From Dehalococcoidia bacterium (GTDB lineage: Bacteria > Chloroflexota > Dehalococcoidia > Bin125), in the NCBI GenBank assembly GCA_963555985.3, contig OY820591.1, forward strand, positions 2,176,001 through 2,240,000: a DNA stretch of 64,000 bases, in the 5' to 3' direction. The notes under the pieces were generated by a model that was given only the letters and a program-made list of their open reading frames with translations, did not search any database and was not told the origin of the DNA. This document shows, one piece after another, positions 1 to 64,000 of this stretch (the stretch's first letter is position 1; the number at the start of each line of letters is the position of its first letter). Both the position numbers and the translations under genes were made by a program.

Positions 1-2
1 CA

Positions 3-86
3 ATCCTGAAAGAACTTGGCTTCACTCCCGACGAGATCGACCAGTTCCAATCAAGCGGCGTGATCTTCGACTCACCGCTTGCCTAG
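3..86 (+). CDS. C-terminal end of a probable family III CoA-transferase (partial, window edge)
   Basis: Frame reads ILKELGFTPDEIDQFQSSGVIFDSPLA*, resembling the 'vL.eLG....i..l...gvi' tail of the CaiB/BaiF proteins elsewhere in this window. Confidence 0.5.
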   Translation: MLKELGFTPDEIDQFQSSGVIFDSPLA

Positions 87-101
87 CCGCGGCGAACGAA
101 C

Positions 102-596
102 TCAGCCGTCATCCTCCGCCGACGCTAATCCCCCGATCCCTTCACGATCCAGCCGATACAACAGCCACTCCGACTCATGCACCATCCCAATCCGACCGTA
201 GAATCCACGCGCCGGATTCCAGTCCAAAACAGAAAGATCCAGCCGCGTCCAGTTCCGCTCACTTGCGATCCGAGCCAACGCCTGCATCAGCGCAAACCCC
301 GCCCCCGTCCCCCGATGCTCCGCCTCCACAAACAAGTCTTCCAGATACAGCGCCGGCCGCCCCTCCCAAGTCGAGTAGTGCGGGAAGAACAGCGCCATCC
401 CAATCGGCCGCCCCTCCCGCTCGGCGATCAGCGTCTCAAAGTGCCGATCGGGGCCGAATCCGTGAGCGCGAATGTCCGCCTCAGTCGTCTTTACCGCCTC
501 CGGCGGTTCGTGCTCAAATGCAGCGAGACCGCGAATGAAGTTCAGAATCGCCGCCGCATCCTCGGGCACGGCCTCCCGTACGGTCACGTCCGCCAT
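102..596 (-). CDS. GNAT N-acetyltransferase (diamine/spermidine acetyltransferase-like)
   Basis: YSTWEGRPALYLEDLFV..EHRGTGAG acetyl-CoA motif; VLDWN..ARGFY. Confidence 0.9.
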   Translation of the reverse strand: MADVTVREAVPEDAAAILNFIRGLAAFEHEPPEAVKTTEADIRAHGFGPDRHFETLIAEREGRPIGMALFFPHYSTWEGRPALYLEDLFVEAEHRGTGAGFALMQALARIASERNWTRLDLSVLDWNPARGFYGRIGMVHESEWLLYRLDREGIGGLASAEDDG

Positions 597-611
597 CGCC
601 GCTCGCCTCTC

Positions 612-1406
612 TCACTCGCCGGTGAAGACGGGCGGGCGCTTCTCGATGAACGAGGCCTGCGCTTCGGCGACATCATGCGGCGCCCGATTCCCGTAGTTAA
701 TCGCCGTAGTCTCGTTGCGCAGCGCCTCCGTCAGGGTCGCGTTGAGATTGCGCTGCATCACCCGCTTTGCCGCCCGCGCCGCCAACGGCGGCCAGAACGC
801 AATCTGTCCCGCAACTTCGCGCGCCCGAGCCATCAACTCCTCATGCGCCACGCGCTCGTTGATCAAGCCCATCGCCAGCGCCTCGTCCGACTCCACGAAG
901 CGGCTCGTCAACACCAGCTCCGCCGCCTTCGGATAGCCGACCACACGCGGCAGGAACCAAGTCATCCCCGCATCCGGACTCAGCGACCGCTCCAGGAACA
1001 CCACCTTGAAGCGCGCCTTCTCCGATCCAACCCGAATATCGCAGGCCAGCGCCAGGCTCATCCCCGCGCCCGCCGCCACCCCGTTCACCGCCGCAATCGC
1101 GGGCTTGTCCAATTCTCCAAACGTCAGCGCCTGCCGACCCACCCAGCCGAATTCATCCAATCGCTCGTTCTGAGTCACGCGCTCAACCTGCCCTGGCCGA
1201 GCGGTCAGATCCGCGCCCGAGCAGAACCCGCGCCCGGCTCCCGTGATGATCACCACCCGCACATCGTCGTCAGCCTGAAGCTGGTTCGCCGCCGTGATCA
1301 TCTCGTCGTGCAGCGGCCGGCTGAGCGCGTTCAGCTTTTCCGGCCGGTCAAGCGTGATCACGCCGATCGGCGCGTCAATCTCCAGGCGAAGGTGTTGAAA
1401 AGTCAT
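612..1406 (-). CDS. Enoyl-CoA hydratase/isomerase family protein
   Basis: TLDRPEKLNAL, GAGRGFCSGADL, KPAIAAVNGVAAGAG crotonase motifs. Confidence 0.93.
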   Translation of the reverse strand: MTFQHLRLEIDAPIGVITLDRPEKLNALSRPLHDEMITAANQLQADDDVRVVIITGAGRGFCSGADLTARPGQVERVTQNERLDEFGWVGRQALTFGELDKPAIAAVNGVAAGAGMSLALACDIRVGSEKARFKVVFLERSLSPDAGMTWFLPRVVGYPKAAELVLTSRFVESDEALAMGLINERVAHEELMARAREVAGQIAFWPPLAARAAKRVMQRNLNATLTEALRNETTAINYGNRAPHDVAEAQASFIEKRPPVFTGE

Positions 1407-1990
1407 CCTGAACTCCGTTCCCCCAGCAGGGTATCGCGCAGCCGCGCAATTTCGGCAAACCGGAAGCAGGTGCCCTCGTGATCGTTCACGATCCCCACGG
1501 CCTGCATGAAGGCGTAGCAGGTCGTCGGCCCGACGAATCGAAATCCGCGCCGCTTCAACTCCCGAGACATCGCCCGCGACTCAACGGTCTGAGGCTGAAT
1601 ATCGCTGCGAGGTTCATTCGACGGGTCGGCATACGCCCAAACAATTTCCGCGAGGCTCAATCCCTGCCGGCGCAGCAACAGCGTCGCCTGAGCATTGCCG
1701 ACCGTCGCCTCAATCTTGCCTCGATGCCTGATGATCCCGGCATCCCCAGTCAGCGCTTCCACGCCGGCCCCGTCAATCTCAGCAATCGCCCCGACATCCC
1801 AATCCAGAAACGCCCGCCGATACCCCTCGCGCCGCATCAACACCGTCCGCCACGAAAGCCCGGCCTGCGCCCCCTCCAAGGTCAGCGTCTCAAACAGCGC
1901 AGATTCGTCCCATCTGGGCACACCCCATTCAAGATCGTGATAAGCGATCATGTCCGAGTCGTCGGCGGGCCAGGCACAGCGCGTGAGCAT
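1403..1990 (-). CDS. tag: DNA-3-methyladenine glycosylase I
   Basis: RCAW..YHDLEWG, LEGAQAGLSW, IIRHRGKI, FRFVGPTTCYAFMQAVGIVNDH; start placed at MLTRCAW. Confidence 0.92.
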   Translation of the reverse strand: MLTRCAWPADDSDMIAYHDLEWGVPRWDESALFETLTLEGAQAGLSWRTVLMRREGYRRAFLDWDVGAIAEIDGAGVEALTGDAGIIRHRGKIEATVGNAQATLLLRRQGLSLAEIVWAYADPSNEPRSDIQPQTVESRAMSRELKRRGFRFVGPTTCYAFMQAVGIVNDHEGTCFRFAEIARLRDTLLGERSSG

Positions 1991-2044
1991 TCTTGTTGCC
2001 CTGAGAATTTTGGTAGCCTGAGCAGGCAGAGGAAGTATCGTCCC

Positions 2045-2170
2045 ATGCCAGACAGCATCCACAGTCTGTCACTTGCCGAGTCTGGCGGGAAGCCGCCTAC
2101 TCTGCCGCCAGATCCGGTGAAGCGGGGGCCGCCAAGCCAACCTGTGCGTCGCCGTGGAGGGCCAACGTAA
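2045..2170 (+). CDS. Putative 41-aa proline-rich peptide (PPTLPPDP)
   Basis: GAGGAAG upstream, TG-n-TAGCCT extended -10 near 2011-2019, stop overlaps next ATG (TAATG), motif shared with next ORF. Confidence 0.5.
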   Translation: MPDSIHSLSLAESGGKPPTLPPDPVKRGPPSQPVRRRGGPT

Positions 2171-2394
2171 TGCGATCCCTACAGACATGGCTCACGCGCG
2201 CACGAAACGTGGTGCAGGCGCTGAAGCTCTTTCTGTTCGGCCGTTCCCGCAACCCCGAGGGCACGCCCTCTCAACATCATCCAGTGGTCGATACAGCTGA
2301 GGGAAGGGGCAGTAGGCCGCCGACGCTCCCGCCGGCCCCTTATCGCTCTGGACTATGGGGACGCATCCCCTCACGGGATCCAGACGGCAGCTGA
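2170..2394 (+). CDS. Putative 74-aa proline-rich peptide (PPTLPPAP)
   Basis: Translationally coupled to previous ORF; same peptide motif written with different synonymous codons. Confidence 0.45.
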   Translation: MRSLQTWLTRARNVVQALKLFLFGRSRNPEGTPSQHHPVVDTAEGRGSRPPTLPPAPYRSGLWGRIPSRDPDGS

Positions 2395-2859
2395 CGCAGC
2401 GGCAGCAACGATCTGAAAGAGAGTCAGCACCGCGAGCACTGCCAAGCCAATCACCTTCTCTTCCAAGACCTTCGTGACTCCTATGCAGGCCCTCCCAATG
2501 CTCTCGACATAGCTCCAGGCCAATGCATCATTCCCATATTCGCCGGTCATGTGGGTCAACAAATCTGCGGGCGCAACGAATTGGCTCATGTCACGAGGGC
2601 GGAGCGCCAAACCGCCGACGATCAACACGAGCACGAAGATCGCGGCTGGCGCCACAACCGCAACCCAAGCAGTCGGTTCCGTGGCCGAAATCAAAGCTCC
2701 GAAAAAGACCCCGAACAGGGCCACGTTGACCGCGACAATCAAGCTCGCCTTGCTATCTAGGGCATCCGTCGCCGAGAGCAGCGTAGACAGGTGAGCCTGC
2801 GCCACTTGGAGGGCGGCCATTCCGCCCGATGATTCGGGCTCGAGCGCGACGTCGGGCAT
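2371..2859 (-). CDS. 3-TM membrane protein, Pycsar-effector/DUF5706-like
   Basis: Helix-LDSKASLIVAVN-TM1-TM2-LRPR...EEK-TM3 layout; TAGGCT -10 element 7 nt before ATG. Confidence 0.65.
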   Translation of the reverse strand: MPDVALEPESSGGMAALQVAQAHLSTLLSATDALDSKASLIVAVNVALFGVFFGALISATEPTAWVAVVAPAAIFVLVLIVGGLALRPRDMSQFVAPADLLTHMTGEYGNDALAWSYVESIGRACIGVTKVLEEKVIGLAVLAVLTLFQIVAAAASAAVWIP

Positions 2860-2899
2860 GGCCAGCAGCCTAACCCGATCCGGCAGGTAGCCTACTCAC

Positions 2900-3499
2900 A
2901 TGGCCTTTCTCCTCGGCGTCACCGGCTCCATCGCCAGCGGCAAATCCCTCCTCTGCCAACACCTCGTCGATCAACACAACGCCCGCCACATCGACGCCGA
3001 CCGACACGTCCACACCATGTACGAACCAGGCAAACCCGCCTTCGACCGCATCGTCGCCCAGTTCGGAGCGCGCGTGATCGGCGACGACGGCTACATCGAC
3101 CGCAAAGCCCTCGGCGACATCGTCTTCGGCAAACCCGACCTCCTAACCGCGCTGCGCACCGCCATCGGCGATATCGAAGGCGAATTCATGCGCCTGCTGC
3201 GAGAGCTGAAGACCGATCCGGCCCCGATTGCGGTGTTTGAGGCCGTTCGCCTCTTCGAAGGCCCCTACATGGAACTCTGCGACGCCGGTTGGCTGGTGGC
3301 GTCGGAGGACGAAACCGCCCTTACCCGGCTCATGGCCCGCAACAAGCTCACCCGCGAGGAGGCCGAGCAGCGCATGGCCTCCGCCACACCCTGGCTCGAG
3401 CGCGCGCCCAAAGCCGACCTCGTACTCCACAACGACGGCACAGTCGACGAGTTCCTCGCCGCCGCCGACACCGCCGTTCGAGAGGCCCTGAGCCGCTAG
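2900..3499 (+). CDS. coaE: Dephospho-CoA kinase
   Basis: GVTGSIASGKS P-loop, IDAD, IDRKALGDIVF, RLMARN. Confidence 0.92.
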   Translation: MAFLLGVTGSIASGKSLLCQHLVDQHNARHIDADRHVHTMYEPGKPAFDRIVAQFGARVIGDDGYIDRKALGDIVFGKPDLLTALRTAIGDIEGEFMRLLRELKTDPAPIAVFEAVRLFEGPYMELCDAGWLVASEDETALTRLMARNKLTREEAEQRMASATPWLERAPKADLVLHNDGTVDEFLAAADTAVREALSR

Positions 3500-3532
3500 C
3501 CTCACATCCACAGCAACAGGATGGAGGCAAAC

Positions 3533-5716
3533 ATGGGCGCACTCGACGGACTTCGCGTAATCGACTTCGGACAGTACATGGCCGGCCCCCTGGCCGCGAT
3601 GATGCTCGCCGACAACGGGGCCGACGTGATCCGCATCGATCCTCCCGCCGGACCGATCTGGGACACTCCCGCCAACGCGGTCTGGAATCGCGGCAAACGC
3701 CGCATCTCGCTCGACCTCAAGACTGCCGACGGGCGGCGCACGGCGCAGGAGTTGATTGCGTCCGCTGATGTTGTGGTCGAGAACTTCCGCCCGGGCGTGA
3801 TGGATCGTCTCGGTCTCGGGTCCGAGGAATCAACCAACGCCAACGACCGCCTGATCTACCTCTCGCTGCCTGGATTCTCCGCGGACGACGAACGCGCCGC
3901 GATGCCCGCTTGGGAAGGCGTGGTCTCTGCCGGCGTGGGTACCTACAGCGGCTCCCTCTTCGCCGACGCTCCCCGACCGGTCTACACCGCCGTGCCCATC
4001 GCCTCCTCCTACGCCGCCTTCACCGGCTGCGCCGGCGTCGCCATGGCCCTGGTCGCCCGCGAACGCGACGGCTTCGGACAACGCATCGAAGCCTCCCTGC
4101 ACGACAGCCTCTATCAGGCCATCGGCATTCGCGGCCTCAAGTTCCTCGACCGCGACGCCCCGCGCGGACCCGTCCCCTGGGTGGGACCCTACGAATGCGC
4201 CGACGGACGCTGGGTCTTCTTCCACGCTGCCTACTCCCACTTCATCCGTCAGTTCTGCATCGCCGCCGGCGTTCCCCAGTGGCTCGACGAACCCTGGTCG
4301 AAAGCCTCCGAAATCCAGCAGGACTTCTCTCTCGCCGACATCGCCCGCGCCCAACTCACCAACATCTTCCTCACCCGCACCGCCCAGGAGTGGGAAGACC
4401 TGATCAACGCCGCCGCCACCCCCACCGGCCCGCCGACCGTCCGCTGCCTCGACTCCGCCGAGTGGCTGCACGAACCCCACGCGCGCGAGGCCGAGATCAT
4501 CGTCGAACTCGACGACCCCGAACTTGGTCCCATGCTCCAGCCCGGCATCCAGGTGCGCATGTCCCAGACCCCCGGCGCGATTCGCGGACCCCGCAAAGCC
4601 CTCGACGCCGACCGCGGCGACATCCTCTCCGAGCTCTCAGCCTCAGCCCCCGCAGCGATCCGCGCCCCGGGCAACCGCCTCTCCCAAGCCCTCGAGGACG
4701 TCAACGCGCTCGACCTCTGCATCATCCTCGCCGGCCCCACCTGCGGACGCACGCTCGCCGAATTCGGCGCAGACGTGATCAAGATTGACAACCCCTCCCG
4801 CGAAAACGGGATCATGCTTCACGAAGACATCAATCGCGGCAAACGCTCGATCCTGCTCGACCTCAAGCGCCCCGAAGGCCGCGACCTCTTCATGCAACTC
4901 GCCGCCGACGCCGACGTCATCGTTCAGAACTACCGCCTCGGCAAGGTCGGCGGACTCAACGTCGACTACGACTCCGTCCGCCGCCTCAACCCCGATGTCG
5001 TCTACGCCTCGCTCAATGCCTTCGGCGAAATCGGCCCCTGGGCTCAGCGCGCCGGCTGGGAGCAACTCGCACAGTCGGCCAGCGGCATGATGACCCGCTA
5101 CGGCGACACCGAACCCACCCTCCAACCCTTCGCCATCAACGACTACGGCACCGGCATCAACGGCGCCTTCGCCGTCGGCATGGCCCTCTACCACCGCCTC
5201 CGCACCGGACAAGGCCAGCAAGTCTTCACCGCCCTCGCCCGCACCGCCAGCACCCTCCAGTCGAACATGCTCCATGGCTATGAAGGCAAACGTTGGGACG
5301 AACCCGCCGGCCAGGACGCCCTCGGCGACAGCCCCCTCCACCGGCTCTATGAAGCCGCCGACGGCTGGCTCTTCCTCGGAGCCAAGCCCGGACAAGCCGC
5401 CGACATCCCCTCCGAAGACGAATTCAAGACCAAGACCGTCGCCGAATGGATCGCCAAACTCACCGCCAACGGCATCGGCGCCGAGCCCGTCAAGTCAGTC
5501 GAAGACGCCATGACCAACCCTCGCGCCGTCAAACTCGGACTCTCCCTCACCCGCGAACACGACGGCCGCGGCCGGGTCCGAACCAACGGCCCCTCAGTCA
5601 ACCTCTCCCGAACCCCGGTCGTCGCCGGCCGCCCCGCCATGCTCCCAGGCTCCGCAGCCCCGGAACTCCTGGGCGAACGAGCGAAAGAACTTACAGCCGC
5701 AGGAGTCTTGGGATAA
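3533..5716 (+). CDS. Two-domain (fused) family III CoA-transferase
   Basis: Two CaiB/BaiF repeats (GADVIRID..NRGKRRISLDLK; GADVIKID..NRGKRSILLDLK); GGAGG RBS. Confidence 0.92.
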   Translation: MGALDGLRVIDFGQYMAGPLAAMMLADNGADVIRIDPPAGPIWDTPANAVWNRGKRRISLDLKTADGRRTAQELIASADVVVENFRPGVMDRLGLGSEESTNANDRLIYLSLPGFSADDERAAMPAWEGVVSAGVGTYSGSLFADAPRPVYTAVPIASSYAAFTGCAGVAMALVARERDGFGQRIEASLHDSLYQAIGIRGLKFLDRDAPRGPVPWVGPYECADGRWVFFHAAYSHFIRQFCIAAGVPQWLDEPWSKASEIQQDFSLADIARAQLTNIFLTRTAQEWEDLINAAATPTGPPTVRCLDSAEWLHEPHAREAEIIVELDDPELGPMLQPGIQVRMSQTPGAIRGPRKALDADRGDILSELSASAPAAIRAPGNRLSQALEDVNALDLCIILAGPTCGRTLAEFGADVIKIDNPSRENGIMLHEDINRGKRSILLDLKRPEGRDLFMQLAADADVIVQNYRLGKVGGLNVDYDSVRRLNPDVVYASLNAFGEIGPWAQRAGWEQLAQSASGMMTRYGDTEPTLQPFAINDYGTGINGAFAVGMALYHRLRTGQGQQVFTALARTASTLQSNMLHGYEGKRWDEPAGQDALGDSPLHRLYEAADGWLFLGAKPGQAADIPSEDEFKTKTVAEWIAKLTANGIGAEPVKSVEDAMTNPRAVKLGLSLTREHDGRGRVRTNGPSVNLSRTPVVAGRPAMLPGSAAPELLGERAKELTAAGVLG

Positions 5717-5769
5717 CAACCATCAAACGCCTAAGCTCAAAACAAGAGCCAGCGGACGGGAGACCGCCT

Positions 5770-6144
5770 ATGGGCGCGACTCACGTCACCGTCAACGTCA
5801 CCAATCCCGGCGATCACAGCCGCGAGTGGAGCGGACTCTTCCTCGTCGACACCGGCGCAACCGACTCCCTCGTGCCCAGGAAACACCTGGACGAGATCGG
5901 CGTCGCACCGGATGGCCAGCGCTTCTACATCTTGGCCGACGGCAGCGAGCTGCGCCTCGACATCGCCGTCGCCAGACTCGAAATCCTCGGCGAAATCGTC
6001 GGTACCACCGTCATGTTCGGCGATGACGACGCCGAACCCCTCCTGGGAGTCACCGCCCTCGAATCCTTAGGAATCGAAGTAGACCCCCTCAATCAACGCC
6101 TCAGACGCCTCCCCGCCGTCCGTCTCAAAACCGCACACCCTTGA
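5770..6144 (+). CDS. Clan AA aspartic protease (AF_0612-like)
   Basis: MGATHVTV..FLVDTGAT..PLLGVTALESLG. Confidence 0.85.
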   Translation: MGATHVTVNVTNPGDHSREWSGLFLVDTGATDSLVPRKHLDEIGVAPDGQRFYILADGSELRLDIAVARLEILGEIVGTTVMFGDDDAEPLLGVTALESLGIEVDPLNQRLRRLPAVRLKTAHP

Positions 6145-6183
6145 CGAACCCGATCCCCTGATGGCAATCGGCAGACCAACCCC

Positions 6184-6378
6184 ATGAGCGAACAACCGGA
6201 CGCCCTCAAGCACGAGACGCCTGCTCCACAGAACAACGGCGGCGAACCTTACGGCATCGAGGATCAGATCCACGCTGTCGTAGCTCATGCTTCCCATGCA
6301 GAACGTGACAAACTTCCGTCCGACTTCGGCAAGAACCTCGAAAACCACCTTTACGGCTATCCCAAGGAAGAAGACTGA
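6184..6378 (+). CDS. Putative antitoxin of a VapBC-type pair
   Basis: Small acidic ORF ending LPSDFGKNLENHLYG, TGATG overlap with PIN ORF. Confidence 0.7.
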   Translation: MSEQPDALKHETPAPQNNGGEPYGIEDQIHAVVAHASHAERDKLPSDFGKNLENHLYGYPKEED

Positions 6379-6590
6379 TGCGAACACGGTTCGCAGATTC
6401 GGGGTGCTGGATTGCGCTCCTCTACCCGAACGATCAGCTTCATCAACTGGCCGATGCAGTCGCGGCTGTGCTGACCGACTGCGCGAGCTTTCTCGTGATG
6501 GAGAAGCGGGGCATCGCCGAGGCGCTGGCCTACGACCGCGATTTCGAGCAGGCCGGGTTCGTCGCCCTGCTGCGAGACGCATCGCTCTGA
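6378..6590 (+). pseudogene. PIN/VapC toxin with large in-frame internal deletion
   Basis: N-terminal FADSGCWIALL joined almost directly to C-terminal LTDCASFLVM..YDRDFEQAGF; 70 aa versus about 140 for the intact PIN at 30477. Confidence 0.75.
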
Positions 6591-6643
6591 ACGCCGCCCG
6601 CCGACGCCCTCGCTATCCTGACCCCAATCCACGGGAGTACACC

Positions 6644-7840
6644 ATGCCCCTCGCCCTCTCCGACGTCCGCATCCTCGACCTCACCCAATACGAAGCCGGC
6701 ACCTCCTCCACCCAGGCGCTCGGCTGGCTCGGCGCCGAAATCGTCAAAGTCGAACCCCCTCAACGCGGTGAACCCGGACGCCGCCTCGGCGCCGGCCCCG
6801 ACGCCGTCGACTCCACCTACTTCATCACCCTCAACAACAACAAACGCTCCCTCACCCTCGATCTCAAGACTGACCAGGGCCGCGAACTCTTCCTCCAACT
6901 CGTGCCCAAATTCGACATCGTGGTCGAAAACTTCACCCTCGGCACGATGGAACGCCTCGGCATCGGCTACGACACGCTCAAAGAAATCCACCCCCAACTC
7001 ATCTACTGCACCGTCAAGGGCTTCGGTACCACCGGACCCTGGGCGCCCACCAAATCGTTCGACATGGTTGCCCAGGCCGCCGGCGGCGCCATGGCCATCA
7101 CCGGCACCGAAGACACCCTCCCGCTCAAACCCGGACCCACCATCGGCGACACCGGCACCGGCGTCCAAGCCGCCATTGGAATGCTCGCCGCCCTCTGGCA
7201 GCGCGCCCGCGACGGCGTCGGCCAAAAAGTCGAACTCTCCATGCAAGAAGCCGTCACCAACTACACCCGCGTCCCCATGACCCGCCGCGAAATCTCCGGC
7301 GACCCCGCCCCGCCCTACGGCGACGGCCAAACCGCACCCACCGGACTCTTCCCCTGCAAACCCGGCGGCCGCGCCGATTGGGTCTGGATCGTCGTCGCCG
7401 GCGGTCGAATGCGCAAAGCCCTCATGCACACCATCGGCCGTCCCGACCTGGCCGAATCCAATGGCGCGCGCGGAATCACCCGCAACGAAGGCGACGACGT
7501 CCGCCAGGCCATAGAAGCCTGGACCCGAGAACGGACCAAGTTCGAAGTCATGGACGCCATGAGAGAAGCCGGAGTCCCCTCCGGCCCCGTCCTCGACTCC
7601 GGCGAAATCTTCGACAACGAACACCTCCGCGAACGAGGAATGCTGGTCGACATCGAACACCCCACCAGAGGCCCTATGACCCTCCTCGGCTGCCCCATCC
7701 GCCTCAGCGAAAGCCCCCCGGTCCACCAACGAGCCCCCCTCCTCGGAGAACACACCGCCGAAGTCCTGGCCGAAGAGTTGGGCCTCGAAGCCTCTGCGGT
7801 TGAGGCCCTGGCCGAGTCAGGGGTCGTCTCAACCGCTTGA
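6644..7840 (+). CDS. Family III CoA-transferase (formyl-CoA transferase-like)
   Basis: LDLTQYEAG, LGAEIVKVEPP, NNNKRSLTLDLK, IGDTGTG with catalytic Asp. Confidence 0.92.
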   Translation: MPLALSDVRILDLTQYEAGTSSTQALGWLGAEIVKVEPPQRGEPGRRLGAGPDAVDSTYFITLNNNKRSLTLDLKTDQGRELFLQLVPKFDIVVENFTLGTMERLGIGYDTLKEIHPQLIYCTVKGFGTTGPWAPTKSFDMVAQAAGGAMAITGTEDTLPLKPGPTIGDTGTGVQAAIGMLAALWQRARDGVGQKVELSMQEAVTNYTRVPMTRREISGDPAPPYGDGQTAPTGLFPCKPGGRADWVWIVVAGGRMRKALMHTIGRPDLAESNGARGITRNEGDDVRQAIEAWTRERTKFEVMDAMREAGVPSGPVLDSGEIFDNEHLRERGMLVDIEHPTRGPMTLLGCPIRLSESPPVHQRAPLLGEHTAEVLAEELGLEASAVEALAESGVVSTA

Positions 7841-7859
7841 GCCGCTTCCACAAACAACA

Positions 7860-7936
7860 CCGTCATACCCACGCTTGCCGCGGAGCCTGTCCCCGCGAAG
7901 GCGAGGATCACTCGCCGTGATCTGCACGGTCGTCGC
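7860..7936. repeat. GTCAT-type REP-like palindromic repeat (truncated)
   Basis: CGTCATACCCACGCTTGCCGCGGAGCCTGTCCCCGCGAAGGCG nearly identical to 23312-23355. Confidence 0.8.
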
Positions 7937-7944
7937 TCACGCAG

Positions 7945-9831
7945 CTAGCCCACTGCAACATCCCACCGATCCGCACAGTTCTGGACGACCAGATCGACAT
8001 CCTCGGCGAGAATCACACCCTCCGCCGCAAGACTCTCCGCATCCCCTCTGACCCGATCGAGATACGACGCTTTGTCCCCATACCGCGCCAGAATCTCCTC
8101 CCGACTGAACCACTGAGTCAGACCCACAAAGTGACTCGTCAAATCCTCCCCACCCGTCTCCGGGTGACGCGGATTCCAACCGGTATGCAGACCGAGCGGC
8201 TGCGTCAGATCCGGCAATCTGAGACCTGCAATCTCATTCCCATGCTCGTCGACCGCCGACACATAGCCCTGGTACTCCGCCCCCTCAACCGGCGGCAGCG
8301 CAGACCAATCCACCGTCCGCACCCGCGACAGACGCTCCGCATCCGGCGTCGTCACCCGATCACTCAGTTGCAACAGCACCTCTCCCCGCTTGGCGGCGGT
8401 GCCCTTAGCCAGACTCGGCACACTCGTCGGCGGCGGCTCCGACTCCCCAGCCGCCCAGCGATCCAGATTCACCAGCGCCGCCCGCATCAGCGGCGACTGA
8501 TCCACAGCGTTATGCCGGTACATGCTGCGATCGGCGGTCAAGTAGAAACTGTCAATCGGCTCGGCCTGACCAGCCCCGTGCTGCGTACACGCCAACAGAT
8601 AATGCCGCGACTGCGGATGCTCCGGAACATCCTCGCCCGTGGCCGGATCAATGTCGATCAGCGACGCATCCCCGCGCCAGAACTCCCAACTCGTATTCGT
8701 CTTCACGATCTTCGGCGTCGCGCCCTGTTCGTCCGAGCGCCCCAGTAACCCGTCGCACGCACCGGTCAACGGATCATCGCGCTCGACATCGGCGAAGGGA
8801 AACTCATGGATCGGCCCGGCCAGGAACAGCTGCGACGGCTGACCGTAGCGCCGGTTGAACTCGCCCCGAATGCCGCCCGCGACGTGGATGTGCATCCCGT
8901 CAAAGGCGCGCTGCGAGGGAGCGTCCGGATCACGGTTCAGGCCCAGATACAACAGGTGGCGAAGGAAGCGCCCGCTCTGCGAAATCCCGAAGCCATGCAC
9001 GCGCTCATAAGAACGCTGCCAGCCGCGCAGAAACAGCGCCGCATCGCGGAACGCGAGCAGACCCGTTCCGACAACCGGCGAGCGGTCGGTCGGATAGACG
9101 ACCTCGTAGATCTTGCCCGGCGTAAACCCGCCCTCAAGCCAAAGGTCGCGCGCACTCGGGACCACGCCCTCCTCGGTCTGCCGCGCAAACCGCCAACGCT
9201 CGCGTGAAATCTCGCGCGGCTCATCGTCCTCAAAGTCGAGCTCATAGAGACGCGAGCGCCCGTCCTCGTGCTCCGAGACCGGATAACCCGGCTGCCCCAG
9301 GTGCTCGATCGGCATCGAGGCCAACGGCTCGCTGGGACGCAAGTCGGTAATCGCCTCGCCCGACATCGGCTTGTCGTCCGCGCCCAGCGCTTCGGGAGCC
9401 TCAAAGTCCAGCAAGGTCGGAGCGTCAGGCGTGTTCCACTGCCAAGCGACCGAAGCCACGCTGAACCCATGCCGAAACAGGAAGCCGTCGCCGGGATGCA
9501 GCGGATCGGTGAGCGAGAACTCAGGCGGCGTCCGATTCAGCGAACCAGGCAGCAAACTCCGTCCCCGATTGGGCACATCGATCACGAGCGCCCCGTTCCC
9601 GGCCGACGCATCCGTCGGCCGCATCAGCACCAGATCGCCGCTAAAGCGAACGCAACCGTCCGATCCGCGCGGCGCGCACTCGAGGTCGGTGATCCGCTGA
9701 TGGTCTTCCAGCGCCGGATTGACCGCGTAGTGCAGCCGCGCCCGGATCAGCTCAAACGCCCCAGCGTCGCCGAACGCTTGCCCGTCGGCGTACGGTCCCT
9801 GCTGCACAATTTCGATTCGTTCGACGGACAT
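7945..9831 (-). CDS. Alpha/beta hydrolase domain protein (Abhydrolase_10-like)
   Basis: DVPNRG, GISQSGRFLR nucleophile motif, VDEHGNEIAGLRLP. Confidence 0.85.
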   Translation of the reverse strand: MSVERIEIVQQGPYADGQAFGDAGAFELIRARLHYAVNPALEDHQRITDLECAPRGSDGCVRFSGDLVLMRPTDASAGNGALVIDVPNRGRSLLPGSLNRTPPEFSLTDPLHPGDGFLFRHGFSVASVAWQWNTPDAPTLLDFEAPEALGADDKPMSGEAITDLRPSEPLASMPIEHLGQPGYPVSEHEDGRSRLYELDFEDDEPREISRERWRFARQTEEGVVPSARDLWLEGGFTPGKIYEVVYPTDRSPVVGTGLLAFRDAALFLRGWQRSYERVHGFGISQSGRFLRHLLYLGLNRDPDAPSQRAFDGMHIHVAGGIRGEFNRRYGQPSQLFLAGPIHEFPFADVERDDPLTGACDGLLGRSDEQGATPKIVKTNTSWEFWRGDASLIDIDPATGEDVPEHPQSRHYLLACTQHGAGQAEPIDSFYLTADRSMYRHNAVDQSPLMRAALVNLDRWAAGESEPPPTSVPSLAKGTAAKRGEVLLQLSDRVTTPDAERLSRVRTVDWSALPPVEGAEYQGYVSAVDEHGNEIAGLRLPDLTQPLGLHTGWNPRHPETGGEDLTSHFVGLTQWFSREEILARYGDKASYLDRVRGDAESLAAEGVILAEDVDLVVQNCADRWDVAVG

Positions 9832-9914
9832 TGGCGACCTCGCTTCCAGTCCCACCTAGACTAAGGCCTCCCCAGAACCCCTTTCTGATCACCCCTCTGC
9901 TCCCCTCTCCCTGA

Positions 9915-10059
9915 GGAGACCTGCGCGTAATCCCGGATTCCGTCATTCCAGGCTTGACCTGGAATCTCGTCCGGAATTGCGGGCTCTCTGGTCGGAGCGA
10001 GATTCCAGCGTTCGCTGGAATGACGAGAGCAGCGGGAATGCCAATTTGCAAAGGCCTCC
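9915..10059. mobile_element. ~145-bp MITE with IS5/IS1106-like ends and a GTCATTCC palindromic core
   Basis: Ends GGAGACCTGCGCGTAA / TTTGCAAAGGCCTCC; ~100-bp core nearly identical to 13950-14050. Confidence 0.7.
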
Positions 10060-10110
10060 GCAGGCGGGGAGTGAGGGCGAGGGGCCCTCCTGTTACCCAG
10101 ATAACACTTT

Positions 10111-10143
10111 CGTACTACTCATATATTCGGAATATATATACTA
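10111..10143 (+). promoter_or_regulatory. AT-rich operator/promoter of the HTH gene (degenerate SOS-box-like)
   Basis: Perfect palindrome ATATATTC-G-GAATATAT (10121-10137) abutting TATACT (10137-10142) in a high-GC background. Confidence 0.6.
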
Positions 10144-10187
10144 TGGCAAGAATCGCGTCACAGCTCAACACAGGAGAGCGAGCAAGC

Positions 10188-11123
10188 ATGACCTTTCCCC
10201 GCTACCCCAACCCCGCCCGCCGCGCCAAACTGCTCCAAGCCCACCAACTCCGGCAACAAGGACTCACCCTCCGACAGATCGCCCAGGAGATGGGCTGCGC
10301 ACACTCCACCGTCGCCGCCTACCTCAAAGACTTCGAACTCTTCCGCGCCGACTTGATCCAGGAACTCGCCGCCGACCAACTCGTCGTCCACCTGCTCCAA
10401 CTCGCCGATCTCAACGACGAACACCACGACCGCCGCCGCGCCGACATCCGCGAATTGCGCCTGCTGCTCACGGCCGTGCCCCACATCCGCCGCGACGAGT
10501 CCGAACGCACCCAAGAACTCGTCCAGGGCGGCGTCAGCGTCGACCGCTACGGTCAACGCTACCCCAGGCCCGAACGCTTCTTCCCCCCCACACCCGAAGA
10601 GATCGAGCAGATCAACCAACCCCACGCCGAACCGAACGCCGACCTCGACCCCGACCAAGCCCTCGTCTGCACCCCCGAACCCGCTCGAACAGCACCGAAC
10701 AGCACCGAACAAGAACTTTCCGCTTCCCCTCTCCCCCCCTTGCAGGGGAGATGTCCCGTAGAGCCTGCCCCCGCGCACGCGGGGGACAGAGGGGGGGCGC
10801 CGCCCGCCAAACACGCCGAACACACCGACGAACCCGCCCGAACAAAATCGAACAAGCCCGAACAAGAAACCGCCCAAACCCCAGCCCAGGACGGCGAATC
10901 GGCCGAAACCGGCCAGATTTCCCCCGACCCCGCCCTCCAACAGGCCATCGACGACATCGACCGCCGGCTCAAAGACATCCTCAGCGACCGAGACTGGCTC
11001 AACGACTACCCGTCCCGCAACCCCCGGCACCCCGAACGCCGGAAAGCCCTGCGCCTCGTCGAGCAAAAGCAAGCCCTGCTCGCCCAACTCCACGCGGAAC
11101 CGGAGGCCCCCGACGCAGCCTGA
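10188..11123 (+). CDS. Uncharacterised N-terminal HTH protein with embedded DNA repeat arrays
   Basis: RQQGLTLRQIAQEMGCAHSTVAAYL HTH; AGGAG RBS. Confidence 0.8.
   Translation: MTFPRYPNPARRAKLLQAHQLRQQGLTLRQIAQEMGCAHSTVAAYLKDFELFRADLIQELAADQLVVHLLQLADLNDEHHDRRRADIRELRLLLTAVPHIRRDESERTQELVQGGVSVDRYGQRYPRPERFFPPTPEEIEQINQPHAEPNADLDPDQALVCTPEPARTAPNSTEQELSASPLPPLQGRCPVEPAPAHAGDRGGAPPAKHAEHTDEPARTKSNKPEQETAQTPAQDGESAETGQISPDPALQQAIDDIDRRLKDILSDRDWLNDYPSRNPRHPERRKALRLVEQKQALLAQLHAEPEAPDAA
10676..10863 (+). repeat. Two arrays of 4x CGAAC at exact 10-bp spacing inside the HTH gene
   Basis: CGAAC ends at 10680/10690/10700/10710 and 10833/10843/10853/10863. Confidence 0.85.
10726..10797. repeat. REP-like palindrome inserted in frame in the HTH gene
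   Basis: CCCCT..GGGGAGATGTCCCGTAG..GGGACAGAGGGGG matches the reverse complement of intergenic 39138-39187. Confidence 0.75.
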
Positions 11124-11153
11124 CCGACGCCAACCCCGCCAGCCGCCGCTCAG

Positions 11154-11315
11154 GGAGACCCTTGCGAAAGTCGCCGGTCCGCGGATCACGTCATTCCCGC
11201 GAACGCGGGAATCCATGCAGCGATCGAGTGGGACGGGAATTCCCGCGTTCGCAGACCGTTGCAACCCTCTATATCCGTCATTCCCGCGCAGCCTGCCCCT
11301 GCGCAGGCAGGGGGG
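11154..11315. repeat. Cluster of GTCATTCCCGCG REP-like repeats and MITE-end fragments
   Basis: GGAGACCCTTGCGAAA, CGTCATTCCCGCGAACGCGGGAATCC, GACCGTTGCAA, GTCATTCCCGCGCAGCCTGCCCCTGCG. Confidence 0.75.
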
Positions 11316-11319
11316 CTCC

Positions 11320-12453
11320 TCAGTCCAAGCCCCAGATCGCCTGGGCGTTCCCGCCCACGATCTTCTGCGCGTCCTCGATCGAGTCGGTCGCGTCGAACAC
11401 GTCCCAGAGGCTTTGCTGCGCGTAGCCGACCGCGCTTTCGGGGTGCGGGTAGTCGCTGCCCCAGAGCACCTTGTCGACGCCGATCAGGTCGAGCTGGCGC
11501 AGGCCGGACGGATCCTCGATGAAGGTCGCGTAGCAGTTCTCGAACCAGTAGTGGCTGGGCTTGTTCGCCAGCTTCGGCGTCATCTCGCTCTCGAACGAGG
11601 CGTACACCTTGTCGCAATCGAACAGGCAGCTCGGCACCCAGGAAATACCGCCCTCGGTGAAGACCACCTTGAGGCCGGGGTTGCGCTCAAAAATGCCCGC
11701 GAAGGCCAGCAGCGCGAACAGCCGCCGGAACGGCTGGAACGCCACCACGATCGTCGTCGCCAGCCCGCCCTGACCGCGAGCGTCGAACGTCTCGCCCACG
11801 TGGAAGCTGAGCGGCAGGCCCGACTCGCCGATCGCCTTCCACATCGGCTCCAGCGCGCGCGCGTTGTAGTACACCTTCGCGTGCGGCGGCGGCAGCGAGG
11901 GCATCAGCACGCCCTTGAACCCCAGCGCCTTAATCTTCTGCAGCTCGTCCTCGGTCCGCTCGGGGTCCCAGTAGTTGAGCAGAGCGAGGCCGTGCAGCTT
12001 GTCGGGGTACTCCGCGCAAAACTCGGCCAGCATCTCGTTGTAGGCGTCCATGCAGGCCTGGATGTAGTCGAAATCCTGGTTCCGAATCACACCCAACATC
12101 CGCTGCGGGAACAGGATCTCCTGATCCACGCCCTCGCGCGAGATCTCCTCCACACGAATGCCCGCGTCCCACATCCCCGCCCGGCCCTCGATCATCTCCG
12201 AAGGCATTGCCGGGTTGTCGGTCGTCTGACCGTCGATCTCCATGTGGAAGCCGCGCTCGTTGAACACCCCGCGCGGCGCCCGGTCGCGGTACTTGGCCGG
12301 CATTCGATCGACGAATGCGCCCGTCTCCAGCCAGTGGCTGTCGGCCGAGATCACGGTCGTGCCCGCAGGCAGCGGTCGTTGCGTCGCCGGCAATTCGCGC
12401 TGGTTCGGCCAAGGCAGAGGATCGGTGCTGATGCTGCTCAGAGTCGTGGTCAT
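11320..12453 (-). CDS. Amidohydrolase_2 family protein
   Basis: ISADSH, SFHVG, EGGISW, WGSDYPHPES. Confidence 0.9.
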   Translation of the reverse strand: MTTTLSSISTDPLPWPNQRELPATQRPLPAGTTVISADSHWLETGAFVDRMPAKYRDRAPRGVFNERGFHMEIDGQTTDNPAMPSEMIEGRAGMWDAGIRVEEISREGVDQEILFPQRMLGVIRNQDFDYIQACMDAYNEMLAEFCAEYPDKLHGLALLNYWDPERTEDELQKIKALGFKGVLMPSLPPPHAKVYYNARALEPMWKAIGESGLPLSFHVGETFDARGQGGLATTIVVAFQPFRRLFALLAFAGIFERNPGLKVVFTEGGISWVPSCLFDCDKVYASFESEMTPKLANKPSHYWFENCYATFIEDPSGLRQLDLIGVDKVLWGSDYPHPESAVGYAQQSLWDVFDATDSIEDAQKIVGGNAQAIWGLD

Positions 12454-12561
12454 GGATTGTGGTCCGTTCGCTGCGGGACGTGCGAGTGTGTCATGAGTCT
12501 CACAAACAGGATACCGCCCTCAAGCACAGCGCTTGACCGTTTCACGGTTAGCCTGCGCAGC

Positions 12562-13860
12562 ATGGCTGTCGAAGCGACAACGTATGAGCCGCAGGGCGCG
12601 AAACGACGGCGGATTGGGCGCATCTACTACGGCTGGTACGTGCTCTTCGGCATGGTCGTCGCGCTGATCGTCGCCGAGGGCGTCACGATCGGCTCACTCA
12701 GCGCCTACACCGAGCCGCTCGAGAACCACTTCGGCTGGTCCCGCCGAGACGTCTCGATGGGCTTCTCGGTCACGGTCGGCACGATTGGCCTCTTCGCGCC
12801 CTTCATTGGCAGGCTGATTGACGTCGTCGGCCCGCGCCGCCTGATGCTGATCGGCGCGCCCCTCTGCGGCGCGGCCTTCGTCCTGCTCGCCTTCATGACC
12901 CAGCTCTGGCATTGGTACGTCTACCTCGGCGTCTCCTCGCTGGCCCTGGGAATGATCGCCTACATCCCCGCCCAGGCGCTGGCGGTGCGTTGGTTCGACC
13001 GCCGCCGCGCGGTGGCGCTCAGCATCATCGGCGCCTCCGTCTGGATGGGCCAGTTGCTGATGCTGCCGCTGGTGCAGTTCATCATTTCCACCCTCGGTTG
13101 GGAAGACGCCTTCATCTATTCGGCCATGCTCATCGTCGGCGCCTACGTCGTCGCCTTCATCTTCGTTCGCGATCGCCCCAGAGCGAACGAAAGCGATTCC
13201 GCTGCGCCGCCCGCCTCGGCGACCTCAGCCGAACCGGTCGCGCTCAGCGGCATGACGCTCGCTCAGACGATGCGCACCCCCCTCTTCTGGGCGCTCGTCG
13301 GCGGCCTCATGCTGCTCTACTTCGTCGTCTTCGGCTGGATGTCCCAGGGCGTGCCCTACTACCAATCGGTGGGCTTCTCCGACACCTGGTCGGCGCAGAT
13401 CGTCTCGCTCACTGCGGGCGGCGCAGTGGTCTGGCTGCTGACCGCCGGTTCGCAACTCGAACGCTTCCGCCGCCCCGAGCGCATCGCCGCATTCGGCGCG
13501 TTATTCGTCTGCGCTTCGCTGATGGTGCTCTACGCCACCGGAGGCAACATCCCCGGCGTCGGCATCGCGGTCGTGTTGTACATCGTCGGCTTCGCCGCGA
13601 CCCCGCCGCTGGAGGCGCTCATGCTCTCGCGCGCCTTCGGGCTGCGCAACTTCGCCACGATCATGGGCACCGCCTTCCTCTTCCAGACGATCGCGATCGT
13701 CTTCTCACCCATCATCGCCGGCGAGATCTACGACCGAGACGGCAACTACGACCTGGTGCTCATCATCTACGCGATCTGCGTCGCCGCCAGTTCTGTGGTC
13801 TTCCTGATTGCAAGTCGCTTGCCGCAACCATTCGCCCGGCAGTCGCAGTTGGATGCATAA
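12562..13860 (+). CDS. MFS transporter
   Basis: YYGWYV, GRLIDVVGPRR motif A, about 12 hydrophobic segments; TAGCCT -10 element 7 nt before ATG. Confidence 0.92.
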   Translation: MAVEATTYEPQGAKRRRIGRIYYGWYVLFGMVVALIVAEGVTIGSLSAYTEPLENHFGWSRRDVSMGFSVTVGTIGLFAPFIGRLIDVVGPRRLMLIGAPLCGAAFVLLAFMTQLWHWYVYLGVSSLALGMIAYIPAQALAVRWFDRRRAVALSIIGASVWMGQLLMLPLVQFIISTLGWEDAFIYSAMLIVGAYVVAFIFVRDRPRANESDSAAPPASATSAEPVALSGMTLAQTMRTPLFWALVGGLMLLYFVVFGWMSQGVPYYQSVGFSDTWSAQIVSLTAGGAVVWLLTAGSQLERFRRPERIAAFGALFVCASLMVLYATGGNIPGVGIAVVLYIVGFAATPPLEALMLSRAFGLRNFATIMGTAFLFQTIAIVFSPIIAGEIYDRDGNYDLVLIIYAICVAASSVVFLIASRLPQPFARQSQLDA

Positions 13861-13924
13861 TCCATGTTCCATCATTCCCGCCTACGGAGACCGTTGCAAA
13901 AGTCCGCTCTCCTCTCCCCCTTGA

Positions 13925-14070
13925 GGAGGCCTATGCAAAATCCCCATTTCCGTCATTCCAGGCTTGACCTGGAATCTCGTCCGGAATTGCGGGCTATCTG
14001 GTCGGAGCGAGATTCCAGCGTTCGCTGGAATGACGAGAGCAACGGGAATGTGATTTACGCGCAACTCTCC
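13925..14070. mobile_element. Second copy of the ~145-bp MITE, with TTGA target duplication, inserted in a REP
   Basis: TTGA|GGAGGCCTATGCAAAA...TTTACGCGCAACTCTCC|TTGA; flanks rejoin into a CTCCCCCTTGAAGGGGAGATG palindrome. Confidence 0.75.
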
Positions 14071-14153
14071 TTGAAGGGGAGATGCCGCAGCCTGCCCCTG
14101 GCCTGAACAGGGGGCAGAGGGGGTGAGAACGTTGAATGCCGATGATGACGAAC

Positions 14154-14230
<77 letters not shown>

Positions 14231-14254
14231 ACGAATTCAGCTTACTACCAGCCC

Positions 14255-15394
14255 CTACCAGTTGCTGAACGCTCCGTCGCGGCGCTGGAGCATCGGCGCG
14301 TATCCAACGCCCGGCTCTGGGTACTTCGACGCAGCCTCAGCGTCAAAGCTGATACCCCAGCCCGGCTGCTCGCTGGGCAGCGCATGACCGCGCTCGAACG
14401 GAGTCTGCTGCGGGAACACATCCTCCAGCACCGAACCGGGTTCGCGGGCCATCTCCAACACGCCGGCGTTGCTCGAGGCGAGAGTCAAGTGCGCTCCCGC
14501 CGCCGACGAGACCGGTCCCAGCGGGTTGTGCGGCGCGATCTGGATGTGGTGCGTCTCGGCCCAGCGCGCGATCTTGAGCGCCTCGGTCAATCCGCCGACC
14601 AAGCAGAGATCGATCCTTGCGTAATCGATCAACTCCTCCTCGATCGCAGTGGCGAAACCCCACTTGGTGAACCACTGCTCGCCAGCCGCAAGCGGCACGC
14701 TGGTGCGTTCGCGCAGACGCCGATAGGACTCGGGCCGCTCGGAGCGCAGCGCATCCTCAATGAAGTAGGGATTAACGTCCTCAACCGCTCGGCAGTAGCG
14801 CAGCGCATCGGGCAGATCGATCCGGGTATGGACATCGACGCAAAGCTCCAACTCAGGTCCGAAGTGCGAGCGCACAGCCTCGATCGCACGCACCGACTTG
14901 CGCACCGCGTCGGAAGGATCGAACGCTTCGCCCGTCGTGCCGCTGAACCCCCAGCGCGCGAAGCGCCAGCCGCCAGCGACGGTGCGCTCGATGTCGTCGA
15001 TCAATTGAGCAGGATCATCTTCGCCCTCGTTATGCGGATAGCACTGCATCCGCTCGCGCACGAGTCCGCCGATCAGGTTGTAGACGGGCTGTCCGAGCAG
15101 CTTGCCCTTCAGGTCCCAGAGCGCAAGGTCGATCGCGGAGATGGCTGCGCAGTTGATCCGGTCGGCGGGGAAGAACGACGCGCGCGCCATCAGCTGCCAG
15201 AGCTGCTCGGTGCGCATCGGGTCTTTACCGAGGACGAGTTCCGAGAAGCGTTCAACACAGGCAGCGACGGCCTGTTCCTGCCAAGTGAGCCCGGACTCGC
15301 CGACGCCGAAGGAGCCGTCGTCGGCTGTGACCGTGACGAACAAGTGCGGACGCCAGGTCATGATCGGATAGACGTCAACGCTGGCGACCTTCAT
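14255..15394 (-). CDS. Mandelate racemase/galactonate dehydratase-like enolase-superfamily enzyme
   Basis: [31 protein letters not shown]. Confidence 0.9.
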
Positions 15395-15425
15395 TGCATT
15401 GCCCTTCAGTCACGCCGCAAACCGG

Positions 15426-15551
15426 CGGTTTCAGTCCCCGATGTACTCGGGGACCCGCTCGGCCCGCGCCGCGCAGAGTGGTCATGCGACCGACAGCCAG
15501 CCGAGGCTGAACGGGAGCAAGTCCCCGCGCGGAGGCGGGGACGGGAAACCG
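15426..15551. ncRNA. Candidate structured RNA (twin GTCCCCG/CGGGGAC hairpins in a closing stem)
   Basis: CGGTTTC..GAAACCG closes two hairpins with the same 7-bp stem plus two smaller ones; no family recognised. Confidence 0.35.
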
Positions 15552-15559
15552 GAGGCGAG

Positions 15560-15778
15560 CTACCGCCGATCATCCCGCCCGTCGTAGATCGGCTCGTTCA
15601 GGTAGACGTCGCCGTTGCGGATCTTGAGGTTGAAGAGGCACTTCGTGTCGGTACAGACCCAGGCTTTGAAGTGCACGGCGGCGCCCTGTCCGCCGAAGTC
15701 GGACAGGGGCACGAGGACGCCGTCTTCGCACTCCGTGCACTTGGGAAATCCGCCGACTACCAGACCTTCGCTCGCCAT
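15560..15778 (-). CDS. Small Zn-ribbon-like protein
   Basis: FPKCTEC..LVPLSDFG..KAWVCTDTKC (CxxC...CxxxxC). Confidence 0.8.
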   Translation of the reverse strand: MASEGLVVGGFPKCTECEDGVLVPLSDFGGQGAAVHFKAWVCTDTKCLFNLKIRNGDVYLNEPIYDGRDDRR

Positions 15779-15875
15779 CGCCCCGCTTCTCTCTTGGGCC
15801 GCGCCCGCTCACCGGCATCCACAGCACAGTCCCGCACAGCGCCGGCCCGTAAACAGGATAGCCGCGTGAGCGGCG

Positions 15876-17573
15876 TTACGTCTGCGGGTCCGCTCTGAGC
15901 CGCTCGGTCGGCTCGCCAGCGGTCCACTCGGCGTGATTCTGGAGGTAGTACTCGTAGGCGTCGGCCAGAGCGAGCCAGGAGGCTTCGATCACGTCGCTGG
16001 AGGAGCCGACCGTGTTCCAGACGCGCTCGCCGTCGGTGGACTCGATCAGAGCGCGAACCTGGGCTTCGGTGCCGGCGTCGGTATCGATGATGCGGACTTT
16101 GTAATCGAGCAGTGAGACTGTGCTGAGCTCCGGGTAGGCCTCTTCGAGACCCTTGCGCGCAGCCTGATCGAGCGCGTTGACGGGGCCGTTGCCGTCAGCT
16201 GTGGTGTGGAACATCTCGTTGCCGACGCGAATCTTGGTCACAGCTTCGGCGAGCATCATCGAGTCCCCGCCGGCGCCCCAGCCGTTCTGTCCACTCTCAG
16301 CGTTGGCAGCGCTCAGAGTCGGTCGGCGGCGTTCGACGACGAGGAAGTCGTCGAGCTCGAAGGGCGCGGCGTAGCCCGGACGGGCGCGCATGGCGAGCAG
16401 CTCAAAGGAGGCTTCCGCCCCCTCGTACTGGAAGCCGCGGCTTTCCATGTGTTTGACCTGTTCGAGCAGTTTGGTCGTCTCGGCTGCGGTGAGCGGGAGG
16501 TCGTGTCCGCGCTCGGCGAGTTTGTAGGCGATGTTGCGCTTGCCGGAGAGCTCCGAGACCAGGACGCGCTGGTCGTTGCCGACCACCTGCGGATCGATGT
16601 GTTGGTAGGTGTTGGGGTCTTTAACGATGGCGGCGACGTGATAGCCGGCCTTATGCGCGAAGGCGGAAGCGCCGACGTAAGGCGATTGCCCGTTGAGAGG
16701 ACGGTTGGCGAGCTCCGCCACGAAGCGGCTGGCGGCGGTGATTTCGCGCAGTTGATCCTCGCGGACGACTTCAATGCCCATCTTGAGCTGGAGATTGGGC
16801 ACAATGCTGGAGAGATTGGCGTTGCCGCAGCGCTCGCCATAGCCGTTGAGGCAGCCCTGCACTTGCTCCACGCCGGCGGCGACGGCGGCGAGACTGTTGG
16901 CGACCGCGAGCTCGCAGTCGTTGTGGGTGTGGATGCCGAGCCGGGCCTCGGGGATCGCCTCGCGCACCGCGAGCACGGCGTCGGCGACCTCGTTGGTCAT
17001 CGCGCCGCCGTTGGTATCACAGAGGATCAGGTAGACGGCGCCGGCGCGATGGGCGGCGCGAAGCACGTTGAGGGTGTAATCGGGGTCTTCGCGGTAACCG
17101 TCGAAGAAGTGCTCGGCGTCGAAGTGGACTTCGCGTCCGAGCGAGGCCATGTAGCCGACCGACTCGCGCACCATCGCCAGGTTCTCTTCACGGGAGGTGT
17201 TGAGAACGCTCTGCACCTGGGAGGCGATCGCCTTGCCGACGAAAGTGACGACGGGGGTTTCGGCTTCCCGCAGGGCGACGATGTTGAAGTCGGTCTCGAC
17301 ATCGGATTCAGGCTTGCGGGTACCGCCGAAGGCGACGAGCTTGGCTTGCTGCAAGGGAGTGGTCTTCATCTGCTCGAAGAAGGCCTTGTCCTTCTCATTC
17401 GAGCCGGGGAATCCGCCCTCGACATAGTGGATGCCGAGCTGGTCGAGGCGGCGGGCGACGGCGATCTTGTCCTGCAAGGAGAAGGCGATGCCCTCCATCT
17501 GAGAACCGTCGCGGAGCAGAGTGTCGTAGAGCACCACGCTAGGCGCAGTGTCAGCTTGGGTTGGGTTGGTCAT
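15876..17573 (-). CDS. cimA: Citramalate synthase
   Basis: DTLLRDGSQ, FDAEHFFDGY, LCDTNGG, HTHND, GYGERCGNANL, SAFAHKAG, LeuA-type regulatory tail GNGPVNALD. Confidence 0.9.
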   Translation of the reverse strand: MTNPTQADTAPSVVLYDTLLRDGSQMEGIAFSLQDKIAVARRLDQLGIHYVEGGFPGSNEKDKAFFEQMKTTPLQQAKLVAFGGTRKPESDVETDFNIVALREAETPVVTFVGKAIASQVQSVLNTSREENLAMVRESVGYMASLGREVHFDAEHFFDGYREDPDYTLNVLRAAHRAGAVYLILCDTNGGAMTNEVADAVLAVREAIPEARLGIHTHNDCELAVANSLAAVAAGVEQVQGCLNGYGERCGNANLSSIVPNLQLKMGIEVVREDQLREITAASRFVAELANRPLNGQSPYVGASAFAHKAGYHVAAIVKDPNTYQHIDPQVVGNDQRVLVSELSGKRNIAYKLAERGHDLPLTAAETTKLLEQVKHMESRGFQYEGAEASFELLAMRARPGYAAPFELDDFLVVERRRPTLSAANAESGQNGWGAGGDSMMLAEAVTKIRVGNEMFHTTADGNGPVNALDQAARKGLEEAYPELSTVSLLDYKVRIIDTDAGTEAQVRALIESTDGERVWNTVGSSSDVIEASWLALADAYEYYLQNHAEWTAGEPTERLRADPQT

Positions 17574-17616
17574 GTCGGGGTCGTCCGTTGGTAGAGGAGA
17601 GGAGTGCTGGGAGCGT

Positions 17617-17703
17617 CTAGCAGCCAATCGCAACCGCCGCGCGATTGGACGCGGCGGCGTAGCGCTCCTTGATCCGTATGACGCTGGCGGTGGCGCCGGT
17701 CAT
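17617..17703 (-). promoter_or_regulatory. Putative 28-aa leader peptide/attenuator of cimA
   Basis: MTGATASVIRIKERYAAASNRAAVAIGC*, GGAGAG RBS, overlapping hairpin CCGCCGCG..CGCGGCGG. Confidence 0.45.
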
Positions 17704-17751
17704 AGGACGACTCACTCTCCACAGAGAGCGTACACCCTCCGACGCTAGCGC

Positions 17752-18924
17752 CTAGTGCCGGAACAGCCGCCGCCCCGTCAGCGCCATCACCATCCCGTAA
17801 CCGTTCGCCGCCTCAATCACGTCCTGATCCGCGATCGAACCCCCCGGCTGCAACACATACTGCGCCGCACTCGCCTGCGCACGATCGATGTTGTCGCGGA
17901 AGGGCACGAAGGCATCATGGCTGAGCACGGTCGAGAATCGCCCGATCCATTCACGACGGCTCTCTGCCGAGAGCGGCCCCGGCCAAGGATCGAGCTGGGC
18001 TTGGAGGCGATCCTGTTCGGGCTGGGAGAGTTCGTGCCAGGCGATGTACTGCTCGCGCGCGGTGAAGCGATCGGGGCGGCGCAGGCCTTTGACGAATTGC
18101 AAGTTGAGCACATCGGGATGCTGCTGGAGCATCCAGCGGTCGGCTTTGGCGCAGGCGATGCGGGTGCAGTGGATGCGGGACTGCTGGCCCGCGCCAAGAC
18201 CAATCACTTGGCCGTCGGCGGCGAGACAGACGGAGTTGGATTGGGTGTACTTGAGCGCGATCGTGGCGATCTTGAGGTCGCGTCGCGCGTCGGCGCTGAA
18301 GTCAGTTCGTTCGGTGACTACGTTGCTGAAGATTGAGTCGTCGATCGGGGTGAGATCGGCGGGCTGCTCCAAGCGCACGCCGAAGAGATCGCGCGCTTCG
18401 CGGTCGGGGGCTGTGAAGAACGGATCCGCCTCGAGCACGAGGTAGCGCCCGCCCTTCTTCTTGGCGAGGATCGCCAGTGCCTCCTGGTCGTAGGCGGGCG
18501 CGATGATGCCGTCCGAGACTTCGCGGCGCAGCACCTGGGCCAGATAGACATCTACGCGGTCGGAGACGGCGGCGAAGTCTCCGTAGGCGGAGACGAGATC
18601 GCCGCCGCGCGCGCGCACGTAGGCGGCGGCGACGGGTGAGAGTTCGCGCTTCTCAACTTGGTAGGCGCGTGTCAAGGACTCGCTGAGCGGGAGTCCGATC
18701 GCCGCGCCAGCCGGGGAGACGTGTTTGAAGGAGGCTCCGGCGGGCAGATCGAAGGCGTCGCGCAGCTCGCTGACGAGTTGCCAGGCGCTGAGCGCGTCGA
18801 GCAGGTTGATGTAGCCGGGCTGACCGTTGAGTACGCGGAAGGGGAGACGCTCAGCGAGCGCCGCGGCAGAGGCGGGTGCCTGATGGGGGTTGAGTCCGTA
18901 GCGGAGCTCGACTGATTCACTCAT
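17752..18924 (-). CDS. purH: AICAR transformylase (PurH-like, no IMP cyclohydrolase domain)
   Basis: LRYGLNPHQ, GYINLLDAL, SFKHVSPAG, KYTQSNSV, GAGQQSRIHC, QPGGS, RLFRH. Confidence 0.88.
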   Translation of the reverse strand: MSESVELRYGLNPHQAPASAAALAERLPFRVLNGQPGYINLLDALSAWQLVSELRDAFDLPAGASFKHVSPAGAAIGLPLSESLTRAYQVEKRELSPVAAAYVRARGGDLVSAYGDFAAVSDRVDVYLAQVLRREVSDGIIAPAYDQEALAILAKKKGGRYLVLEADPFFTAPDREARDLFGVRLEQPADLTPIDDSIFSNVVTERTDFSADARRDLKIATIALKYTQSNSVCLAADGQVIGLGAGQQSRIHCTRIACAKADRWMLQQHPDVLNLQFVKGLRRPDRFTAREQYIAWHELSQPEQDRLQAQLDPWPGPLSAESRREWIGRFSTVLSHDAFVPFRDNIDRAQASAAQYVLQPGGSIADQDVIEAANGYGMVMALTGRRLFRH

Positions 18925-18942
18925 GTGGCAAGGAACCGGCGG

Positions 18943-19824
18943 CTATCCAACGAGATCCTCGAGCGCGGATTCGATTTCGAGGTGTTGGAAGCGGTAGCCG
19001 GAGTCGAGGGTGCGGGTAGGGATGATGCGCTGGCTGGCGAGCAGGACGGAGGCGCCTTCGCCGAGCATCAGCTTGAGCGCGATGGGGGGTACAGGGGCAA
19101 AGGCGGGACGCTTGAGCGCGCGTCCCAGCGCGCGCGAGAAGTCGGCATTGCGGACGGGATGGGGAGCGGTGACGTTGAGCACGCCTTCGACGCCGCTGCT
19201 CTGGAGCGCGTGCATGATCACGCCGACCGCATCTTCAATGTGGACCCAACTCCACCAGGCGCGGCCGAGACCGATCGGGCCGCCCAGACCAAGTTTGAAG
19301 GGCAGCAAGAGTCGTTCGAGCGCGCCTCCATCGGCGGAGAGGATGATCCCAAAGCGCAGGGTGGCGGTGCGGACGCCGGCATTGGAGGCGGCCTCTTCCC
19401 ATTCCTGGCAGAGGCGGGCGAGGAAGTCGTTGCCCGGCGGAGCGGCTTCCGAGCTTTCGCGCTCGACGCGTGAGCCGTAGTAGCCGATCGCGGAGGCGGA
19501 GACGAGCGCGCCCGGTTTTTCGCCGGATTCCTGGATTGCATTCACGACCTGGGCTGTGGACTCAATTCGGCTGTCGCGCAAGGCGGCCTTGCGGGAAGCG
19601 GACCAGCGCTGGTCGACGATGCCCTCACCGGCGAGATGGACGACGCCGGCGGCGCCGGCGACGGCGTCAGTGAGTCCGTCCCAGCCGATCCAGTTGACGC
19701 CGCCGACGGCGGCGTGGGCGCGGGGATTGCGTGAGACTGCGATCACGCTGGTACCGCGCCGGCGCAGCTCCTGTACGAGCGCGCCGCCGATCAGGCCGCT
19801 GGCTCCGGTGACTACCACATGCAT
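18943..19824 (-). CDS. TIGR01777-family NAD-dependent epimerase-like protein
   Basis: GASGLIG, HLAGE, SASAIGYYG, WSWVHIED. Confidence 0.9.
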   Translation of the reverse strand: MHVVVTGASGLIGGALVQELRRRGTSVIAVSRNPRAHAAVGGVNWIGWDGLTDAVAGAAGVVHLAGEGIVDQRWSASRKAALRDSRIESTAQVVNAIQESGEKPGALVSASAIGYYGSRVERESSEAAPPGNDFLARLCQEWEEAASNAGVRTATLRFGIILSADGGALERLLLPFKLGLGGPIGLGRAWWSWVHIEDAVGVIMHALQSSGVEGVLNVTAPHPVRNADFSRALGRALKRPAFAPVPPIALKLMLGEGASVLLASQRIIPTRTLDSGYRFQHLEIESALEDLVG

Positions 19825-19869
19825 CGTGAGCCTCCTCGCGTGCGTCTCTACGACGGTTGGGGTTGCGTG

Positions 19870-20400
19870 CTAGCCGCCCCGGTTCGGCATCACCGGGTCG
19901 AGGCCGTGCATTCCGCGTATGAGGTTGATTTCGCCTCGATGTCCGTTGAGGTGAGTGCAGAGGTGGAGCGTAATCGACTCGCCCAGGGTCTCGGTACGGT
20001 CGCCGAGTTGGATTTCGCGGCTGAGGTCGTCGTCGCTGAGGGAGTCGAGGAAGGCGTGGGTCGACTCGTTGACGGCGTCCTGGTAGGAGCAGAAGGCATC
20101 CATGTCGCCGATGGCGACTGTGGACGCCTCTTCGGTGCTCTGGCCGGTGCCGAAGCCGCGCTCGGGCAGGCCGGTCTTCTCGGCCCAACCACCTTCGCGC
20201 CAGATTTCCTGCTTGCCCTGCCACGCGCCCTGTACGAGCAGGTCTTCGACCCGGGCGGCGTGCCAGAGCACCCAAGCGACGGAGTGGCTTTCGCCGTCGG
20301 GGACGAAGTGAAGCTGTTCGGCGGTCTGTCCCGTGCGAGCGTCACGGAAGCCGCCGTGAATGAAGCTGAGCATGTCCTTGATGTAGCCAACAGCGCTCAT
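19870..20400 (-). CDS. DinB family protein
   Basis: SVAWVLWHAARVED...HLNGHRGEI His triad. Confidence 0.85.
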   Translation of the reverse strand: MSAVGYIKDMLSFIHGGFRDARTGQTAEQLHFVPDGESHSVAWVLWHAARVEDLLVQGAWQGKQEIWREGGWAEKTGLPERGFGTGQSTEEASTVAIGDMDAFCSYQDAVNESTHAFLDSLSDDDLSREIQLGDRTETLGESITLHLCTHLNGHRGEINLIRGMHGLDPVMPNRGG

Positions 20401-20456
20401 CGGACTTCCTTTCGCCGATCGCGGGCGCTCTGAAGCCCGCAGCTGTTTCCAGTCGG

Positions 20457-21293
20457 TCAGCGTCCCGTCGAGCCGGCGCTGTCCGGGTCGTCGTCGCTGG
20501 CGGCGTCCGCGGGCGGGGCGAGTAGATCGACCAGCCGCCGCATGCGCCGGAGCGAGTTTCGGATCCTGTCGATGTCTGCCGGATCGAGGTTGAGCGTAAG
20601 CGCGTCAATGGAGGCCAAGGCAGCGTCCGTCTCGGTGAGTTCGGCACGCGCCGCATCGGCGTCAGCCGGCGATCCCTTCCAAACGAGCGGTCCATCCTCG
20701 TCGGGCAGCAACTCGCTCAGCCGTTCAAGCATTGTCTGCGCCTCGCGGATGCGCTGGAGCGCACGCAGACCGTCGATCGAAGCGCGCAGGAGATCGGAAT
20801 CGTCGGGCGCTTCGGCCTCGTCCTCGTCGGGCGATGCCAAGACCTCTTCGATCTCGCTCAAGACATTGGGGTCAAGCTGGGGCATCTCAGGCGCGGAAGG
20901 CTCCGCTTCGATTGGCGGCTCGAGGCCGAAAGCCTTGCCCAGTTCTTCGGCGATGCGGGGATCGAGGCCGCTCGCCTCGGTGAGGCGCTGGGCCAGTTCT
21001 CGGAGCTGATCCTCACCCACGCCCATTGAGGTGAGCGTCTCGCGGACGAGTCGTTGAACTTCGGCGTGATCCTGTCGGATCAGGGCGTCGGCCAGTTCGA
21101 GTTGGGTCTCGATGGCGCGGAATCCGAGCCGGCGTTGGGTATCGTCGCGCTGGAGTAGGGTGGACATCAAGCGCGTGAAGAGGGTCGTAGTGCGCGCGAT
21201 TCGCATCCGGTCGTCCGGATGCTCGGGAAAGTCGCCGGTGACGGAGACTTCAAAGCCGGTGCGCTTGTCGGTGGCCACGTATTGGTCGGGCAT
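20457..21293 (-). CDS. Hypothetical helical protein
   Basis: Coding-like ORF from MPDQYVATDKRTG, in the same run of minus-strand genes. Confidence 0.7.
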   Translation of the reverse strand: MPDQYVATDKRTGFEVSVTGDFPEHPDDRMRIARTTTLFTRLMSTLLQRDDTQRRLGFRAIETQLELADALIRQDHAEVQRLVRETLTSMGVGEDQLRELAQRLTEASGLDPRIAEELGKAFGLEPPIEAEPSAPEMPQLDPNVLSEIEEVLASPDEDEAEAPDDSDLLRASIDGLRALQRIREAQTMLERLSELLPDEDGPLVWKGSPADADAARAELTETDAALASIDALTLNLDPADIDRIRNSLRRMRRLVDLLAPPADAASDDDPDSAGSTGR

Positions 21294-21303
21294 GAGCTGA
21301 ATC

Positions 21304-22263
21304 CTACCGCCGTGCGGCCGCTTGGGAGAGGAAGCCGCTGACGGCTTCGAGGAAACCGGGCGTGTTTTGGGAGTGCACGTTGTGGCCGCAGTCGGGCACT
21401 TCCACCAGGGCGGCGTTGGGCAGATCGTCGACGAAGCGTTCGGCCGCATCGGCTTCGAGGATGTTGGAGCGTTCACCCCGCACCAGCAGGGTGGGGCCGC
21501 TAAAGGCGTGAAAGCCGTCGGCCACGTCGCGGCGGTCAGCGGCTGGGCGGCGGAAGGAGGGATCGTGGAGGATACGATCCGACTTGCTGACGTATTTGCC
21601 GTCGGAGCGTTGGACGAGGTTGTAGCGCGCGGTTCGCTCCATGTGCTCGCGTGAGCGGAAGGGATCGTAGGCGGCGACACGATCGATGAACTCATCGAGG
21701 TGGTCGAACTCGACGTTGCGGACGACGAAGTTGCGGATCTGCTCAGCACCGCGCTGAGAGACTTCGGGGCCGACGTCGACGAGCACGACCGCCGCCGGCA
21801 GATCGGGGCGGCGAGCGGTGAGGCGCATCGTGACCATGCCGCCCATCGAGTGACCCATCACGATCGGGCGTTGGAGCCTCTCTTCGGCAATCAGGCTGAG
21901 CGCGTCGGAGGCCATCTGGTCGGGGCCGTAGTCGGCGTCGCGGGCCCACTCGCTGTCGCCGTGTCCGCGCTGGTCGAGGGCGAGGATGTGGAAGCGGTCG
22001 GCGAGCTGGAGCGAGACCAGATCCCAGGAATGCGCCGACTGATTGCCGCCGTGCAGGAGCAGCAAGGGCGTCATGCCCGGCTCGCCCCATTCGAGTAGGT
22101 GCAGGCGGAGGTGATTGATCACGACATTGCGCGAGACGTAGCGGATGCTGGGGGAATGCGAAATGCCGAGATCGGCGGCGCTCTCGCAGAGACTGGCGAA
22201 TTCGTCGGTGCTGGTGAGGTCAACCGCTTCGGCGGTTGGGGCGAAGGTGTTCAGATAGGTCAC
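21304..22263 (-). CDS. Alpha/beta hydrolase
   Basis: LLHGG, DQRGHGDS, GHSMGG, CGHNVH; GTG start uncertain. Confidence 0.9.
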   Translation of the reverse strand: MTYLNTFAPTAEAVDLTSTDEFASLCESAADLGISHSPSIRYVSRNVVINHLRLHLLEWGEPGMTPLLLLHGGNQSAHSWDLVSLQLADRFHILALDQRGHGDSEWARDADYGPDQMASDALSLIAEERLQRPIVMGHSMGGMVTMRLTARRPDLPAAVVLVDVGPEVSQRGAEQIRNFVVRNVEFDHLDEFIDRVAAYDPFRSREHMERTARYNLVQRSDGKYVSKSDRILHDPSFRRPAADRRDVADGFHAFSGPTLLVRGERSNILEADAAERFVDDLPNAALVEVPDCGHNVHSQNTPGFLEAVSGFLSQAAARR

Positions 22264-22418
22264 GGCGCTCCCCGGCAAGCTGACCCAGATTCGGCGCGAG
22301 ATCTGCAGCCGCGCTCAGTGTAGCCCGCCCCTCCGCTGCGTCTCCGCAGTGTCGCCGGCGGTTGCAGTCTGTACCCTCTACCCGTTCTCGCATGATCCAG
22401 AGCAGGAAGGACTGAGCG

Positions 22419-23297
22419 ATGGCCTTCGCACACCCCGAGTATCTCGTCTCCACGGACTGGCTGGCGGAGCATCTCAACGATCCCGATGTTCGCGTGTTTG
22501 AATCGACCGTGTTTCTGCGCCCGCGCGACGGGGGCGGCTACCGCGTCGAATCGGGGCGGGCAGAGTATGAGTCGGGGCATATCCCCAATGCGGGATTCCT
22601 CGATCTGCAAGCGGACTTCTCCGACAACGAGCAGCGGCTGCGCTTCATGATGCTGGGGCCCGAGACATTCGCCGAAGCCGCCGGCAGGCACGGCATCTCC
22701 GAATCGTCACGGCTCGTGCTGTACGACCGCCTGGGCAGTATGTGGGCGGCGCGTCTGTGGTGGATGTTCCGCGCGATGGGATGTGAGCAGGCGGCGGTGC
22801 TCGACGGCGGCTGGCGCAAATGGTCGGCAGAGGGTCGCGCGGTGTCAACCGAGGCCGTGAGCTATGCGCCCGCCCGCTTCAGCCCGAACTGGGACCAGCG
22901 CCGTTTCGCAGACCTGGACGAAGTGCGCTCCTTCGTTGAGGGCGGAGGCGACGGTTCGTGTCTGATCAACGCGCTGGGGCGCGATCAGCACAGCGGCGCG
23001 GACGGCGGGCGCACCTATGGCCGCGCCGGACATATCCCGGGTTCGACCAATGTGCCGGCGATGGAGCTGCTCGATCCTGAGACAGGCGCGTACCTACCGG
23101 CGGAGACGCTCGCGGCGCAGTTCGCTGAGGCCGGCGCCGATCCCGCGCAGCGCGTAGTGACGTACTGCGGCGGTGGGATTGCGGCCTCGAACGACGCTTT
23201 CGTCCTGAGTTTGCTCGGCTACGACAATGTGGCGGTGTACGACGCCTCGATGTCGGAATATGCGGCCGATCCGTCGTTGCCGTTGGAGGTGGACTGA
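22419..23297 (+). CDS. Sulfurtransferase (double rhodanese, SseA-like)
   Basis: LVSTDWL, GHIPNA, LDGGWRKW, GHIPGS, YCGGGIAA, YDASMSEY. Confidence 0.92.
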   Translation: MAFAHPEYLVSTDWLAEHLNDPDVRVFESTVFLRPRDGGGYRVESGRAEYESGHIPNAGFLDLQADFSDNEQRLRFMMLGPETFAEAAGRHGISESSRLVLYDRLGSMWAARLWWMFRAMGCEQAAVLDGGWRKWSAEGRAVSTEAVSYAPARFSPNWDQRRFADLDEVRSFVEGGGDGSCLINALGRDQHSGADGGRTYGRAGHIPGSTNVPAMELLDPETGAYLPAETLAAQFAEAGADPAQRVVTYCGGGIAASNDAFVLSLLGYDNVAVYDASMSEYAADPSLPLEVD

Positions 23298-23311
23298 GCG
23301 GTCCCACGCCG

Positions 23312-23430
23312 CCGTCATGCCCGCGCTTGCCGCGGAGCCTGTCCCCGCGAAGGCGGAGACCACTCGCCGTGTTCTACACCGTCGTCGCCAATACATCGAG
23401 ATTGCCGCGACGGAGCGCGGCAATGACGGA
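23312..23430. repeat. GTCAT-type REP doublet (REPIN-like)
   Basis: CCGTCATGCCCGCG...GAGATTGCCGCGACGGAGCGCGGCAATGACGG; related to 7860 and 43293. Confidence 0.8.
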
Positions 23431-23438
23431 GTGAAATC

Positions 23439-25766
<2,328 letters not shown>

Positions 25767-26513
25767 CTAGTCTGCCTCGACCGCTTTCCGCGCCTCTTCG
25801 CAGCGCTGGATGAACGCGACCGTCTCGGCAGCGAAGCGCTCCGGTTCACTGCTGAGCGGGTTGTGACCGCTCTCCTCGAACGTGCGCAGATCCGCGTTGG
25901 GAATCTCACGAGCCATGAACTCCGCGGCGGCGTGAGGCGCGATCGGGTCATGGCGACCATGGAAGATCGCGACGGGAATATCGATGTCCTTGAGCGTTGA
26001 CTCCAGGTCGCACGTCGCGCGCGACTGCTGAGAGCCGCGCCAACAGGCGCGAGTGACGGCGCGGAACGTCTCACCCCAGACCTCGCGTCCGGGAGCATCG
26101 TGATCGGGATCGGTCAGAGGTTGTCCACCGAAGTTCGGGGACGGAGGTCCGCCTACGAGCACGGCCTGCGATACGCGCGCCGATCCGTGCCGGTGCAGAT
26201 AAGCAAGTACGGTGCGCACGCCCAGCGACCAGCCCATGATCGTGACGTCGCGCAGATCGTGCGCGCTGATAAACGCGGCCTGGTCGTCCGCGAATTGCTC
26301 AATGCTGTAGAGCGCATCGTCCGGTGACTCCGACGGCGGGCGTCCGCGATGATTGAGGGCGACACAGTGGAAGCGGTCGCTCAGATCGTCGATCAAGTTC
26401 GCGTAGAGCGACGCATTGCCCTGCGTGCCGTGGACGAAGACGATCGTCGGCGCTTCGGAATTGCTCTGCTCGTGATAGAAGAGACGCAGTCCATTGACCT
26501 GTTCAAAGGGCAT
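25767..26513 (-). CDS. Alpha/beta hydrolase
   Basis: FVHG, GWSLG, HGRHD, SGH. Confidence 0.85.
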   Translation of the reverse strand: MPFEQVNGLRLFYHEQSNSEAPTIVFVHGTQGNASLYANLIDDLSDRFHCVALNHRGRPPSESPDDALYSIEQFADDQAAFISAHDLRDVTIMGWSLGVRTVLAYLHRHGSARVSQAVLVGGPPSPNFGGQPLTDPDHDAPGREVWGETFRAVTRACWRGSQQSRATCDLESTLKDIDIPVAIFHGRHDPIAPHAAAEFMAREIPNADLRTFEESGHNPLSSEPERFAAETVAFIQRCEEARKAVEAD

Positions 26514-26582
26514 CGGTTTACTCTCGTTCGCTAGCCTGCGCGCGGTTTGAGGCTGCGCGCATCATTCCGTTTGGGGGATGGT

Positions 26583-27653
26583 ATGACCTTGATCACCGAG
26601 CTTGATACGCCCGCCCTGCTGGTCGATCTCGATGCGCTCGAACACAACGCCTCGCTGATGGCGCAGCGCTGCGCCGAGGCGGGCATTGCCTGGCGGCCTC
26701 ACGTCAAAGCGTGCAAGGCTCCGGCGATGGCGCTGCGGCTGATCGCATCAGGCGCGGTCGGGGTGACCTGCGCCAAGGCGTCCGAAGCGATGGCGATGGC
26801 CCAGGGCGGCGTCGGCGACATCCTGATCGCGAATGAGGTCGTGGGCACGCAGAAGGTCGGCCGATTGATTGAGGTGGCCAAGCTCGCCACTGTCGCCGTC
26901 GCCGTCGATGACGCCGACAACCTGCGCGAGATCGCAGCTGCTGCCGATGCGGCCGGAGTCGCTGTCGATGTGCTCGTCGATATCGATGTCAATTTGCATC
27001 GCTGCGGCGTCGAACCAGCGGCCGCTCCGAGCCTCTGCGCGCTGACCGAGGATCTGCCCGGCGTGCGCTTGTGTGGCCTCATGGGCTACGAAGGTCACGT
27101 GATGGGTCTCCCGCCGGATGAGAAACAGCGAGAGACGGCGATCTCAGCCGCGATTCTCAGCGAAGCCCGCGATCTCTGCGAGGCCAACGGACATGAACTC
27201 GGCGTCCTCTCGGGCGGGGGCAGCGGGAACTATCGCTACGTATTGGAGCAGCGAACCCTGACCGAACTGCAAGCCGGGGGCGCAGCGCTGATGGACGTGA
27301 CCTACGAGCAGATGGGCGTGGCGGGTCACCATCGCGCGCTCAGCCTGGTCTGCCAGGTGGTCAGCGCGACCAGCGCGGGACGCGCGGCGGGAGACGCCGG
27401 CTGGAAGGCCACCGGCCGTCACACGGGTCTCCCGCTCGCAGTCGAACCGCCCGGAGTCTCCTGCGTCGGCCTCAGCGCGGAGCACACCCATCTCACCGTC
27501 GAAGAAGGACAAGAACTGCACGTGGGCGACCGCGTTCGGATGATTCCGCACTACTCGGACAGCACTGTCCTCCTCCATCGCCAGCTCTACGCCGTGCGCG
27601 GCGAGGAGGTAGAAGAGGTCTGGGAGATCACGGGGGCGGGAGCGCTGCACTGA
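26583..27653 (+). CDS. DSD1/D-threonine aldolase-like fold III PLP enzyme
   Basis: TPALLVDL, WRPHVK, RCGV, MGYEGH, GGGSG, SAEH. Confidence 0.9.
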   Translation: MTLITELDTPALLVDLDALEHNASLMAQRCAEAGIAWRPHVKACKAPAMALRLIASGAVGVTCAKASEAMAMAQGGVGDILIANEVVGTQKVGRLIEVAKLATVAVAVDDADNLREIAAAADAAGVAVDVLVDIDVNLHRCGVEPAAAPSLCALTEDLPGVRLCGLMGYEGHVMGLPPDEKQRETAISAAILSEARDLCEANGHELGVLSGGGSGNYRYVLEQRTLTELQAGGAALMDVTYEQMGVAGHHRALSLVCQVVSATSAGRAAGDAGWKATGRHTGLPLAVEPPGVSCVGLSAEHTHLTVEEGQELHVGDRVRMIPHYSDSTVLLHRQLYAVRGEEVEEVWEITGAGALH

Positions 27654-27706
27654 GAGCGGCGTGACGACTAACCGGCTAGCGCCGAATTCGAGGATTGGCT
27701 CGGTAG

Positions 27707-27913
27707 TCATCGAAGCTCGAACGAGCCGCGATCTAGCGCCGACTCATCCATGTATGACCGGAGAGCAGCTCGCAGTTCCGAGTCCTTGTCCACCGCCCGG
27801 CGCAAGTCGGCGGTCACGTCCAGTAGAAATTCGAGGTTCGAGGCGAAGCCGTCGTCGATCGGTTCGCGCTCTGATCCTTCCGGCGCATGAGGGTCAGTTC
27901 GTTTGCTCGTCAT
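27707..27913 (-). CDS. Hypothetical small acidic protein (antitoxin-like?)
   Basis: 68-aa ORF with GGGAAG RBS; stop overlaps an ATG whose frame runs antisense into the upstream gene. Confidence 0.45.
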   Translation of the reverse strand: MTSKRTDPHAPEGSEREPIDDGFASNLEFLLDVTADLRRAVDKDSELRAALRSYMDESALDRGSFELR

Positions 27914-27987
27914 GACTCTTCCCCCCCACGCTCCGGTGGTAGCTGGTTGGGGTAGGATTTGGACGTTGAGCGGGAGAGGATCGCGCG

Positions 27988-29226
27988 ATGCTGTCGCCCT
28001 ATCGAGTGCTTGATTTATCCGACGAACGGGGAATGTTGACCGGCCAAATCCTGGCCGATCTGGGAGCCGATGTCATTGCGGTTGAACCGCCGAACGGGTC
28101 CTCGGCACGATCGGTGGGGCCCTTCGCTGGTGACGATCCCAAGCCAGACCGCTCGCTCTACTGGTGGGCCTACGCCCGCAACAAGCGCGGCATCACCTGC
28201 AACCTCGATCACTCCGACGGCCAGGCTCTCATTCGCCAACTTGCGGCGACAGCCGACTTCGTGATCGAATCCGCCGATCCCGGCGCGATGGCCGCGCGCG
28301 GACTGGGCTACGACGACCTGGCCGCCGATCACGACGACCTGATCTACACCTCGATCTCCGCATTCGGCCAAACCGGACCAAAAGCCACCTATCAAGCCAC
28401 CGATCTCATCCTGATGGCCGCTGGCGGCCCGCTAATTCTCTCGGGCGGTGCCGGCGAAGCGCCCGTTCGCGTCTCCGTGCCGCAGGCCTGGAGCCACGCT
28501 TGCGGCGAAGCCGCGATCGCGACGATGGTCGCCCTGCGCGCGCGCAGCCAGATCGGACGCGGGCAGCACATCGATATCTCCGCCCAGCAATCAGTGGCCG
28601 CCGCGACGATGTCGGCCAATCTCGCCGCCTCGATCGGCGCCAGCGAGACAGCACGTGTCGCCGGCGGCATGGCCGTCGGTCCGTTCACGGGCAAGCTGAT
28701 CTGGGAGGCCGCCGATGGCTACATCTCCCTGACCTTCCTCTTCGGCTCCGGCATCGGGCCGTTCTCACGACGCTTGTTTGAGTGGATGTACGAAGAGGAC
28801 GAGTGTACGCAGGACGACCGTGACCTGGACTGGATCGGCCTGGGCGCGGAGTTCATTACCGGAGCGCGACCGCTCTCGGAATGGGATCGGCTGATGGACG
28901 TGGTCGGTGAGTTCTTGCGCAAGCGCACCCGCGCCGAACTGTTCGAGCAGGCGCAGGCTCGCTCGCTCCTGATCGTGCCGGTCACCACTGTCGACGAAGT
29001 CGCCGACTCCGAGCAGTTTGAGGCGCGCGAGTTCTGGCGCGAGCATGAGATGCCCGGCTGGCCTGAGTCGGTGCGATTCCCCGGACCCTTCGTCAAGCTC
29101 TCTAACCACCCGATCGAATACCGCCGCCGCGCGCCGTCGCTCGGCGAGCATAACGCCGAGGTCTACGGCGAACTCGGACTCAACGCCGACGCGCTCAACG
29201 ACCTCCGAGAACGAGGGGTGATCTGA
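27988..29226 (+). CDS. Family III CoA-transferase, BbsE-like subunit
   Basis: ADLGADVIAVEPP, RNKRGITCNL; no Asp at the catalytic position (VPQAWSHA). Confidence 0.88.
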   Translation: MLSPYRVLDLSDERGMLTGQILADLGADVIAVEPPNGSSARSVGPFAGDDPKPDRSLYWWAYARNKRGITCNLDHSDGQALIRQLAATADFVIESADPGAMAARGLGYDDLAADHDDLIYTSISAFGQTGPKATYQATDLILMAAGGPLILSGGAGEAPVRVSVPQAWSHACGEAAIATMVALRARSQIGRGQHIDISAQQSVAAATMSANLAASIGASETARVAGGMAVGPFTGKLIWEAADGYISLTFLFGSGIGPFSRRLFEWMYEEDECTQDDRDLDWIGLGAEFITGARPLSEWDRLMDVVGEFLRKRTRAELFEQAQARSLLIVPVTTVDEVADSEQFEAREFWREHEMPGWPESVRFPGPFVKLSNHPIEYRRRAPSLGEHNAEVYGELGLNADALNDLRERGVI

Positions 29227-30474
29227 ATGACCACGACACTCCCGAACGTCCCTGCCGTTCCGACAGAAGGCGCACTCGCGGGCCTGAAGGTGCTGGACCT
29301 GATGTGGGTCGTTGCAGGTCCCACTGCGACTCGCGCGATGGCCGACTTTGGCGCGACCGTCGTGCGGATCGAGTCCGCCAACCGGATCGAGACGGCGCGC
29401 GGGATCGGGCCGTACCACAACAACGGGCAGGGTCCGGATCACTCCGGGCTGTTCGGCAACATGAACGCGAACAAGCTCGGTCTATCGCTCAACCTCGGTA
29501 CTCAAGAAGCGCGCGATGTCTTGCTGGATCTCATCAAGTGGTGCGACGTCCTCACAGAGTCGTTCTCGCCCCGCGCGATGCGCGCTTGGGGAATGGACTA
29601 TGACGCTCTGCGTGAGATCAGGCCTGACCTGATCATGCTCTCGACCTGCCTCTTCGGGCAGGCGGGGCCGCTCTCGCGGGTAGCCGGCTTTGGCACGATG
29701 GGAGCGGCGATCGGCGGTTACATTGCGCTCGCCGGCAACCCCGGCGGCGCGCCGATCGGGCCCTATTCCGCCTACACCGACTACCTCTCACCCCGCTTCG
29801 CGCTGCCCACGATCTTGGCTGCGCTCGATCATCGGGATCGCACCGGCGAGGGCGTCTACATCGACCAGGCGCAGGCCGAGTCGTCGCTGCACTTCATGAG
29901 CACAGCGCTGCTCGATTACACGATCAACGGGCGCGTCCCGCAGCTGGTCGCCAACGCCGATCCGGTGATGGCTCCGCATGGCTGCTACCGAACCGATGGC
30001 GACGACGATTGGGTCGCGATTGCGGTACGCGACGATCACGACTGGGCCAACCTCTGCGCCGCGATGGGGCAAGGCGAACTCACCTGCGATGATCGCTTCG
30101 CCGACCTGGATGCGCGTAAGGCGAATGAAGATGAGCTCAACGGCATCGTCGCGGAGTGGACATCCACACACGGTGCGATCGAGATTGAGTACATGCTGCA
30201 AGCGTTCGGTGTGCCCGCTCACGCCGTCTCGAACAGCTCCGCGGCCGTCGCGGATCCGCAGTTGCAGCACCGAGGCCACTTCATCGCGATCGAGCATCCC
30301 GAGCACGGCGCAACGACGATCGAGGCGGCGAAGGGGCGGATGTCCGAGACTCCGCCCAGCTACCGCTCGGCGGCGCCCTCGATCGGGCGGGATAACGATC
30401 TCGTGCTGAGAGAGATCCTCGGTTACGACGACGAACGCATCGCCGAACTGGTCATCGCCGACGCGCTGACCTAG
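29227..30474 (+). CDS. Family III CoA-transferase, BbsF-like subunit
   Basis: VAGP..ADFGATVVRIES, NANKLGLSLNL, YTDY with catalytic Asp. Confidence 0.9.
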   Translation: MTTTLPNVPAVPTEGALAGLKVLDLMWVVAGPTATRAMADFGATVVRIESANRIETARGIGPYHNNGQGPDHSGLFGNMNANKLGLSLNLGTQEARDVLLDLIKWCDVLTESFSPRAMRAWGMDYDALREIRPDLIMLSTCLFGQAGPLSRVAGFGTMGAAIGGYIALAGNPGGAPIGPYSAYTDYLSPRFALPTILAALDHRDRTGEGVYIDQAQAESSLHFMSTALLDYTINGRVPQLVANADPVMAPHGCYRTDGDDDWVAIAVRDDHDWANLCAAMGQGELTCDDRFADLDARKANEDELNGIVAEWTSTHGAIEIEYMLQAFGVPAHAVSNSSAAVADPQLQHRGHFIAIEHPEHGATTIEAAKGRMSETPPSYRSAAPSIGRDNDLVLREILGYDDERIAELVIADALT

Positions 30475-30476
30475 CG

Positions 30477-30911
30477 CTAGAGATAATGCCGTAGCAGCGG
30501 CGTGAATCCGGCCCGCGCAAACTCTTGGTCGGCAGTCAGGATGCTGGTAATGCCATACTCCCGCATCACCTGGATGGCGACGCAATCTTGTAGGGAGAAG
30601 CTGGAGTCGGCGAATTCGCCGGCGTAGAGATCGAGCGCCACGGTCATGAGTTGCGGACTCTCCGCGATCACGGTGTAGCGATCCTCCGTGGCAAGCGCCT
30701 GGAGCCGAACCGCAATACGTGTGCGGATTTGAGGCTTGGAGCGAGAGTAGCGCGCCAACGTTTCGGCGAAGATGCCATACGTAGTCAGATATTGCTGACT
30801 CGGCCGAATGTCGGCGGCGGCGCGCAGAGCCGGAATGCGCCGCTGGTCTTCAACTCTGTTGATTGCGATGTAGTAGACGCTGTCAACGAAGATGGGAGAC
30901 GGAGCATCCAT
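30477..30911 (-). CDS. PIN/VapC family toxin
   Basis: IFVDSVYYIA, IFAE, FSLQDCVAIQVM, LTADQEFARAGF. Confidence 0.85.
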   Translation of the reverse strand: MDAPSPIFVDSVYYIAINRVEDQRRIPALRAAADIRPSQQYLTTYGIFAETLARYSRSKPQIRTRIAVRLQALATEDRYTVIAESPQLMTVALDLYAGEFADSSFSLQDCVAIQVMREYGITSILTADQEFARAGFTPLLRHYL

Positions 30912-31127
30912 CAGCACTCAGGCATCCCAAACTTGCGCCTGAGAAATCTGTCAATCTCCTCCTTGGCGTCGCCCAACTCCTCCTCGTCCGTAACGACCTG
31001 GAGGCTCAAGTAGCGCTTCCTGAGCCGAAGGCGCGTCGGGCGGCAGCGGCTTGAGCGGCACATACCAGCTTGGACGCCGGCGCGCTTGATCGGCGTCTAC
31101 GCCATTCTGGGGCGGTTCGTCAGTCAT
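30911..31127 (-). pseudogene. Probable antitoxin with a frameshift
   Basis: ATG at 31127 and the TGA overlapping the PIN start span 217 nt, so they are out of frame; C-terminal frame reads ..VTDEEELGDAKEEIDRFLRRKFGMPEC*. Confidence 0.55.
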
Positions 31128-31146
31128 CGACGGCTCCGGTTCGATC

Positions 31147-31531
31147 CTAGGGCCTGTTTACACAACCACGAGCGCGGTCGGCCCGCACGAGCGCTGGTCT
31201 CGAGGCTGAGCCTCGGCGCTCCCGTCCCCGCCCTCCGCAACCGAGCCGAAACCGGGTATGCTCAGAACATATACGCGCACGAATCCAATGGGAGACCGCT
31301 GTGTCCCACAAACGACTCGCTCCAAACCTGAACAGTGCTGGACATGCCCGGATTCTCCTGGAAAAAATCTGCCCGAATCGAGATCAATCCGGACAGATCT
31401 GGACAAATCTGGACAAATCCAGACCCTCGAACGCACGATCCTCAGCGCTCGCCAGGAGATCCGCTCAATTCCTCCGAAATTCTCCCGCCAAACAGCGCCG
31501 ACGCACTTCGCGCAGTCTGAACAGGTCCTAG
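31147..31531 (+). mobile_element. Non-autonomous element with IS5-like TIRs, SOS-box-like promoter and 10-bp phased repeats (copy A)
   Basis: CTAGGGCCTGTTTACAC / GTCTGAACAGGTCCTAG (14/17 inverted match); TATGCT-C-AGAACATATACG; (TCTGGACAAA)n. Confidence 0.75.
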
Positions 31532-31607
31532 CCTGCTGACGATGTGCGCGGTGATTGGGTAGCCTCTGCGGGCGAAGGTTGGCGTGTCAACTGGAGAGAG
31601 GTGTCCC

Positions 31608-32414
31608 ATGGCAGGACGACTGGACGGCAAGGTTGCGGTGATCACCGGAGCCGGCTCGGGGATGGGTCGCGCGACGGCGGAACTGTTCGCCGAGGAAGGC
31701 GCGCGGGTGGTGATCGTCGACCGCTGGGCCGAGCGCGCCGAGGATGCGGCCGCAGGCATCGGTTCGGAGGCCATCGCCGTCACTGCCGACGTCGCCAATG
31801 GTGAGGACGTCCAGTCCATGTATGCCGCCGCCGTGAGTCACTTCGGCGGGGTCAACGTGATCTACAACAACGCCGGCATTGGCGGGCGCGAGGACAACAT
31901 CCGCGATTGTCCTGAAGAAGTGTTCGACGAGATCATGTCGATCAACCTGCGCGGCGTCTGGCTGGGGATGAAGTACGGCATTCCCCACTTGGAGCGCGCC
32001 GGCGGCGGTTCGATTATCTCGACCGCATCGGTCGCCGGACTTTCCGGACTTGCCGGGATCGCCGTCTATTGCGCTTCGAAGGGCGGAGTAATTGCCTTGA
32101 CCCGCGCGGCGGCCGGCGAGTGGGCGGTGAAGGGAATTCGGATCAACTGCATCTGTCCGGGCGCGATTGCGACGCGGATCGGCGACAACTCGCAAGGTCC
32201 GCAGGACCCGGCGGCACTCGAGCGCCGCCGCGAGCGGAACGCCGATGTCCATCCGCTGGGACGCTCGGGCGAAGGCTCTGATATCGCCCAGACGGCGCTG
32301 TACCTCGCATCGGACGAGTCCTCGTTCGTGACCGGACAGGCCATCGTGGTCGACGGCGGCTGGACCGCGGTCGACCGGCGCTGGTTCGACCTGACCGGAC
32401 TCGACTTCAGCTAA
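31608..32414 (+). CDS. Short-chain dehydrogenase/reductase
   Basis: TGAGSGMG, NNAG, YCASKGG, VVDGG. Confidence 0.95.
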   Translation: MAGRLDGKVAVITGAGSGMGRATAELFAEEGARVVIVDRWAERAEDAAAGIGSEAIAVTADVANGEDVQSMYAAAVSHFGGVNVIYNNAGIGGREDNIRDCPEEVFDEIMSINLRGVWLGMKYGIPHLERAGGGSIISTASVAGLSGLAGIAVYCASKGGVIALTRAAAGEWAVKGIRINCICPGAIATRIGDNSQGPQDPAALERRRERNADVHPLGRSGEGSDIAQTALYLASDESSFVTGQAIVVDGGWTAVDRRWFDLTGLDFS

Positions 32415-32454
32415 GTGCGGTCAGCGGTCAACGGAGAGCAGATCGGAGTTGATC

Positions 32455-33252
32455 ATGGCAGGACGACTTGAGGGCAAGACGGCAGTGATTACCGGCGCGG
32501 CGTCGGGGCTTGGCGAGGCTTCGGCGCGGCTCTTCGCAGAGGAGGGGGCGAACGTGATGATCGCCGATCGCGACGCCTCGCGCGGACCGTGGGTGGCGGA
32601 GCAGATCGGATCGCAGGCGGCGTTCATCGAGACCGACGTGCGCCGCGGCGAGGACGTACAGGCGATGTTCCGCGCGGCGGTTGACCGCTGGGGGCAAGTG
32701 GACGTGATCTACAACAACGCCGGCGTGGGTGGATCCGAGGGGAACATCCGCGACTGCCCGGAGAAGACGTACGACCTCGTCTCCGACGTGAATATTCGCG
32801 GAGTTTGGCTGGGGATGAAATACGGGATTCCGCATCTGGAACGGGCAGGCGGCGGTTCGATCATCGTGACGGCCTCGATTGCAGGTGTGCAGGGAGTGCC
32901 GGGCGTGGCCGCATACGCCGCCTCGAAGGGTGCGGTGATTGCGATGGTGCAGGCGGCGGCGGGCGAGTGGGCGTCGAAGGGGATCCGGGTGAACTGCATC
33001 TGTCCGGGCAGCATTGTCACGGGTCAAGGCTCGCGCACTCCTGAACAGCTTGAGCAGACACGGCAGATCTGGGCGTCGCGCTACGCCATGGGGCGGGCCG
33101 GAGAGGCGATCGACATCGCACAAGCGGCGCTGTTCCTGGCCTCCGACGCTTCCAGCTTGATTACCGGTCAGAAGCTGGTCGTCGACGGCGGCTGGACAGC
33201 CTTCGACCCGCGCTGGGACGAGGCGATGGGTAACGACTGGTCCAAGGTCTGA
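32455..33252 (+). CDS. Short-chain dehydrogenase/reductase (tandem paralog)
   Basis: TGAASGLG, NNAG, YAASKGA; shares GVWLGMKYGIPHLERAGGGSII with previous gene. Confidence 0.95.
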   Translation: MAGRLEGKTAVITGAASGLGEASARLFAEEGANVMIADRDASRGPWVAEQIGSQAAFIETDVRRGEDVQAMFRAAVDRWGQVDVIYNNAGVGGSEGNIRDCPEKTYDLVSDVNIRGVWLGMKYGIPHLERAGGGSIIVTASIAGVQGVPGVAAYAASKGAVIAMVQAAAGEWASKGIRVNCICPGSIVTGQGSRTPEQLEQTRQIWASRYAMGRAGEAIDIAQAALFLASDASSLITGQKLVVDGGWTAFDPRWDEAMGNDWSKV

Positions 33253-33270
33253 GCGCGACTCGCCACGGCC

Positions 33271-33705
33271 TCAATCGGGAGTCGCCGACCAGGCAGTGAC
33301 GCGCTCCGCCCTGAGGCGCAGCAGCGGGCGCTCTTCGAGACCCATCTCGGCGTATTGGGGGTACTTGTTGCGCAGGGCGCTGATCGCTGTCCGTGCTTCC
33401 GATTCGTCCCATTGGCTTGGCCAGAGGGCGTCGGCGGGCCCGCGCAGCAGGATCCACCAGAGGCGCGACCAGTCATCGTCATAGTGATCGACCAGGAGCG
33501 CGGCGCGGGGATTGGACTCGATGTTGGTCAAACGGCGCAGACGCAGCGTCGTCTTGGGTTTCTCGTCGATCGCGATGTAGACGTGATCACCCACGAGCGC
33601 GAACACGACCGGAATCAGGTGCGGGTCGCCGTCGGGCGAGGCCGTCGCCAGGTGTCCGGCCCGAGCCGATTCGAGTTGCGGGCGAACGTCGTCAAGGGTA
33701 GTCAT
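33271..33705 (-). CDS. PPOX-class probable F420-dependent enzyme (TIGR03668-like)
   Basis: [42 protein letters not shown]. Confidence 0.9.
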
Positions 33706-33752
33706 CGCAGCCTCATATACTCCCCGCGAACAGCCCAACAGAGGAGGCCGCC

Positions 33753-34043
33753 ATGCCTGAACGACGCAAATTGGATGATGCCGAAGTGAGTGAGCGGCTG
33801 GCCGAAATCCCCGGCTGGAGCTTTGCCGACAACCAACTCAACCGCGAGTTCCAGTTCGGCAACTTCGTCCAGGCCTTCGGGTTTATGTCCTCGGTCGCCC
33901 TGCTCGCAGAGAAGCTTGACCATCACCCTAACTGGTCGAACGTCTACAACCGCGTGCAGATCGGGCTGAACACGCACGACGCCGGCGGGGTGACGGAGTT
34001 CGACTTCGTGCTCGCGTCGCAGATCAACGACGCGGCCGGCTAG
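33753..34043 (+). CDS. Pterin-4a-carbinolamine dehydratase
   Basis: [26 protein letters not shown]. Confidence 0.93.
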
Positions 34044-35017
34044 CGTTCCGCGAGCAGCTTTCGCAACTGAGCCCGCGTTGCGTTCGCGCCGCTGATCACG
34101 ATCACCACGCGGCGGCCCGCGATCCGCTGCTGCTCTTGCTCAGCCGCTGCAATTGCAACGGCACCGGACGGCTCGGCCATCACGTGCTGCGTGTCCCAGA
34201 GCAGGCGCACCGCGTCGAGAATCTGGTCGTCGTCGACGAGGATGAAGTCGTTCAGGCTGGCCCGCAGGATGTCGATGGCGAACCGAAACGGGGTACCAGT
34301 CGCCAGTCCTTCGGCGATGCTTGCGTTTGGGCGATCTTCGATCCGGCCGGAGCGCCAGGCGTCGTGCGCCGCCGGCGACTGCGCCGATTGCGCAGCCCAG
34401 ACCTCTGCTGGATGACCGAGACCATCTCGGACTGTCACCCAGCCGCTTGAGCCGGTGCCGCCTCCCAACGGCAGCAGGACCAGGTCGGTTTCGGGTTGTT
34501 GGGTTTCGAGGACTTCCAGTGCTGCTGTGCCCACTCCCGCGATCAGTTTGGGTTCTTCGACCGGCTCGACGTAGCGCGCGCCGCGCTCGGCAGCGAACTC
34601 CTCGGCGCGACGGCGCGATTCATCGAAGCGCTCGCCGACGAGCTCGACCCGCCCGCCCAATCGCTCGATCGCCGCAATCTTGTCCGTGTTCGCGTCGGTC
34701 GGCATGAAGATGGTCACTTCCGCGCCCACGGCGGCCGCGCCAAACGCGATCGACTGGCCATGGTTCCCGGTCGAAGACGTGACGAGTCCTAGCTTCCGCT
34801 CTTCGGGCGAGAGCAGGGAGGCGAAGTAGACGCCGCCGCGCACCTTGAAGGCGGAGGTTGGGGTCATGCACTCCAGCTTGAGGGAGATGTCCGCCTGCCA
34901 ACGCTGCGACAGGCCCGGGCTGCGCACGAGCGGGGTCGGCAGTGACAAGCGCTTGCTGATCAGCTCATGCGCACGCCGGACATCGTCCAAGGTTGGCGGG
35001 ACCAGTGCGCCGCTCAT
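34040..35017 (-). CDS. Threonine/serine dehydratase-like PLP enzyme
   Basis: [33 protein letters not shown]. Confidence 0.9.
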
Positions 35018-35541
35018 GAGCGGTACTTCGCGCGCTGGGCGTCTTGTTGAGCTGCGATGGTCTCAGCCGAGCGGAAGTAGATGTCGGGCGGGTCCCAACC
35101 GTTGAGTCCGGCGTAGGTGTCGATCTGGGAACGATGGTGGATGTCGTGTTCCATCATCATCAGCAGCACCCGCCAGCCGTTGAGGGTGGCACCGGGCGTG
35201 TCGATCATTTCGACCTGGCGGGTCAGTCCCTGCGGCCCGACTTCGCGCACGAGTTGCGAAAACTGCTCGAAGCTGTCGTTCAGAGCCGGGGCCCACAGTT
35301 CGGAGCGGCTCACGTCTGGCGGCTCGGGCGAGATCCAGCCTTCTTGCCGGTAGGCGCTGGCGAAGTAGAGGCGCGAGCCGCACATGTGGCCAATGAGTTT
35401 GTTGATTGACCAGGCGTTCTCGCCTTCTCCGCCGACGGGCGTCCAGCCGTCGGCCTCCGGCGGCAAGGCGGTGACATCGCGCACGGCGCGGTTGTTGACC
35501 GAGCGAAAGTAGCGCAGAAACACGTCGATGTCGGTAAACAC
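35014..35541 (-). CDS. DinB family protein
   Basis: WSINKLIGH...MEHDIHHRSQI. Confidence 0.85.
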   Translation of the reverse strand: MFTDIDVFLRYFRSVNNRAVRDVTALPPEADGWTPVGGEGENAWSINKLIGHMCGSRLYFASAYRQEGWISPEPPDVSRSELWAPALNDSFEQFSQLVREVGPQGLTRQVEMIDTPGATLNGWRVLLMMMEHDIHHRSQIDTYAGLNGWDPPDIYFRSAETIAAQQDAQRAKYRS

Positions 35542-35542
35542 G

Positions 35543-36262
35543 TCAGATTGCCTTCCGCTCGAGGAGTTGATCGAAGCTGGGTTGTTCGTGCGGCTGGAGC
35601 AGGCTGGGATCGTCGTTTCGGACCGAGTTCACGCGCGGCGAGACCGTCGTCGAGATGAAGGCGTCATTCGGCGCTGCGACGAGCAGCGCGCTCAATGCGT
35701 TCACGTCCTTCGCCGTCGGATCGAGCCAATCGTCGAGCCGATCCTGTGGCATCACGACCGGCATCCGCTGGTGAATTGCAGCCAGCGTATCGTTCGCATC
35801 GGTAGTGAGGATCGCGAACGTCGTCTGCGGCTGCTCCTGCTCCGGGTACCAGAGCTCGTAGAGGCCGGCGAAGAGAAACGGCTCGCGATCGGCGTGATGG
35901 ATCCAGTGCGGCTGACGCGCGTCTTTGGGGCCGCTCCACTCGTACCAGCCGTCGGCCGGGACGACGCAGCGCTTTCGCTTGAATGGGCGAGCATAAGCGC
36001 GTGAGGTTGCGGCCGTCTCGGAACGAGCGTTGATCTGGCGACCGGCTCGCTTTGCATCCTTGGCCCAGCTGTTCACGAGTCCCCAGCGTGCCGTCTCAGC
36101 AGCGAAATTCTCGCCGCCCGCGTGAACGATCGGGTGCTCTTGCGTGGGCGCGACGTTGTACCGGGGTTGGTGCGGGACGCCGGTGAACAACGTCTCTGCC
36201 AGTTGCTGCGCTGCCGCAACCAGCTCGAGCGTCTCGACCGTGAGCGTGAAGCGTCCGCACAT
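35543..36262 (-). CDS. SOS response-associated peptidase (SRAP/YedK)
   Basis: MCGRF start, YNVAPT, INARSET, ADGWYEW, IHQRMPV. Confidence 0.95.
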   Translation of the reverse strand: MCGRFTLTVETLELVAAAQQLAETLFTGVPHQPRYNVAPTQEHPIVHAGGENFAAETARWGLVNSWAKDAKRAGRQINARSETAATSRAYARPFKRKRCVVPADGWYEWSGPKDARQPHWIHHADREPFLFAGLYELWYPEQEQPQTTFAILTTDANDTLAAIHQRMPVVMPQDRLDDWLDPTAKDVNALSALLVAAPNDAFISTTVSPRVNSVRNDDPSLLQPHEQPSFDQLLERKAI

Positions 36263-36371
36263 GCACCCAGTCTAGCCAGCGGTGAAGTCTGCGGGCGGTT
36301 GGAGGTTCATATCCCGGCCTGCGCCTAGCATGAAATCTCAAGCGAGAGCGAGTATCGATTGGAAATGCCGT

Positions 36372-37178
36372 ATGAACACTGAGGCGACGGTGCTTCTGGA
36401 CAAGTACGACGACGGGGTGGCGTTGATCACGCTGAACCGCCCTGAGCGGCTGAATGCGTTTGGGGATGACCTGCTCCAGCGGCTGAGCGAAGCGCTGGTC
36501 GATTGCGATGACGATCCGCAGGTTCGCTGCGTCGCCTTGACCGGCGCGGGGCGCGGGTTCTCGGCGGGGGCGGATATCAACAACATGGGCCGGCGCTCGG
36601 ACGGGCCGCCGCCCGGGCCGGGCGTCGTCAACCGCCGCAGTCATCGCAGCCAGATGCAGACGTCGGGAATGCTGCATGAGATGGGCACGCCGACAGTGTC
36701 GCTGGTCAACGGACCGGCCGCGGGCGGCGGCCTCGGTTTGTGTCTGGCGACCGACTTTCGAATCGCTTCCGAGCGCGCCCGTTTCGTGACCGCGTTCCGC
36801 AACATCGGCGTTTCCGGCGACTACGGCGTCGCCTGGTTCTTGCAGCACATGGTCGGCAGCACCCGCGCCCGAGAACTGCTGATGCTCGATCACCGGATCA
36901 ACGCCGATGAGGCCCAGGCGCTCGGCATCGTGACCAAGGTCGTGCCGCACGACGAATTGTTGCCGCAAGGCCTGGAGTTTTGCCGGGAGATTGCGCAGGG
37001 ACCGACGGCGGTACTGGCGATGATGAAGTGGACGCTGAATTTCGCGGCCACCTCGAACCTGAGCGACTCGCTCTATCAGGAGGGTTCGCACGTGATGCTG
37101 TCGTTCACGGGCGAGGACAATAAAGAGGCGGCGAAGGCGTTCCTGGAGAAGCGTTCGCCGCGATTCGTCGGCCGCTAG
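36372..37178 (+). CDS. Enoyl-CoA hydratase/isomerase family protein
   Basis: TLNRPERLNA, GAGRGFSAGADI, VNGPAAGGG. Confidence 0.92.
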   Translation: MNTEATVLLDKYDDGVALITLNRPERLNAFGDDLLQRLSEALVDCDDDPQVRCVALTGAGRGFSAGADINNMGRRSDGPPPGPGVVNRRSHRSQMQTSGMLHEMGTPTVSLVNGPAAGGGLGLCLATDFRIASERARFVTAFRNIGVSGDYGVAWFLQHMVGSTRARELLMLDHRINADEAQALGIVTKVVPHDELLPQGLEFCREIAQGPTAVLAMMKWTLNFAATSNLSDSLYQEGSHVMLSFTGEDNKEAAKAFLEKRSPRFVGR

Positions 37179-37183
37179 CCCCA

Positions 37184-37220
37184 GAAAAACCGAACCCCGG
37201 GGGGTGAACCCCGGGGTCGG
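37184..37220 (-). terminator. Intrinsic terminator of the riboswitch transcript
   Basis: Minus strand CCGACCCCGGGG-TTCAC-CCCCCGGGGTTCGG followed by TTTTT. Confidence 0.8.
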
Positions 37221-37437
37221 CCAGGAGGAGGGGCAGGGCGAGCGAGAAACCACTGCCCCTGAGTTCGTCGGGCGGTCGTTCCCGACAGGACTCGCATGTT
37301 GGCGGCCGCTGGCTGCCGAGGCAGGGGTGTGGGTTCGTTGCGCGTCGTGACGGGTTAACCGCAAAGAGCCAACCGCTGCATCCACCATGAGTGGCGGACA
37401 GACTCGGCTGGCTCCCGACGAAGCGCGGACCTCCCTC
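37221..37437 (-). ncRNA. Candidate structured RNA or long expression platform downstream of the c-di-AMP aptamer
   Basis: Several stems (AGGGGCAG/CTGCCCCT, TTCGTCGGG/CCCGACGAA, GTTGGC/GCCAAC); no credible ORF. Confidence 0.45.
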
Positions 37438-37576
37438 GGTCGCCTACGGGGTTAGCTGACGGGTTCGGCGCGAGAGAGTGCGCCTGGGAGCCAAAGCTCC
37501 GTTCACCCCAAGTGATGGGTCCCCCGTTTCCCGCAGTCGAAGCGCTCGCGCTGCCTCGCTGGGGAATTCGGCCGTC
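37438..37576 (-). promoter_or_regulatory. c-di-AMP (ydaO/yuaA) riboswitch aptamer
   Basis: GCCGAATTC..GGAAACGGGGGACCCA..TTGGGGTGAA..CCGAACCCGTCAGCTAACCCCGTAGGC consensus blocks in order. Confidence 0.93.
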
Positions 37577-37593
37577 TATTCAGTTGTGCGTTC

Positions 37594-37623
37594 AGAGTAA
37601 CGGGCGCGAACACGAATTGCCAA
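37594..37623 (-). promoter_or_regulatory. Sigma70-type promoter for the riboswitch transcript
   Basis: TTGGCA-N18-TACTCT just upstream of the aptamer. Confidence 0.6.
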
Positions 37624-37660
37624 TCGCGACGGCGGATTCACCGCCAAGAGCGGCGATTCG

Positions 37661-37858
37661 TTACGGCTTGCAGCCCAATGCGAGCAATTCCTTCCGCAGG
37701 TCGTTTATCTGATCGTAAATTTCGCGCAACTCCGGGTTCCCCGGACCAAGCGGCCCATCTCCCGGACCGGGCGACAGGCGGCCAGGCAAGTCGTCGGCGA
37801 GCTTGTTCAGACGCGCGCGTTCCGCGCGGATCTCTGCACAACGATCCGAATCAGCCAT
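37661..37858 (-). CDS. Hypothetical 65-aa helical-hairpin protein
   Basis: GAGGAG RBS; two amphipathic helices around a G/P loop, one Cys near each end. Confidence 0.55.
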   Translation of the reverse strand: MADSDRCAEIRAERARLNKLADDLPGRLSPGPGDGPLGPGNPELREIYDQINDLRKELLALGCKP

Positions 37859-38144
37859 CGTTCTTGCTCCTCAGTCGGTGAGCGCGATCGAGCGCTTCGG
37901 CTTCCAAACGGGTGAGGGCTGGTCTGGCACGGAGGCGAATCCCAATCGACTCCGCCTCGTGCACGACCCGGAACCAGGAAAGATCGTCGGGCGCTTCGAC
38001 GGTGAGCGCCAGTTCGGCGCCGTCGAGCTGAAGCGCCTGCACGAGCTGCCCTCCCGTGCGCTGGATCGATGTCTCCAGCGCGTGCAGCGCCTCATCCAGG
38101 CCGCGCGCGCCGTCCCATTCCCCATGTGCGAGCCAGAGCGCCAT
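37851..38144 (-). CDS. Hypothetical protein (possibly GYD/ferredoxin-fold-like)
   Basis: MALWLAHGEW..GGQLV..LTVEAPDD; overlaps next ORF. Confidence 0.5.
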   Translation of the reverse strand: MALWLAHGEWDGARGLDEALHALETSIQRTGGQLVQALQLDGAELALTVEAPDDLSWFRVVHEAESIGIRLRARPALTRLEAEALDRAHRLRSKNDG

Positions 38145-38219
38145 GAGTCGTACGATAGCCGTGATTGTCCAACAGAGACGAGGCGGCGTTCGCCGATCAA
38201 GCCCCGCGAGGAGCACGAT

Positions 38220-39110
38220 ATGGAACGAATCGGATTTATCGGGCTGGGCATCATGGGAGTGCCGATGGTGGCCAACCTACTCCAGGCCGGCTACGGCGTC
38301 ACGGTGTGGAATCGCTCAGCAGGTGGAACCAATGCTTGCAGCGAAATGGGCGCCGCGGCAGGCGCGAGCCCGCGGGCAGTCGCTGAGGCAGCGGACATCC
38401 TGATCACAATCGTGACCGATTCACCAGATGTCCAGCAGGTGTTGATCGACCACCCGGATGCGGCAATTCACGGTCTCGCACCCGGATCGGTCGTGATCGA
38501 CATGTCGACGATTAGTCCCGTCGTCACACGGGAGATCGCCGCGCGACTTGCGGAGCGGGGAGTGGCGATGCTGGACGCGCCGGTGTCAGGCGGAGACAGC
38601 GGGGCAAAGGCGGGGACGCTCTCGATCATGATCGGCGGGGAGGCGGAGGTATTGGATCGCTGCCGGCCGGTGCTGGAGGCGATGGGGCAGACGATCACGC
38701 ACTGCGGCCCAAATGGGGCCGGACAGACGGTCAAGCTCTGCAATCAGGTCGCGATCGCAGGGGCGCTGCTGGGTGTCTGCGAAGCGCTGGCGTTGGCGCA
38801 GAAGTCAGAGGTCGACCCGGAGCGAATGCTGGCGGCGATCTCGGCCGGCGCGGCTGGCTCGTGGCAGCTCTCGAACCTTGGGCCGAAGATCGCCGAGCGC
38901 GATTTCGCGCCTGGTTTCATGATCCGGCTGATGCAGAAGGATCTGCGGCTGGCGCTCGAGGCAGCGGCCGATGTGCTCCAACCGCTGCCGAATACGTCGT
39001 TGGTGCAGCAGCTCTACTACCAGTTACAGGCGCAGGGGGCTGGGGGTGACGGTACGCAGGCGCTGGCTCGAGTGATTGAGAGTCTGGGGGAAACGACGAT
39101 CGGGGAGTAG
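38220..39110 (+). CDS. Beta-hydroxyacid dehydrogenase (tartronate semialdehyde reductase-like)
   Basis: GFIGLGIMG, DMSTISP, DAPVSGG, KLCNQ, MQKDL. Confidence 0.93.
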   Translation: MERIGFIGLGIMGVPMVANLLQAGYGVTVWNRSAGGTNACSEMGAAAGASPRAVAEAADILITIVTDSPDVQQVLIDHPDAAIHGLAPGSVVIDMSTISPVVTREIAARLAERGVAMLDAPVSGGDSGAKAGTLSIMIGGEAEVLDRCRPVLEAMGQTITHCGPNGAGQTVKLCNQVAIAGALLGVCEALALAQKSEVDPERMLAAISAGAAGSWQLSNLGPKIAERDFAPGFMIRLMQKDLRLALEAAADVLQPLPNTSLVQQLYYQLQAQGAGGDGTQALARVIESLGETTIGE

Positions 39111-39137
39111 GCACTAGTCAGCGCGGGGCAAGCCTGA

Positions 39138-39187
39138 CCCCCCTCTGTCCCTACGGGACATCTCCCCCCGCGGTGCGGGGGGAGAGA
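39138..39187. repeat. CCCCCTCTG-type REP-like palindrome
   Basis: CCCCCCTCTGTCCCTACGGGACATCTCCCCCCGCGGTGCGGGGGGAGAG between convergent genes. Confidence 0.75.
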
Positions 39188-39214
39188 TGGATGCGTTGCC
39201 CTCTCGGCGGACTG

Positions 39215-39658
39215 CTAGTGCGAGTGCATCTCGCCGATGGCTTCGTCGGCGTGGGTGAGGCGCTCGGCCACGTGCTGGAGCATCGCCCAGAGGACTTCCT
39301 TGTTCGACTGCTCCTGGAAGGTCTGGCGCAGAATGGTCATGCACTCGGTGGCTTCGCTGGCGACGATCGTGGCGCTGCGGGGGCGTCCGAGCAGGAGCGC
39401 CATTTCGCCGAAGAAGTCGCCCTCGCCGAAGCTGGCAAGTTGCTGCTGGTGCTCGGCGTCGCCGTAGGCCTGGTAGACGTCGACTGCGCCCGAGCGAATG
39501 ATGTAGAGCGCGGTGCCGAGTTCGCCCTCGCGCTGGATCACCTGTCCGGCGTTGTAGTTGTTCAGCTGCACCCAGCCAGCGATCTCGTGCAGGGCGTCAC
39601 GGTCGACGCGCGAGAACAGGTCGGTTCCGGCGAGCATGTCTTCGATGGATTGCGGCAT
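39215..39658 (-). CDS. Stand-alone cyclic nucleotide-binding domain protein
   Basis: LYIIRSGAV, FFGEMALL..PRSATI. Confidence 0.9.
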   Translation of the reverse strand: MPQSIEDMLAGTDLFSRVDRDALHEIAGWVQLNNYNAGQVIQREGELGTALYIIRSGAVDVYQAYGDAEHQQQLASFGEGDFFGEMALLLGRPRSATIVASEATECMTILRQTFQEQSNKEVLWAMLQHVAERLTHADEAIGEMHSH

Positions 39659-39835
39659 GATGTCCTCCGTAGCTAGCGCCGTGCATTCTACGGCTGTGGT
39701 CAGAGTAGGGAGTTGCGGTTGGAGAGGGCAATCGGAAGACAGATGTGGACAGAACGGATGTTACGCGGGATGCGCAGCAAGGGGCACATTGGCAACACTG
39801 CGCACAGATCGATGCGGATGGCTGTGAATCCAGTG

Positions 39836-41134
39836 TTAACCAGCGAGCTCGTCGCGGAAGTCGGGGTGCGCAACTGTGCGCAGCGCTTCCGCCCGAGCGC
39901 CGAGACTGCGGCCCGCGAGCGCAGCCTCGCCGTACTCCGTGATCACGCGATCGGCGAGTGTGCGGGGGGTAGTGACTACTGCATCCGGATCGAGTTTGCG
40001 CACAATCCGTGACACTCGTCCGCGGGCTGCGGTCGCCGGCATCGCTACTACCGAGATTCCGCCGTTCAGGATCGCACCGGCGGCAAAGTCTGGTTGTCCG
40101 CCGGGTCCCGAAATCTGGCGGCCGCGCAACGACTCGGCATTGATCGTCCCATCGAGCGCGACCTGCACTGCGGAGTTGATTCCAACGAAGTTGGTTTGCC
40201 GCGCCAGGACTTCGAGTGAATGCGTGTAGCCGGCGGGGGCCATGCAGACAGCCGGATTGCGATCGATCCAGTGGAAGAAGGCCGCGCTACCGGCGGCTTC
40301 GGTAGTGATGATCAGCTCGGGCGCGGTTCCTTTGTTCACGCCGGTCAGCGCGCCGCTCTCAACGAGGTCCTTCACGCCGTCCGAGATCAAGCCGGAGTGA
40401 ATTCCAAGATCGCGCCGGTCTCCGAGCATCCCCATGATCGCCTCAGGTACCCCGCCGATGCCGAACTGGAGTGTCGCGCCGTTCGTCACGAGTTGGGCGA
40501 CTGCCGCCGCAATCTCGCGCTCGGTTGGTCCCGGTTCGGCGCGGCGCAGCTCGAGCACCTCGCTTTCGAGCGGCACGAGCCAATCGAATTCCTCGCGGCG
40601 GAGCTCAGATGCGCCAAATGTGTAGGGGAGATTCGGATTCACCTGCGCGATCACCAGCGGGGCCGTTCGCACCACATCAACGATCCCGCCGACTGAGGTT
40701 CCCAGCGAATACAGACCCTCGGGGCTCGGTTCCGAGACCTGGATCAGGATCGCGTCGGCCGGCAGCGGCCCGTCCTGACGAAACAGTGTGGGTACCTGGG
40801 CATACGTGGCCGGAATGTGCTCCAGTGCGCCGGCGGCTTCCACCTCGCGCAGCGGGCCGCTGGTCTGATACGTCAAAAAGCGAAACGGCTGGTGGGGATG
40901 GTCTAGCGGGGGTAGATGTGCAAAGAGATTGCCGGTGGCTATTTCGATGTCGGTCCAGCCGGTGCGCAGGTCGTCGAGCGCGGCTAGTAGTCCGACGGGG
41001 GTCGCGGACATGGGCGGAACTACGACGCGGGCACCATCGGGGATCTGGCGCAGGGCCTGCTCGGCCCTGCTCTCACGGGTTGCTCGTGTGGCTGACCGAG
41101 GCGGGAGGTAAGCGTCGAATTCCATCGTCGTCAT
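39836..41134 (-). CDS. Acetyl-CoA hydrolase/4-hydroxybutyrate CoA-transferase family
   Basis: TLQFGIGGVP, LGIHS, INSAVQV, SGPGGQPDF, ITEYG, AHPDFR. Confidence 0.9.
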   Translation of the reverse strand: MTTMEFDAYLPPRSATRATRESRAEQALRQIPDGARVVVPPMSATPVGLLAALDDLRTGWTDIEIATGNLFAHLPPLDHPHQPFRFLTYQTSGPLREVEAAGALEHIPATYAQVPTLFRQDGPLPADAILIQVSEPSPEGLYSLGTSVGGIVDVVRTAPLVIAQVNPNLPYTFGASELRREEFDWLVPLESEVLELRRAEPGPTEREIAAAVAQLVTNGATLQFGIGGVPEAIMGMLGDRRDLGIHSGLISDGVKDLVESGALTGVNKGTAPELIITTEAAGSAAFFHWIDRNPAVCMAPAGYTHSLEVLARQTNFVGINSAVQVALDGTINAESLRGRQISGPGGQPDFAAGAILNGGISVVAMPATAARGRVSRIVRKLDPDAVVTTPRTLADRVITEYGEAALAGRSLGARAEALRTVAHPDFRDELAG

Positions 41135-41225
41135 GCAGTGCGCCCTCGATTTGGCCTCGTTGCTCGGATACGAACGCGCCGCCACCTCGCGGTGACGGCG
41201 CGTCTGAGTTGGTTGGTCGGAGGAC

Positions 41226-42341
41226 CTATGGCTGCGAGATGTCCAGCACGCCGCGGGCGACTTCGCCGGCTTGCATGGCGGCGAAGGCCTCGTTGATCTG
41301 GCCCAGCTCGAAGCGCTTGGAGACCAGGCCGGTGAGGTCGAGCTTGCCCTGGCGGTAGAGGTCGAGCAGCTTCGGCATGTGCTCGCGGAAGCGGGTGCTG
41401 CCGTACATGCAGCCGATCGCCTTCTTCTCTTGCAGGAACTCGGGGCCGGGGAGGCTCACCTCGGAGCCGAGCGGCATCATGCCGACGATGCAGGCGGTGC
41501 CGCCGGGGCGAACCATGTCCCAGGCCTGGCGGGCGGCATTGACGTTGCCAATGGCCTCGAATGCGATCTCCACGCCCATGCCCTCGGTCATCTCTTTGAC
41601 CGCCTCGACTGCATCGACCTCGGTCGCGTTGATGCGGTCGGTCGCGCCGAACTGCTCGGCGAAGTCGAGCTTGTTGTCGAGGATGTCGACCGCGATGATC
41701 CGGCTCGCGCCGGCGATCCGGCAGCCCTGGATCACATTGAGGCCAACCCCGCCGCAGCCGATCACGGCAACGATCGAGCCGCCCGGCACCTTGGCGGTGT
41801 AGAGCGCGGCGCCGACGCCAGTCATCACGCCGCAGCCGACCAACGCAGCCTCAGCCGGGGGCACGTCCTCGGGAATCTTGAGGACACCGGCCTGGGTGGT
41901 GAGCATGTACTCGCTGAAGGAGCCGACCGAGGCCATCTGCATGACCGGGCGGCCGTCCCAACTCAGGCGGCTCATCGAGAGTTGGGTGTCGTTGGGCGCG
42001 GGGCAGAGATTCGGTTCGCCACGCAGACACCAGTAGCAGTCTCCGCAGAAGGGGCGGAAGGACATGATCACGTGGTCGCCGGGCGCCACATAAGTCACGT
42101 CGGAACCGACCTCTTCGACCACACCGGCGGCCTCGTGGCCGAGGATGGTCGGGCGGCCACCGAACGCTGCGCCCCACTTGCCGTCGATGAAGTGCAGGTC
42201 GGAGTGGCAGACGCCGCTGGTCGTGGTGCGGACGAGCACCTCAGAGGGCTGGGGGTCGCGGACCTGAACGTCGTGGACTTCGAGTACGTCGCGGTCACCG
42301 TCTTTCGTTTGCGCTCCGGGTTCCCAGATGGCGGCTTTCAT
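41226..42341 (-). CDS. Zn-dependent alcohol dehydrogenase (class III-like)
   Basis: GVCHSD, GHEAAG, CGDCYWC..C, GCGVMTG, GCGGVG. Confidence 0.95.
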   Translation of the reverse strand: MKAAIWEPGAQTKDGDRDVLEVHDVQVRDPQPSEVLVRTTTSGVCHSDLHFIDGKWGAAFGGRPTILGHEAAGVVEEVGSDVTYVAPGDHVIMSFRPFCGDCYWCLRGEPNLCPAPNDTQLSMSRLSWDGRPVMQMASVGSFSEYMLTTQAGVLKIPEDVPPAEAALVGCGVMTGVGAALYTAKVPGGSIVAVIGCGGVGLNVIQGCRIAGASRIIAVDILDNKLDFAEQFGATDRINATEVDAVEAVKEMTEGMGVEIAFEAIGNVNAARQAWDMVRPGGTACIVGMMPLGSEVSLPGPEFLQEKKAIGCMYGSTRFREHMPKLLDLYRQGKLDLTGLVSKRFELGQINEAFAAMQAGEVARGVLDISQP

Positions 42342-42469
42342 CGCAGTTCCTTCCCAGGTTCTGGCAGTGATTGCTCCAGCCGCAGGGTTGGGCGGCTGCT
42401 GCGGCAAATGGTAGGTGAGCGTCTGGCAGGAGACAACCGAATCGGCCCGTCAACGAGGTCGCCAGCGGG

Positions 42470-42740
42470 GGATTGCAGGCGATCGGTTGATTTTTCAAGC
42501 GGAGCGGGGCCGTTCGCGGTCGGGGGCAGCGAATGGTGAGCGAGGTAGTCCGAGATAGTCCAGATTTGTCCAGGTTTATGCGGATTCTGCTGAATTTCGG
42601 GCGGAAATGACAGTGAGCATGCGGCTTTGTCCAAGCGTGTCCAGGTTGTGGGTGAGTAGCCATTTCGGGCACCGCGTGACGGCTGGGACGATGCGGGATG
42701 AAGCGATCGTATACGGACAGATGTACTGTGATGGGTCTAG
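42470..42740 (-). other. SOS-box plus 10-bp phased repeat element (copy C, no TIRs seen)
   Basis: AGTACATCTGTCCG (42714-42727) 2 nt before TACGAT; CCTGGACAAA-TCTGGACTAT-CTCGGACTAC arrays. Confidence 0.6.
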
Positions 42741-42773
42741 ATTGAGGCGGGTGTTGCGGAGGCGACAATCCGC

Positions 42774-43115
42774 TCAGGTGGGCGGCAGCAAGCCGAAGAA
42801 CCGCCGCTTCTTGGGAGGTTCCTTGCGGCGGGGGACGCGAGCCGCACCGGCCTGCACAAGTTCGGCCATGCCGCGGGCGCTCCAGCGATCTCCGGCGAGC
42901 CATTGGGCGAGTTGCTGATCGGCGCGGCTGACGGCGGGGGCGAAACGTCCGTCGTGCAGCCGCTCCAGCCGACGCACGAAGCGGTAGACCTTGAGGGAGG
43001 TCCAGACGACGAACAGGAGGAAGGCGAAGGCGGCGACGGCGGCGGCGATCCCGGCGAGGATGAGCACGGCGTCGCGGAGTTCGGCAAGGTCGCGGAAGAC
43101 GGCCAACTCGGTCAT
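42774..43115 (-). CDS. Hypothetical membrane protein
   Basis: One TM segment and basic C-terminus. Confidence 0.65.
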   Translation of the reverse strand: MTELAVFRDLAELRDAVLILAGIAAAVAAFAFLLFVVWTSLKVYRFVRRLERLHDGRFAPAVSRADQQLAQWLAGDRWSARGMAELVQAGAARVPRRKEPPKKRRFFGLLPPT

Positions 43116-43143
43116 CGGCTACCCTGACGGCGGAGGCGGAATC

Positions 43144-43254
43144 ATGCCCAAGCGCGGCCCGACTGAGATGCTCATCCTATTCCAATTGGCGTTGGGGGCG
43201 GCGTTTGCGGGGATGCTCGTGTGGACGGTGCTGGCCTGGGCGGGTGCGTTCTAG
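43144..43254 (+). CDS. Small single-TM protein
   Basis: GGAGG RBS; MPKRGPTEMLILFQLALGAAFAGMLVWTVLAWAGAF. Confidence 0.5.
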   Translation: MPKRGPTEMLILFQLALGAAFAGMLVWTVLAWAGAF

Positions 43255-43292
43255 GGGGTCCAAGCCACCTCAGCTCGAACCACCAAAGCAAC

Positions 43293-43393
43293 TTCGTCAT
43301 ACCCGCGCTTGTCGCGGGTATCTCGCCGAGTCGGGTACGAGCGTCAATACCGCGCACAGCGAGATTGCCGCGGCGGAGCGCGGCAATGACGGA
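43293..43393. repeat. GTCAT-type REP doublet
   Basis: CGTCATACCCGCGCTTGTCGCGGGTATCTC...GAGATTGCCGCGGCGGAGCGCGGCAATGACGG. Confidence 0.8.
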
Positions 43394-43437
43394 GCGGGTG
43401 GATGCGAGTGTGGCGGTGCGGAAAGTGTGAACGTGAC

Positions 43438-44604
43438 CTAGCTGAAATAGCGGCCCTGGATGTTTCGGGCGATGACCATTCGCTGGATTTGGTTTGCGCC
43501 CTCGAAGATCTGGAAGATCTTGGCGTCTCGCATCCACTTTTCGAGGGGGAGGTCTTTCATAAAGCCCACGCCTCCGCAGACCTGGACGGCATCGGTGGTG
43601 ATCTTCATTGCCGCGTCTGAGGCGAATGTCTTCGCCTTGCTGGCTTCCTCAAGGTTGAAGGGTTCTCCGGCGGCGGCCATTTCGCCGGCTCGCCAGGTGA
43701 GCAGACGGGCGGCGTCGATGGCGATGTCCATGTCGGCGAGCATGAAGCCGACGCCCTGGTGCTCGATCAGGGGACGGCTCATGGTCTTGCGCTCGCGGGC
43801 GTAGTCGGCGGCGTATTCGAAGGCGGCGCGAGCGAGGCCGACGGCGAACGCGCCGATCCAGGGGCGCGTGGCGGCCAGCGTTCCCAGCGCTCCGCGACCG
43901 CCGGAGCGGAAGTCGGGATCGGGATCGCCGAGGCGGTTTTCGAGCGGAATGCGAACATCGTCGAAGGCGAGATCCGCGGTGTGGGAAGCGCGAATACCCA
44001 TCTTGTCCCACTTCTTGATCTGGCTGAATCCGGGCGCGTCGTTGGGGACGACGAAGGCGGAAACATCGCGCCAACCCTCGGAGTCCGACTCGCGCGCGAA
44101 GACGACGGTGAGGTCGGCGATGCCGCCACCGGTGATGAAGCGCTTGGTTCCGTTGATGACGTATTCGTCGCCGTCGCGGACGGCGCGCGTCTTGATCATG
44201 CCCGCGTCGGAGCCGGCGTCAGGTTCGGTCAGCGCGAGTGCGCCCAGGCGCAGCTTGCCGTCCTCGGAGGTGCATTCGGGGAGCCAGCGGTCGGCCTGCT
44301 CGGGCGTGCCGATCACCGAGATCGCAGTTGCGGCCAGACCGCTCACCTGCGTTCCCAATGCAATACCCGCGCAACCCCAGGACAGCTCTTCCGCCGTGAT
44401 CATCGCGGTGATGCCCGGTTCGGCCGCCTGACCTCCGAGGGCGACGCCGGTGAGTCCGATCTCGGCCGCTTTCTCGGCGACGTCCCAGGCGTACTCGTTG
44501 CGTTCGTCGTACTCCATCGCCACCGGGCGCACCTCGTTGGCTGCGAACTCGTGCGCGGTGCGCTGCACCATGCGGTCGGCTTCGGTCAGTGAGAAGTCGG
44601 TCAT
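43438..44604 (-). CDS. Acyl-CoA dehydrogenase
   Basis: ALTEPDAGSD, NGTKRFITGG, KMGIRAS, RDAKIFQIFEGANQIQR. Confidence 0.95.
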   Translation of the reverse strand: MTDFSLTEADRMVQRTAHEFAANEVRPVAMEYDERNEYAWDVAEKAAEIGLTGVALGGQAAEPGITAMITAEELSWGCAGIALGTQVSGLAATAISVIGTPEQADRWLPECTSEDGKLRLGALALTEPDAGSDAGMIKTRAVRDGDEYVINGTKRFITGGGIADLTVVFARESDSEGWRDVSAFVVPNDAPGFSQIKKWDKMGIRASHTADLAFDDVRIPLENRLGDPDPDFRSGGRGALGTLAATRPWIGAFAVGLARAAFEYAADYARERKTMSRPLIEHQGVGFMLADMDIAIDAARLLTWRAGEMAAAGEPFNLEEASKAKTFASDAAMKITTDAVQVCGGVGFMKDLPLEKWMRDAKIFQIFEGANQIQRMVIARNIQGRYFS

Positions 44605-44876
44605 CGTCGTGATCGCCTTGCGTGAATCTGCCGGACGGGATGGGTTGAGGATACGTCCGGCGTCGGTGAGCGCTGTTGCAGAGGAGGCAGACGATTGAGC
44701 AGCCGCGCAGTGGCGAAGGCGATCTCGTCGATCGCCTGCTCAAACGCCGCTTCGTTCTTCGCTGAGGGACGCTGCATACCGCTCACCTTGCGCACGTATT
44801 GCCGCGCGGCCTCGGCGATCTCGACGGCGCCGGCGGAACCTTCCGGTTGGCGTAGACGCTTGATTGAGCGGCACAT
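44601..44876 (-). CDS. DUF2277 family protein
   Basis: MCRSIKRL..AARQYVRKVSG..PS..NEAAF. Confidence 0.85.
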   Translation of the reverse strand: MCRSIKRLRQPEGSAGAVEIAEAARQYVRKVSGMQRPSAKNEAAFEQAIDEIAFATARLLNRLPPLQQRSPTPDVSSTHPVRQIHARRSRR

Positions 44877-44885
44877 CAGTTGGAG

Positions 44886-44985
44886 CCCTCACCCTATCCC
44901 TCTCCCTCAGGGAGAGGGGATTTCTGGCCCTCACCCTAACCCCCCGCATCAGGTGCGGGGCAGGCTCTCTCCCAGAGGGCGCGGA
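44886..44985. repeat. Two CCCTCACCC-type REP-like palindromes
   Basis: CCCTCACCCTATCCCTCTCCCTCAGGGAGAGGG and a second copy interrupted by CCCCGCATCAGGTGCGGGGCAGGCT. Confidence 0.75.
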
Positions 44986-45008
44986 AATTGACTCTCGGAG
45001 AAGAGAGC

Positions 45009-45866
45009 TTAGAAGCCAGTGAACTTGGGTTCGCGGCGTTCGCGGAAGGACATGCCGCCTTCGATTCTGTCGAAGGAGCCGGTCACCAGCGGCAGCACGC
45101 CGCCGGAGAGTTCGAGGGCGGATTCGTAGTCGAGGTAGGCGGTGCGATAGGCCATCAATTTGCCGACCTTCTGGCCGACTGGGGGACCGTTCTCGACCTC
45201 CTGGGCGAATTCGAGCAGCTTCTCGCGGAACTCTTCCGGCTCGAACAGGTAGTTGCTGAGGCCAGCTTCGTGGCCCTCCTGCGCCGACATAAAGCGACCG
45301 GTGAACATCATCTCCATGGCCTTGCGCCAGCCGATGATCTTGGGGATCGCCCAGAAACCGCCGAGGTCGGCGTAGAGGCCGCGCTTGACGTATGCGACCT
45401 GGTAGCGGGCGTTGGTCGAGGCGACGAGCAGGTCGCAGAGGCAGGCCATGTCGAATCCGGCGCCGACGCAGGGGCCGTTCACGCCGGCGATGACGGGGAT
45501 GTCGAGGCGGCGGAGTTCGGCAAAGGTCTTAGTCTCGTAGCGGAAGTTGAGGCGCTGGCCTTCGTTGTCGGTGTAGTTCGGGGAGTCGGGCGCACCCAAG
45601 AGCGGGTCGGGGTTGTCGTCCCAGAAGTCGGTGCCTCGTCCGTCTCCGCCGCCTCCAGCGTCCATGCCGGCGCAGAAGCCGCGGCCCTTGCCGGTGATCA
45701 CGAGCACGCGCGCGGTGCGGTCCATGCGGATCCTGGTGAGCGCGTCGTACATCTCGGCGAGCAATGGGAACGTGAGCGCGTTCAGCTTCTCCGGCCGGTT
45801 TAGCTCCAGCCAGATGATGCCGTCCTGGTTTCCCGTGCGTTCGACGGTGATCAACTCGTAGCTCAT
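45009..45866 (-). CDS. Enoyl-CoA hydratase/isomerase family protein
   Basis: LNRPEKLNAL, GKGRGFCAGMD, VNGPCVGAG. Confidence 0.92.
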   Translation of the reverse strand: MSYELITVERTGNQDGIIWLELNRPEKLNALTFPLLAEMYDALTRIRMDRTARVLVITGKGRGFCAGMDAGGGGDGRGTDFWDDNPDPLLGAPDSPNYTDNEGQRLNFRYETKTFAELRRLDIPVIAGVNGPCVGAGFDMACLCDLLVASTNARYQVAYVKRGLYADLGGFWAIPKIIGWRKAMEMMFTGRFMSAQEGHEAGLSNYLFEPEEFREKLLEFAQEVENGPPVGQKVGKLMAYRTAYLDYESALELSGGVLPLVTGSFDRIEGGMSFRERREPKFTGF

Positions 45867-45885
45867 CGTGATCTCCTCTTGCCCT

Positions 45886-46893
45886 TTAGGTCAGGCGGGG
45901 CATGACGTCGTTGGTAAAGCGGAGGAAGGAGTCGTGGCTGAAGGGGGCGCACATCAGATAGTCGAGGCCGATGGTCTCCTGCAGTTCGAGCACCTTGTCG
46001 GCGACTTTGCTGGCGGAACCGTGGATCACGACCTCGTTCGCGTAGCGGTCGATCCGGGCGTCGTCGGAGAGTTGCCGAATTGGGCTCGAATTGCCGCTGA
46101 CCTTCTCGTTGGCGTAGGAGCCGATCGTCCACTGAGCGCCGTTGCGCGCAATCTGCTCTGCCTCCGCGTCGGTCTCGGCGACCGCGATCAGGCGCGCCAT
46201 CGGCATGACGCGGTTCTCGGTGTTGTGGCCATGCTTGCGCAGGCCCTCGAAGTAACTCCGGCGTTGCTCGCCGAGCTCCGCGGTCGTCGTGTGCGGCCCG
46301 AGCAGGATCGAATAGCCCTGCTTCGCCGCCCAGCCAATCGCATCGGGACCGCCGGCTGCCACCCAGAACGGCGGCGTCGGCTGTTGGTAGGGCTTGGGCA
46401 GGACTTCGATCTCGTCGAAGTCGTAGTAGTTGCCGTGCCAAGTGATCCGTTCCTGGCGCCAGGCCTCAAGCACGACCTGCACCGACTCGCGAAAACGTGG
46501 ATACGATTCCTCGATATCCACGCCAAAGGCGCGAAACTCAGTCCGGTCGAAACCGCGCCCCGCGCCCCAGTTCACCCGTCCCCCGGAGAGGATGTCGAGC
46601 AGAGCGACTTCCTCTGCGATTCGCAGCGGGTGGTAGAAGGCCGCCAGCGTGACCGCCGTGCCGATTCGCAGCCGCTCCGTCCGCCCTGCCACGTGCATCC
46701 CCATCAGATGCACGGAGGGACAGACGGAGTAGGTGGAGAAATGATGCTCGGCCAGCCAAACACAGTCGTAGCCGGTCTCCTCCATGATGTCGATCCGGTT
46801 GAGCGCACGCTCGTAGACGGTAGGGAGGGGTACGCGGCGTCCGGGCCAGGAGAAGAATTGGAGGACGCCGAATTTGAGAGGAGTGTTGCTCAT
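45886..46893 (-). CDS. LLM-class flavin-dependent oxidoreductase
   Basis: WLAEHHF, HPLRIAEE..LDILSGGR..GAGRG; TACGCT -10 element 6 nt before ATG 46893. Confidence 0.92.
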   Translation of the reverse strand: MSNTPLKFGVLQFFSWPGRRVPLPTVYERALNRIDIMEETGYDCVWLAEHHFSTYSVCPSVHLMGMHVAGRTERLRIGTAVTLAAFYHPLRIAEEVALLDILSGGRVNWGAGRGFDRTEFRAFGVDIEESYPRFRESVQVVLEAWRQERITWHGNYYDFDEIEVLPKPYQQPTPPFWVAAGGPDAIGWAAKQGYSILLGPHTTTAELGEQRRSYFEGLRKHGHNTENRVMPMARLIAVAETDAEAEQIARNGAQWTIGSYANEKVSGNSSPIRQLSDDARIDRYANEVVIHGSASKVADKVLELQETIGLDYLMCAPFSHDSFLRFTNDVMPRLT

Positions 46894-46928
46894 GCGCGTA
46901 GCGTAACCGCCCACCGCCGGCTGGCCGA

Positions 46929-47615
46929 CTAGCTCCAGATCAGCGAGCAGTCGAGGGTGAAGCCTTGCAGCACATCCTCACCCGAGAGCGTGTCCGGGCG
47001 TTCGAGGAAGTCCGGCTCGTCCTGTCCGGCTCGATAGATCCAGACCAACTCGCGCTTCGGATCGATCAGCCAGCCGAGCTGGACGCCGTAGCTCATCCAC
47101 ATCACCATCTTGCGCTGTTGGGAGGCGAGCGTCTGGGAACTTGAGATGATCTCAACCATGAAGGCAGGTGCGAGGTGGGGATAGCCCGCGTCGTAATCTT
47201 CGTCCATCGCGTCGAGCTGCGCGCCGCTGATCCAAGAGAGATCCGGCGCTCGCAACTCGAACTTGCTGCTGTCTTCCTCGCCAGTTTCCGGGCGTTCACC
47301 CATCCGGAATCCGCCGGTACCGTCTCGTGCTCGTCCGCCCCCGCCAGCGTCAATCCAATTCACGAGCGCGGCGATCGCTCGGGCAGCCAGATCCGGACCT
47401 TTGCCAGTCGGAGGAGGTGAGATGATGAGCTCTCCATTCGCTGAGCGTTCGAGGTCCAGGGCGTCGTTGCACGCACCGAGCCGGTCAAACGCATCATCCG
47501 TCAGTCGCCATTCCGGCGGTAGCTGCAACACAATCGGCCCGACCGGTCGGGTCGGCCTCTCTGTCTCCTCGGCGGTGCCGGCAACTCCGCTTGGCTTGCG
47601 TTGGGTCGTGACCAT
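46929..47615 (-). CDS. Uma2 family endonuclease
   Basis: LERSANGELII.PP, RAPDLSW, PAFMVEIIS, GVQLGWLIDP, LSGEDVLQGF. Confidence 0.9.
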   Translation of the reverse strand: MVTTQRKPSGVAGTAEETERPTRPVGPIVLQLPPEWRLTDDAFDRLGACNDALDLERSANGELIISPPPTGKGPDLAARAIAALVNWIDAGGGGRARDGTGGFRMGERPETGEEDSSKFELRAPDLSWISGAQLDAMDEDYDAGYPHLAPAFMVEIISSSQTLASQQRKMVMWMSYGVQLGWLIDPKRELVWIYRAGQDEPDFLERPDTLSGEDVLQGFTLDCSLIWS

Positions 47616-47617
47616 GA

Positions 47618-48643
47618 TCAGCTACCCCGTCTCGATACAGCGACGCCGGACAGTGTCTCGAGCACGACGCGGTTCGCCAGCAGCGCCGTCACCTCCGACT
47701 GATCGTAGGGCGGCGCGACTTCGACCACATCCATGCCCAGCAGCTTGCTCTCCATGCCGATCCGGCGCACTGCATCCAGCAACTGGCGCGAGGTCAGACC
47801 GCCCGACTCGGGCGTGCCCGTGCCGGGCGCCATGCCCGGATCGACCACATCGACATCCACCGAGAGGAAGACGCCGTCACAATCGTCGGCGGCACGCTCT
47901 AGCGCCTCCGTGAGGCAAGCGTCCAGGCCGCGCTCGACGACTTCGGTCATCTCGTACCAGCGCATCCGTTGGTCGGCCATCCACTCCAGGATCGGCGGAT
48001 CGGGCCAATAGCCTCGCAGCCCGATCTGGAGAAAACGATCGCCGCGGATCGCGCCGCTCATGATCAGTCGCCGCATCGGGGTACCGTGCCCCCACAGGCC
48101 GCCGTCGGAATCGCCGGTGTCGGCGTGAGCGTCGAAGTGAATCAGCGATACACGGCCAAAACCGTGGTGTTGCGCCACGCCCTGCGCGGTTGCATAGGTG
48201 ATCGTGTGATCGCCGCCGAGCACCACCGGAATTGCGCCGGCGGCCGCGACCGTGCGGCACGCCTCCATCAGCCGCCCCAGTCCGCCCTCGCTGTCGAGTT
48301 GGGGCATACGCACATCGCCGACATCGACGACACCCAACTCGCCCAGCGGATCGACACGGAGCCTGAGATGCGGCCGGTACCCGCTCTGCGGGAGGTAGTC
48401 GGTGGAACGAATCGCCTGCGGTCCGAAACGAGCGCCGGGGCGCCAGCTCGTACCCGCGTCGAACGGCGCGCCGACGATCACGGCTTGCGCGCCGGCGAGC
48501 GAGTCCGGCTCGCGAAGACTCGCGGCGGGGACGCCGAGGAAGGTGGCAGAGGGACCGTATTGGGTTGCCGGGCGCTGGCGGTAGTGCGCCTCCGCGTAGG
48601 AACGAGGAAGTTCGGACTGGTCGCTCATCACACGCTTCCCCAT
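47618..48643 (-). CDS. speB: Agmatinase/ureohydrolase
   Basis: GARFGP, LGGDHT, HFDAHADT, HGTP, SVDVDVVDP..APGTGTP; start uncertain (48643 or 48628). Confidence 0.88.
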   Translation of the reverse strand: MGKRVMSDQSELPRSYAEAHYRQRPATQYGPSATFLGVPAASLREPDSLAGAQAVIVGAPFDAGTSWRPGARFGPQAIRSTDYLPQSGYRPHLRLRVDPLGELGVVDVGDVRMPQLDSEGGLGRLMEACRTVAAAGAIPVVLGGDHTITYATAQGVAQHHGFGRVSLIHFDAHADTGDSDGGLWGHGTPMRRLIMSGAIRGDRFLQIGLRGYWPDPPILEWMADQRMRWYEMTEVVERGLDACLTEALERAADDCDGVFLSVDVDVVDPGMAPGTGTPESGGLTSRQLLDAVRRIGMESKLLGMDVVEVAPPYDQSEVTALLANRVVLETLSGVAVSRRGS

Positions 48644-48717
48644 CGTTCGGCTGCCTGCAAGGTGGTATCTAGAATGGTATCCAGCGCGTCTGACCGGGCG
48701 GCAGGGAGGATTCCGCG

Positions 48718-50289
48718 GTGGCGACAGAGACGGCAACCGAGGCGCTACTGAGCGAACTTCAACAAGCGCTGACCGCGCTCCCGCGTCAGCGGACGCAGGC
48801 GCTGCCCGCGCTGCACATCGTTGATGAGGTGTACGGCTACCTCGATCACGCGGCGCTGGAGCAGGTCGCGCAATGGGTGCATATGCCCCGAGCGGAGCTG
48901 TTCGCGGTCGCCACCAGCTACACGGAGTTCCGCTGGTCCCCGCTGGCTTCAGATTCGCTTCGCATCTGTCGGGGCCTGTCCTGTCAGATCGCCGGCGGGG
49001 GTGCAGAGCCGAGTGGCGAAGCGCACGAGTGCATGTTCCTCTGCGCGGCGGCGGAGCGCGGCCCGGTCTCAGCGGCAGGCGCGGGCCACGTTGAAGCGTT
49101 GGTCGACGCAGACGTGTGGCAGGCGGCGAGGAATCAGATCGGGGGCGGTCTCTCTAGGCTCACCAGTATTCGCACCGGAGCTTCGCCCAAGTGGAGCGGC
49201 TGGGAGGCCGCTGCGTCGATCTCGCCGGCAGCAGTGGTGAACCTCGTTGAAGCATCGAGTCTGAGAGGACGAGGAGGGGCCTATTTCCCGGTACATCTGA
49301 AGTGGCGCGGCGCAATCGAGGCAGCGGCTCGCAATGGACGCCCCCTCTTGGTGATCAACGCCGAAGAGGGTGAACCAGGCATCTTCAAGGACCGGGTGCT
49401 GATGGAGCGCGATCCGCAACGGCTGCTCGAGGGCATCCGCATCTGCTGCTATGCCATCGGCGCAGAGCAGACCTATCTCTACATCAACGGCATGGCCGAT
49501 CGCTCAGCGCAGGCGATGGCTTCCGCCATCGCCGAAGCCCGGGTTGCAGGGCTGCTCGACGGACTGAAGATCGAGATTCGTCGCGGGGCCGGCGGTTACG
49601 TCTGCGGCGAGGAATCGGTGATCCTCGAATCGATCGAAGGACGGCGCGCCGTTCCTCGGCTCAAGCCGCCGTTCCCGACCGAGCGCGGACTCTGGGGGCG
49701 TCCGACGGTGATCAACAACGTCGAGACGCTGGCCAACCTGCCCGACATTTTCGAGTTCGGCTCAGATTGGTTTCGCGAGGTCGGCATGAGCGACGCGCCG
49801 GGGACGAAGTTGCTGTCGTTGAGCGGCGCGTTCGCCAATCGCGGCTGGATCGAACTCCCGCTTGGCACGCCGGTATCGGAGATCATCGAGCTCGCTGAGC
49901 CGACCGAGACACTCGCCGGGGTCGCCATCGGCGGACCATCGGGAGGATTTCTCGCCCCAGAGCACTTTGATACGCCGATCGCGCCTGGCTCCCTTGATGG
50001 TCACGGCGCGGTCCTCGGCGCGGGCGGGATCATCGGCATCCCCGAATCGTTCGGGATCGAGCGCGCGCTGGCGGTCTGGGCGGAGTACAACGCGAACGAA
50101 TCCTGCGGCAAGTGCACGCCCTGCCGCGAAGGATCGGGGCGAATGGCCGCCGCGCTCGCCAACGGGGATTGGGCCGATGTGGAGGAACTGATCCCGCTGA
50201 TCACGGCTGGTTCGCTCTGCGGGCTCGGACAGATGGCCCCCAATCCGATCACCTCAGCCCAGCATCAATTCGGCGGCTCGCTCAGGTAG
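48718..50289 (+). CDS. NuoE-NuoF fusion, diaphorase subunit of NAD-linked formate dehydrogenase
   Basis: CRGLSC/CMFLC, LRGRGGAYFP, NAEEGEPG, GAGGYVCGEE, ESCGKCTPCR..SLCGLG. Confidence 0.88.
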   Translation: MATETATEALLSELQQALTALPRQRTQALPALHIVDEVYGYLDHAALEQVAQWVHMPRAELFAVATSYTEFRWSPLASDSLRICRGLSCQIAGGGAEPSGEAHECMFLCAAAERGPVSAAGAGHVEALVDADVWQAARNQIGGGLSRLTSIRTGASPKWSGWEAAASISPAAVVNLVEASSLRGRGGAYFPVHLKWRGAIEAAARNGRPLLVINAEEGEPGIFKDRVLMERDPQRLLEGIRICCYAIGAEQTYLYINGMADRSAQAMASAIAEARVAGLLDGLKIEIRRGAGGYVCGEESVILESIEGRRAVPRLKPPFPTERGLWGRPTVINNVETLANLPDIFEFGSDWFREVGMSDAPGTKLLSLSGAFANRGWIELPLGTPVSEIIELAEPTETLAGVAIGGPSGGFLAPEHFDTPIAPGSLDGHGAVLGAGGIIGIPESFGIERALAVWAEYNANESCGKCTPCREGSGRMAAALANGDWADVEELIPLITAGSLCGLGQMAPNPITSAQHQFGGSLR

Positions 50290-50310
50290 CCCCCAACCAC
50301 CAGATATGCG

Positions 50311-53300
50311 CTAGAACTGCAACCAGCGCGTCGGCCCGACCGCGTCGATCTCGACCCAGAGGGCCTGGCCGTAGACGAGCGGCTCAGTTGCGGAGCGCGA
50401 CTCTTCCACGTCGTATGTCCGGCCGTTCAGCTTCACCGAGACGAGCGGCTCCGCCTTCATCCCGCGCAGCGGGGCGATGGCGTCGGTGAGCCGTTTGTCC
50501 GGCGTCCCAAGCCAACAGACAAGGTTGCGTCCCGGTTGCAGGTGATATCCCACGCCGCCGTAGGGGGCGTCGGGCCAGTGCAGCGTCTCCCCGTTGCGCA
50601 CGCGAACGTAGTAGGCGCGGCCCTGTTCGAGCGTGTCGAGGGTGTTGAACCGGGCAGACATATCGGGCGAGTACGACAGCCACGACTCGGACGTCGCATC
50701 CCAGGCGTAGATGGCCTGGAGACCGTCGAGGTCGAGCTCGGCGATCGGTTGGGTGGCGTCGGTCCAGCCTCGGAGGTGGAGTCCCTGGGTCAAGGTTTCA
50801 CCTTGGGTCGGGTCGTGGATGGTGTAGTAGGCGACGCTGCGGCGTTCGAGCTCGTCGGCATTGGTGACGGTCACTTTGCCGATGCAGACGCCACGCGGGA
50901 TGACCAAAGCGATATCGGCGCCAGAGTTCCAGACCCTGCCACGGAAGACGGCTTTCGGCAAGTGGAATCGCTCCGTCTTCCACTGCTGGTCATTGTTTGG
51001 TGGAGCGGCACCTGATGAAACGTGGGCGAACCCCTCCTCATGATCGAACGCGGCACCATCGAACACCAAGTGCACCCAGAAGTCTCTCATGTCACTTCCG
51101 TCGTACCAGTCGACCTCAACCACGCAGTCCGCCTCACCTTTCCCCATGAATAGATCGCGCGTGACTTCAAATGCGATATAGCCGTGTTGCGTTTCGGTAG
51201 AGGTCATCTCTATCTCTCGGCGGCAGGGGCGTCCATCTCGTACGACGGCTTCGGTGGTCGTCCAACCCAGGTCTACCTCGCGCACGCCGTTCTCCGCGTT
51301 GGTTTCGCCCAAACTGACAGAGGCTTGGAAGCCACTGCGCTCGTCGGTGGTGGCACTGATGCGCCCGTAGTGAAAACGGACGGTATCGTCGCGCACGCCG
51401 ACCGAAGAACTGCCGAGCGGTTCGTCGTGGCGGTTAAAGGCGGTCAGATGAACACGCGGGCTGAACTGATCGAGTGCGCGCAGGGAGATGGGAGTATCAG
51501 TTCCTGAAGGCTGACGCAGAATGAGGCCCTGGGATTCGCGCTGCTCGATCAGATAGTGCTCTCCCTCACTGAGAGCTTGCCCGTTGTATGCGCGGAAAAC
51601 CCCGCCCGTACGTGATCCGTCTTGCGCAGCGGCGATTACTCCGCCCGGCGCTAATGTGTGACGACCTACCTTAATCGCCTCTTCCACGGCCCATTCTGCC
51701 GTTACCGTATAGGCCCCGAAACCACTCGTTGAGACATTTCCGTTCCTGTTGAATACGGTCAACAGCTCATCGGCATACTGAGAGCACACGTGATGAGCGA
51801 ACGAGGCGAACAGATCAATCTCTTCTTGCGGCTCGAATCCATGCAAATGCAAACCATGCCCCATCGCCAGTTGGTGTCTGAGATAAAACAGCGCGTCAAT
51901 GCCAAGACCGGTCGCCTCTGTGAAAGCCGGAATCTCATCTCTGTGGTAGCGGAACGGTCCATCCCACTGAACCACTTTGTCGCGTAACAAGGCCGCGCTA
52001 GCAGGAAATGTGGACCAGGTGTCGATGCCCCACGCACCCGAATACGTGTCGAAGCCTATGTGGTCATGGACCTGCCACTGAAAGAACGAGAATGTCTCGG
52101 CGAGTCGATCCCAACCGCCCTCGCCTCCCAGCCGAAGGTGTTTCCAGCGACGGGCGTAGTCAACCCAACTGTGATGACGTGTCATAGGACTGGGAGCATC
52201 CGGGTGATAGTCGAAAACTCGCCACACATTACCAACAACGTCCCAATACACTAAGTCACTATTGGCTAGCTCGTGGCCTCGCATCGCAAGGTCAGACCCC
52301 TCGATCACTCGTGGGTCATACAGCGATACGTAGACGCCTTCCTGCCAATCGCCTCTGCCGTCTACTGGCCAGGACAAACGGTACGGGGTGCCAATCTGAT
52401 CTCGGACTGCCAGATCATCAAGGCTGCCGCTCGTATCAAGGTATACCGCTCCGGTGTACGAAGTGGGTGCCCACCATGGTGGGTCGACGAACGTCTGAAC
52501 CAGCGTTCCATTTCTCTGGACTGACGACATCGCCGCCCAATAGCCCTCGACACCACCAAGTTCTTCTGCAGGAGGCCAAACGTCCGGTTGGTCCCTTATC
52601 CAACCTTGCTCCATGTAGTTTGTCAGCCAGATGATGAGTGGCGGTTCGATGCCGTTCAACCACTCTCCGAACTGGTGAAAGTCCATCGCGCCGAAATAAC
52701 GTGGCGATGCGCTCAACCGCGCCGCCGCGAGAGCGGCTTGACTAACATCGCCCAACTTCTGCCTGATTGACGGGTACTCTGGGTAGCGATTGTGATCGCG
52801 CACGCGGGACATGAGCTCCAACGGTTGGTCGCTCAGGACGCACCGTTGGGTCGGTGTCTCCAATCGTTGCCCCGCCGCGAGGCCAGTCGCGATCACATGG
52901 TTGAGTTGACCTTCGTCGCCGTAGCGGTTGAACCCAATCTGGGCCGGCCAGTAGATCGATGGCCCATGTACGGCGTACCACGCCATTGTTGGGCCGCCGA
53001 AGTCGAGCCACGTAAGATCGATGAAGGCGGAGCCACTCGGATACTGGGCATGGTACCCACGTGGCTCTTCGAAGAACATTCGATTAAACATCACCCCTGG
53101 CAAAGCCGGCGCGAACGCCCGCTGCGCGCGATGGTAGTCAAACGTCAAGCTATGAGGAAAACTGAACCAATCGATATCGGGGCCGGACATGTGATCGACT
53201 GCGGCCGTCAAATCGAACCAGGGGCTGTTCGTGGCACGCGCCTCCACCGTAACGTCAGTCTGAAATCGACCGTTGTCTAATTCGTAATGCATCCGAAGAG

Positions 53301-53694
53301 TGCGTAGGTCGAGCAGCCACTCATAACGGAAGCGGCGTCGCGGCACTTCATGAGAAAACGCAACGAGCGCATATCCTTCTGAATTAGGATCCTGTGACCA
53401 TCCATCCCGGTGTCGTCCAATGGCCCACAACGATCCGCCCGCGTTCCCCTCCGACACCACGCCGCCGCCGCGTTTATCGAAGATCCGCGTGATCGCCCCG
53501 TTTCGGCGATCGAAATCCACCTCGTAAAACCGATTGCCCAGCGTCAACTTGGACGCTGACTCTCGAAAGTAGGGCCCCTCCGACTCTTCTTGCGCGCTGC
53601 TGCGCTTGCTGCCGAGACCGAGCGCCGCCAATGCCGCGCCGACGCCGAGACGCGCAGCGGTCTGGAGCAGGGAGCGGCGGCTCAGGCGCGGCAT
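50311..53694 (-). CDS. Large Tat-exported protein, possible glycoside-hydrolase-like core
   Basis: MPRLSRRSLL twin-Arg signal; AGGAGG RBS; C-terminal duplicated 'L..G.(N/H)L..W' module; family assignment tentative. Confidence 0.75.
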   Translation of the reverse strand: MPRLSRRSLLQTAARLGVGAALAALGLGSKRSSAQEESEGPYFRESASKLTLGNRFYEVDFDRRNGAITRIFDKRGGGVVSEGNAGGSLWAIGRHRDGWSQDPNSEGYALVAFSHEVPRRRFRYEWLLDLRTLRMHYELDNGRFQTDVTVEARATNSPWFDLTAAVDHMSGPDIDWFSFPHSLTFDYHRAQRAFAPALPGVMFNRMFFEEPRGYHAQYPSGSAFIDLTWLDFGGPTMAWYAVHGPSIYWPAQIGFNRYGDEGQLNHVIATGLAAGQRLETPTQRCVLSDQPLELMSRVRDHNRYPEYPSIRQKLGDVSQAALAAARLSASPRYFGAMDFHQFGEWLNGIEPPLIIWLTNYMEQGWIRDQPDVWPPAEELGGVEGYWAAMSSVQRNGTLVQTFVDPPWWAPTSYTGAVYLDTSGSLDDLAVRDQIGTPYRLSWPVDGRGDWQEGVYVSLYDPRVIEGSDLAMRGHELANSDLVYWDVVGNVWRVFDYHPDAPSPMTRHHSWVDYARRWKHLRLGGEGGWDRLAETFSFFQWQVHDHIGFDTYSGAWGIDTWSTFPASAALLRDKVVQWDGPFRYHRDEIPAFTEATGLGIDALFYLRHQLAMGHGLHLHGFEPQEEIDLFASFAHHVCSQYADELLTVFNRNGNVSTSGFGAYTVTAEWAVEEAIKVGRHTLAPGGVIAAAQDGSRTGGVFRAYNGQALSEGEHYLIEQRESQGLILRQPSGTDTPISLRALDQFSPRVHLTAFNRHDEPLGSSSVGVRDDTVRFHYGRISATTDERSGFQASVSLGETNAENGVREVDLGWTTTEAVVRDGRPCRREIEMTSTETQHGYIAFEVTRDLFMGKGEADCVVEVDWYDGSDMRDFWVHLVFDGAAFDHEEGFAHVSSGAAPPNNDQQWKTERFHLPKAVFRGRVWNSGADIALVIPRGVCIGKVTVTNADELERRSVAYYTIHDPTQGETLTQGLHLRGWTDATQPIAELDLDGLQAIYAWDATSESWLSYSPDMSARFNTLDTLEQGRAYYVRVRNGETLHWPDAPYGGVGYHLQPGRNLVCWLGTPDKRLTDAIAPLRGMKAEPLVSVKLNGRTYDVEESRSATEPLVYGQALWVEIDAVGPTRWLQF

Positions 53695-53779
53695 GGGCGA
53701 TCCTCCTGGTTCGGCGGGCATGATAGGCGCGGAATCTTCTTGCGCCGCTCTTCGGTACCATCTGCGAGAGGGGGCGACC

Positions 53780-56542
53780 ATGACAGACACCGTTTCGGTC
53801 ACCATCGACGGACAGCTGCTCGAAGCGCCTGCCGGCGCAACGATCCTCGACGCCGTCCTCTCCGCCGGGATCGATCTGCCCCACCTCTGCAAAGACGACG
53901 ACGGCCCCGCCCTGGGCGCGTGCCGCACCTGCCTCGTGGAGATCGAAGGCGGTCGCGGACTTCCGGCCGCGTGTCACACGCCCGTGGCGAACGGTCAAGC
54001 GATCCGCACGAACTCCGAAGCAGCGACGACGGCGCGCAAGGGCATCCTCGAGCTCACGCTGGCGATGCGCGACACGTCCAACGGTCGCGCTGACGCGCAG
54101 ACCGAACTCAACCACCACGCCACGACGCACCATGCCAGCCCCAGCCGCTGGGCAGCCCGCGTCCACGATCACGCCGACGACAGCAACCCCTTCTACCGCT
54201 TCGACGCGACCGACTGCATCCTCTGCGGACGCTGTGTTTCGGCCTGTTCGGATCGACAGCACATCGGCGCGATCGGCATCGCCGGCGCAGGCAAGGCGGC
54301 TCGCATCGCCGCCTTCAACGACGAGCCGCTCGGCGAATCGACCTGCACCTCCTGCGGTTCCTGCGTCGCCGCCTGTCCCACCGAGGCGCTGATACCCAAG
54401 CGCGCCGCTGCGGGCACGCGCACCGTCTCTACCGTCTGCCCCTACTGCGGCGTCGGCTGCGGCATCCGCATCACCGCCGAGAACGGGACCCTGACTCACG
54501 TTGACGACGACCCCAACAACCGCTCCTCTAAGGGGCTGCTCTGCGTCAAGGGACGCTTCGGTACGGCCTTCGTCAATCATCCCGATCGCTTGACCCAGCC
54601 GCTGATCCGTCGCGCGAGCGGTCTGGAACCGGCCAGCTGGGAGGAAGCGCTTGAGCTCGTCGCCGAGAAGTTCGCCGAGCATCGCGGCGCGTTCGGCGCG
54701 TTCTCCTCCGCTAAAGCGACGAACGAAGACAACTACCTCCTGCAAAAGTTCACCCGCGCCGTAATGGGTACCAACAACGTCGATCACTGCACCCGCCTCT
54801 GCCACTCTCCCTCAGTCGAGGCGATGCTGGCGCAGCTCGGTTCCGGCGCAACCTCCAACTCCTACTCCGACTACGAGGCGGCTGACTGCCTGATGGTCGT
54901 GGGCGCCGACCCGTCCTCCAATCATCCTGTCGCTGCGAGCCGGATGCGCTCGGCGATCGTCGATCGTGGCGCGTCCTTGATCGTGCTCAATCCCAAGCGG
55001 ATCGAGCTCTGCGACCACACCGACCTCTGGCTGCGCCAGTATCCGGGTACCGATGTGGCCGTGCTCAACGGCATGGCCAAGGTGATCCTGGACGAGGGTC
55101 TGGCGGACGAGGCGTTCATCGCCGACCGCACCGAGGGCTACGAAGACTGGCGAGCCGAGCTGGACGAGTACACGCCTGAGCGCGTCGAAGAGCTATCGGG
55201 AGTACCCGCCGAACTCCTAATTCGCGCAGCCCGAACCTACGCCCAGCCCAATCCGACAGCCGAAGGTCCCGGCGGTTCCTGTCTGATCTGGGGCATGGGC
55301 GTCACTCAACACACCAACGGCACGGCCAACGCGACCGCGCTGCTCAATCTCGCCCTGCTCACCGGACAAGTCGGTCGCGTCGGCAACGGCGTCTCGCCCC
55401 TGCGCGGACAGAACAACGTCCAGGGTGCCGGCGACGCCGGCTGCGTCCCCGACGCGCTCCCGGGCTACCAGCGCTACACGCCCGAGGTGCTGGCCAAGTT
55501 CAACGGCGTCTGGAACGCAGACCTGCCCAGCGCCGAGGGACTGCGCGCGACCGACATGGTTGAGAACATCCTCGATCCGGCCGGCGGCATCCGCTGTATG
55601 TACATCGTGGGCGAGAACCCGCTCCTGACCGAACCCAATCTCGCCCACGCCCGCGAAGCCTTCGAGCGGCTCGACTTCCTGGTCGTGCAGGACATCTTCA
55701 TGCACGAGACCGCCGAACTCGCCGATGTCGTCCTGCCCGCCGCCTCGTTCGCCGAGAAGGAAGGCAGCTTCACCAACTCCGAGCGCCGCGTGCAGCGCGT
55801 CCGCCAGGTGATCCCGCCGGTCGGACAAGCGCGAGCGGACTGGGAGATCGTCCAGGAGATTGCGCGCCGCACCGCAGCGCGGCTGGGGCTCTCACCAGCC
55901 GGATTCGAGCATGGCTCTGCGGCCTCCGTGTTCGACGAGCTCGCCTCCCTGACGCCGATCATGGCCGGACTTTCACATGCGCGGTTGGACCACGAGGGCG
56001 GCATCCAGTGGCCCTGCCCCGAACCGTCGCACCCGGGCACCGAGCGGCTCTATCAAACCGACTTCCCGCGCGGGCTGGGCAAGTTCGTGCCGGTGCGCCA
56101 GACCGCGCCCTCCGAGGAGTCGCCCGACGAGCGCTACCCCCTGATTCTGAACACCGGCCGCGTGCTCTACCACTGGCACGGCGGCACGATGACCCGCCGC
56201 GTTGACGGTCTAGTCGATTCCTGGCCGGAACTGCGCGTCGCGATTCATCCCAATGACGCGGCGCGGATGGAAGTGAGCGACGGCGAAGCGGTATTCGTCG
56301 CCTCACGCCGAGGCCGGATCGAGGGCGTCAGCTTCGTCACCGAGGATGTCGCCGAAGGCTCGATCTTCGTCCCGTTCGTCCGGCTGCAAGACTCTGCTGC
56401 GAACTGGCTCACGAATAACGTCTACGACGAGCAGGCCCGCATCCCCGAGTTCAAGGTCTGCGCCGTCGCCGTGGAGCGCGCCGCCAATCCGGCAGAGTGG
56501 CGCAGAGACGGCAAGCGCGGCAAGCGCCGTCAGTACTGGTAA
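53780..56542 (+). CDS. fdhF: Formate dehydrogenase alpha subunit (Mo/W-bisPGD, Cys-type)
   Basis: 2Fe-2S (PHLC..GACRTC), CILCGRC, CTSCGSC, CPYCGVGC, RLCHSPS, LRGQNNVQG, PEFKVCAV. Confidence 0.93.
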   Translation: MTDTVSVTIDGQLLEAPAGATILDAVLSAGIDLPHLCKDDDGPALGACRTCLVEIEGGRGLPAACHTPVANGQAIRTNSEAATTARKGILELTLAMRDTSNGRADAQTELNHHATTHHASPSRWAARVHDHADDSNPFYRFDATDCILCGRCVSACSDRQHIGAIGIAGAGKAARIAAFNDEPLGESTCTSCGSCVAACPTEALIPKRAAAGTRTVSTVCPYCGVGCGIRITAENGTLTHVDDDPNNRSSKGLLCVKGRFGTAFVNHPDRLTQPLIRRASGLEPASWEEALELVAEKFAEHRGAFGAFSSAKATNEDNYLLQKFTRAVMGTNNVDHCTRLCHSPSVEAMLAQLGSGATSNSYSDYEAADCLMVVGADPSSNHPVAASRMRSAIVDRGASLIVLNPKRIELCDHTDLWLRQYPGTDVAVLNGMAKVILDEGLADEAFIADRTEGYEDWRAELDEYTPERVEELSGVPAELLIRAARTYAQPNPTAEGPGGSCLIWGMGVTQHTNGTANATALLNLALLTGQVGRVGNGVSPLRGQNNVQGAGDAGCVPDALPGYQRYTPEVLAKFNGVWNADLPSAEGLRATDMVENILDPAGGIRCMYIVGENPLLTEPNLAHAREAFERLDFLVVQDIFMHETAELADVVLPAASFAEKEGSFTNSERRVQRVRQVIPPVGQARADWEIVQEIARRTAARLGLSPAGFEHGSAASVFDELASLTPIMAGLSHARLDHEGGIQWPCPEPSHPGTERLYQTDFPRGLGKFVPVRQTAPSEESPDERYPLILNTGRVLYHWHGGTMTRRVDGLVDSWPELRVAIHPNDAARMEVSDGEAVFVASRRGRIEGVSFVTEDVAEGSIFVPFVRLQDSAANWLTNNVYDEQARIPEFKVCAVAVERAANPAEWRRDGKRGKRRQYW

Positions 56543-56545
56543 CAC

Positions 56546-57553
56546 TCAGACTCGGGTCATATGGCGCAGCAAACCGACCAGCACCAAGCGGTGCGAGTAG
56601 GTGTGCGTTTCCACGTCAAACGAGCCGTTGCACGTGATCAGCGTGACCACCGGCTCCTCAGTCTGGCGCAGGTAGCTAAGCGCGTCCGGATCGGTTGGGT
56701 CGACCGTGACCTTCTCGATGACCTCGTACACGTACGCGACTGCGTTGTCCGTGTCAATCACAATGATCGCGTCGCCGAGACTCGACTTGTCCAATTCCCA
56801 GCAGACGCCGTAGCCCACCTTGCCGTTGATGTCGGTGTAGTCGCGGTGGCCCACCATCAGGGCGTTGCCCGCCTCTCCGGGCTCGGCGCTGCTGTCGAGC
56901 CAGCCAATCACGTCGGGATTGTCGGGCGCGCCCATCGCCCCGTTCGGCGTCCGCCCAACCTTCTTGATTGAGGCATAGATTCGCGCCGATGGCACCATCA
57001 GTTCCCAAGAGGTCGCAAAGCGAGGACCGCTGGAGGGAACCACTCCGTTGTCAATCGGCAGAATCGCGCCCTCTTCGCCGCTGCCGCCGTACTTCAGCGA
57101 CGACCGGTCAATTTGCTCAACCAGCACATCCTCCAGCGCCGGCAGAGTCTCTTCCTCGGCAACCGCCTGCTCCTCAGCCGCCTCCACTGGCGCGGGCGTT
57201 TGAGCTTGCTCACCGCCCGCATCCGTACTGGACTCAGCCGCCTCCGCCGGACGCGCGGGCTGAGCTGGTTGCGTCGTCGTCTCGGCGCTGCTCTGCTGCT
57301 CATCCTGGCCAGCGCCCGTCGTGCGCACTTGCACGACCGGAGTCTGCTGCTGCTCCTGTTGCTGGAGCACGACCACATCCGCTTGCGCTTGGGACTGCTG
57401 CTCCTGCAACGAGACAATCTCGCCTCCGCCGCCCCCGCCGCCGTTCGCGGCCAGAATCGCCAGGAACGTGATCACAAACGCGATCGGCGCGGTCACCGCA
57501 ACGATCACCAGGATCGGCCGCTCTTCCCACTGCGCGCGCAGATATTCGATCAT
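56546..57553 (-). CDS. Class F sortase with Q/E-rich linker
   Basis: N-terminal TM; PGEAGNALMVGHRD, LITCNGSFD..YSHRLV. Confidence 0.85.
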   Translation of the reverse strand: MIEYLRAQWEERPILVIVAVTAPIAFVITFLAILAANGGGGGGGEIVSLQEQQSQAQADVVVLQQQEQQQTPVVQVRTTGAGQDEQQSSAETTTQPAQPARPAEAAESSTDAGGEQAQTPAPVEAAEEQAVAEEETLPALEDVLVEQIDRSSLKYGGSGEEGAILPIDNGVVPSSGPRFATSWELMVPSARIYASIKKVGRTPNGAMGAPDNPDVIGWLDSSAEPGEAGNALMVGHRDYTDINGKVGYGVCWELDKSSLGDAIIVIDTDNAVAYVYEVIEKVTVDPTDPDALSYLRQTEEPVVTLITCNGSFDVETHTYSHRLVLVGLLRHMTRV

Positions 57554-57807
57554 GCTGCGTCTCGTTCCCCCCGCCGGCGCTGAGTCCGACCGCTCGGCCT
57601 TGGTGCTGCCTAGCATCCAAATCTATGCCGGTCGTCTCCCCGCCCGCAAACGGAGTTTGTCACCCCGATTAGCCAAGCGTAAAGCGTCCCGCCCCTCGAT
57701 CGCCAGAGCGATCCGGGCTCCGCTTCACGGCGATAGCGCGCAGCCGGATCACTGGCGCAACACCGGCGGTCTGGTTACTATCGAGTCAGCGCAAAGCCGC
57801 GTCGCGT

Positions 57808-57883
57808 GGGGCTGTAGCTCAGCTGGGAGAGCGTTTGACTGGCAGTCAAAAGGCCGGGGGTTCGAGTCCCCCCAGCTCCACCA
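57808..57883 (+). tRNA. tRNA-Ala(GGC)
   Basis: GGGGCTG acceptor with G3:U70, anticodon loop CTGGCAG, GGTTCGAGTCC, encoded CCA. Confidence 0.97.
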
Positions 57884-58209
57884 AACTCCCTAAAGTCAAG
57901 GAATCCCGACCGGCACTCTGCTGAGAGCATGCACCGCCATCGGCGGAATCCATACGAGGAACAGGAAGAAAAGGATCTTCAGGCTTCAGGGCGTCCTGGG
58001 TCTCGCGCTCGAGCAACTTCAGGAGGCGGAACCCCTAATCAACGGCAACGTCCTCCCTTTTGAAGGGCGAGGCCGGGATCGGCAAGACTCACCTGCCGTG
58101 CAATCTTGCCCGTAGCCGAGTCGACGCGGGCCTGCCGACCGCTCTGCTCATGGGTCAGCGATTTCTGATCAAAGACGACCTTTGGGTCCAGGCGTTGCGG
58201 CAACTGCAT

Positions 58210-58572
58210 CTAGAGCTTGTTCACGCAAAACGAAGGTGTCGCCTGCGCAACAGTGAAGCCTCGGCCAAGCGCTTGACTGCCGGCGTTCATCGCAGTACGT
58301 TTGTACTTATCATCTCCGAGCACGAAGCGAGCCTCGTCATGCCCGCCCCCAGCCTTCCCCAACCTGGAGCCCCGGCCTGTTCCAAAGTGACCGGGAACTT
58401 TCCGAGACCTACCCAGACTGACCAACGCCAACCAATCCTAACCATCCTGAACGCACGATCTCCCGTAAAACACTGGGCATCGCATGTTTTCGAGCCGGAA
58501 CAAAAAAATTCTCCACAGCACTACCGCGCGAACACCCGCAACGCCCGCGCAAGTAGTGTGAACAGGCCCTGG
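58210..58572 (+). mobile_element. Non-autonomous element with IS5-like TIRs, SOS box and 10-bp phased repeats (copy B)
   Basis: CTAGAGCTTGTTCACGC / GTGTGAACAGGCCCTGG; AGTACGTTTGTACT; GAACGCACGATC identical to copy A. Confidence 0.8.
58273..58313 (+). promoter_or_regulatory. Sigma70 promoter overlapped by a LexA-type box
   Basis: TTGACT-N17-TACGTT; palindrome AGTAC-GTTT-GTACT (58294-58307); second -10 TATCAT. Confidence 0.65.
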
Positions 58573-59015
58573 GCGCTCTTGAACCCGAACAGTCTCTGGG
58601 TGCTCTCGAAGCGGCAGCGCAAGCCGCGATCGGCCCGTTCGAACCGGTCCGGGATCCGATCTGGACGCTCTTGATGTCGCTCGCCTTCATCTACCTGGCC
58701 ACCCGGGTGCCCTTAACGTTGGGCGCCTCCAGCCCGTTCGATGCCTGGCTGCTGACGCTCTGGTCCGGTCCCTCCCTGCCCTGCCGCTGGCGGCTTCCGC
58801 ATCGACCAGCCGGTGCGCCCGCGCGGCGGGACGGGACAGTCACCGATCTGGAGTTGCTCCACCGCCTCGCTGCCCGGTACTCCCTGATAGTCATGTACAG
58901 GTGCCACGCTGTGGGAGGTCGAGTCTGTTAAGCTCGTACCCTACTTGCTGACAGCCTTGTGAAGAGCCCCGGCGCGCAGCAGATTCGAGCCGTTGCCGGA
59001 GCTACGGGTGGAGCT

Positions 59016-60338
59016 ATGGAGATCAGAAACCTGATCATCGACGACCGCGAGAGAGGAATCTTCCGGGTACACCGGTCGGCCATGACCTCCGACGAGTTAT
59101 TCCAGCGGGAACGCGAGCTGATCTTCAACCGCTGCTGGATCTACCTGGGGCACGAGTCGGAAGTGGAGGAACCCGGAGACTATCGCCGCCGCACGGTGGC
59201 GGGACGGCCGCTCTTCTTCGCTCGTGGCAAGGACTGCCAGGTCCGAGTATTCCTCAACACCTGCCCTCACCGGGGCGCCTTGATCTGCCGCCGCGACATG
59301 GGAAACGCCGAGGTCCTGCAGTGCTTCTATCACGCCTGGACGTTCAACACCCGCGGAGAGCTGATCGGCGTGCCCGGCGAAGACGCCTACGGCCCCGCGT
59401 TCGACCGCAGCGAACTGGGCCTGAAGCAGCCGCCCAGGGTCGAAAGCTATCGCGGCTTTATCTTCGTGAGCTTCAACCCCGACGCCGACGACCTGATCAC
59501 CTACCTCGGAGGGGCCAGGGAATACCTTGACCTGATCGAGGACCAGGTCGACGAAGGGATGCGAGTGGTCGCTGGTTCCAACAAGTACACGATCAAGGCC
59601 AACTGGAAGTTGCTGGGGGAAAACAGCTTCGACGGGTACCATCTGGTGCCGACGCACCAGACATACCTCGACTACATCAGCAGCCTGGGAACCGACGACA
59701 GCGGAGAAACACTGGCTGCACGTCCTCCCGGTGTGGCGAGAGCCTTGGGCAACGGACACTGCGTGGCGGTGAACATCGCCCGCAACGGCCGCCCCATCGC
59801 GCGCTGGCACCCGCTGTTCGGCGAGGAAGCCAGAGAGCCCATCGCGCAAGTCCGCCGGCGATTGGTGGAGAAGTACGGGGAAGAGCGCGCCTACCAGATG
59901 GCCGACACCTCTCGAAACCTGCTCATCTATCCCAATCTGGTCATCAACGACTTTGTAGCCATCACTATCAGGTACTTCGAACCCCTGGCCCCCGACCGCA
60001 TGGAGGTGACCGCCTGGCACCTGGCCCCGAAGGTAGAATCGGAGGCCATGCTGACCACCCGGTTGGACAGCTTCCTGACCTTCCTCGGGCCGAGCGGTTT
60101 CGCCACCCCCGATGACGTGGAAGCGCTGGAATCATGCCAGGCCGGCTACCGTGCCACCGAGCTCGAGTGGTCCGACCTCTCCAGGGGTATGCTGAACCCC
60201 GAGCCGGGAACATCGGACGAACTGCAGATGCGCGGATTTTGGCGGCAATGGCACGCCCACATGCAAGGCTTGAGCCACGCCAATGTTCAGGACGGCCAGC
60301 CTCTGAAAGCAGAAGCCGTGCTGGCAACGGACGACTGA
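59016..60338 (+). CDS. Rieske ring-hydroxylating oxygenase alpha subunit
   Basis: NTCPHRG..CFYHAW, NWKL..EN..DGYH..TH, TPDD. Confidence 0.95.
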   Translation: MEIRNLIIDDRERGIFRVHRSAMTSDELFQRERELIFNRCWIYLGHESEVEEPGDYRRRTVAGRPLFFARGKDCQVRVFLNTCPHRGALICRRDMGNAEVLQCFYHAWTFNTRGELIGVPGEDAYGPAFDRSELGLKQPPRVESYRGFIFVSFNPDADDLITYLGGAREYLDLIEDQVDEGMRVVAGSNKYTIKANWKLLGENSFDGYHLVPTHQTYLDYISSLGTDDSGETLAARPPGVARALGNGHCVAVNIARNGRPIARWHPLFGEEAREPIAQVRRRLVEKYGEERAYQMADTSRNLLIYPNLVINDFVAITIRYFEPLAPDRMEVTAWHLAPKVESEAMLTTRLDSFLTFLGPSGFATPDDVEALESCQAGYRATELEWSDLSRGMLNPEPGTSDELQMRGFWRQWHAHMQGLSHANVQDGQPLKAEAVLATDD

Positions 60339-60375
60339 CAGCCCTACGTTCAGGGCCCGTTGGACAAGTGCAACG

Positions 60376-60870
60376 ATGACAACCGCTCACACGCCCTCGC
60401 TGCGCGAATTGGTGGAAGACTTCCTGTTCAAAGAGGCGGAGCTCCTCGATGATTGGCGCCTGGACGATTGGGTTGGTTTGTTTACCGAAGATGGCCGCTA
60501 CGTGGTGCCCACCACCGATTTGCCGGAAGGCGACCCGAAACGCGATCTGGTGTTCATAGACGACGACATCACCCGTCTGCGCGCCCGGGCGGTGCGGTTG
60601 AACAGCCGTCATGCTCACCGCGAGTATCCGTGGTCGCGTACCCGCCGGTTTGTTTCCAACGTGCGGGTTGCCGAAACCAGAGACGGCGAACTGTCGGTCA
60701 CAGCAAACGTCATGGTCTACCGGTTCCGCAGCGGCGAAGGAGCGCCTTACGTCGGCCGCGTCCACTACATCCTGCGGCGAGACGATGGGGAGTTGCGAAT
60801 CGCCTATCGTCGCGCCGTGCTGGATCTGGAAGCCCTCTCCTGGCACGGAGCGGTCAGCATCATCTTTTGA
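60376..60870 (+). CDS. Ring-hydroxylating oxygenase beta subunit
   Basis: FLFKEAELLDDW, EYPWSRTRRFVSNV. Confidence 0.93.
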   Translation: MTTAHTPSLRELVEDFLFKEAELLDDWRLDDWVGLFTEDGRYVVPTTDLPEGDPKRDLVFIDDDITRLRARAVRLNSRHAHREYPWSRTRRFVSNVRVAETRDGELSVTANVMVYRFRSGEGAPYVGRVHYILRRDDGELRIAYRRAVLDLEALSWHGAVSIIF

Positions 60871-61164
60871 TGCCCCGAACCCTCCGATCAGGCAGTGCCT
60901 GGCTACCTGCCGAGTATCCGAGCTGGCGGCGCTGATCTGGGCTGGCATGATCCCGATTCCTTGAGCGAAGAGGTTTCCACGACGGGACTACTGTTCCCCA
61001 TATCGAACACGGGCGCGACTTCACCGCTCAGGTCGTCCCGGCCGAAGATTGGCCCACCCTCAACATCTATCCCAAGCTGTGGGGCGAAACGATGGGCGAC
61101 GACAGGCATGAGTTCTGGCTCGCTTGTGAAACCGCGCTGCGGCTGCGCCTCTCCGGTAGGGCGT

Positions 61165-62376
61165 CTAGAAGGACGGCAGTTGCGGATCGAGTCCCAGCCT
61201 CACGCGGCCTGCGCCCTCTTGCAGCCCTCGCCATTTCTCGAGCGAAGCGCAGATCGCGTGGGCATCCCGCAGACCCGCTTCGACGGGGTTCGCACGCGCG
61301 TAGAAGGCGCTCCCCATGAGCAGCAGGAGGTCACTGAGCAGCGCTCGCGTCTGATCCATGACCCAGAGCGACGTGGCGTACATCTGCGCCTGCGCCGCTC
61401 GGCTCAGTTCGCCCGCCTGGGCGTCGGCCCAGACTGCCTCCGCCATCGCCTGGAGGCCTGCGCTGTAGACGTCGACGGCCGCGGTCGCTTCGCCCAAGCG
61501 CTGGTGAAAGCTCACTCGGTCGCGCGCGATGATCGAACCGGACGTTCGCGCGGCGAGGCGCGTGGCCGTCTCGTCGATCGCCCGACGCGCAATCCCCACG
61601 AGCATCGCCGCAGACGCAGGCGGGCCCATGTGGGCGAGCACCGGGATCCGGAAGACTGGGCGATCGATGACCACGGCCGGCTTGATCAGTGAGCGGGTAC
61701 GGCCTTCCGGGACGAAGGCATCCGTGACCGTTGCGGCGTCGCTGCCGGTCCCGCGCATGGCGCGGGCGGTTCCCCACGTAGATTCGACGCTGAAGTCCGA
61801 GGCGGGCAGGATGAACTGGCGTCTGTCCGGCATGCCCTCCAACTCGCGGACCGCCCCGTTCTCGTGGACGTCACCATGAAAGAGCGCCCAGGGCGCGTCA
61901 TTCACGCCGGTCATGAACGGAGCGCGTCCGCTTGCGCGATAGCCGCCCTCGACCGGCTGCCCATGGACGGTCGTGACGCCGCCAAAGCCGAACGGGCCAG
62001 GCTCTGCGGCGAAGATCGGATCACGGGCGTCGGCCTCCAGGCCCGCAGCCGCGGCGCACAGGGCGGCCGAGTTCGCGATGTGCCAGGCCGCGCTGGGGTC
62101 CGAATAACCCAGCTCTTCGAAGACTGCGATCCCTTTGGGGAACGCCACCTCGGCGCCCCCTACCTCACGCGGTGCGATCATGGTGAAGAGACCCGCGTCG
62201 CGCATTGCCTGCACCACCTCAGGCGCCATGCGGCAATGTTCGTCGGCCCATGCGCGGTTGGCGTCGATCGTGCCTCGCAGATCGCGGGCAGCCGCGACCA
62301 GATCGGTACTGTTCGCCACGATCGCCTCCAACCATTGCGATGTCGGACTGCCAGCGAACTCCTCGCCGGGCGGCAA
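61165..62376 (-). CDS. Acyl-CoA dehydrogenase-fold flavin monooxygenase (HsaA-like)
   Basis: AGLF..PREVGG, PFMTG, W..AMRGTGS, LRDAH. Confidence 0.85.
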   Translation of the reverse strand: MPPGEEFAGSPTSQWLEAIVANSTDLVAAARDLRGTIDANRAWADEHCRMAPEVVQAMRDAGLFTMIAPREVGGAEVAFPKGIAVFEELGYSDPSAAWHIANSAALCAAAAGLEADARDPIFAAEPGPFGFGGVTTVHGQPVEGGYRASGRAPFMTGVNDAPWALFHGDVHENGAVRELEGMPDRRQFILPASDFSVESTWGTARAMRGTGSDAATVTDAFVPEGRTRSLIKPAVVIDRPVFRIPVLAHMGPPASAAMLVGIARRAIDETATRLAARTSGSIIARDRVSFHQRLGEATAAVDVYSAGLQAMAEAVWADAQAGELSRAAQAQMYATSLWVMDQTRALLSDLLLLMGSAFYARANPVEAGLRDAHAICASLEKWRGLQEGAGRVRLGLDPQLPSF

Positions 62377-62508
62377 GTCTAGTTAACCCACGCTTCGATT
62401 GACGCCTCGGCGACGATTCGCGCTGCGGCGTTCAGGCTTCAGCAGGGATGCCGCGAGTGTTAGCTTGCGAGCCAAGGTTGGGACGCTCAAAGCCGTTCGG
62501 AGAACATC

Positions 62509-63390
62509 GTGGATGTCGGCATCTTCACTTGGACGAATGCCTCGATCGACCCGGCCGTGTTGGCGAAGCGGGCCGAGGAACTCGGTTTCGAGTCGTTCTG
62601 GGTACCGGAGCTTCCCATCATCCCTATTGAGGCGAATCAGGACTTCCCGACAGACACAATCAGCGGGGTGGACACGAGCTCGGCGACGGACCCGTTCGTG
62701 GCGTTGTCCCGGGCGTCGGCCGTCACCACCAGGATCAAGATAGGTACCGGGGTCTGCTTGGTACCGGAACACAACCCATTTCACCTGGCAAAGAAAGTGG
62801 CAAGCCTGGATCAGTTCTCGCGCGGCCGATTCATCTTCGGCATCGGCGCCGGCGGACTCCGAGAGCAGCAGGAGATCATGGGGGCCGACTTCGACCACCG
62901 CTGGACCCAGACCCGAGACGCGATGCTGGCGATGAAGCAGCTGTGGACCCAGGACGAGGCGGAGTACCACGGACCCTACTACGACTTCCCGCCGGTCAAG
63001 TTGTTCCCCAAGCCGGCCCAGAAGCCTTACCCGCCGGTGTTTCTGGGCGGTACGGCGAAGAATGTGCTCAAGCGAGTCGTTGACTACGGCGACGGCTGGA
63101 TGCCCGCTCGAGCTGCCACAATTGTGTCCAAGGACCACGCAAACTTCGTTGATCGGGAGGAAATCGAACGAGGCCGGAAGGAACTGAACGATCTGGCTGA
63201 GGCAGCCGGCCGGGACCCCGCATCCATCCAGGTCTTGGCCTTCGGCGGTCCCCGCCAATACCGGACCCGGGCAGCGATCGACGCACTGGAAGAGGCTGGG
63301 GCAGACCGGGCGACTATCTGGTTGAGAAGTGACACTGAAGGCGGGGCCCTCGAAGAGATGGCGGAGCTCGCCAGCGAGGTGTTGGACTAG
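62509..63390 (+). CDS. LLM-class probable F420-dependent oxidoreductase
   Basis: AEELGFESFWVPE, DPFVAL, LAKKVASLDQFSRGR, PKPAQKP, GDGW. Confidence 0.9.
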   Translation: MDVGIFTWTNASIDPAVLAKRAEELGFESFWVPELPIIPIEANQDFPTDTISGVDTSSATDPFVALSRASAVTTRIKIGTGVCLVPEHNPFHLAKKVASLDQFSRGRFIFGIGAGGLREQQEIMGADFDHRWTQTRDAMLAMKQLWTQDEAEYHGPYYDFPPVKLFPKPAQKPYPPVFLGGTAKNVLKRVVDYGDGWMPARAATIVSKDHANFVDREEIERGRKELNDLAEAAGRDPASIQVLAFGGPRQYRTRAAIDALEEAGADRATIWLRSDTEGGALEEMAELASEVLD

Positions 63391-63498
63391 AGCATGGCGC
63401 CACTGCAACGACCTCGTGTTGTGCTGTTGAGTGAGCAACGGATTCCCCGGCTTTGCTTCCGGGAGATAGAGTGTGTGAGTCGCACGCATCTCAGATGA

Positions 63499-64000
<502 letters not shown>

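Follow-up and report, generated by a model that had tools for sequence, protein, structure and literature searches.

The gene at 10188-11123 of the window is a real gene and one member of a large orphan family of HTH proteins, and the two blocks of CGAAC that it carries are local instances of a class of direct repeats phased at 10 bp that occurs throughout the genome. The window is the whole 64-kb stretch of DNA that was analysed (C1:2176001-2240000 of the source genome G000, a 3.33-Mb assembly of 65% G+C in which contig C1 spans 3.1 Mb). Across this genome most of the arrays are placed in transcribed leaders and in the spacers between cistrons, along the direction of the genes. We propose that each helical turn of an array offers one unit for binding by the HTH protein, and that gene and arrays together form a self-propagating repeat system, a reading that in our judgement is about evenly balanced between right and wrong. 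The features of the locus are as follows.

9900-10070, no strand assigned: REP-like hairpin repeats of the upstream flank, with inverted repeats at 9945-9965, 9959-10008 and 10002-10021
10121-10142, plus strand: AT-rich palindrome ATATATTC-G-GAATATAT with TATACT, a possible -10 element; the arms ATATATTC (10121-10128) and GAATATAT (10130-10137) are separated by 1 nt, and TATACT (10137-10142) adjoins them
10188-11123, plus strand: HTH-family gene (P0002) of 311 residues, with a probable ATG at 10188 and the ORF end at 11123
10212-10625, plus strand: predicted N-terminal DNA-binding module (AF2, pLDDT 80-97 over the HTH)
10676-10710, plus strand: array 1, four CGAAC units at exact 10-bp spacing (starts 10676, 10686, 10696 and 10706), within the region coding for the disordered linker
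10712-10810 (about), plus strand: in-frame REP-like hairpin insertion, with arms 10733-10740/10790-10797 and 10768-10775/10778-10785
10817-10863, plus strand: array 2, four CGAAC units (starts 10829, 10839, 10849 and 10859) with an extra CGAAC at 10817, 12 bp ahead; encodes R-T-x-x-N-x-x-E
10913-10925, plus strand: A/T tract motif CCAGATTTCCCCC, about 12 bp long and about 50 bp behind array 2
10929-11093, plus strand: C-terminal helical hairpin, residues 248-302 (pLDDT about 90)
11140-11300, no strand assigned: REP-like hairpins of the downstream flank, with arms 11193-11212 and 11199-11252

Two ATGs are candidates for the start of the HTH ORF, at 10143 and 10188, and the choice of 10143 adds 15 residues. 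The original prediction began the gene at 10143. Gene callers place the start at 10188 instead, in accord with homology to the paralogs. This second ATG is the likely start because the database protein has 311 residues, homology to the paralogs begins at about 10170, and the RBS AGGAGA lies upstream at 10172-10177, 11 nt ahead of this ATG. The gene is solitary, as both of its neighbours, a hydrolase-like and an amidohydrolase-like ORF, are on the opposite strand. The region is so poor in T that a second reading frame is open as well; the coding status of the middle of the gene depends on homologs and not on the open frame. The predicted AT-rich palindrome next to TATACT is indeed present upstream of the ORF. 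It is unique to the copy in the window: the paralogs have different upstream sequence in which the palindrome is missing, and when 9500-11700 was compared with the genome by BLAST the palindrome region (about 10075-10170) had no second match. The upstream REP-like hairpins are multi-copy, with many copies at 75-96% identity across the genome. A strict sigma-70 promoter scan of 9850-11350 found no promoter.

The two blocks of four CGAAC at exact 10-bp spacing, as first described, are borne out by the coordinates and by shuffling: a pattern of three units matches four times in the 64-kb window and not once in 100 dinucleotide-preserving shuffles. The blocks are kept apart by the REP-like insert; close paralogs lack it and have only about 35 bp at that place, and similar inserts are present in other homologs. 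In an alignment of 42 homologs T219 of the linker never varies and R218, N222 and E225 hardly do, with no other linker residue conserved to this degree, and these four residues are three CGAAC units read in frame. The R-T pair is written CGA-ACA, with rare codons (CGA makes up 9% of Arg codons and ACA 6% of Thr codons), and, judged by its sequence, is under constraint at the nucleotide level. The earlier view that the 10-nt repeat is a feature of the nucleic acid and not of the peptide is upheld by these rare codons, by the presence of the repeat in non-coding spacers and by its position behind the stop codon in one clade. In that clade (C1:2982881, L081 and L094) the ORF ends ahead of the array, so the array travels with the gene and not with a need for the linker peptide.

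The gene belongs to a family of considerable size. In G000 a search with an HMM of the N-terminal domain yields 21 ORFs, of which a few sit on duplicate contigs, and a search with the single protein yields 20. Two copies in G000 share 1056 bp at 99.8% identity, a segment that comprises this gene alone between REP-like hairpins and leaves the AT-rich palindrome outside; such near-identity points to a recent duplication. Among 349 candidates in the databases, 82 are relatives at E <= 0.001, and those with names come from Chloroflexi/Chloroflexota MAGs and are annotated as "hypothetical" or "HTH domain" proteins; homologs in Chloroflexota MAGs are 64-100% identical over residues 16-140. The family is restricted to Chloroflexota, and there to few genera of marine Dehalococcoidia, all uncultured. 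We examined 103 members from more than 20 genomes, 43 in a first set and 60 further loci picked by hand. A period-10 array lies within 1400 nt behind the HTH in 75 of the 103, so that the phased arrays are found in the homologs too; of the 89 arrays, 82 begin within the ORF, and the median start lies 575 nt behind the HTH. When the family is split into two superclades by a purpose-made motif rule, arrays accompany 68 of the 81 members of one and 7 of the 22 members of the other. The 15 array-less members of this second superclade count against binding.

The AF2 model was built on the 42-sequence alignment, and modelling the N-terminal 150 residues by themselves gives the same picture. The full model predicts a three-helix HTH at residues 9-45 (helices 9-23, 28-35 and from 39 onward), followed by a long helical hairpin up to residue 112, then a small beta-hairpin and a short helix, and a disordered stretch at residues 148-243. 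The C-terminal hairpin is kept in orthologs in frame with the HTH, with matches that reach query residues 314-320 in one open frame. The only Pfam domain is HTH_23 (residues 27-65, E 1.5e-6), and searches of PHROGs and NCBIfam gave generic HTH matches and nothing further. Foldseek returned nothing at E <= 0.001 for either model against PDB and BFVD. VIA-align matches the HTH only, with Z 5.2-8.6, and its partners are ECF sigma region 4, GerE/NarL (LuxR), DeoR, DnaA domain IV, ParB/KorB and one small terminase. With many heads of the ECF sigma region 4, GerE/NarL and DeoR types it superposes over 48-64 residues at Z 5.3-8.6. The modelled fold is thus of the sigma-70 region 4 / LuxR-GerE class, at middling Z scores and for a fold that is common. 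ECF sigma factors recognise AAC-containing -35 elements. In the ESM Atlas the nearest named clusters carry Terminase_5 and Sigma70_r4_2 (score 0.90, 152 shared features), which is a lead only. Pfam, PHROGs and NCBIfam reveal no catalytic domain able to move DNA, and this counts against the notion that the system spreads by itself.

A scan of the whole genome shows that the arrays are strongly enriched and that a spacing of 10 stands out, as anticipated. G000 holds 44 arrays of at least three exact CGAAC spaced 10 nt. Triples of identical 5-mers of any kind number 308 at spacing 10 versus 21, 12, 11, 13 and 10 at spacings 7, 8, 11, 13 and 14; at spacings divisible by three there are 165-219, as expected from coding sequence. 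After merging, 93 loci have period 10, versus 10, 7, 9, 12 and 7 at the same five control spacings, and TRF lists 280 rows of period 10 versus 140 of period 11. Further cores that recur with this period in G000 are TGGACA, TGAAAC, ATCCA and CGTCC. The arrays were sorted by position with a crude, purpose-made gene caller, with the following result.

Intergenic, co-oriented with the downstream gene: 29/44 CGAAC arrays; 63/93 of all period-10 loci
Intergenic, opposite orientation: 4/44 CGAAC arrays; 12/93 of all period-10 loci
Genic, sense: 10/44 CGAAC arrays; 15/93 of all period-10 loci
Genic, antisense: 1/44 CGAAC arrays (probably a miscall on a duplicate contig); 3/93 of all period-10 loci

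Intergenic CGAAC arrays are thus co-oriented with the downstream gene in 29 of 33 cases. Nine of the ten genic sense CGAAC arrays lie within HTH paralogs, a family whose share of the genome is estimated at below 1%; one CGAAC array sits in frame inside an unrelated gene at C1:2154381. In many cases the array occupies the whole spacer from stop codon to RBS, examples being rpsK-rpsD, the spacer before asd, and sdhA-sdhB, and the genes downstream of the arrays have no common functional theme. Within the unit the core is fixed and the 5-nt spacers are variable. T does not exceed 3% at eight of the ten positions, and with T nearly absent an array can hold no start or stop codon in any frame. Rfam at gathering thresholds places no family at the arrays or cassettes, and its matches elsewhere are two tRNAs and a c-di-AMP riboswitch.

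The repeat core varies by clade, being CGAAC, TGGAC or TGAAAC. A quick ML tree, computed from the N-terminal domains of 43 loci, contains a CGAAC clade of 13 rows and a TGGAC clade of 8, each with an SH-aLRT of 97, and the core labels change 8 times on the tree versus a mean of 21.5 in shuffles, a figure inflated by near-copies. From the tree and the genomes together, core type is seen to follow the protein clade and the genome. TGGAC arrays occur in three of 41 genomes (7 in G000, 24 in G013 and 9 in G018), and among the family loci fetched, TGGAC-clade genes are found only in these three. The 10-mer "dialect" likewise differs between genomes, the favoured spacers being AAAAC/AAAAT in G018, GGAAT/AGAAT in G000 and AACCC in G007. 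A rule that tied an Arg in the recognition helix (C-A-R-S-T) to a GG core was ruled out on the 60 additional loci, where the TGGAC clade keeps the same core in members that have H, P or C in place of the Arg.

The taxonomic family comprises 65 genomes, of which 38 show a three-unit CGAAC match and 29 encode the HTH domain at E <= 1e-6. Arrays tend to be found together with the gene family: in genus g7 the family (2-16 hits) is present in each of the 17 genomes with at least 10 array matches, versus three of the 20 genomes with 0-6 matches, one of them with a stop codon. The Spearman rho between arrays and family hits in g7 is 0.84, related genomes being counted as independent. In seven other genera (18 genomes) there are no family hits and at most one array hit each. 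Two observations count against binding. In genus g8 (n = 9) array counts and total family counts have a rho of -0.15, the family hits there being mostly of the array-less superclade, and genomes G047, G064 and G066 have 5-6 array hits and no family hit. Since related genomes are not independent, clade-specific cores and co-occurrence may reflect co-inheritance alone.

Orthologous spacers show how quickly the arrays change. The sdhA-sdhB spacer holds 6 CGAAC units in G000, about 8 CGAAC units in G018 and a TGGAC array in G013; the array-less relatives G024 and G021 have a single (C/G)GAACAGGCG before the ATG, and in G007 the spacer is short and without an array. The rpsK-rpsD spacer and the spacer before asd both hold an array in G000 and none in G018, G013 or the other genomes searched. 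Such differences between species mark the arrays as recent additions and not as conserved operators.

The layout of the HTH gene was also said to recur without the HTH at 31147, 42470 and 58210. The layout does recur, in the order promoter, ATG, arrays, hairpin and A/T tract; the arrays in these cassettes are of TGGAC type or degenerate, and not CGAAC.

31386-31419, plus strand: period-10 TGGAC-type array of a promoter-leader cassette that precedes a dehydrogenase-like gene
42541-42577, minus strand: period-10 TGGAC-type array of the second cassette
58273-58500, plus strand: third cassette, with a promoter-like site TTGACT-17-TACGTT, the palindrome GTACGTTTGTAC at 58295-58306, degenerate 10-nt units at about 58411-58450, and then a hairpin, an A-tract and TTCTCC

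By BLAST, the likeness of the cassettes to HTH genes is confined to the arrays and the tail motif, and the tail is linked only to another, array-less paralog. The cassettes may be deletion derivatives of HTH genes. As a separate observation, the CCAGATTTCCCCC tract of the window gene looks, by eye, like the counterpart of the AAAAATTCTCC-like tract in the cassettes.

The promoters of the cassettes bear on the SOS response, to which the system as a whole had been linked. They have a GTAC-N4-GTAC palindrome over the -10, similar to the GTAC-N4-GTTC of the recA promoter, and genes for LexA and RecA are present in the genome. GTAC-N4-GTAC was ruled out as an enriched genome-wide box, with 19 matches versus 16, 7, 16, 6 and 6 at other spacings. 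The cassettes with this palindrome, at loci other than the HTH gene, may have an SOS link. The LexA box of Dehalococcoides is of the GAAC-N4-GTTC type. Perfect boxes of this type number 22 in the genome; none lies within 9850-11350, and two are upstream of array-less paralogs. The SOS link of the window gene itself finds no support: no perfect LexA-type box lies at 9850-11350, the arrays are direct repeats and not palindromes, and the AT-rich palindrome is missing in the paralogs.

The mechanism that we propose would run as follows. The HTH domain would read the 5-6-bp core, and monomers would line up along a single face of the DNA, each one helical turn beyond the last. The protein's own "home" site, serving autoregulation or an action in cis, would be the array that follows the HTH-coding part of its gene, and the scattered arrays with the same core would be additional sites. 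The family and the arrays are abundant or scarce together and their turnover is rapid, which points to a self-propagating and largely selfish system and not to a fixed regulon. The original concept of a master gene with dispersed cognate sites endures, its refuting conditions having come out on its side with the arrays in homologs, the enrichment in the genome and the co-occurrence; the parts concerning SOS for this gene, terminase and partition find no support. A bolder version would see the catalytically inert HTH proteins as an intragenomic replicator that keeps its own arrays inside its genes and has spread the dialects CGAAC, TGGAC and TGAAAC to operon spacers, where protein filaments on one DNA face would act as tunable roadblocks or recombination seeds. 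It would amount to a protein-iteron symbiont on the lines of REPIN-RAYT that lacks a transposase. We consider this version rather improbable.

The arrays can also be understood without any binding by the HTH protein, as modules of leaders and intercistronic spacers, rich in A and C, weakly structured and neutral to translation, that grow by slippage and are tolerated in the disordered linker of this fast-duplicating gene family. The orientation of the intergenic arrays, the way they fill spacers between stop codon and RBS, their poverty in T with the resulting lack of start and stop codons, the functionally unrelated genes downstream and the in-frame array in the unrelated gene at C1:2154381 all suit this explanation. 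At sdhA-sdhB, moreover, the step from one (C/G)GAACAGGCG seed in array-less relatives to the 6-8 units of G000 and G018 resembles expansion in place. Co-orientation with transcription and T-poverty point equally to constraints on RNA, and to that extent count against binding to DNA. What passive growth leaves unexplained is the concentration of nine of ten genic CGAAC arrays in one gene family, the position behind the HTH that is kept over deep divergence and even outside the ORF, the core that is held as the 5-nt spacers vary, the identity of array-rich genomes with those that hold the family, and the TGGAC array of G013 at a spacer with a local seed of GAAC type. We regard this explanation as unlikely, but as the main rival. 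The paralogs might instead be ordinary transcription factors (repressors or roadblocks) with regulons defined by operator arrays in leaders and with an autoregulatory site inside the gene. The HTH of sigma-4 / LuxR type agrees with such a role, as do direct repeats one helical turn apart, which are familiar from regulators of the OmpR/PhoB and SARP type, and the position of the cassette arrays between promoter and start codon. A regulon of this kind is hard to reconcile with arrays that are not kept at orthologous sites (those at rpsK-rpsD and asd are found only in G000, and the cores at sdhA-sdhB differ), with the want of a theme among downstream genes, with the absence of the HTH family from congeneric species, and with the near-identical copies that attest a recent duplication; we give it little credence.

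The original prediction put forward a damage-inducible TerS-like or centromere-binding protein with pac-like or centromere-like sites that would single out chromosomal DNA for packaging or partition, and this we find very improbable. The modelled order of HTH, long helical hairpin, small beta-hairpin and flexible tail is reminiscent of small terminases, and two repeat blocks within a gene recall the pac site of P1. Terminase_5 scores 16.5 bits (the Pfam cut-off being 20.3 bits) and phrog_309 reaches E 8.4e-5 over 43 residues, both on the HTH; the alignment with the G20C small terminase (4xvn_A) is limited to the HTH, with Z 6.7 and 5.4 over 47-48 residues, and the Atlas offers its Terminase_5 clusters at 0.90. 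All these terminase matches are to a generic HTH and below family thresholds, and the NCBIfam search lists no terminase family. There is also no gene for a large terminase, a capsid or a partition NTPase beside the window gene, the duplicated unit is the HTH gene alone, with about 20 copies per genome, no LexA-type box accompanies it, and the arrays lie in operon spacers oriented by transcription. The terminase/pac claim is disfavoured by its sub-threshold, HTH-only scores, the missing phage neighbours and the copy number, and the centromere/partition claim finds no support, as no gene for a partner NTPase adjoins the gene within the 64-kb window.

If the protein does bind the arrays, the family would consist of paralogous DNA readers with matched 10-bp dialects that spread within genomes, and it would offer a compact recognition code in which one HTH fold serves several cores. 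Its arrays would sit inside essential operons, such as those for ribosomal proteins, succinate dehydrogenase and amino-acid biosynthesis, and would give a handle on the evolution of operon spacers in uncultured sponge-type or marine Chloroflexota. Even without binding, arrays that are exact at 10 nt, free of T and oriented by transcription would be an undescribed class of interspersed repeats; within the portions of the literature that our search reached, no description of these arrays or of this HTH family was found. The arrays inflate families of "hypothetical proteins", and gene callers may be misled by them.

Several known systems share part of this organization. OmpR/PhoB, the SARPs, ParR-parC and TubR-tubC likewise use head-to-tail sites with a 10-12-bp period, sometimes in two blocks. 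Unlike the proteins of those systems, the HTH protein has no receiver, BTA, RHH or winged-helix family in Pfam, and unlike ParR-parC and TubR-tubC there is no partner NTPase beside the gene and the sites are scattered over the chromosome. A plasmid or phage centromere of these two types is not supported, the locus being chromosomal and no partition NTPase being its neighbour in the window. In phage lambda the iterons of ori-lambda lie inside the O gene. As in lambda O/ori-lambda and iteron plasmids, a DNA-binding domain comes first, and repeats in the linker-coding part precede a tract richer in A/T; unlike them, operon spacers harbour dozens of scattered arrays, the units are of 10 bp and not of 18-22 bp, and about 20 paralogs reside in one chromosome. 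An iteron replicon does not fit, as Pfam and NCBIfam detect no Rep or initiator family in the protein, the chromosome carries the 44 CGAAC arrays and 93 period-10 loci, and the A/T tract spans a mere 12 bp or so. Mycobacterial MIRU and pneumococcal BOX elements resemble the arrays in lying within operons and leaders, in one orientation to transcription and open to translation, with copies gained and lost between relatives. They differ in their unit, which is of 40-100 nt and not a 10-nt unit with a conserved 5-nt core, and the arrays are in addition linked to a protein family in whose own genes they reside.

The closest parallel, though a loose one, is REPIN-RAYT, in which REP doublets are joined with a REP-associated tyrosine transposase (PMC3116915, PMC3337134, bioRxiv 10.1101/2021.07.10.451892). 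No HUH/Y1 (IS200/IS605-like) transposase was found here, only HTH families, and the repeat is a direct array with no palindrome doublet. The HTH gene, unlike the single-copy RAYT gene, is multi-copy, and the arrays lie inside or just behind the coding sequence and do not flank it. The two systems are alike in having a short intergenic repeat in tens of copies and a cognate gene physically tied to it, in the match of repeat type to protein clade, and in repeats that are abundant only where the gene is present. A dispersed intergenic repeat with a linked cognate gene that co-occurs with it across genomes is found in both. If binding holds true, the HTH genes and their arrays would be a second long-lived partnership of repeat and protein, mechanistically unlike REPIN-RAYT.

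The REP-like hairpin repeats comprise at least two families, with tens of copies each across the genome. The first follows the sequence pattern ...GTCATTCC...GGAATGAC..., and the second is a C-run/G-run hairpin, which forms an in-frame insert in the linker (the disordered stretch before the C-terminal hairpin) of the window HTH gene and of several homologs, where it reads as PLSPP...GGRC... peptides.

Window 9900-10070, 10712-10810, 11140-11300: REP-like hairpin repeats, also found genome-wide
Window 31270-31480, 42430-42760 (-), 58230-58560: gene-less cassettes, opening with a conserved ATG-CCC-GC... start
C1:2154381-2154405: CGAAC array, three units, in frame
C1:1211615, 1586246: perfect GAAC-N4-GTTC boxes
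Window 58273-58306; C1:965622, 502912, 2088065, 2328366, 1892331: promoter-like TTGACN-17-TACNTT sites

Here C1 is the main contig of the assembly. Some copy counts are inflated because the small contigs C2, C5, C6 and C8 duplicate stretches of C1 (C2:791 matches C1:3068861; C6:1752, C1:1912751; C5:7822, C1:1363181), and this fits the 7.5% contamination figure.

In the gene-less cassettes, the frame set by the conserved start does not close across the arrays. The three-unit array lies inside an aminopeptidase-like ORF unrelated to the HTH family, and is the sole A/C-rich genic array found beyond that family. The window also carries a c-di-AMP riboswitch of the ydaO/yuaA type at 37426-37583 (-), with a score of 88.9 bits where the gathering threshold is 38.

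Two HTH-family members that are near-duplicates of each other and lack arrays have the GAAC-N4-GTTC boxes some 70-110 nt upstream. At the promoter-like sites, a conserved GTAC-N4-GTAC palindrome overlaps the -10, and GTAC-N4-GTTC occupies the corresponding place in the recA promoter (C1, about 200 nt before 1783952). This may be the LexA operator of the lineage.

What the first reader, a model, noticed from the sequence alone, without database searches (positions are those of the whole stretch)
37184..37623. Orphan c-di-AMP riboswitch: promoter, aptamer, ~220-nt structured RNA, terminator, and no gene
Seen: a canonical ydaO aptamer on the minus strand with a sigma70-like promoter. It is followed by GAGGGAGG but no start codon in range, then about 220 nt rich in stems, and a strong intrinsic terminator abutting the stop of a convergent enoyl-CoA hydratase. 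The stems include mutually exclusive pairings of CCCGACGAA with distal TTCGTCGGG or with local GTCGGG. The only short ORFs are 8 aa and an RBS-less 40 aa crossing the terminator. Established: these riboswitches normally precede cell-wall or osmotic-stress genes, and a riboswitch-controlled antisense RNA is known for the Clostridium acetobutylicum ubiG operon (S-box). Inference: a c-di-AMP-gated non-coding RNA, a second-messenger sponge, or ligand-dependent antisense read-through across the hydratase toward the SRAP-DinB genes.
Basis: partly seen in the sequence, partly recalled or inferred. Interest (0 to 1): 0.8.

Follow-up and report, generated by a model that had tools for sequence, protein, structure and literature searches.

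The report
Gene-less c-di-AMP riboswitch driving a conserved RNA
A sensor RNA for the bacterial signal c-di-AMP is followed here by a conserved, structured non-coding RNA instead of a gene, so the signal probably controls a regulatory RNA, which has not been described for this signal.

Summary
Window 37583-37426 (-) is a full-length c-di-AMP aptamer (RF00379, 88.9 bits). A promoter whose -10 element keeps its position in relatives precedes it, and no credible ORF follows. A terminator (37220-37185) closes the unit 6 nt from the stop of a convergent enoyl-CoA hydratase.

What is new is that the downstream RNA is conserved. Its ~110-nt 3' domain has a long hairpin A and a hairpin B with an almost invariant loop UUUCUCGCUCG. 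A pyrimidine tract CCUCCU and a terminator follow.

- **Distribution:** the B-to-terminator part occurs in 64 of 65 genomes of one Dehalococcoidia order, once or twice each.
- **Coupling:** every copy examined lies behind a c-di-AMP aptamer, while the downstream gene differs.
- **Structure, not coding:** the stems covary and no reading frame is kept.
- **No known family:** Rfam has no match.
- **Expression:** two metatranscriptome contigs of a relative span aptamer to terminator in one piece.
- **GAGGGAGG:** it is the aptamer's pseudoknot strand, not a ribosome-binding site.

Best reading: a riboswitch-gated non-coding RNA whose 3' domain is the regulated output and probably acts in trans. Targets remain unknown. 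Read-through antisense and gene loss are poorly supported.

The parts
37594..37623 (-). Promoter-like region: TTGGCA (37623-37618), 18 nt, TACTCT (37599-37594). The predicted start is about 37588-37586.
   Evidence: The consensus scan did not call it. A TANNNT hexamer sits at the same distance from the leader motif in 44 of 46 relatives' units, and (T)TGGCA is often seen 17-18 nt upstream. The start site is inferred.
37426..37583 (-). c-di-AMP riboswitch aptamer (ydaO class). It includes the pseudoknot strand GAGGGAG (37437-37431), which pairs with the loop CUCUCUC (37478-37472).
   Evidence: RF00379 at 88.9 bits, full model. Pseudoknot: all 7 pairs are standard in 33 of 33 distinct sequences, and 6 of 7 pairs vary on one side.
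37357..37413 (-). Candidate expression platform: a long hairpin (GCCAGCCG...CGGUUGGC) followed by UCUUUGCGGUU. It resembles an attenuator terminator but has a weak U-tract.
   Evidence: Hairpin of -25.8 kcal/mol plus U-tract in my scan. Clearer hairpin-plus-U-run sites sit at the same place in the g8, g9, g4 and g6 units. No convincing U-tract in g7. Ligand dependence is inferred.
37294..37356 (-). Variable spacer.
   Evidence: Length and sequence differ between genera. The distance from the aptamer 3' motif to the loop motif is 157-224 nt in 49 distinct units. The relative's RNA contigs have 10 nt of deletions here.
37261..37293 (-). Hairpin A: outer helix GAGU/ACUC, inner helix UGUCGGG/CCCGACG, loop AACGACCG.
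   Evidence: In 28 own+g7 sequences, 100% of the inner-helix cells are paired. 2 of 7 pairs have changes on both sides and 3 of 7 on one side. A hairpin of different sequence takes this place in most folds of other genera.
37230..37259 (-). Hairpin B with the near-invariant loop UUUCUCGCUCG (37249-37239).
   Evidence: Part of model R1. The stem covaries: 4 of 9 pairs have changes on both sides. The loop letters TCGCTC are invariant in the 19-sequence alignments.
37221..37229 (-). Single-stranded pyrimidine tract UCCUCCUGG, which resembles the anti-Shine-Dalgarno sequence.
   Evidence: C, T, C and T of CCTCCT are invariant in A2, and the variants are C/U exchanges only. The own 16S rRNA ends ...CACCUCCUUU. 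A role as a seed is inferred.
37185..37220 (-). Intrinsic terminator C: stem 37220-37190, U-run 37189-37185. It ends the transcript 6 nt before the hydratase stop on the other strand.
   Evidence: Terminator scan. 97.5% of cells are paired and 5 of 8 pairs have changes on both sides. The R1 match in the own genome corresponds to window 37184-37264.

Best explanation
This is a self-contained gene for a non-coding RNA of about 400 nt that begins with a c-di-AMP riboswitch.

**Shown**
- A full aptamer with its pseudoknot.
- A conserved 3' domain (hairpin A, hairpin B with an invariant loop, a CCUCCU tract, a terminator). It is as widespread as the aptamer in this order and is always attached to one.
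- No conserved reading frame.
- RNA-library contigs of a relative that join aptamer and 3' domain in one piece.
- A DAC-domain cyclase in the genome.

**Inferred**
- When c-di-AMP is high, the bound aptamer favours the hairpin at 37413-37357 and transcription stops before the 3' domain.
- When c-di-AMP is low, RNA polymerase reads on to terminator C and the 3' domain is made.
- The 3' domain then acts in trans. Its exposed pyrimidine-rich loop B and CCUCCU tract most likely pair with purine-rich, ribosome-binding regions of mRNAs. This would add a post-transcriptional arm to the c-di-AMP (osmotic and potassium) regulon.

The targets are not known. In the largest genus (g7) the platform has no clear terminator, so there the ligand may act on RNA structure rather than on termination.
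For: **Aptamer and signal**
- RF00379 at 88.9 bits; pseudoknot 100% paired in 33 sequences.
- A DAC domain (PF02457) scores 114.5 bits in the own genome.

**Conservation of the 3' domain**
- Model R1 matches 64 of 65 genomes of the family, which is also the whole order. There are 66 copies at 48.8-92.9 bits.
- In a class-wide sample of 151 genomes, only the 7 family genomes score high (73.8-91.5 bits). The best other match is 29.8 bits and has no aptamer beside it.
- 15 of the 80 listed loci from a pattern scan of 185,579 species' genomes carry the domain. All 15 are titled Dehalococcoidia, Chloroflexota or Chloroflexi.

**Coupling to the aptamer**
- 20 of 20 further copies have RF00379 (57-102 bits) upstream on the same strand.
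- 49 of 49 other loci carry the aptamer motif.
- The one genome without the domain (G073, 94% complete) also has no aptamer.

**Structure**
- A3: 90.7% of cells paired against 78.9% in shuffles, and 9 of 17 pairs changed on both sides.
- A5: 98.3% paired, and 6 pairs changed on both sides against 0.8 in shuffles.
- Full RNA: z = -5.04.

**Not coding**
- The start-like codon is missing in 20 of 49 units, and its frame relative to the invariant loop is 0, 1 or 2.
- There are 1-nt indels between close relatives.

**The downstream gene varies**
- The hydratase lies within the locus in 36 of 49 units.
- In g9/g4 and g3 a different same-strand ORF follows.

**No known family:** Rfam gives nothing below E = 3.5 in 37100-37700 apart from RF00379.

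**Expression:** RNA-library contigs of 400 and 480 nt bridge 37572/37571 down to 37181/37106.

**Contrast outside the order:** ORFs start 30-600 nt behind 5 of the 6 aptamers examined.
Against: - No target was found. Duplex scans of 4,994 candidate start regions with loop B gave no more strong sites than shuffled loops: 126 against 54-292 per 1,500 windows.
- In g7 (37 of 65 genomes) no convincing U-tract follows the platform hairpins, so ligand-dependent termination is not evident there. The own U-tract is weak.
- The RNA contigs are unstranded assemblies from a single study, and DNA can be present in RNA libraries.
- The upstream side of the locus is syntenic (orf65 in 32 of 49 units, HIBADH-like gene in 34 of 49). 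The different contexts are therefore downstream rearrangements of one ancestral locus, not independent insertions.
- A3 was fitted to the model, which favours the structure in the pair counts.
- Related genomes are not independent samples.
Confidence: 0.55

Rival explanations
1. Protein-binding or ligand-buffering RNA. The 3' domain is a decoy that sequesters an RNA-binding protein, as EutX/Rli55 sequesters an ANTAR regulator. Alternatively, the abundant RNA buffers c-di-AMP. In either case it would not base-pair with mRNAs.
For: - An invariant 10-11-nt loop on a covarying stem fits recognition by a protein as well as by an RNA.
- No RNA target stood out.
- Riboswitch-led decoy RNAs are on record: Rli55/EutX are listed in the review PMC13501541 (passages).
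Against: - A pure sponge needs only the aptamer and does not explain the 3' domain.
- From what I recall of ANTAR sites (paired hexaloop hairpins), hairpins A and B do not look like them. Their loops are 8 and 10-11 nt.
- No candidate partner protein is linked to the locus, apart from the unexplained small ORF upstream.
Confidence: 0.15
2. Cis-acting leader. The whole RNA is a long leader, and the regulated output is read-through past terminator C. That would be antisense to the hydratase (and on toward SRAP/DinB) in g1, g7 and g8, and sense into the next gene in g9, g4 and g3.
For: - The terminator abuts the hydratase stop.
- One RNA contig runs 75 nt beyond the terminator, to 37106.
- SRAP, DinB and PALP genes lie on the minus strand further on.
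- In g9, g4 and g3 a same-strand ORF follows.
Against: - Terminator C is strong and conserved in every copy.
- The gene beyond it is not conserved, yet the RNA is.
- In some genomes 200-470 nt of repeats separate the terminator from the hydratase.
- The contig beyond the terminator is unstranded and could be hydratase mRNA.
Confidence: 0.12
3. Tandem sensor. Hairpins A and B form a second, unknown ligand-binding aptamer with terminator C as its platform. Together with the c-di-AMP aptamer this makes a two-input gate.
For: - Tandem arrangements with c-di-AMP riboswitches exist, including Na+-I/c-di-AMP (PMC9481103, passages).
- The domain has conserved nucleotides followed by a terminator.
Against: - Conservation is confined to one hairpin loop and a short linker. 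There is no conserved junction or internal loop.
- In the own genus, g7 and g8 (47 of 65 genomes), every unit tested has the convergent hydratase behind the terminator, so there is no same-strand gene to control.
- No alternative pairing with the terminator was seen.
Confidence: 0.08
4. Small protein gene, for example the 40-aa ORF 37297..37175 or the frame opening at ATG 37388.
For: - ATG or GTG occurs at the 'TG.GAGU' position in 29 of 49 units.
- Own genus and g7 share a similar conceptual peptide.
Against: - The start codon is missing in 20 of 49 units.
- The frame relative to the invariant loop differs (0, 1 or 2) between genera.
- L004 is shifted by 1 nt against its close relatives.
- There is no ribosome-binding site.
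- The stop lies beyond the terminator.
- The loop is invariant at all three codon positions.
- In the RNA contigs ATG 37297 reads GTA and ATG 37388 is changed.
- GAGU is explained as one strand of hairpin A.
- The 430-aa frame has no Pfam hit.
Confidence: 0.03
5. Relic or artefact: recent loss of the regulated gene, or a misassembly.
For: Outside the order the same aptamer class precedes protein genes.
Against: - The same architecture occurs in 64 of 65 genomes of 10 genera, many assembled in 1-3 contigs.
- Structure is under purifying selection.
- DNA contigs with no differences from the window cover it in two overlapping pieces (36900-37460 and 37444-37900).
Confidence: 0.02

Closest known systems
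EutX (Enterococcus faecalis) / Rli55 (Listeria monocytogenes): AdoCbl-riboswitch-controlled small RNAs
   Same: - A riboswitch sits at the 5' end of an independently transcribed non-coding RNA.
- The ligand decides, as I recall through premature termination, whether the 3' effector part is made.
- No ORF is regulated in cis.

Both are listed as riboswitch-derived sRNAs in PMC13501541 (passages). The mechanism is recalled from DebRoy 2014 and Mellin 2014, which I did not read here.
   Different: - The ligand class differs: c-di-AMP, a second messenger, against a cofactor.
- The phylum differs: Chloroflexota against Firmicutes.
- As recalled, the effector part of EutX/Rli55 carries ANTAR-binding hairpins and acts as a protein decoy. 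Here the effector is a new three-hairpin domain with an unknown partner.
- In g7 no terminator is evident between sensor and effector.
SreA/SreB of Listeria (SAM riboswitch transcripts acting in trans on prfA)
   Same: A riboswitch-containing transcript that works as a trans-acting RNA (listed in PMC13501541).
   Different: SreA/SreB are, as recalled, terminated leaders of ordinary mRNAs, and the riboswitch element itself pairs with the target. Here there is no mRNA, and a separate conserved 3' domain exists.
Riboswitch-controlled antisense RNAs (S-box antisense RNA of the Clostridium acetobutylicum ubiG operon; AspocR of Listeria).
   Same: The riboswitch governs a non-coding transcript, and the convergent gene arrangement in g1, g7 and g8 resembles them.
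   Different: The RNA ends at a conserved terminator before the convergent gene. The same RNA occurs where no convergent gene follows.
Ordinary c-di-AMP (ydaO/kimA-type) riboswitches
   Same: The aptamer is a full member by score and pseudoknot. The genome has a second copy (41 bits) before a KamA-family gene. Copies outside the order precede an NTP-transferase/CDP-alcohol-transferase gene pair, and ORFs with weak MFS-like, radical-SAM and Zn-ribbon matches.
   Different: No gene follows. A conserved structured RNA with its own terminator does.
Anti-Shine-Dalgarno-type (C-rich seed) small RNAs of Gram-positive bacteria, such as RoxS/RsaE (recalled)
   Same: Exposed pyrimidine-rich motifs in a hairpin loop and a linker, followed by an intrinsic terminator.
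   Different: There is no sequence similarity. No target or chaperone is known. The RNA is led by a riboswitch.

Membership tests
c-di-AMP riboswitch aptamer (Rfam RF00379) | Score at or above the curated gathering score over the whole model | tested here: met
   88.9 bits against 38, model positions 1-134, not truncated. Relatives score 57-102 bits.
c-di-AMP riboswitch aptamer (Rfam RF00379) | Pseudoknot between an internal hairpin loop and the 3' tail. That this is a feature of the class is recalled from the crystal-structure papers, which I did not read here. | tested here: met
   Loop CUCUCUC (37478-37472) pairs with GAGGGAG (37437-37431). All 7 pairs are standard in 33 of 33 sequences and 6 vary on one side. 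With the partner slid, 46-57% of cells pair.
c-di-AMP riboswitch aptamer (Rfam RF00379) | Binds c-di-AMP, and the organism makes c-di-AMP | tested here: inconclusive
   Binding cannot be tested with these tools. A DAC domain (PF02457, 114.5 bits, 298-aa open frame) is present in the genome.
Riboswitch-regulated small RNA (EutX/Rli55 kind) | Aptamer at the 5' end of a transcript that carries no conserved ORF | tested here: met
   conserved promoter position.
Riboswitch-regulated small RNA (EutX/Rli55 kind) | Ligand-dependent terminator between the aptamer and the effector part | tested here: inconclusive
   Hairpin plus U-run in the own, g8, g9, g4 and g6 units. No convincing U-tract in g7. Ligand dependence cannot be tested here.
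Riboswitch-regulated small RNA (EutX/Rli55 kind) | Discrete transcript that ends at its own terminator | tested here: inconclusive
   Two RNA-library contigs (400 and 480 nt, one study) bridge the aptamer to the terminator. They are unstranded, and one runs 75 nt further.
Riboswitch-regulated small RNA (EutX/Rli55 kind) | Effector part with a defined partner in trans | tested here: inconclusive
   Target scans did no better than shuffled loops. There is no special complementarity to 16S or 23S rRNA.
Intrinsic (Rho-independent) terminator, element C | G+C-rich hairpin followed by a U-run | tested here: met
   10-pair stem (8 G-C) with tail CGGTTTTTCT. The helix is 97.5% paired and 5 of 8 pairs changed on both sides.
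Small protein gene | Start codon and reading frame kept among relatives | tested here: not met
   The start-like codon is absent in 20 of 49 units, and the frame to the invariant loop is 0, 1 or 2. The start codons are changed in the relative's RNA contigs.
Any described RNA family for the 3' domain | Match in Rfam 15 | tested here: not met
   With permissive filters on 37100-37700, the only other matches have E 3.5-9.3 and score far below their gathering scores.

The most novel reading that the evidence does not exclude
A second-messenger riboswitch whose regulated output is a trans-acting regulatory RNA. Low c-di-AMP would release a conserved effector domain. That domain uses an invariant loop and an anti-Shine-Dalgarno-like tract to reprogramme translation of osmotic-stress genes across a whole order of uncultured Dehalococcoidia. 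In the genus without a platform terminator, the ligand may act allosterically instead. There the aptamer's pseudoknot strand GAGGGAG, free in the unbound state, could mask the CCUCCU tract, making the RNA a ligand-switched sRNA rather than a ligand-terminated one.
Probability: 0.4. Interest if true: 0.8.

Novelty: new variant of a known kind. Interest (0 to 1): 0.72.

Why it matters
c-di-AMP riboswitches are known as cis-acting switches in front of genes for potassium and osmolyte transport and for the cell wall. My searches and the passages I read in two reviews describe riboswitch-led trans-acting RNAs only for SAM and B12. None is described for c-di-AMP.

If this unit works as proposed, it would matter in three ways.
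- The c-di-AMP signal would gain a post-transcriptional branch.
- A new structured RNA domain would be defined.
- Regulation in an uncultured and, judging by the number of MAGs, widespread Dehalococcoidia order would become testable. The tests are simple in-vitro assays (termination with and without c-di-AMP) and reporter assays in a model host.

The finding is also a clean warning for annotation: an aptamer without a gene need not be a relic.

Tried and rejected
**Target prediction**
- I called 3,137 ORFs crudely by GC3 and took 4,994 candidate start regions.
- Duplex energies with loop B were no better than with 8 shuffled loops, so the ranked list is uninformative.
- Lead 1: loop B is complementary over 10 bp (one G-U) to CGAGUGAGAA just 5' of the genome's second c-di-AMP aptamer (G000:C1:714406).
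  - Many g7 leaders of the same KamA-family gene carry UGAGCGAAUAUGACAAGUA near their 5' end, without an aptamer.
  - g8 and g3 do not.
  - This was noticed after the fact, so I did not count it as support.
- Lead 2: an expanded solute-binding-protein gene has GAGCGAGGGA as its ribosome-binding region.
  - By my reading, about 16 of its 25 orthologous loci have GYGAGG there.
  - However, 142 of 2,459 genes in the genome have GYGAGG there too.
  - I did not count this as support either.

**Other negative results**
- Complementarity of loop B to 16S or 23S rRNA is weaker than for shuffled loops.
- A pseudoknot between 'GNGAGU' and loop B was considered and dropped, because GAGU is explained by the outer helix of hairpin A.
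- RNAalifold on the plain MAFFT alignment missed hairpin B because of register shifts, so I set the structure by hand and re-aligned with the model.
- A model that includes hairpin A for all genera was not built, because MAFFT could not align that hairpin across genera.
- My terminator scan reported 39 of 49 units. The g7 hits are not true U-tracts, so I do not use that count.

**Sequencing runs**
- Parts without cover in the RNA runs cannot be used as evidence. In both X15 and X16 these are 36968-37103 and 37580-37647.
They say nothing about habitat.
- Both RNA contigs stop at 37571/37572, one next to adapter letters. They come from a single study, so this is at most a weak hint of an RNA end.

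- PMC10907184 gave only reference-list passages.
- PMC3766115 held nothing on gene-less ydaO copies.
- I opened no supplements, so lists of riboswitch loci in supplements could hold gene-less examples that I did not see.
Full report

The window carries a full-length c-di-AMP aptamer on the minus strand at 37583-37426. It matches RF00379 at 88.9 bits (gathering score 38), covering model positions 1-134.

Reading on, the RNA ends at a strong hairpin plus U-run. The stem is 37218-37193 with 10 pairs, and the tail is CGGTTTTTCT. The end of the U-run lies 6 nt from the stop of a convergent gene, 36282-37178 (+). That gene is an enoyl-CoA hydratase (ECH_1, 186.9 bits).

The promoter scan called nothing. 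There is, however, TTGGCA, 18 nt, then TACTCT at 37623-37594. In 44 of the 46 relatives' units that carry the leader motif, a TANNNT hexamer sits 12-13 nt before the conserved leader CACAACUGAAUA. The promoter is therefore supported by position rather than by consensus score.

The 408-nt RNA folds well below shuffled sequences (z = -5.04).

**2. Is there really no gene?**

That ORF runs antisense through the hydratase gene, is Arg-rich and has no Pfam hit.

Across 49 distinct units from relatives:
- a start-like codon at the conserved 'TG.GAGU' position is missing in 20;
- where it is present, its frame relative to the invariant loop is 0, 1 or 2, depending on the genus.

Close relatives differ by 1-nt indels. 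In RNA contigs of an ~87%-alike relative, ATG 37297 reads GTA and ATG 37388 is changed. I conclude that the stretch is not coding.

It lies inside the Rfam model and pairs with the aptamer loop CUCUCUC. All 7 pairs are standard in 33 of 33 distinct sequences, and 6 of them vary on one side.

**3. What follows the aptamer?**

A DNA search in 41 related genomes showed two separate conserved blocks, the aptamer and a stretch about 200 nt further on. Reading the oriented loci gave this common plan:
- aptamer;
- a hairpin with a U-run, in most genera;
- a variable spacer;
- a long hairpin A;
- a hairpin B with the loop UUUCUCGCUCG;
- a single-stranded CCGCCUCCUG;
- a terminator hairpin C.

I built a covariance model of hairpin B through C (R1). 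It matches 64 of the 65 genomes held for the family, which is also the whole order. There is one copy in 62 genomes and two in G003 and G010.

Outside the family:
- In a class-wide sample of 151 genomes, only the 7 family genomes score high. The best other match (29.8 bits) has no aptamer nearby.
Of the 80 loci listed, 15 carry the domain. All 15 are titled Dehalococcoidia (8), Chloroflexota (4) or Chloroflexi (3).

**4. Coupling to the aptamer**

- 20 of 20 copies fetched separately have RF00379 (57-102 bits) directly upstream on the same strand.
- 49 of 49 other loci carry the aptamer motif upstream.
- Both copies in G003 and both in G010 have their own aptamer.
- G073, the single genome without the domain (94% complete), also has no aptamer.

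Outside the order, ORFs start 30-600 nt behind 5 of the 6 aptamers examined in G025 and G039:
- an NTP-transferase and CDP-alcohol-transferase gene pair (clear Pfam matches);
- ORFs with weak MFS-like, radical-SAM and Zn-ribbon matches.

**5. Structure**

- On the model-fitted alignment of 50 matches (40 distinct, including the weak outgroup hit), 90.7% of cells pair against 78.9% in shuffles. 9 of 17 pairs show changes on both sides, and slid controls give 34-67%.
- On a plain MAFFT alignment of 28 own+g7 sequences, a four-helix model (outer helix GAGU/ACUC, hairpin A, hairpin B, terminator C) is 98.3% paired. It has 6 pairs changed on both sides against 0.8 in shuffles, and slid controls give 27-58%.
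- In most folds of other genera a hairpin of different sequence and length stands in place of hairpin A.
- Rfam 15 has no family for the 3' domain.

**6. Genomic context**

The upstream side is syntenic. A 65-aa ORF (37661-37858, minus strand) with 60-83% identity lies on the same strand upstream in 32 of 49 units. A divergent HIBADH-like gene is present in 34 of 49.

The downstream side varies.
- The hydratase is present in 36 of 49 units, sometimes after 200-470 nt of repeats.
- In g9 and g4 a same-strand ORF follows that looks like YjeF_N to me; in g3 one that looks like ImmA (named by eye, not scanned).

The RNA therefore stays while the gene behind it changes. This is one ancestral locus with downstream rearrangements, not many independent insertions.

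**7. Expression**

Two metatranscriptome runs from one study hold contigs of a relative:
- a 400-nt contig covers 37572-37181, plus 17 unlike letters;
- a 480-nt contig covers 37571-37106, with adapter letters at the 37571 end.

Each joins aptamer, platform, spacer, 3' domain and terminator in one piece. They are unstranded assemblies, DNA can be present in such libraries, and one contig runs 75 nt past the terminator. I take this as evidence that a full-length form exists as RNA-library sequence in a relative, not as proof of its ends.

**8. How it most likely works**

Shown:
- a sensor;
- a conserved non-coding 3' domain tied to it;
- a terminator;
- a c-di-AMP cyclase in the genome (DAC, 114.5 bits).

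Inferred:
- Bound c-di-AMP locks the pseudoknot and lets the hairpin at 37413-37357 stop transcription. The 3' domain would then be made only when c-di-AMP is low.
- In the own RNA, GGGAGCCA (37416-37409) can pair either with the terminator's 3' arm or with UGGCUCCC inside the aptamer. That fits an OFF switch, but I could not show it to be conserved.

In g7 the platform has no clear U-tract, so the coupling there is open.

The 3' domain looks like a base-pairing small RNA. It has an invariant pyrimidine-rich loop and a CCUCCU tract like the 3' end of the own 16S rRNA (...CACCUCCUUU), and it ends in a terminator. Variants of the tract are C/U exchanges, which keep pairing to G. I found no target. 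A protein partner is equally compatible with an invariant loop.

**9. Comparison with what is known**

The closest known systems are the B12-riboswitch-controlled sRNAs EutX and Rli55, and the SAM-riboswitch RNAs SreA and SreB. A 2026 review lists these as the riboswitch-derived sRNAs, and the term 'c-di-AMP' does not occur in its text (PMC13501541, passages). A review of tandem riboswitches describes c-di-AMP doublets and Na+-I/c-di-AMP gates, always as gene-control elements (PMC9481103, passages). Four full-text searches listed no c-di-AMP-led sRNA. Nelson et al. 2013 is not held, and I opened no supplements.

**10. Verdict**

- Novelty: a new variant of a known kind. Riboswitch-governed non-coding RNAs are known; new here are the ligand class, the RNA domain and the phylum.
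- Interest is 0.72. Confidence is high that this is a conserved riboswitch-plus-RNA unit and moderate that it acts in trans by base pairing.

Noticed in passing
window 37661-37858 (-): A 65-aa ORF (MADSDRC...LGCKP; two conserved Cys, two predicted helices joined by a Pro/Gly-rich linker). It is conserved at 60-83% identity and always lies on the same strand just upstream of the riboswitch RNA, in 32 of 49 units from g1, g7, g8 and g3. It has no Pfam or NCBIfam hit. An RNA-library contig of the relative covers it. A functional link to the RNA is possible but untested.
   Followed up: partly
L002/L178 = G000:C1:714416-714561 (+) and the ORF L178:1819-3243: The genome's only other c-di-AMP aptamer (41 bits) precedes a 474-aa KamA-family radical-SAM aminomutase-like gene (TIGR00238, 115 bits, below its cut-off). 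The sequence just 5' of that aptamer is complementary over 10 bp to loop B of the finding.
   Followed up: partly
L190-L207 (g7 loci of the KamA-family gene): In g7 this gene has no aptamer. Instead it has a short leader that begins, right after a TAGAAT-like box, with a conserved UGAGCGAAUAUGACAAGUA. The element is unexplained.
   Followed up: no
G000:C1:600512-602533 and paralogues around C1:2608000-2622300: A solute-binding-protein gene with a long Gln-rich linker belongs to a strongly expanded family. My tblastn found 10 long matches in the own genome, and the genome search scored up to 18 per genome across the order.
   Followed up: no
L008, L016, L017, L020 downstream of terminator C; also L190, L198: G/C-rich inverted-repeat elements (runs such as GGGGGGAGAGG paired with CCTCTCCCCCC) are inserted between the RNA's terminator and the hydratase gene in some genomes. 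They recur upstream of other genes.
   Followed up: no
L235 (G039) and L232 (G025): In two genomes of other families in the class, c-di-AMP aptamers are followed within 30-55 nt by small Cys-rich ORFs (CPKCRGSM.../CPRCKGSM...) of 75-89 aa. One has a weak Zn-ribbon hit.
   Followed up: no
L234 (G025): A c-di-AMP aptamer precedes an NTP_transf_3 gene and a CDP-alcohol phosphatidyltransferase gene. From memory, this pair resembles enzymes that make the compatible solute di-myo-inositol phosphate.
   Followed up: no
window 14157-14230 (-) and 57808-57880 (+): Two tRNA genes (61.9 and 70.1 bits).
   Followed up: no
own RNA 37357-37345 and 37466-37454: The 9-nt string AACCCGUCA of the aptamer core recurs just after the platform hairpin, and g7 keeps AACCCGU there. 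It could take part in switching.
   Followed up: no

Follow-up and report, generated by a model that had tools for sequence, protein, structure and literature searches.

Element B, a 363-bp insertion at positions 58210-58572 (both target copies counted) of the 64,000-nucleotide stretch of DNA analyzed here, the window, is an old MITE of the IS5 family which is no longer mobile. The fuller reading, in which this immobile MITE carries a lineage module with a LexA-type promoter, a phased array and a conserved core, is given a probability of roughly 0.78. The window corresponds to G000:C1:2176001-2240000, where G000 is a genome of 3.33 Mb with 65% G+C and an assembly that is 96% complete. The features of B and of the DNA around it are collected in Table 1. 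All sequence motifs listed in an earlier first-pass annotation of this DNA were found in place, including an ATG inside B (58339-58341), GAACGCACGATC (58449-58460) and AAATTCTCC (58506-58514).

Table 1. Coordinates of element B, its parts and the related features of the window (strand: +, - or. for unstranded).
Feature	Position	Strand	Basis and remarks
HTH gene, 311 aa	10188..11123	+	Pfam HTH_23 1.4e-6; one of ~20 G000 paralogs (tblastn, N-terminal); three phased CGAACA words in coding region
Copy A, 385-bp MITE	31147..31531	+	Same terminal repeats; CTAG on both sides; A-subfamily member
tRNA-Ala(GGC)	57808..57883	+	ARAGORN; Rfam tRNA 70.1 bits; decayed island starts directly after
Relic P-loop (STAND/NACHT-like) NTPase gene, left part	57963..58213	+	Two frames joined by frameshift; ends with left target copy
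Left target-site copy CTAG	58210..58213	.	Sequence; 58212 A>G gives CTGG in ~95%-identical strain, run X4
Left terminal inverted repeat CTAGAGCTTGTTCACGC	58210..58226	+	Target copy included; same as IS5-family IS repeat of relatives
MITE body, 355 bp	58214..58568	+	Without transposase ORF; Pfam empty on internal ORFs
Promoter-like TTGACT-N17-TACGTT	58274..58302	+	Rightward; -35 at 58274-79, -10 at 58297-302; 7 other modules and recA alike
Perfect palindrome AGTACGTTTGTACT (AGTAC-N4-GTACT)	58294..58307	.	LexA-box-like candidate operator over -10; fits G[AT]AC-N4-GT[AT]C
Five phased 10-bp words	58411..58460	+	tACCcagact, gACCaacgcc, aACCaatcct, aACCatcctg, aACGcacgat
Conserved core GAACGCACGATCTCCCGTAAAACACTGGG	58449..58477	+	Imperfect hairpin; nhmmer and pattern matches elsewhere
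A-run then TTCTCC (AAAAAAATTCTCC)	58502..58514	+	A-run here in alignment of 47 modules
Right terminal inverted repeat	58556..58572	-	Reverse complement CCAGGGCCTGTTCACAC; target copy included
Right target-site copy CTGG	58569..58572	.	Sequence
NTPase relic, continuation (..ALEPEQSLGALEAAAQAA)	58573..58630	+	Aligns to residues 413-430 of G014 ORF
TrbL/VirB6-like conjugation gene fragment	58623..58790	+	Fused to NTPase relic; 84% DNA identity to G014:160835-160992

The insertion of B into its host gene was precise. A relative of the same family, G014, encodes an intact P-loop ORF of more than 911 aa with weak NACHT/AAA matches. The left flank of B (58060-58212), translated alone, aligns to residues 362-412 of this ORF, and the right flank, read from 58572, places its first residue on 413, with a local alignment over residues 415-430 whose score was reached by none of 500 shuffles. 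Excising 58214-58572 (359 bp, the element plus one target copy) restores the NTPase frame, and since the flanks meet between residues 412 and 413, no residue is lost or gained. The clean splitting of a gene, as claimed in the first-pass annotation, is therefore confirmed by contiguous flanks in an intact homolog. The boundaries of the MITE body come from this homolog alignment and from loose ends at 58569 in two sequencing runs (X3 and X4). Pfam searches of the ORFs inside and around B returned nothing past weak P-loop matches. Terminal repeats, a 4-bp target duplication, the lack of a transposase ORF and the contiguity of the flanks in the homolog together bear out the earlier description of B as a non-autonomous transposon.

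The two 17-bp ends of B are complementary at 13 of 17 positions. The likeness of its right end to the left end of copy A (31147-31163, CTAGGGCCTGTTTACAC) had also been pointed out before, and the two do agree at 15 of 17 positions. With up to three mismatches allowed, the terminal repeat occurs three times in the window against an expectation of 0.17, a number that 0 of 100 shuffles reached; besides the end of B, the other two occurrences are both ends of copy A.

The gene that B entered was already a relic. What is left of it corresponds to residues ~331-430 of the homolog: its left part, with 72% DNA identity to G014:627401-627664, aligns in two pieces (residues 331-364 and 362-412) on either side of a frameshift near 58060-58070, and from ~58625 the reading enters the C-terminal part of a different, TrbL-like protein. 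The corresponding G014 ORF matches TrbL_4 at 2e-6 and lies 470 kb from the NTPase ORF on the opposite strand. With an NTPase relic following tRNA-Ala, a frameshift and a fused TrbL-like fragment, the site of B is a decayed integrative/conjugative island beside a tRNA gene. Neither of the two gene flanks has a paralog in G000. Rightward of B, a co-oriented Rieske-oxygenase ORF starts near 58959.

The age of the insertion follows from a second strain of ~95% identity, sequenced in a different study, in which the left junction is also occupied: a contig of run X4 (record 25) spans this junction and reads CTGG there. The target copies of B are unequal, and given the left copy in X4 the ancestral duplication may have been CTGG/CTGG. 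No contig of any sequencing run showed an empty-site joint.

The 17-mer CTAGGGCCTGTTCACAC occurs 25 times in G000 at up to two mismatches, versus two for its reversed control, and the repeat is found in 21 of the 31 family genomes. Repeat pairs lying 382-406 bp apart in G000 constitute the A subfamily, which has 13 copies, 11 of them full (91.6-95.9% identity to the consensus) and two partial. Of 12 A-type copies, six have CTAG at both ends and the others have one mutated copy; no match extends past CTAG. Of the B subfamily, G000 has a single full copy, a right-half relative (C1:92734-92902) and an interior relative (C1:1892291-1892545). Past their ends, A and B have in common GAACGCACGATC (whose one further exact occurrence in the window is in copy A, at 31429), AAATTCTCC and an overall layout of promoter region, phased words, GAACGCACGATC, partial palindrome, AAATTCTCC and right end, but blastn finds nothing else. 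We could not find the third copy named in the first-pass annotation, 'copy C'. A further repeat, at window 43425-43441, was considered as another module and rejected; it is a solo end beside REP-like sequence.

The partner of these MITEs is an ordinary IS5-family insertion sequence, 770-895 bp in length, found in sister genera. Repeat pairs at this spacing in G018, G024, G006 and G021 enclose two ORFs in overlapping frames, and the ORFs of one such locus (L148) match DUF4096 ('putative transposase of IS4/5 family') at 1.3e-24, DDE_Tnp_1 at 2.5e-13 and DDE_Tnp_1_2 at 2.3e-11. CTAG...CTAG flanks seven of the eight repeat-bounded elements that were fetched, with no longer repeat beyond, so the duplication is 4 bp or the central TA. 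We take the subgroup to be the IS427/IS1031 type of ISfinder. The element is therefore no undescribed kind of transposon, as had been suggested, because its repeats are those of ordinary insertion sequences in sister genera. Searches of G000 by tblastn with the ORFs of the relatives and with PF01609 and PF13358 detected no IS5-type partner transposase in the 96% complete assembly, which makes orphans of both the A and B subfamilies. Transposases of the IS630 type (PF13358) and those of PF01609 were considered as movers within G000 and set aside, as neither has a match there.

The promoter-like element of B repeats the geometry of the recA promoter of G000. In the latter, TTGACA-N17-TACATT carries CGTACATTCGTTCC over its -10 element; in B, the palindrome lies over the -10 element TACGTT, 17 nt after TTGACT. 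The palindrome AGTACGTTTGTACT is near-identical to the recA boxes of G000 (CGTACATTCGTTCC), G041 (TGTACATTTGTCCC) and G011 (GTACATTCGTGC). The strict pattern G[AT]AC-N4-GT[AT]C is present in 17 of 30 recA upstream regions of the family, mostly as CGAACGCGTGTTCT, and the remaining 13, among them those of G041 and G011, match the box at seven of eight positions. The established LexA motif of Gram-positive bacteria is GAAC-N4-GTTC (PMC3323433), and judged by sequence the recA boxes of this lineage are of the Gram-positive type. The earlier assignment of the palindrome to the LexA motif of the lineage is thus upheld by recA boxes that are alike, 17 strict and 13 nearly so. G000 encodes lexA (C1:~182400-183230, minus strand), with no strict box upstream of that gene. 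LexA control of the promoter of B is plausible because the palindrome overlaps the -10 element exactly as the box does in the recA promoter of G000.

Seven other modules share the promoter-box geometry of recA and B (AGTACATTTGTACG and variants). G000 contains eight strict promoter-plus-box sites, seven of which lie 171-243 bp upstream of a match to the conserved core. The box pattern as such is not enriched, either in the window (3 vs 1.74 expected) or in G000 (184 vs ~280 expected under an independent-base model). The -10 element of B matches the consensus at only three of six positions, and a consensus promoter scan of 58100-59100 called no promoter. In other genomes, the 25 modules with the strongest A-skew were checked for a strict box; only five have one upstream, and none has one downstream. 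In the A subfamily, the weak promoter with its poor -35 element is followed by no proper box, only by GAACATATAC(G/A)C; copy A itself reads GAACATATACGC at the box-like candidate site. The first-pass annotation described a family that spreads LexA-repressed promoters. Since the amplified A subfamily has no proper box, this description could draw on B only.

The interior of B belongs to a wider group of sequences. The core, CACGATCTCCCGTAAAACACTGG, has 23 nhmmer matches in G000 at E<0.05, and exact matches to the pattern GATCKCCMGYAAAACACKG number at least 60, in at least 59 loci titled Chloroflexota or Dehalococcoidia; 80 loci were fetched in all. Loci from other phyla that contain the pattern, 21 among those listed, have single matches without the surrounding layout. 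In the 60 nt before the core, the best self-match falls at lag 10 in 53 of the 60 sites listed, compared with 70 of 1000 random 60-mers from G000. The array of B also has its best self-match at lag 10, with ACC at 58411/21/31/41. The words of the arrays vary by subfamily and include CTGAAAAAAC, CCGAACA, CTGAACG and CTTCCACC, with CTAACCA in B. The core is followed by a variable stretch, an A-run and often the word again. Read depth peaks at the core of B in four sequencing runs. Within 600 bp of the core, IS5 repeats are present on both sides in none of the 60 sites listed and on one side in eight. The module, which the first-pass annotation had made part of the transposon family, is thus found mostly outside MITEs. 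We infer that the interior of B is not IS-derived and is instead a copy of a lineage-specific module.

By sequence, the module resembles a family of ~20 HTH genes in its layout and, in some subfamilies, also in its words. The protein encoded at 10188 has 83 relatives in the protein collection, of which the named ones are all Chloroflexota hypothetical proteins of 175-346 aa. In members of the family, a conserved N-terminal part consisting of an HTH plus helices is joined by a variable linker to a short C-terminal part. A conserved 'RT-PN-EQ' stretch corresponds to three CGAACA words with a 10-bp period read in three frames, so this conservation is at the DNA level. Other paralogs contain TTGGAC nine times, TGAAACA five times, or TCTGGAC, which is the word of A. 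Promoters of the form TTGAC-N17-TAnnnT, together with G(A/T)AC-N4-GTAC boxes, are present in several HTH genes. Shared words pair some arrays with individual HTH units: 16 9-mers are common to the A array and the C1:2268028 unit (99th percentile of the background, 6), and the arrays at C1:966124, 1707871 and 2327998 share 13, 9 and 13 with the 10188 unit (99th percentile, 3-4). No partner for the array of B was found among the HTH units of G000, the best sharing three 9-mers against a background of four. The 10188 gene, proposed earlier as the partner of B, can therefore no longer be regarded as such, as its CGAACA words match other arrays and the array of B stays at background with any HTH unit. 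The idea that an HTH gene gave rise to B by internal deletion was dropped; the ORF that begins at the ATG of B has an hhalign probability of 0.5% against the family.

Many uncultured Chloroflexota genomes contain the module, which combines a strictly conserved 23-mer and differing 10-bp phased arrays with a corresponding expansion of HTH genes whose coding sequences hold the same arrays. If anything here is new, it may be this combination of HTH gene, array and core. A tentative and rather doubtful extension is that the ~20 HTH genes and the modules form an undescribed, DNA-damage-switched system in Dehalococcoidia-labelled Chloroflexota. The protein would recognize phased words both in its own gene and at HTH-less satellites, serving the spread, packaging or replication of the units, and A and B would be satellites captured between IS5 ends, and as such double parasites.

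An unlikely alternative holds that the module is itself selfish. HTH units of ~1 kb would be autonomous, HTH-less modules including A and B would be their non-autonomous derivatives that keep the HTH-recognized array in cis, and the IS5-type ends would be secondary or would have arisen from the array word. The paralogs number ~20, one pair of units being 99.8% identical over 1056 bp, and in every HTH unit examined a phased array lies at the 3' half or beyond it. Words are common to HTH units and HTH-less arrays (for the A array and the C1:2268028 unit, blastn reports 88% over 50 nt at E 3e-13), and the right terminal repeat GTGTGAACAGG resembles array words such as CTGAACA. However, the HTH proteins comprise a generic HTH plus helices without a catalytic domain, IS5 repeats flank none of the 20 HTH units on both sides, and the 1056-bp duplicate runs out in REP-like repeats and lacks clear ends. 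Moreover, the ORF of B is dissimilar to the HTH family, and an IS5 transposase fully explains both the IS5 repeats of B and its precise CTAG-type insertion.

Binding repeats that lie in or beside the gene of the protein recognizing them are a known arrangement, for instance pac in terS and ori in O. A packaging-start or replication-origin-like cis site, switched by the SOS response and tied to multi-copy genes resembling the large terminase, would fit the arrays inside the coding region of the HTH genes, with the protein binding phased repeats in or beside its own gene. G000 has five copies of a terminase-large-subunit-like gene (PHROG_2 1.6e-26), and the HTH protein has weak matches that hint at a small terminase, namely to PHROG_309 (1e-4), Pfam Terminase_5 (0.008, below the cut-off), Atlas clusters with Terminase_5 (0.88-0.90) and the G20C small terminase (Z 7.0 over 45 residues). 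These similarities, however, span the HTH motif only and tie with sigma-4, LuxR, DeoR and ParB folds, and the coordinates of HTH and terminase units are not adjacent. An AlphaFold model of the HTH protein (pLDDT 70, disordered linker) has a generic HTH fold; Foldseek found nothing in the PDB at E<=0.001, and a wider fold search returned generic HTH folds only, the best being the DeoR DNA-binding domain at Z 8.6. The G20C terminase is tied with many HTH folds, and no family is singled out by the fold searches, leaving the packaging or origin site a very unlikely reading. Least probable is a structured non-coding RNA induced by the SOS response, for although a promoter is conserved upstream, the 23-mer is invariant and a core hairpin can form (73% of cells pair vs 28-48% with the partner slid), there is no Rfam match (57700-59000 yields the tRNA only), RNAalifold finds 0 consensus pairs over 47 modules, covariation is absent with 466 of 500 shuffles reaching the observed pairing, the 3' arm is missing in about half of the copies, and the loop is inverted relative to the array in a few, which fits a DNA site better than an RNA.

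The reading of B as an old MITE carrying a lineage module suggests the following course of events. An IS5-type transposase encoded in two frames would have acted in trans to mobilize B, as well as the 13 copies of the A subfamily, through a cut-and-paste mechanism, and would later have been lost. The module in B would then comprise, in order, a sigma-70-type promoter with a LexA-type box over its -10 element, a 10-bp phased array, and a conserved 23-mer with a partial palindrome followed by an A-run. LexA most likely represses this promoter, as far as its sequence indicates; upon DNA damage, transcription would be released and run rightward across the array, out of B and towards the Rieske-oxygenase ORF. 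The array and the 23-mer are most likely DNA sites for proteins, and probably not RNA. Candidate binders are the paralogous HTH proteins, whose genes hold the same kind of array, and such a protein would bind the array along one face of the helix. At its present site B is probably inert, as it lies in dead DNA and G000 holds no HTH gene to match it. Should the box be functional, elements of this kind would, by transposing, bring new genes under the control of the DNA-damage response.

Each part of B can be compared with a known system. Like IS5-family insertion sequences with a two-frame DUF4096 and DDE transposase, and like their MITEs, B has 17-bp repeats, a CTAG target and a short duplication. 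Its size and lack of coding capacity are typical of MITEs, as is the multi-copy state of the A subfamily. In contrast to the IS5-family elements, the interior of B is an unrelated module rather than a deletion remnant of an insertion sequence, and the partner transposase is absent from G000. The candidate operator, compared with the Gram-positive LexA boxes described in PMC3323433, has the same palindromic 4-N4-4 structure, a position over the -10/+1 region and near-identity to the recA boxes of its lineage. Unlike them, it has GTAC half-sites instead of GAAC/GTTC and is located on a mobile element rather than before a repair gene.

MITEs that carry promoters have been described in other bacteria. 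The Correia elements of Neisseria, as presented in a 2024 review of prokaryotic MITEs, are small, have terminal repeats, sigma-70-type promoters and a site for IHF, a DNA-bending protein, and alter the expression of their neighbors (PMC10969869). B is likewise small and bounded by repeats, with a putative sigma-70-type promoter and, as a candidate, a protein site. It differs from the Correia elements of that account in its transposase family and target, in the LexA-type box over its promoter, and in having a 10-bp phased array in place of a single IHF site; altered neighbor expression is a feature of the Correia elements. Another example is BrickBuilt of Porphyromonas gingivalis, a MITE which holds a tandem repeat array together with promoter elements (PMC4596501), as does B with its array and promoter-like sequence. 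Its array is a 23-nt minisatellite without spacers, compared with the 3-9 degenerate 10-bp words found here, and as far as that description goes BrickBuilt has neither an SOS box nor a conserved core. The terms 'LexA' and 'SOS' are absent from the main text of the 2024 review (PMC10969869). A literature search, with most subscription journals outside its reach, returned neither a bacterial MITE bearing a LexA-type operator nor any account of these Chloroflexota repeats or of a counterpart to the module. Promoter-carrying MITEs are thus already known, and set beside those described in these sources, B would be distinguished by the LexA-type box that appears to lie over its promoter.

Sequencing runs whose contigs were matched to the window (X1-X4) single out one part of the module, which joins a promoter with a LexA-type box, a 10-bp phased word array, a conserved core 23-mer with a partial palindrome, and an A-run. 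In each of the four runs, the core 23-mer stands out with a roughly ten-fold increase in summed contig depth. Many contigs of these runs match the core stretch only; thus, the core is highly repeated in the X1-X4 communities. The orientation of the core palindrome's loop, GTAAAACAC, is not constant: some modules have it inverted with respect to array and A-run.

Phased arrays are also carried by the HTH units, a set of paralogous HTH-gene loci in this genome. The "RT-PN-EQ" stretch conserved in the HTH proteins corresponds to three CGAACA words with a 10-bp period, read in three frames. Its conservation is that of the DNA array within the coding region. Two HTH units share 99.8% identity across 1056 bp, with borders falling within REP-like repeats, and no IS5 ends (the terminal inverted repeats of the IS5-family MITEs) were found at this pair. 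The REP-like hairpins, of the form GTCATTCC..GCG...CGC..GGAATGAC, cluster round HTH units and modules. Elsewhere in the window, a solo IS5-type end, CTAGGTCACGTTCACAC, adjoins REP-like sequence; it has no partner end and no module. Nine to ten copies of one IS30 were seen in the genome.

A dnaX-like gene (DNA polymerase III gamma/tau) is immediately preceded by a TAATAT -10 element followed by a box, CGAACGTAGGTACG; the gene may be a further member of the SOS regulon. The region 3′ of tRNA-Ala is a dead-gene mosaic in which a frameshifted NTPase fragment is fused to a TrbL_4-like conjugation-gene fragment, and looks like a decayed integrative/conjugative island.

Features and their coordinates in the window or on the genome's contig (C1)
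Feature	Coordinates	Locus
Core 23-mer, depth rise	window 58444-58477	
Modules with inverted core loop	C1:192565-192607, 1568995-1569036, 360107-360154, 367490-367531	also in loci L032, L037, L074
CGAACA words/"RT-PN-EQ"	window 10600-10700; HTH protein alignment A1, columns ~305-330	
99.8%-identical HTH units	C1:581071-582110, 2572067-2573122	
REP-like hairpins	window 9930-10040; many genome loci	
Solo IS5-type end	window 43425-43441	
Box upstream of dnaX-like gene	C1:1266050-1266080	
Dead-gene mosaic	window 57884-58950	
Uma2 repeat	C1:216306-217760; ~8 other places	L138
Terminase-like unit	C1:106901-109166	L137
Terminase-like unit	C1:1688246-1690464	
Terminase-like unit	C1:1952547-1954697	
Terminase-like unit	C1:2029165-2031031	
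Terminase-like unit	C1:664594-666733	

Among other repeats, one of 1.45 kb encodes a Uma2-family nuclease-like ORF (1.7e-15). A 2.2-kb unit is present in five copies, 88-96% identical; the portion holding its 118-aa gene has over 20 additional copies, which are 72-90% identical. In every unit, this gene overlaps the 5′ end of a large-terminase-like gene (473 aa), whose product matches Terminase_6N (4e-8) and PHROG_2 (1.6e-26).
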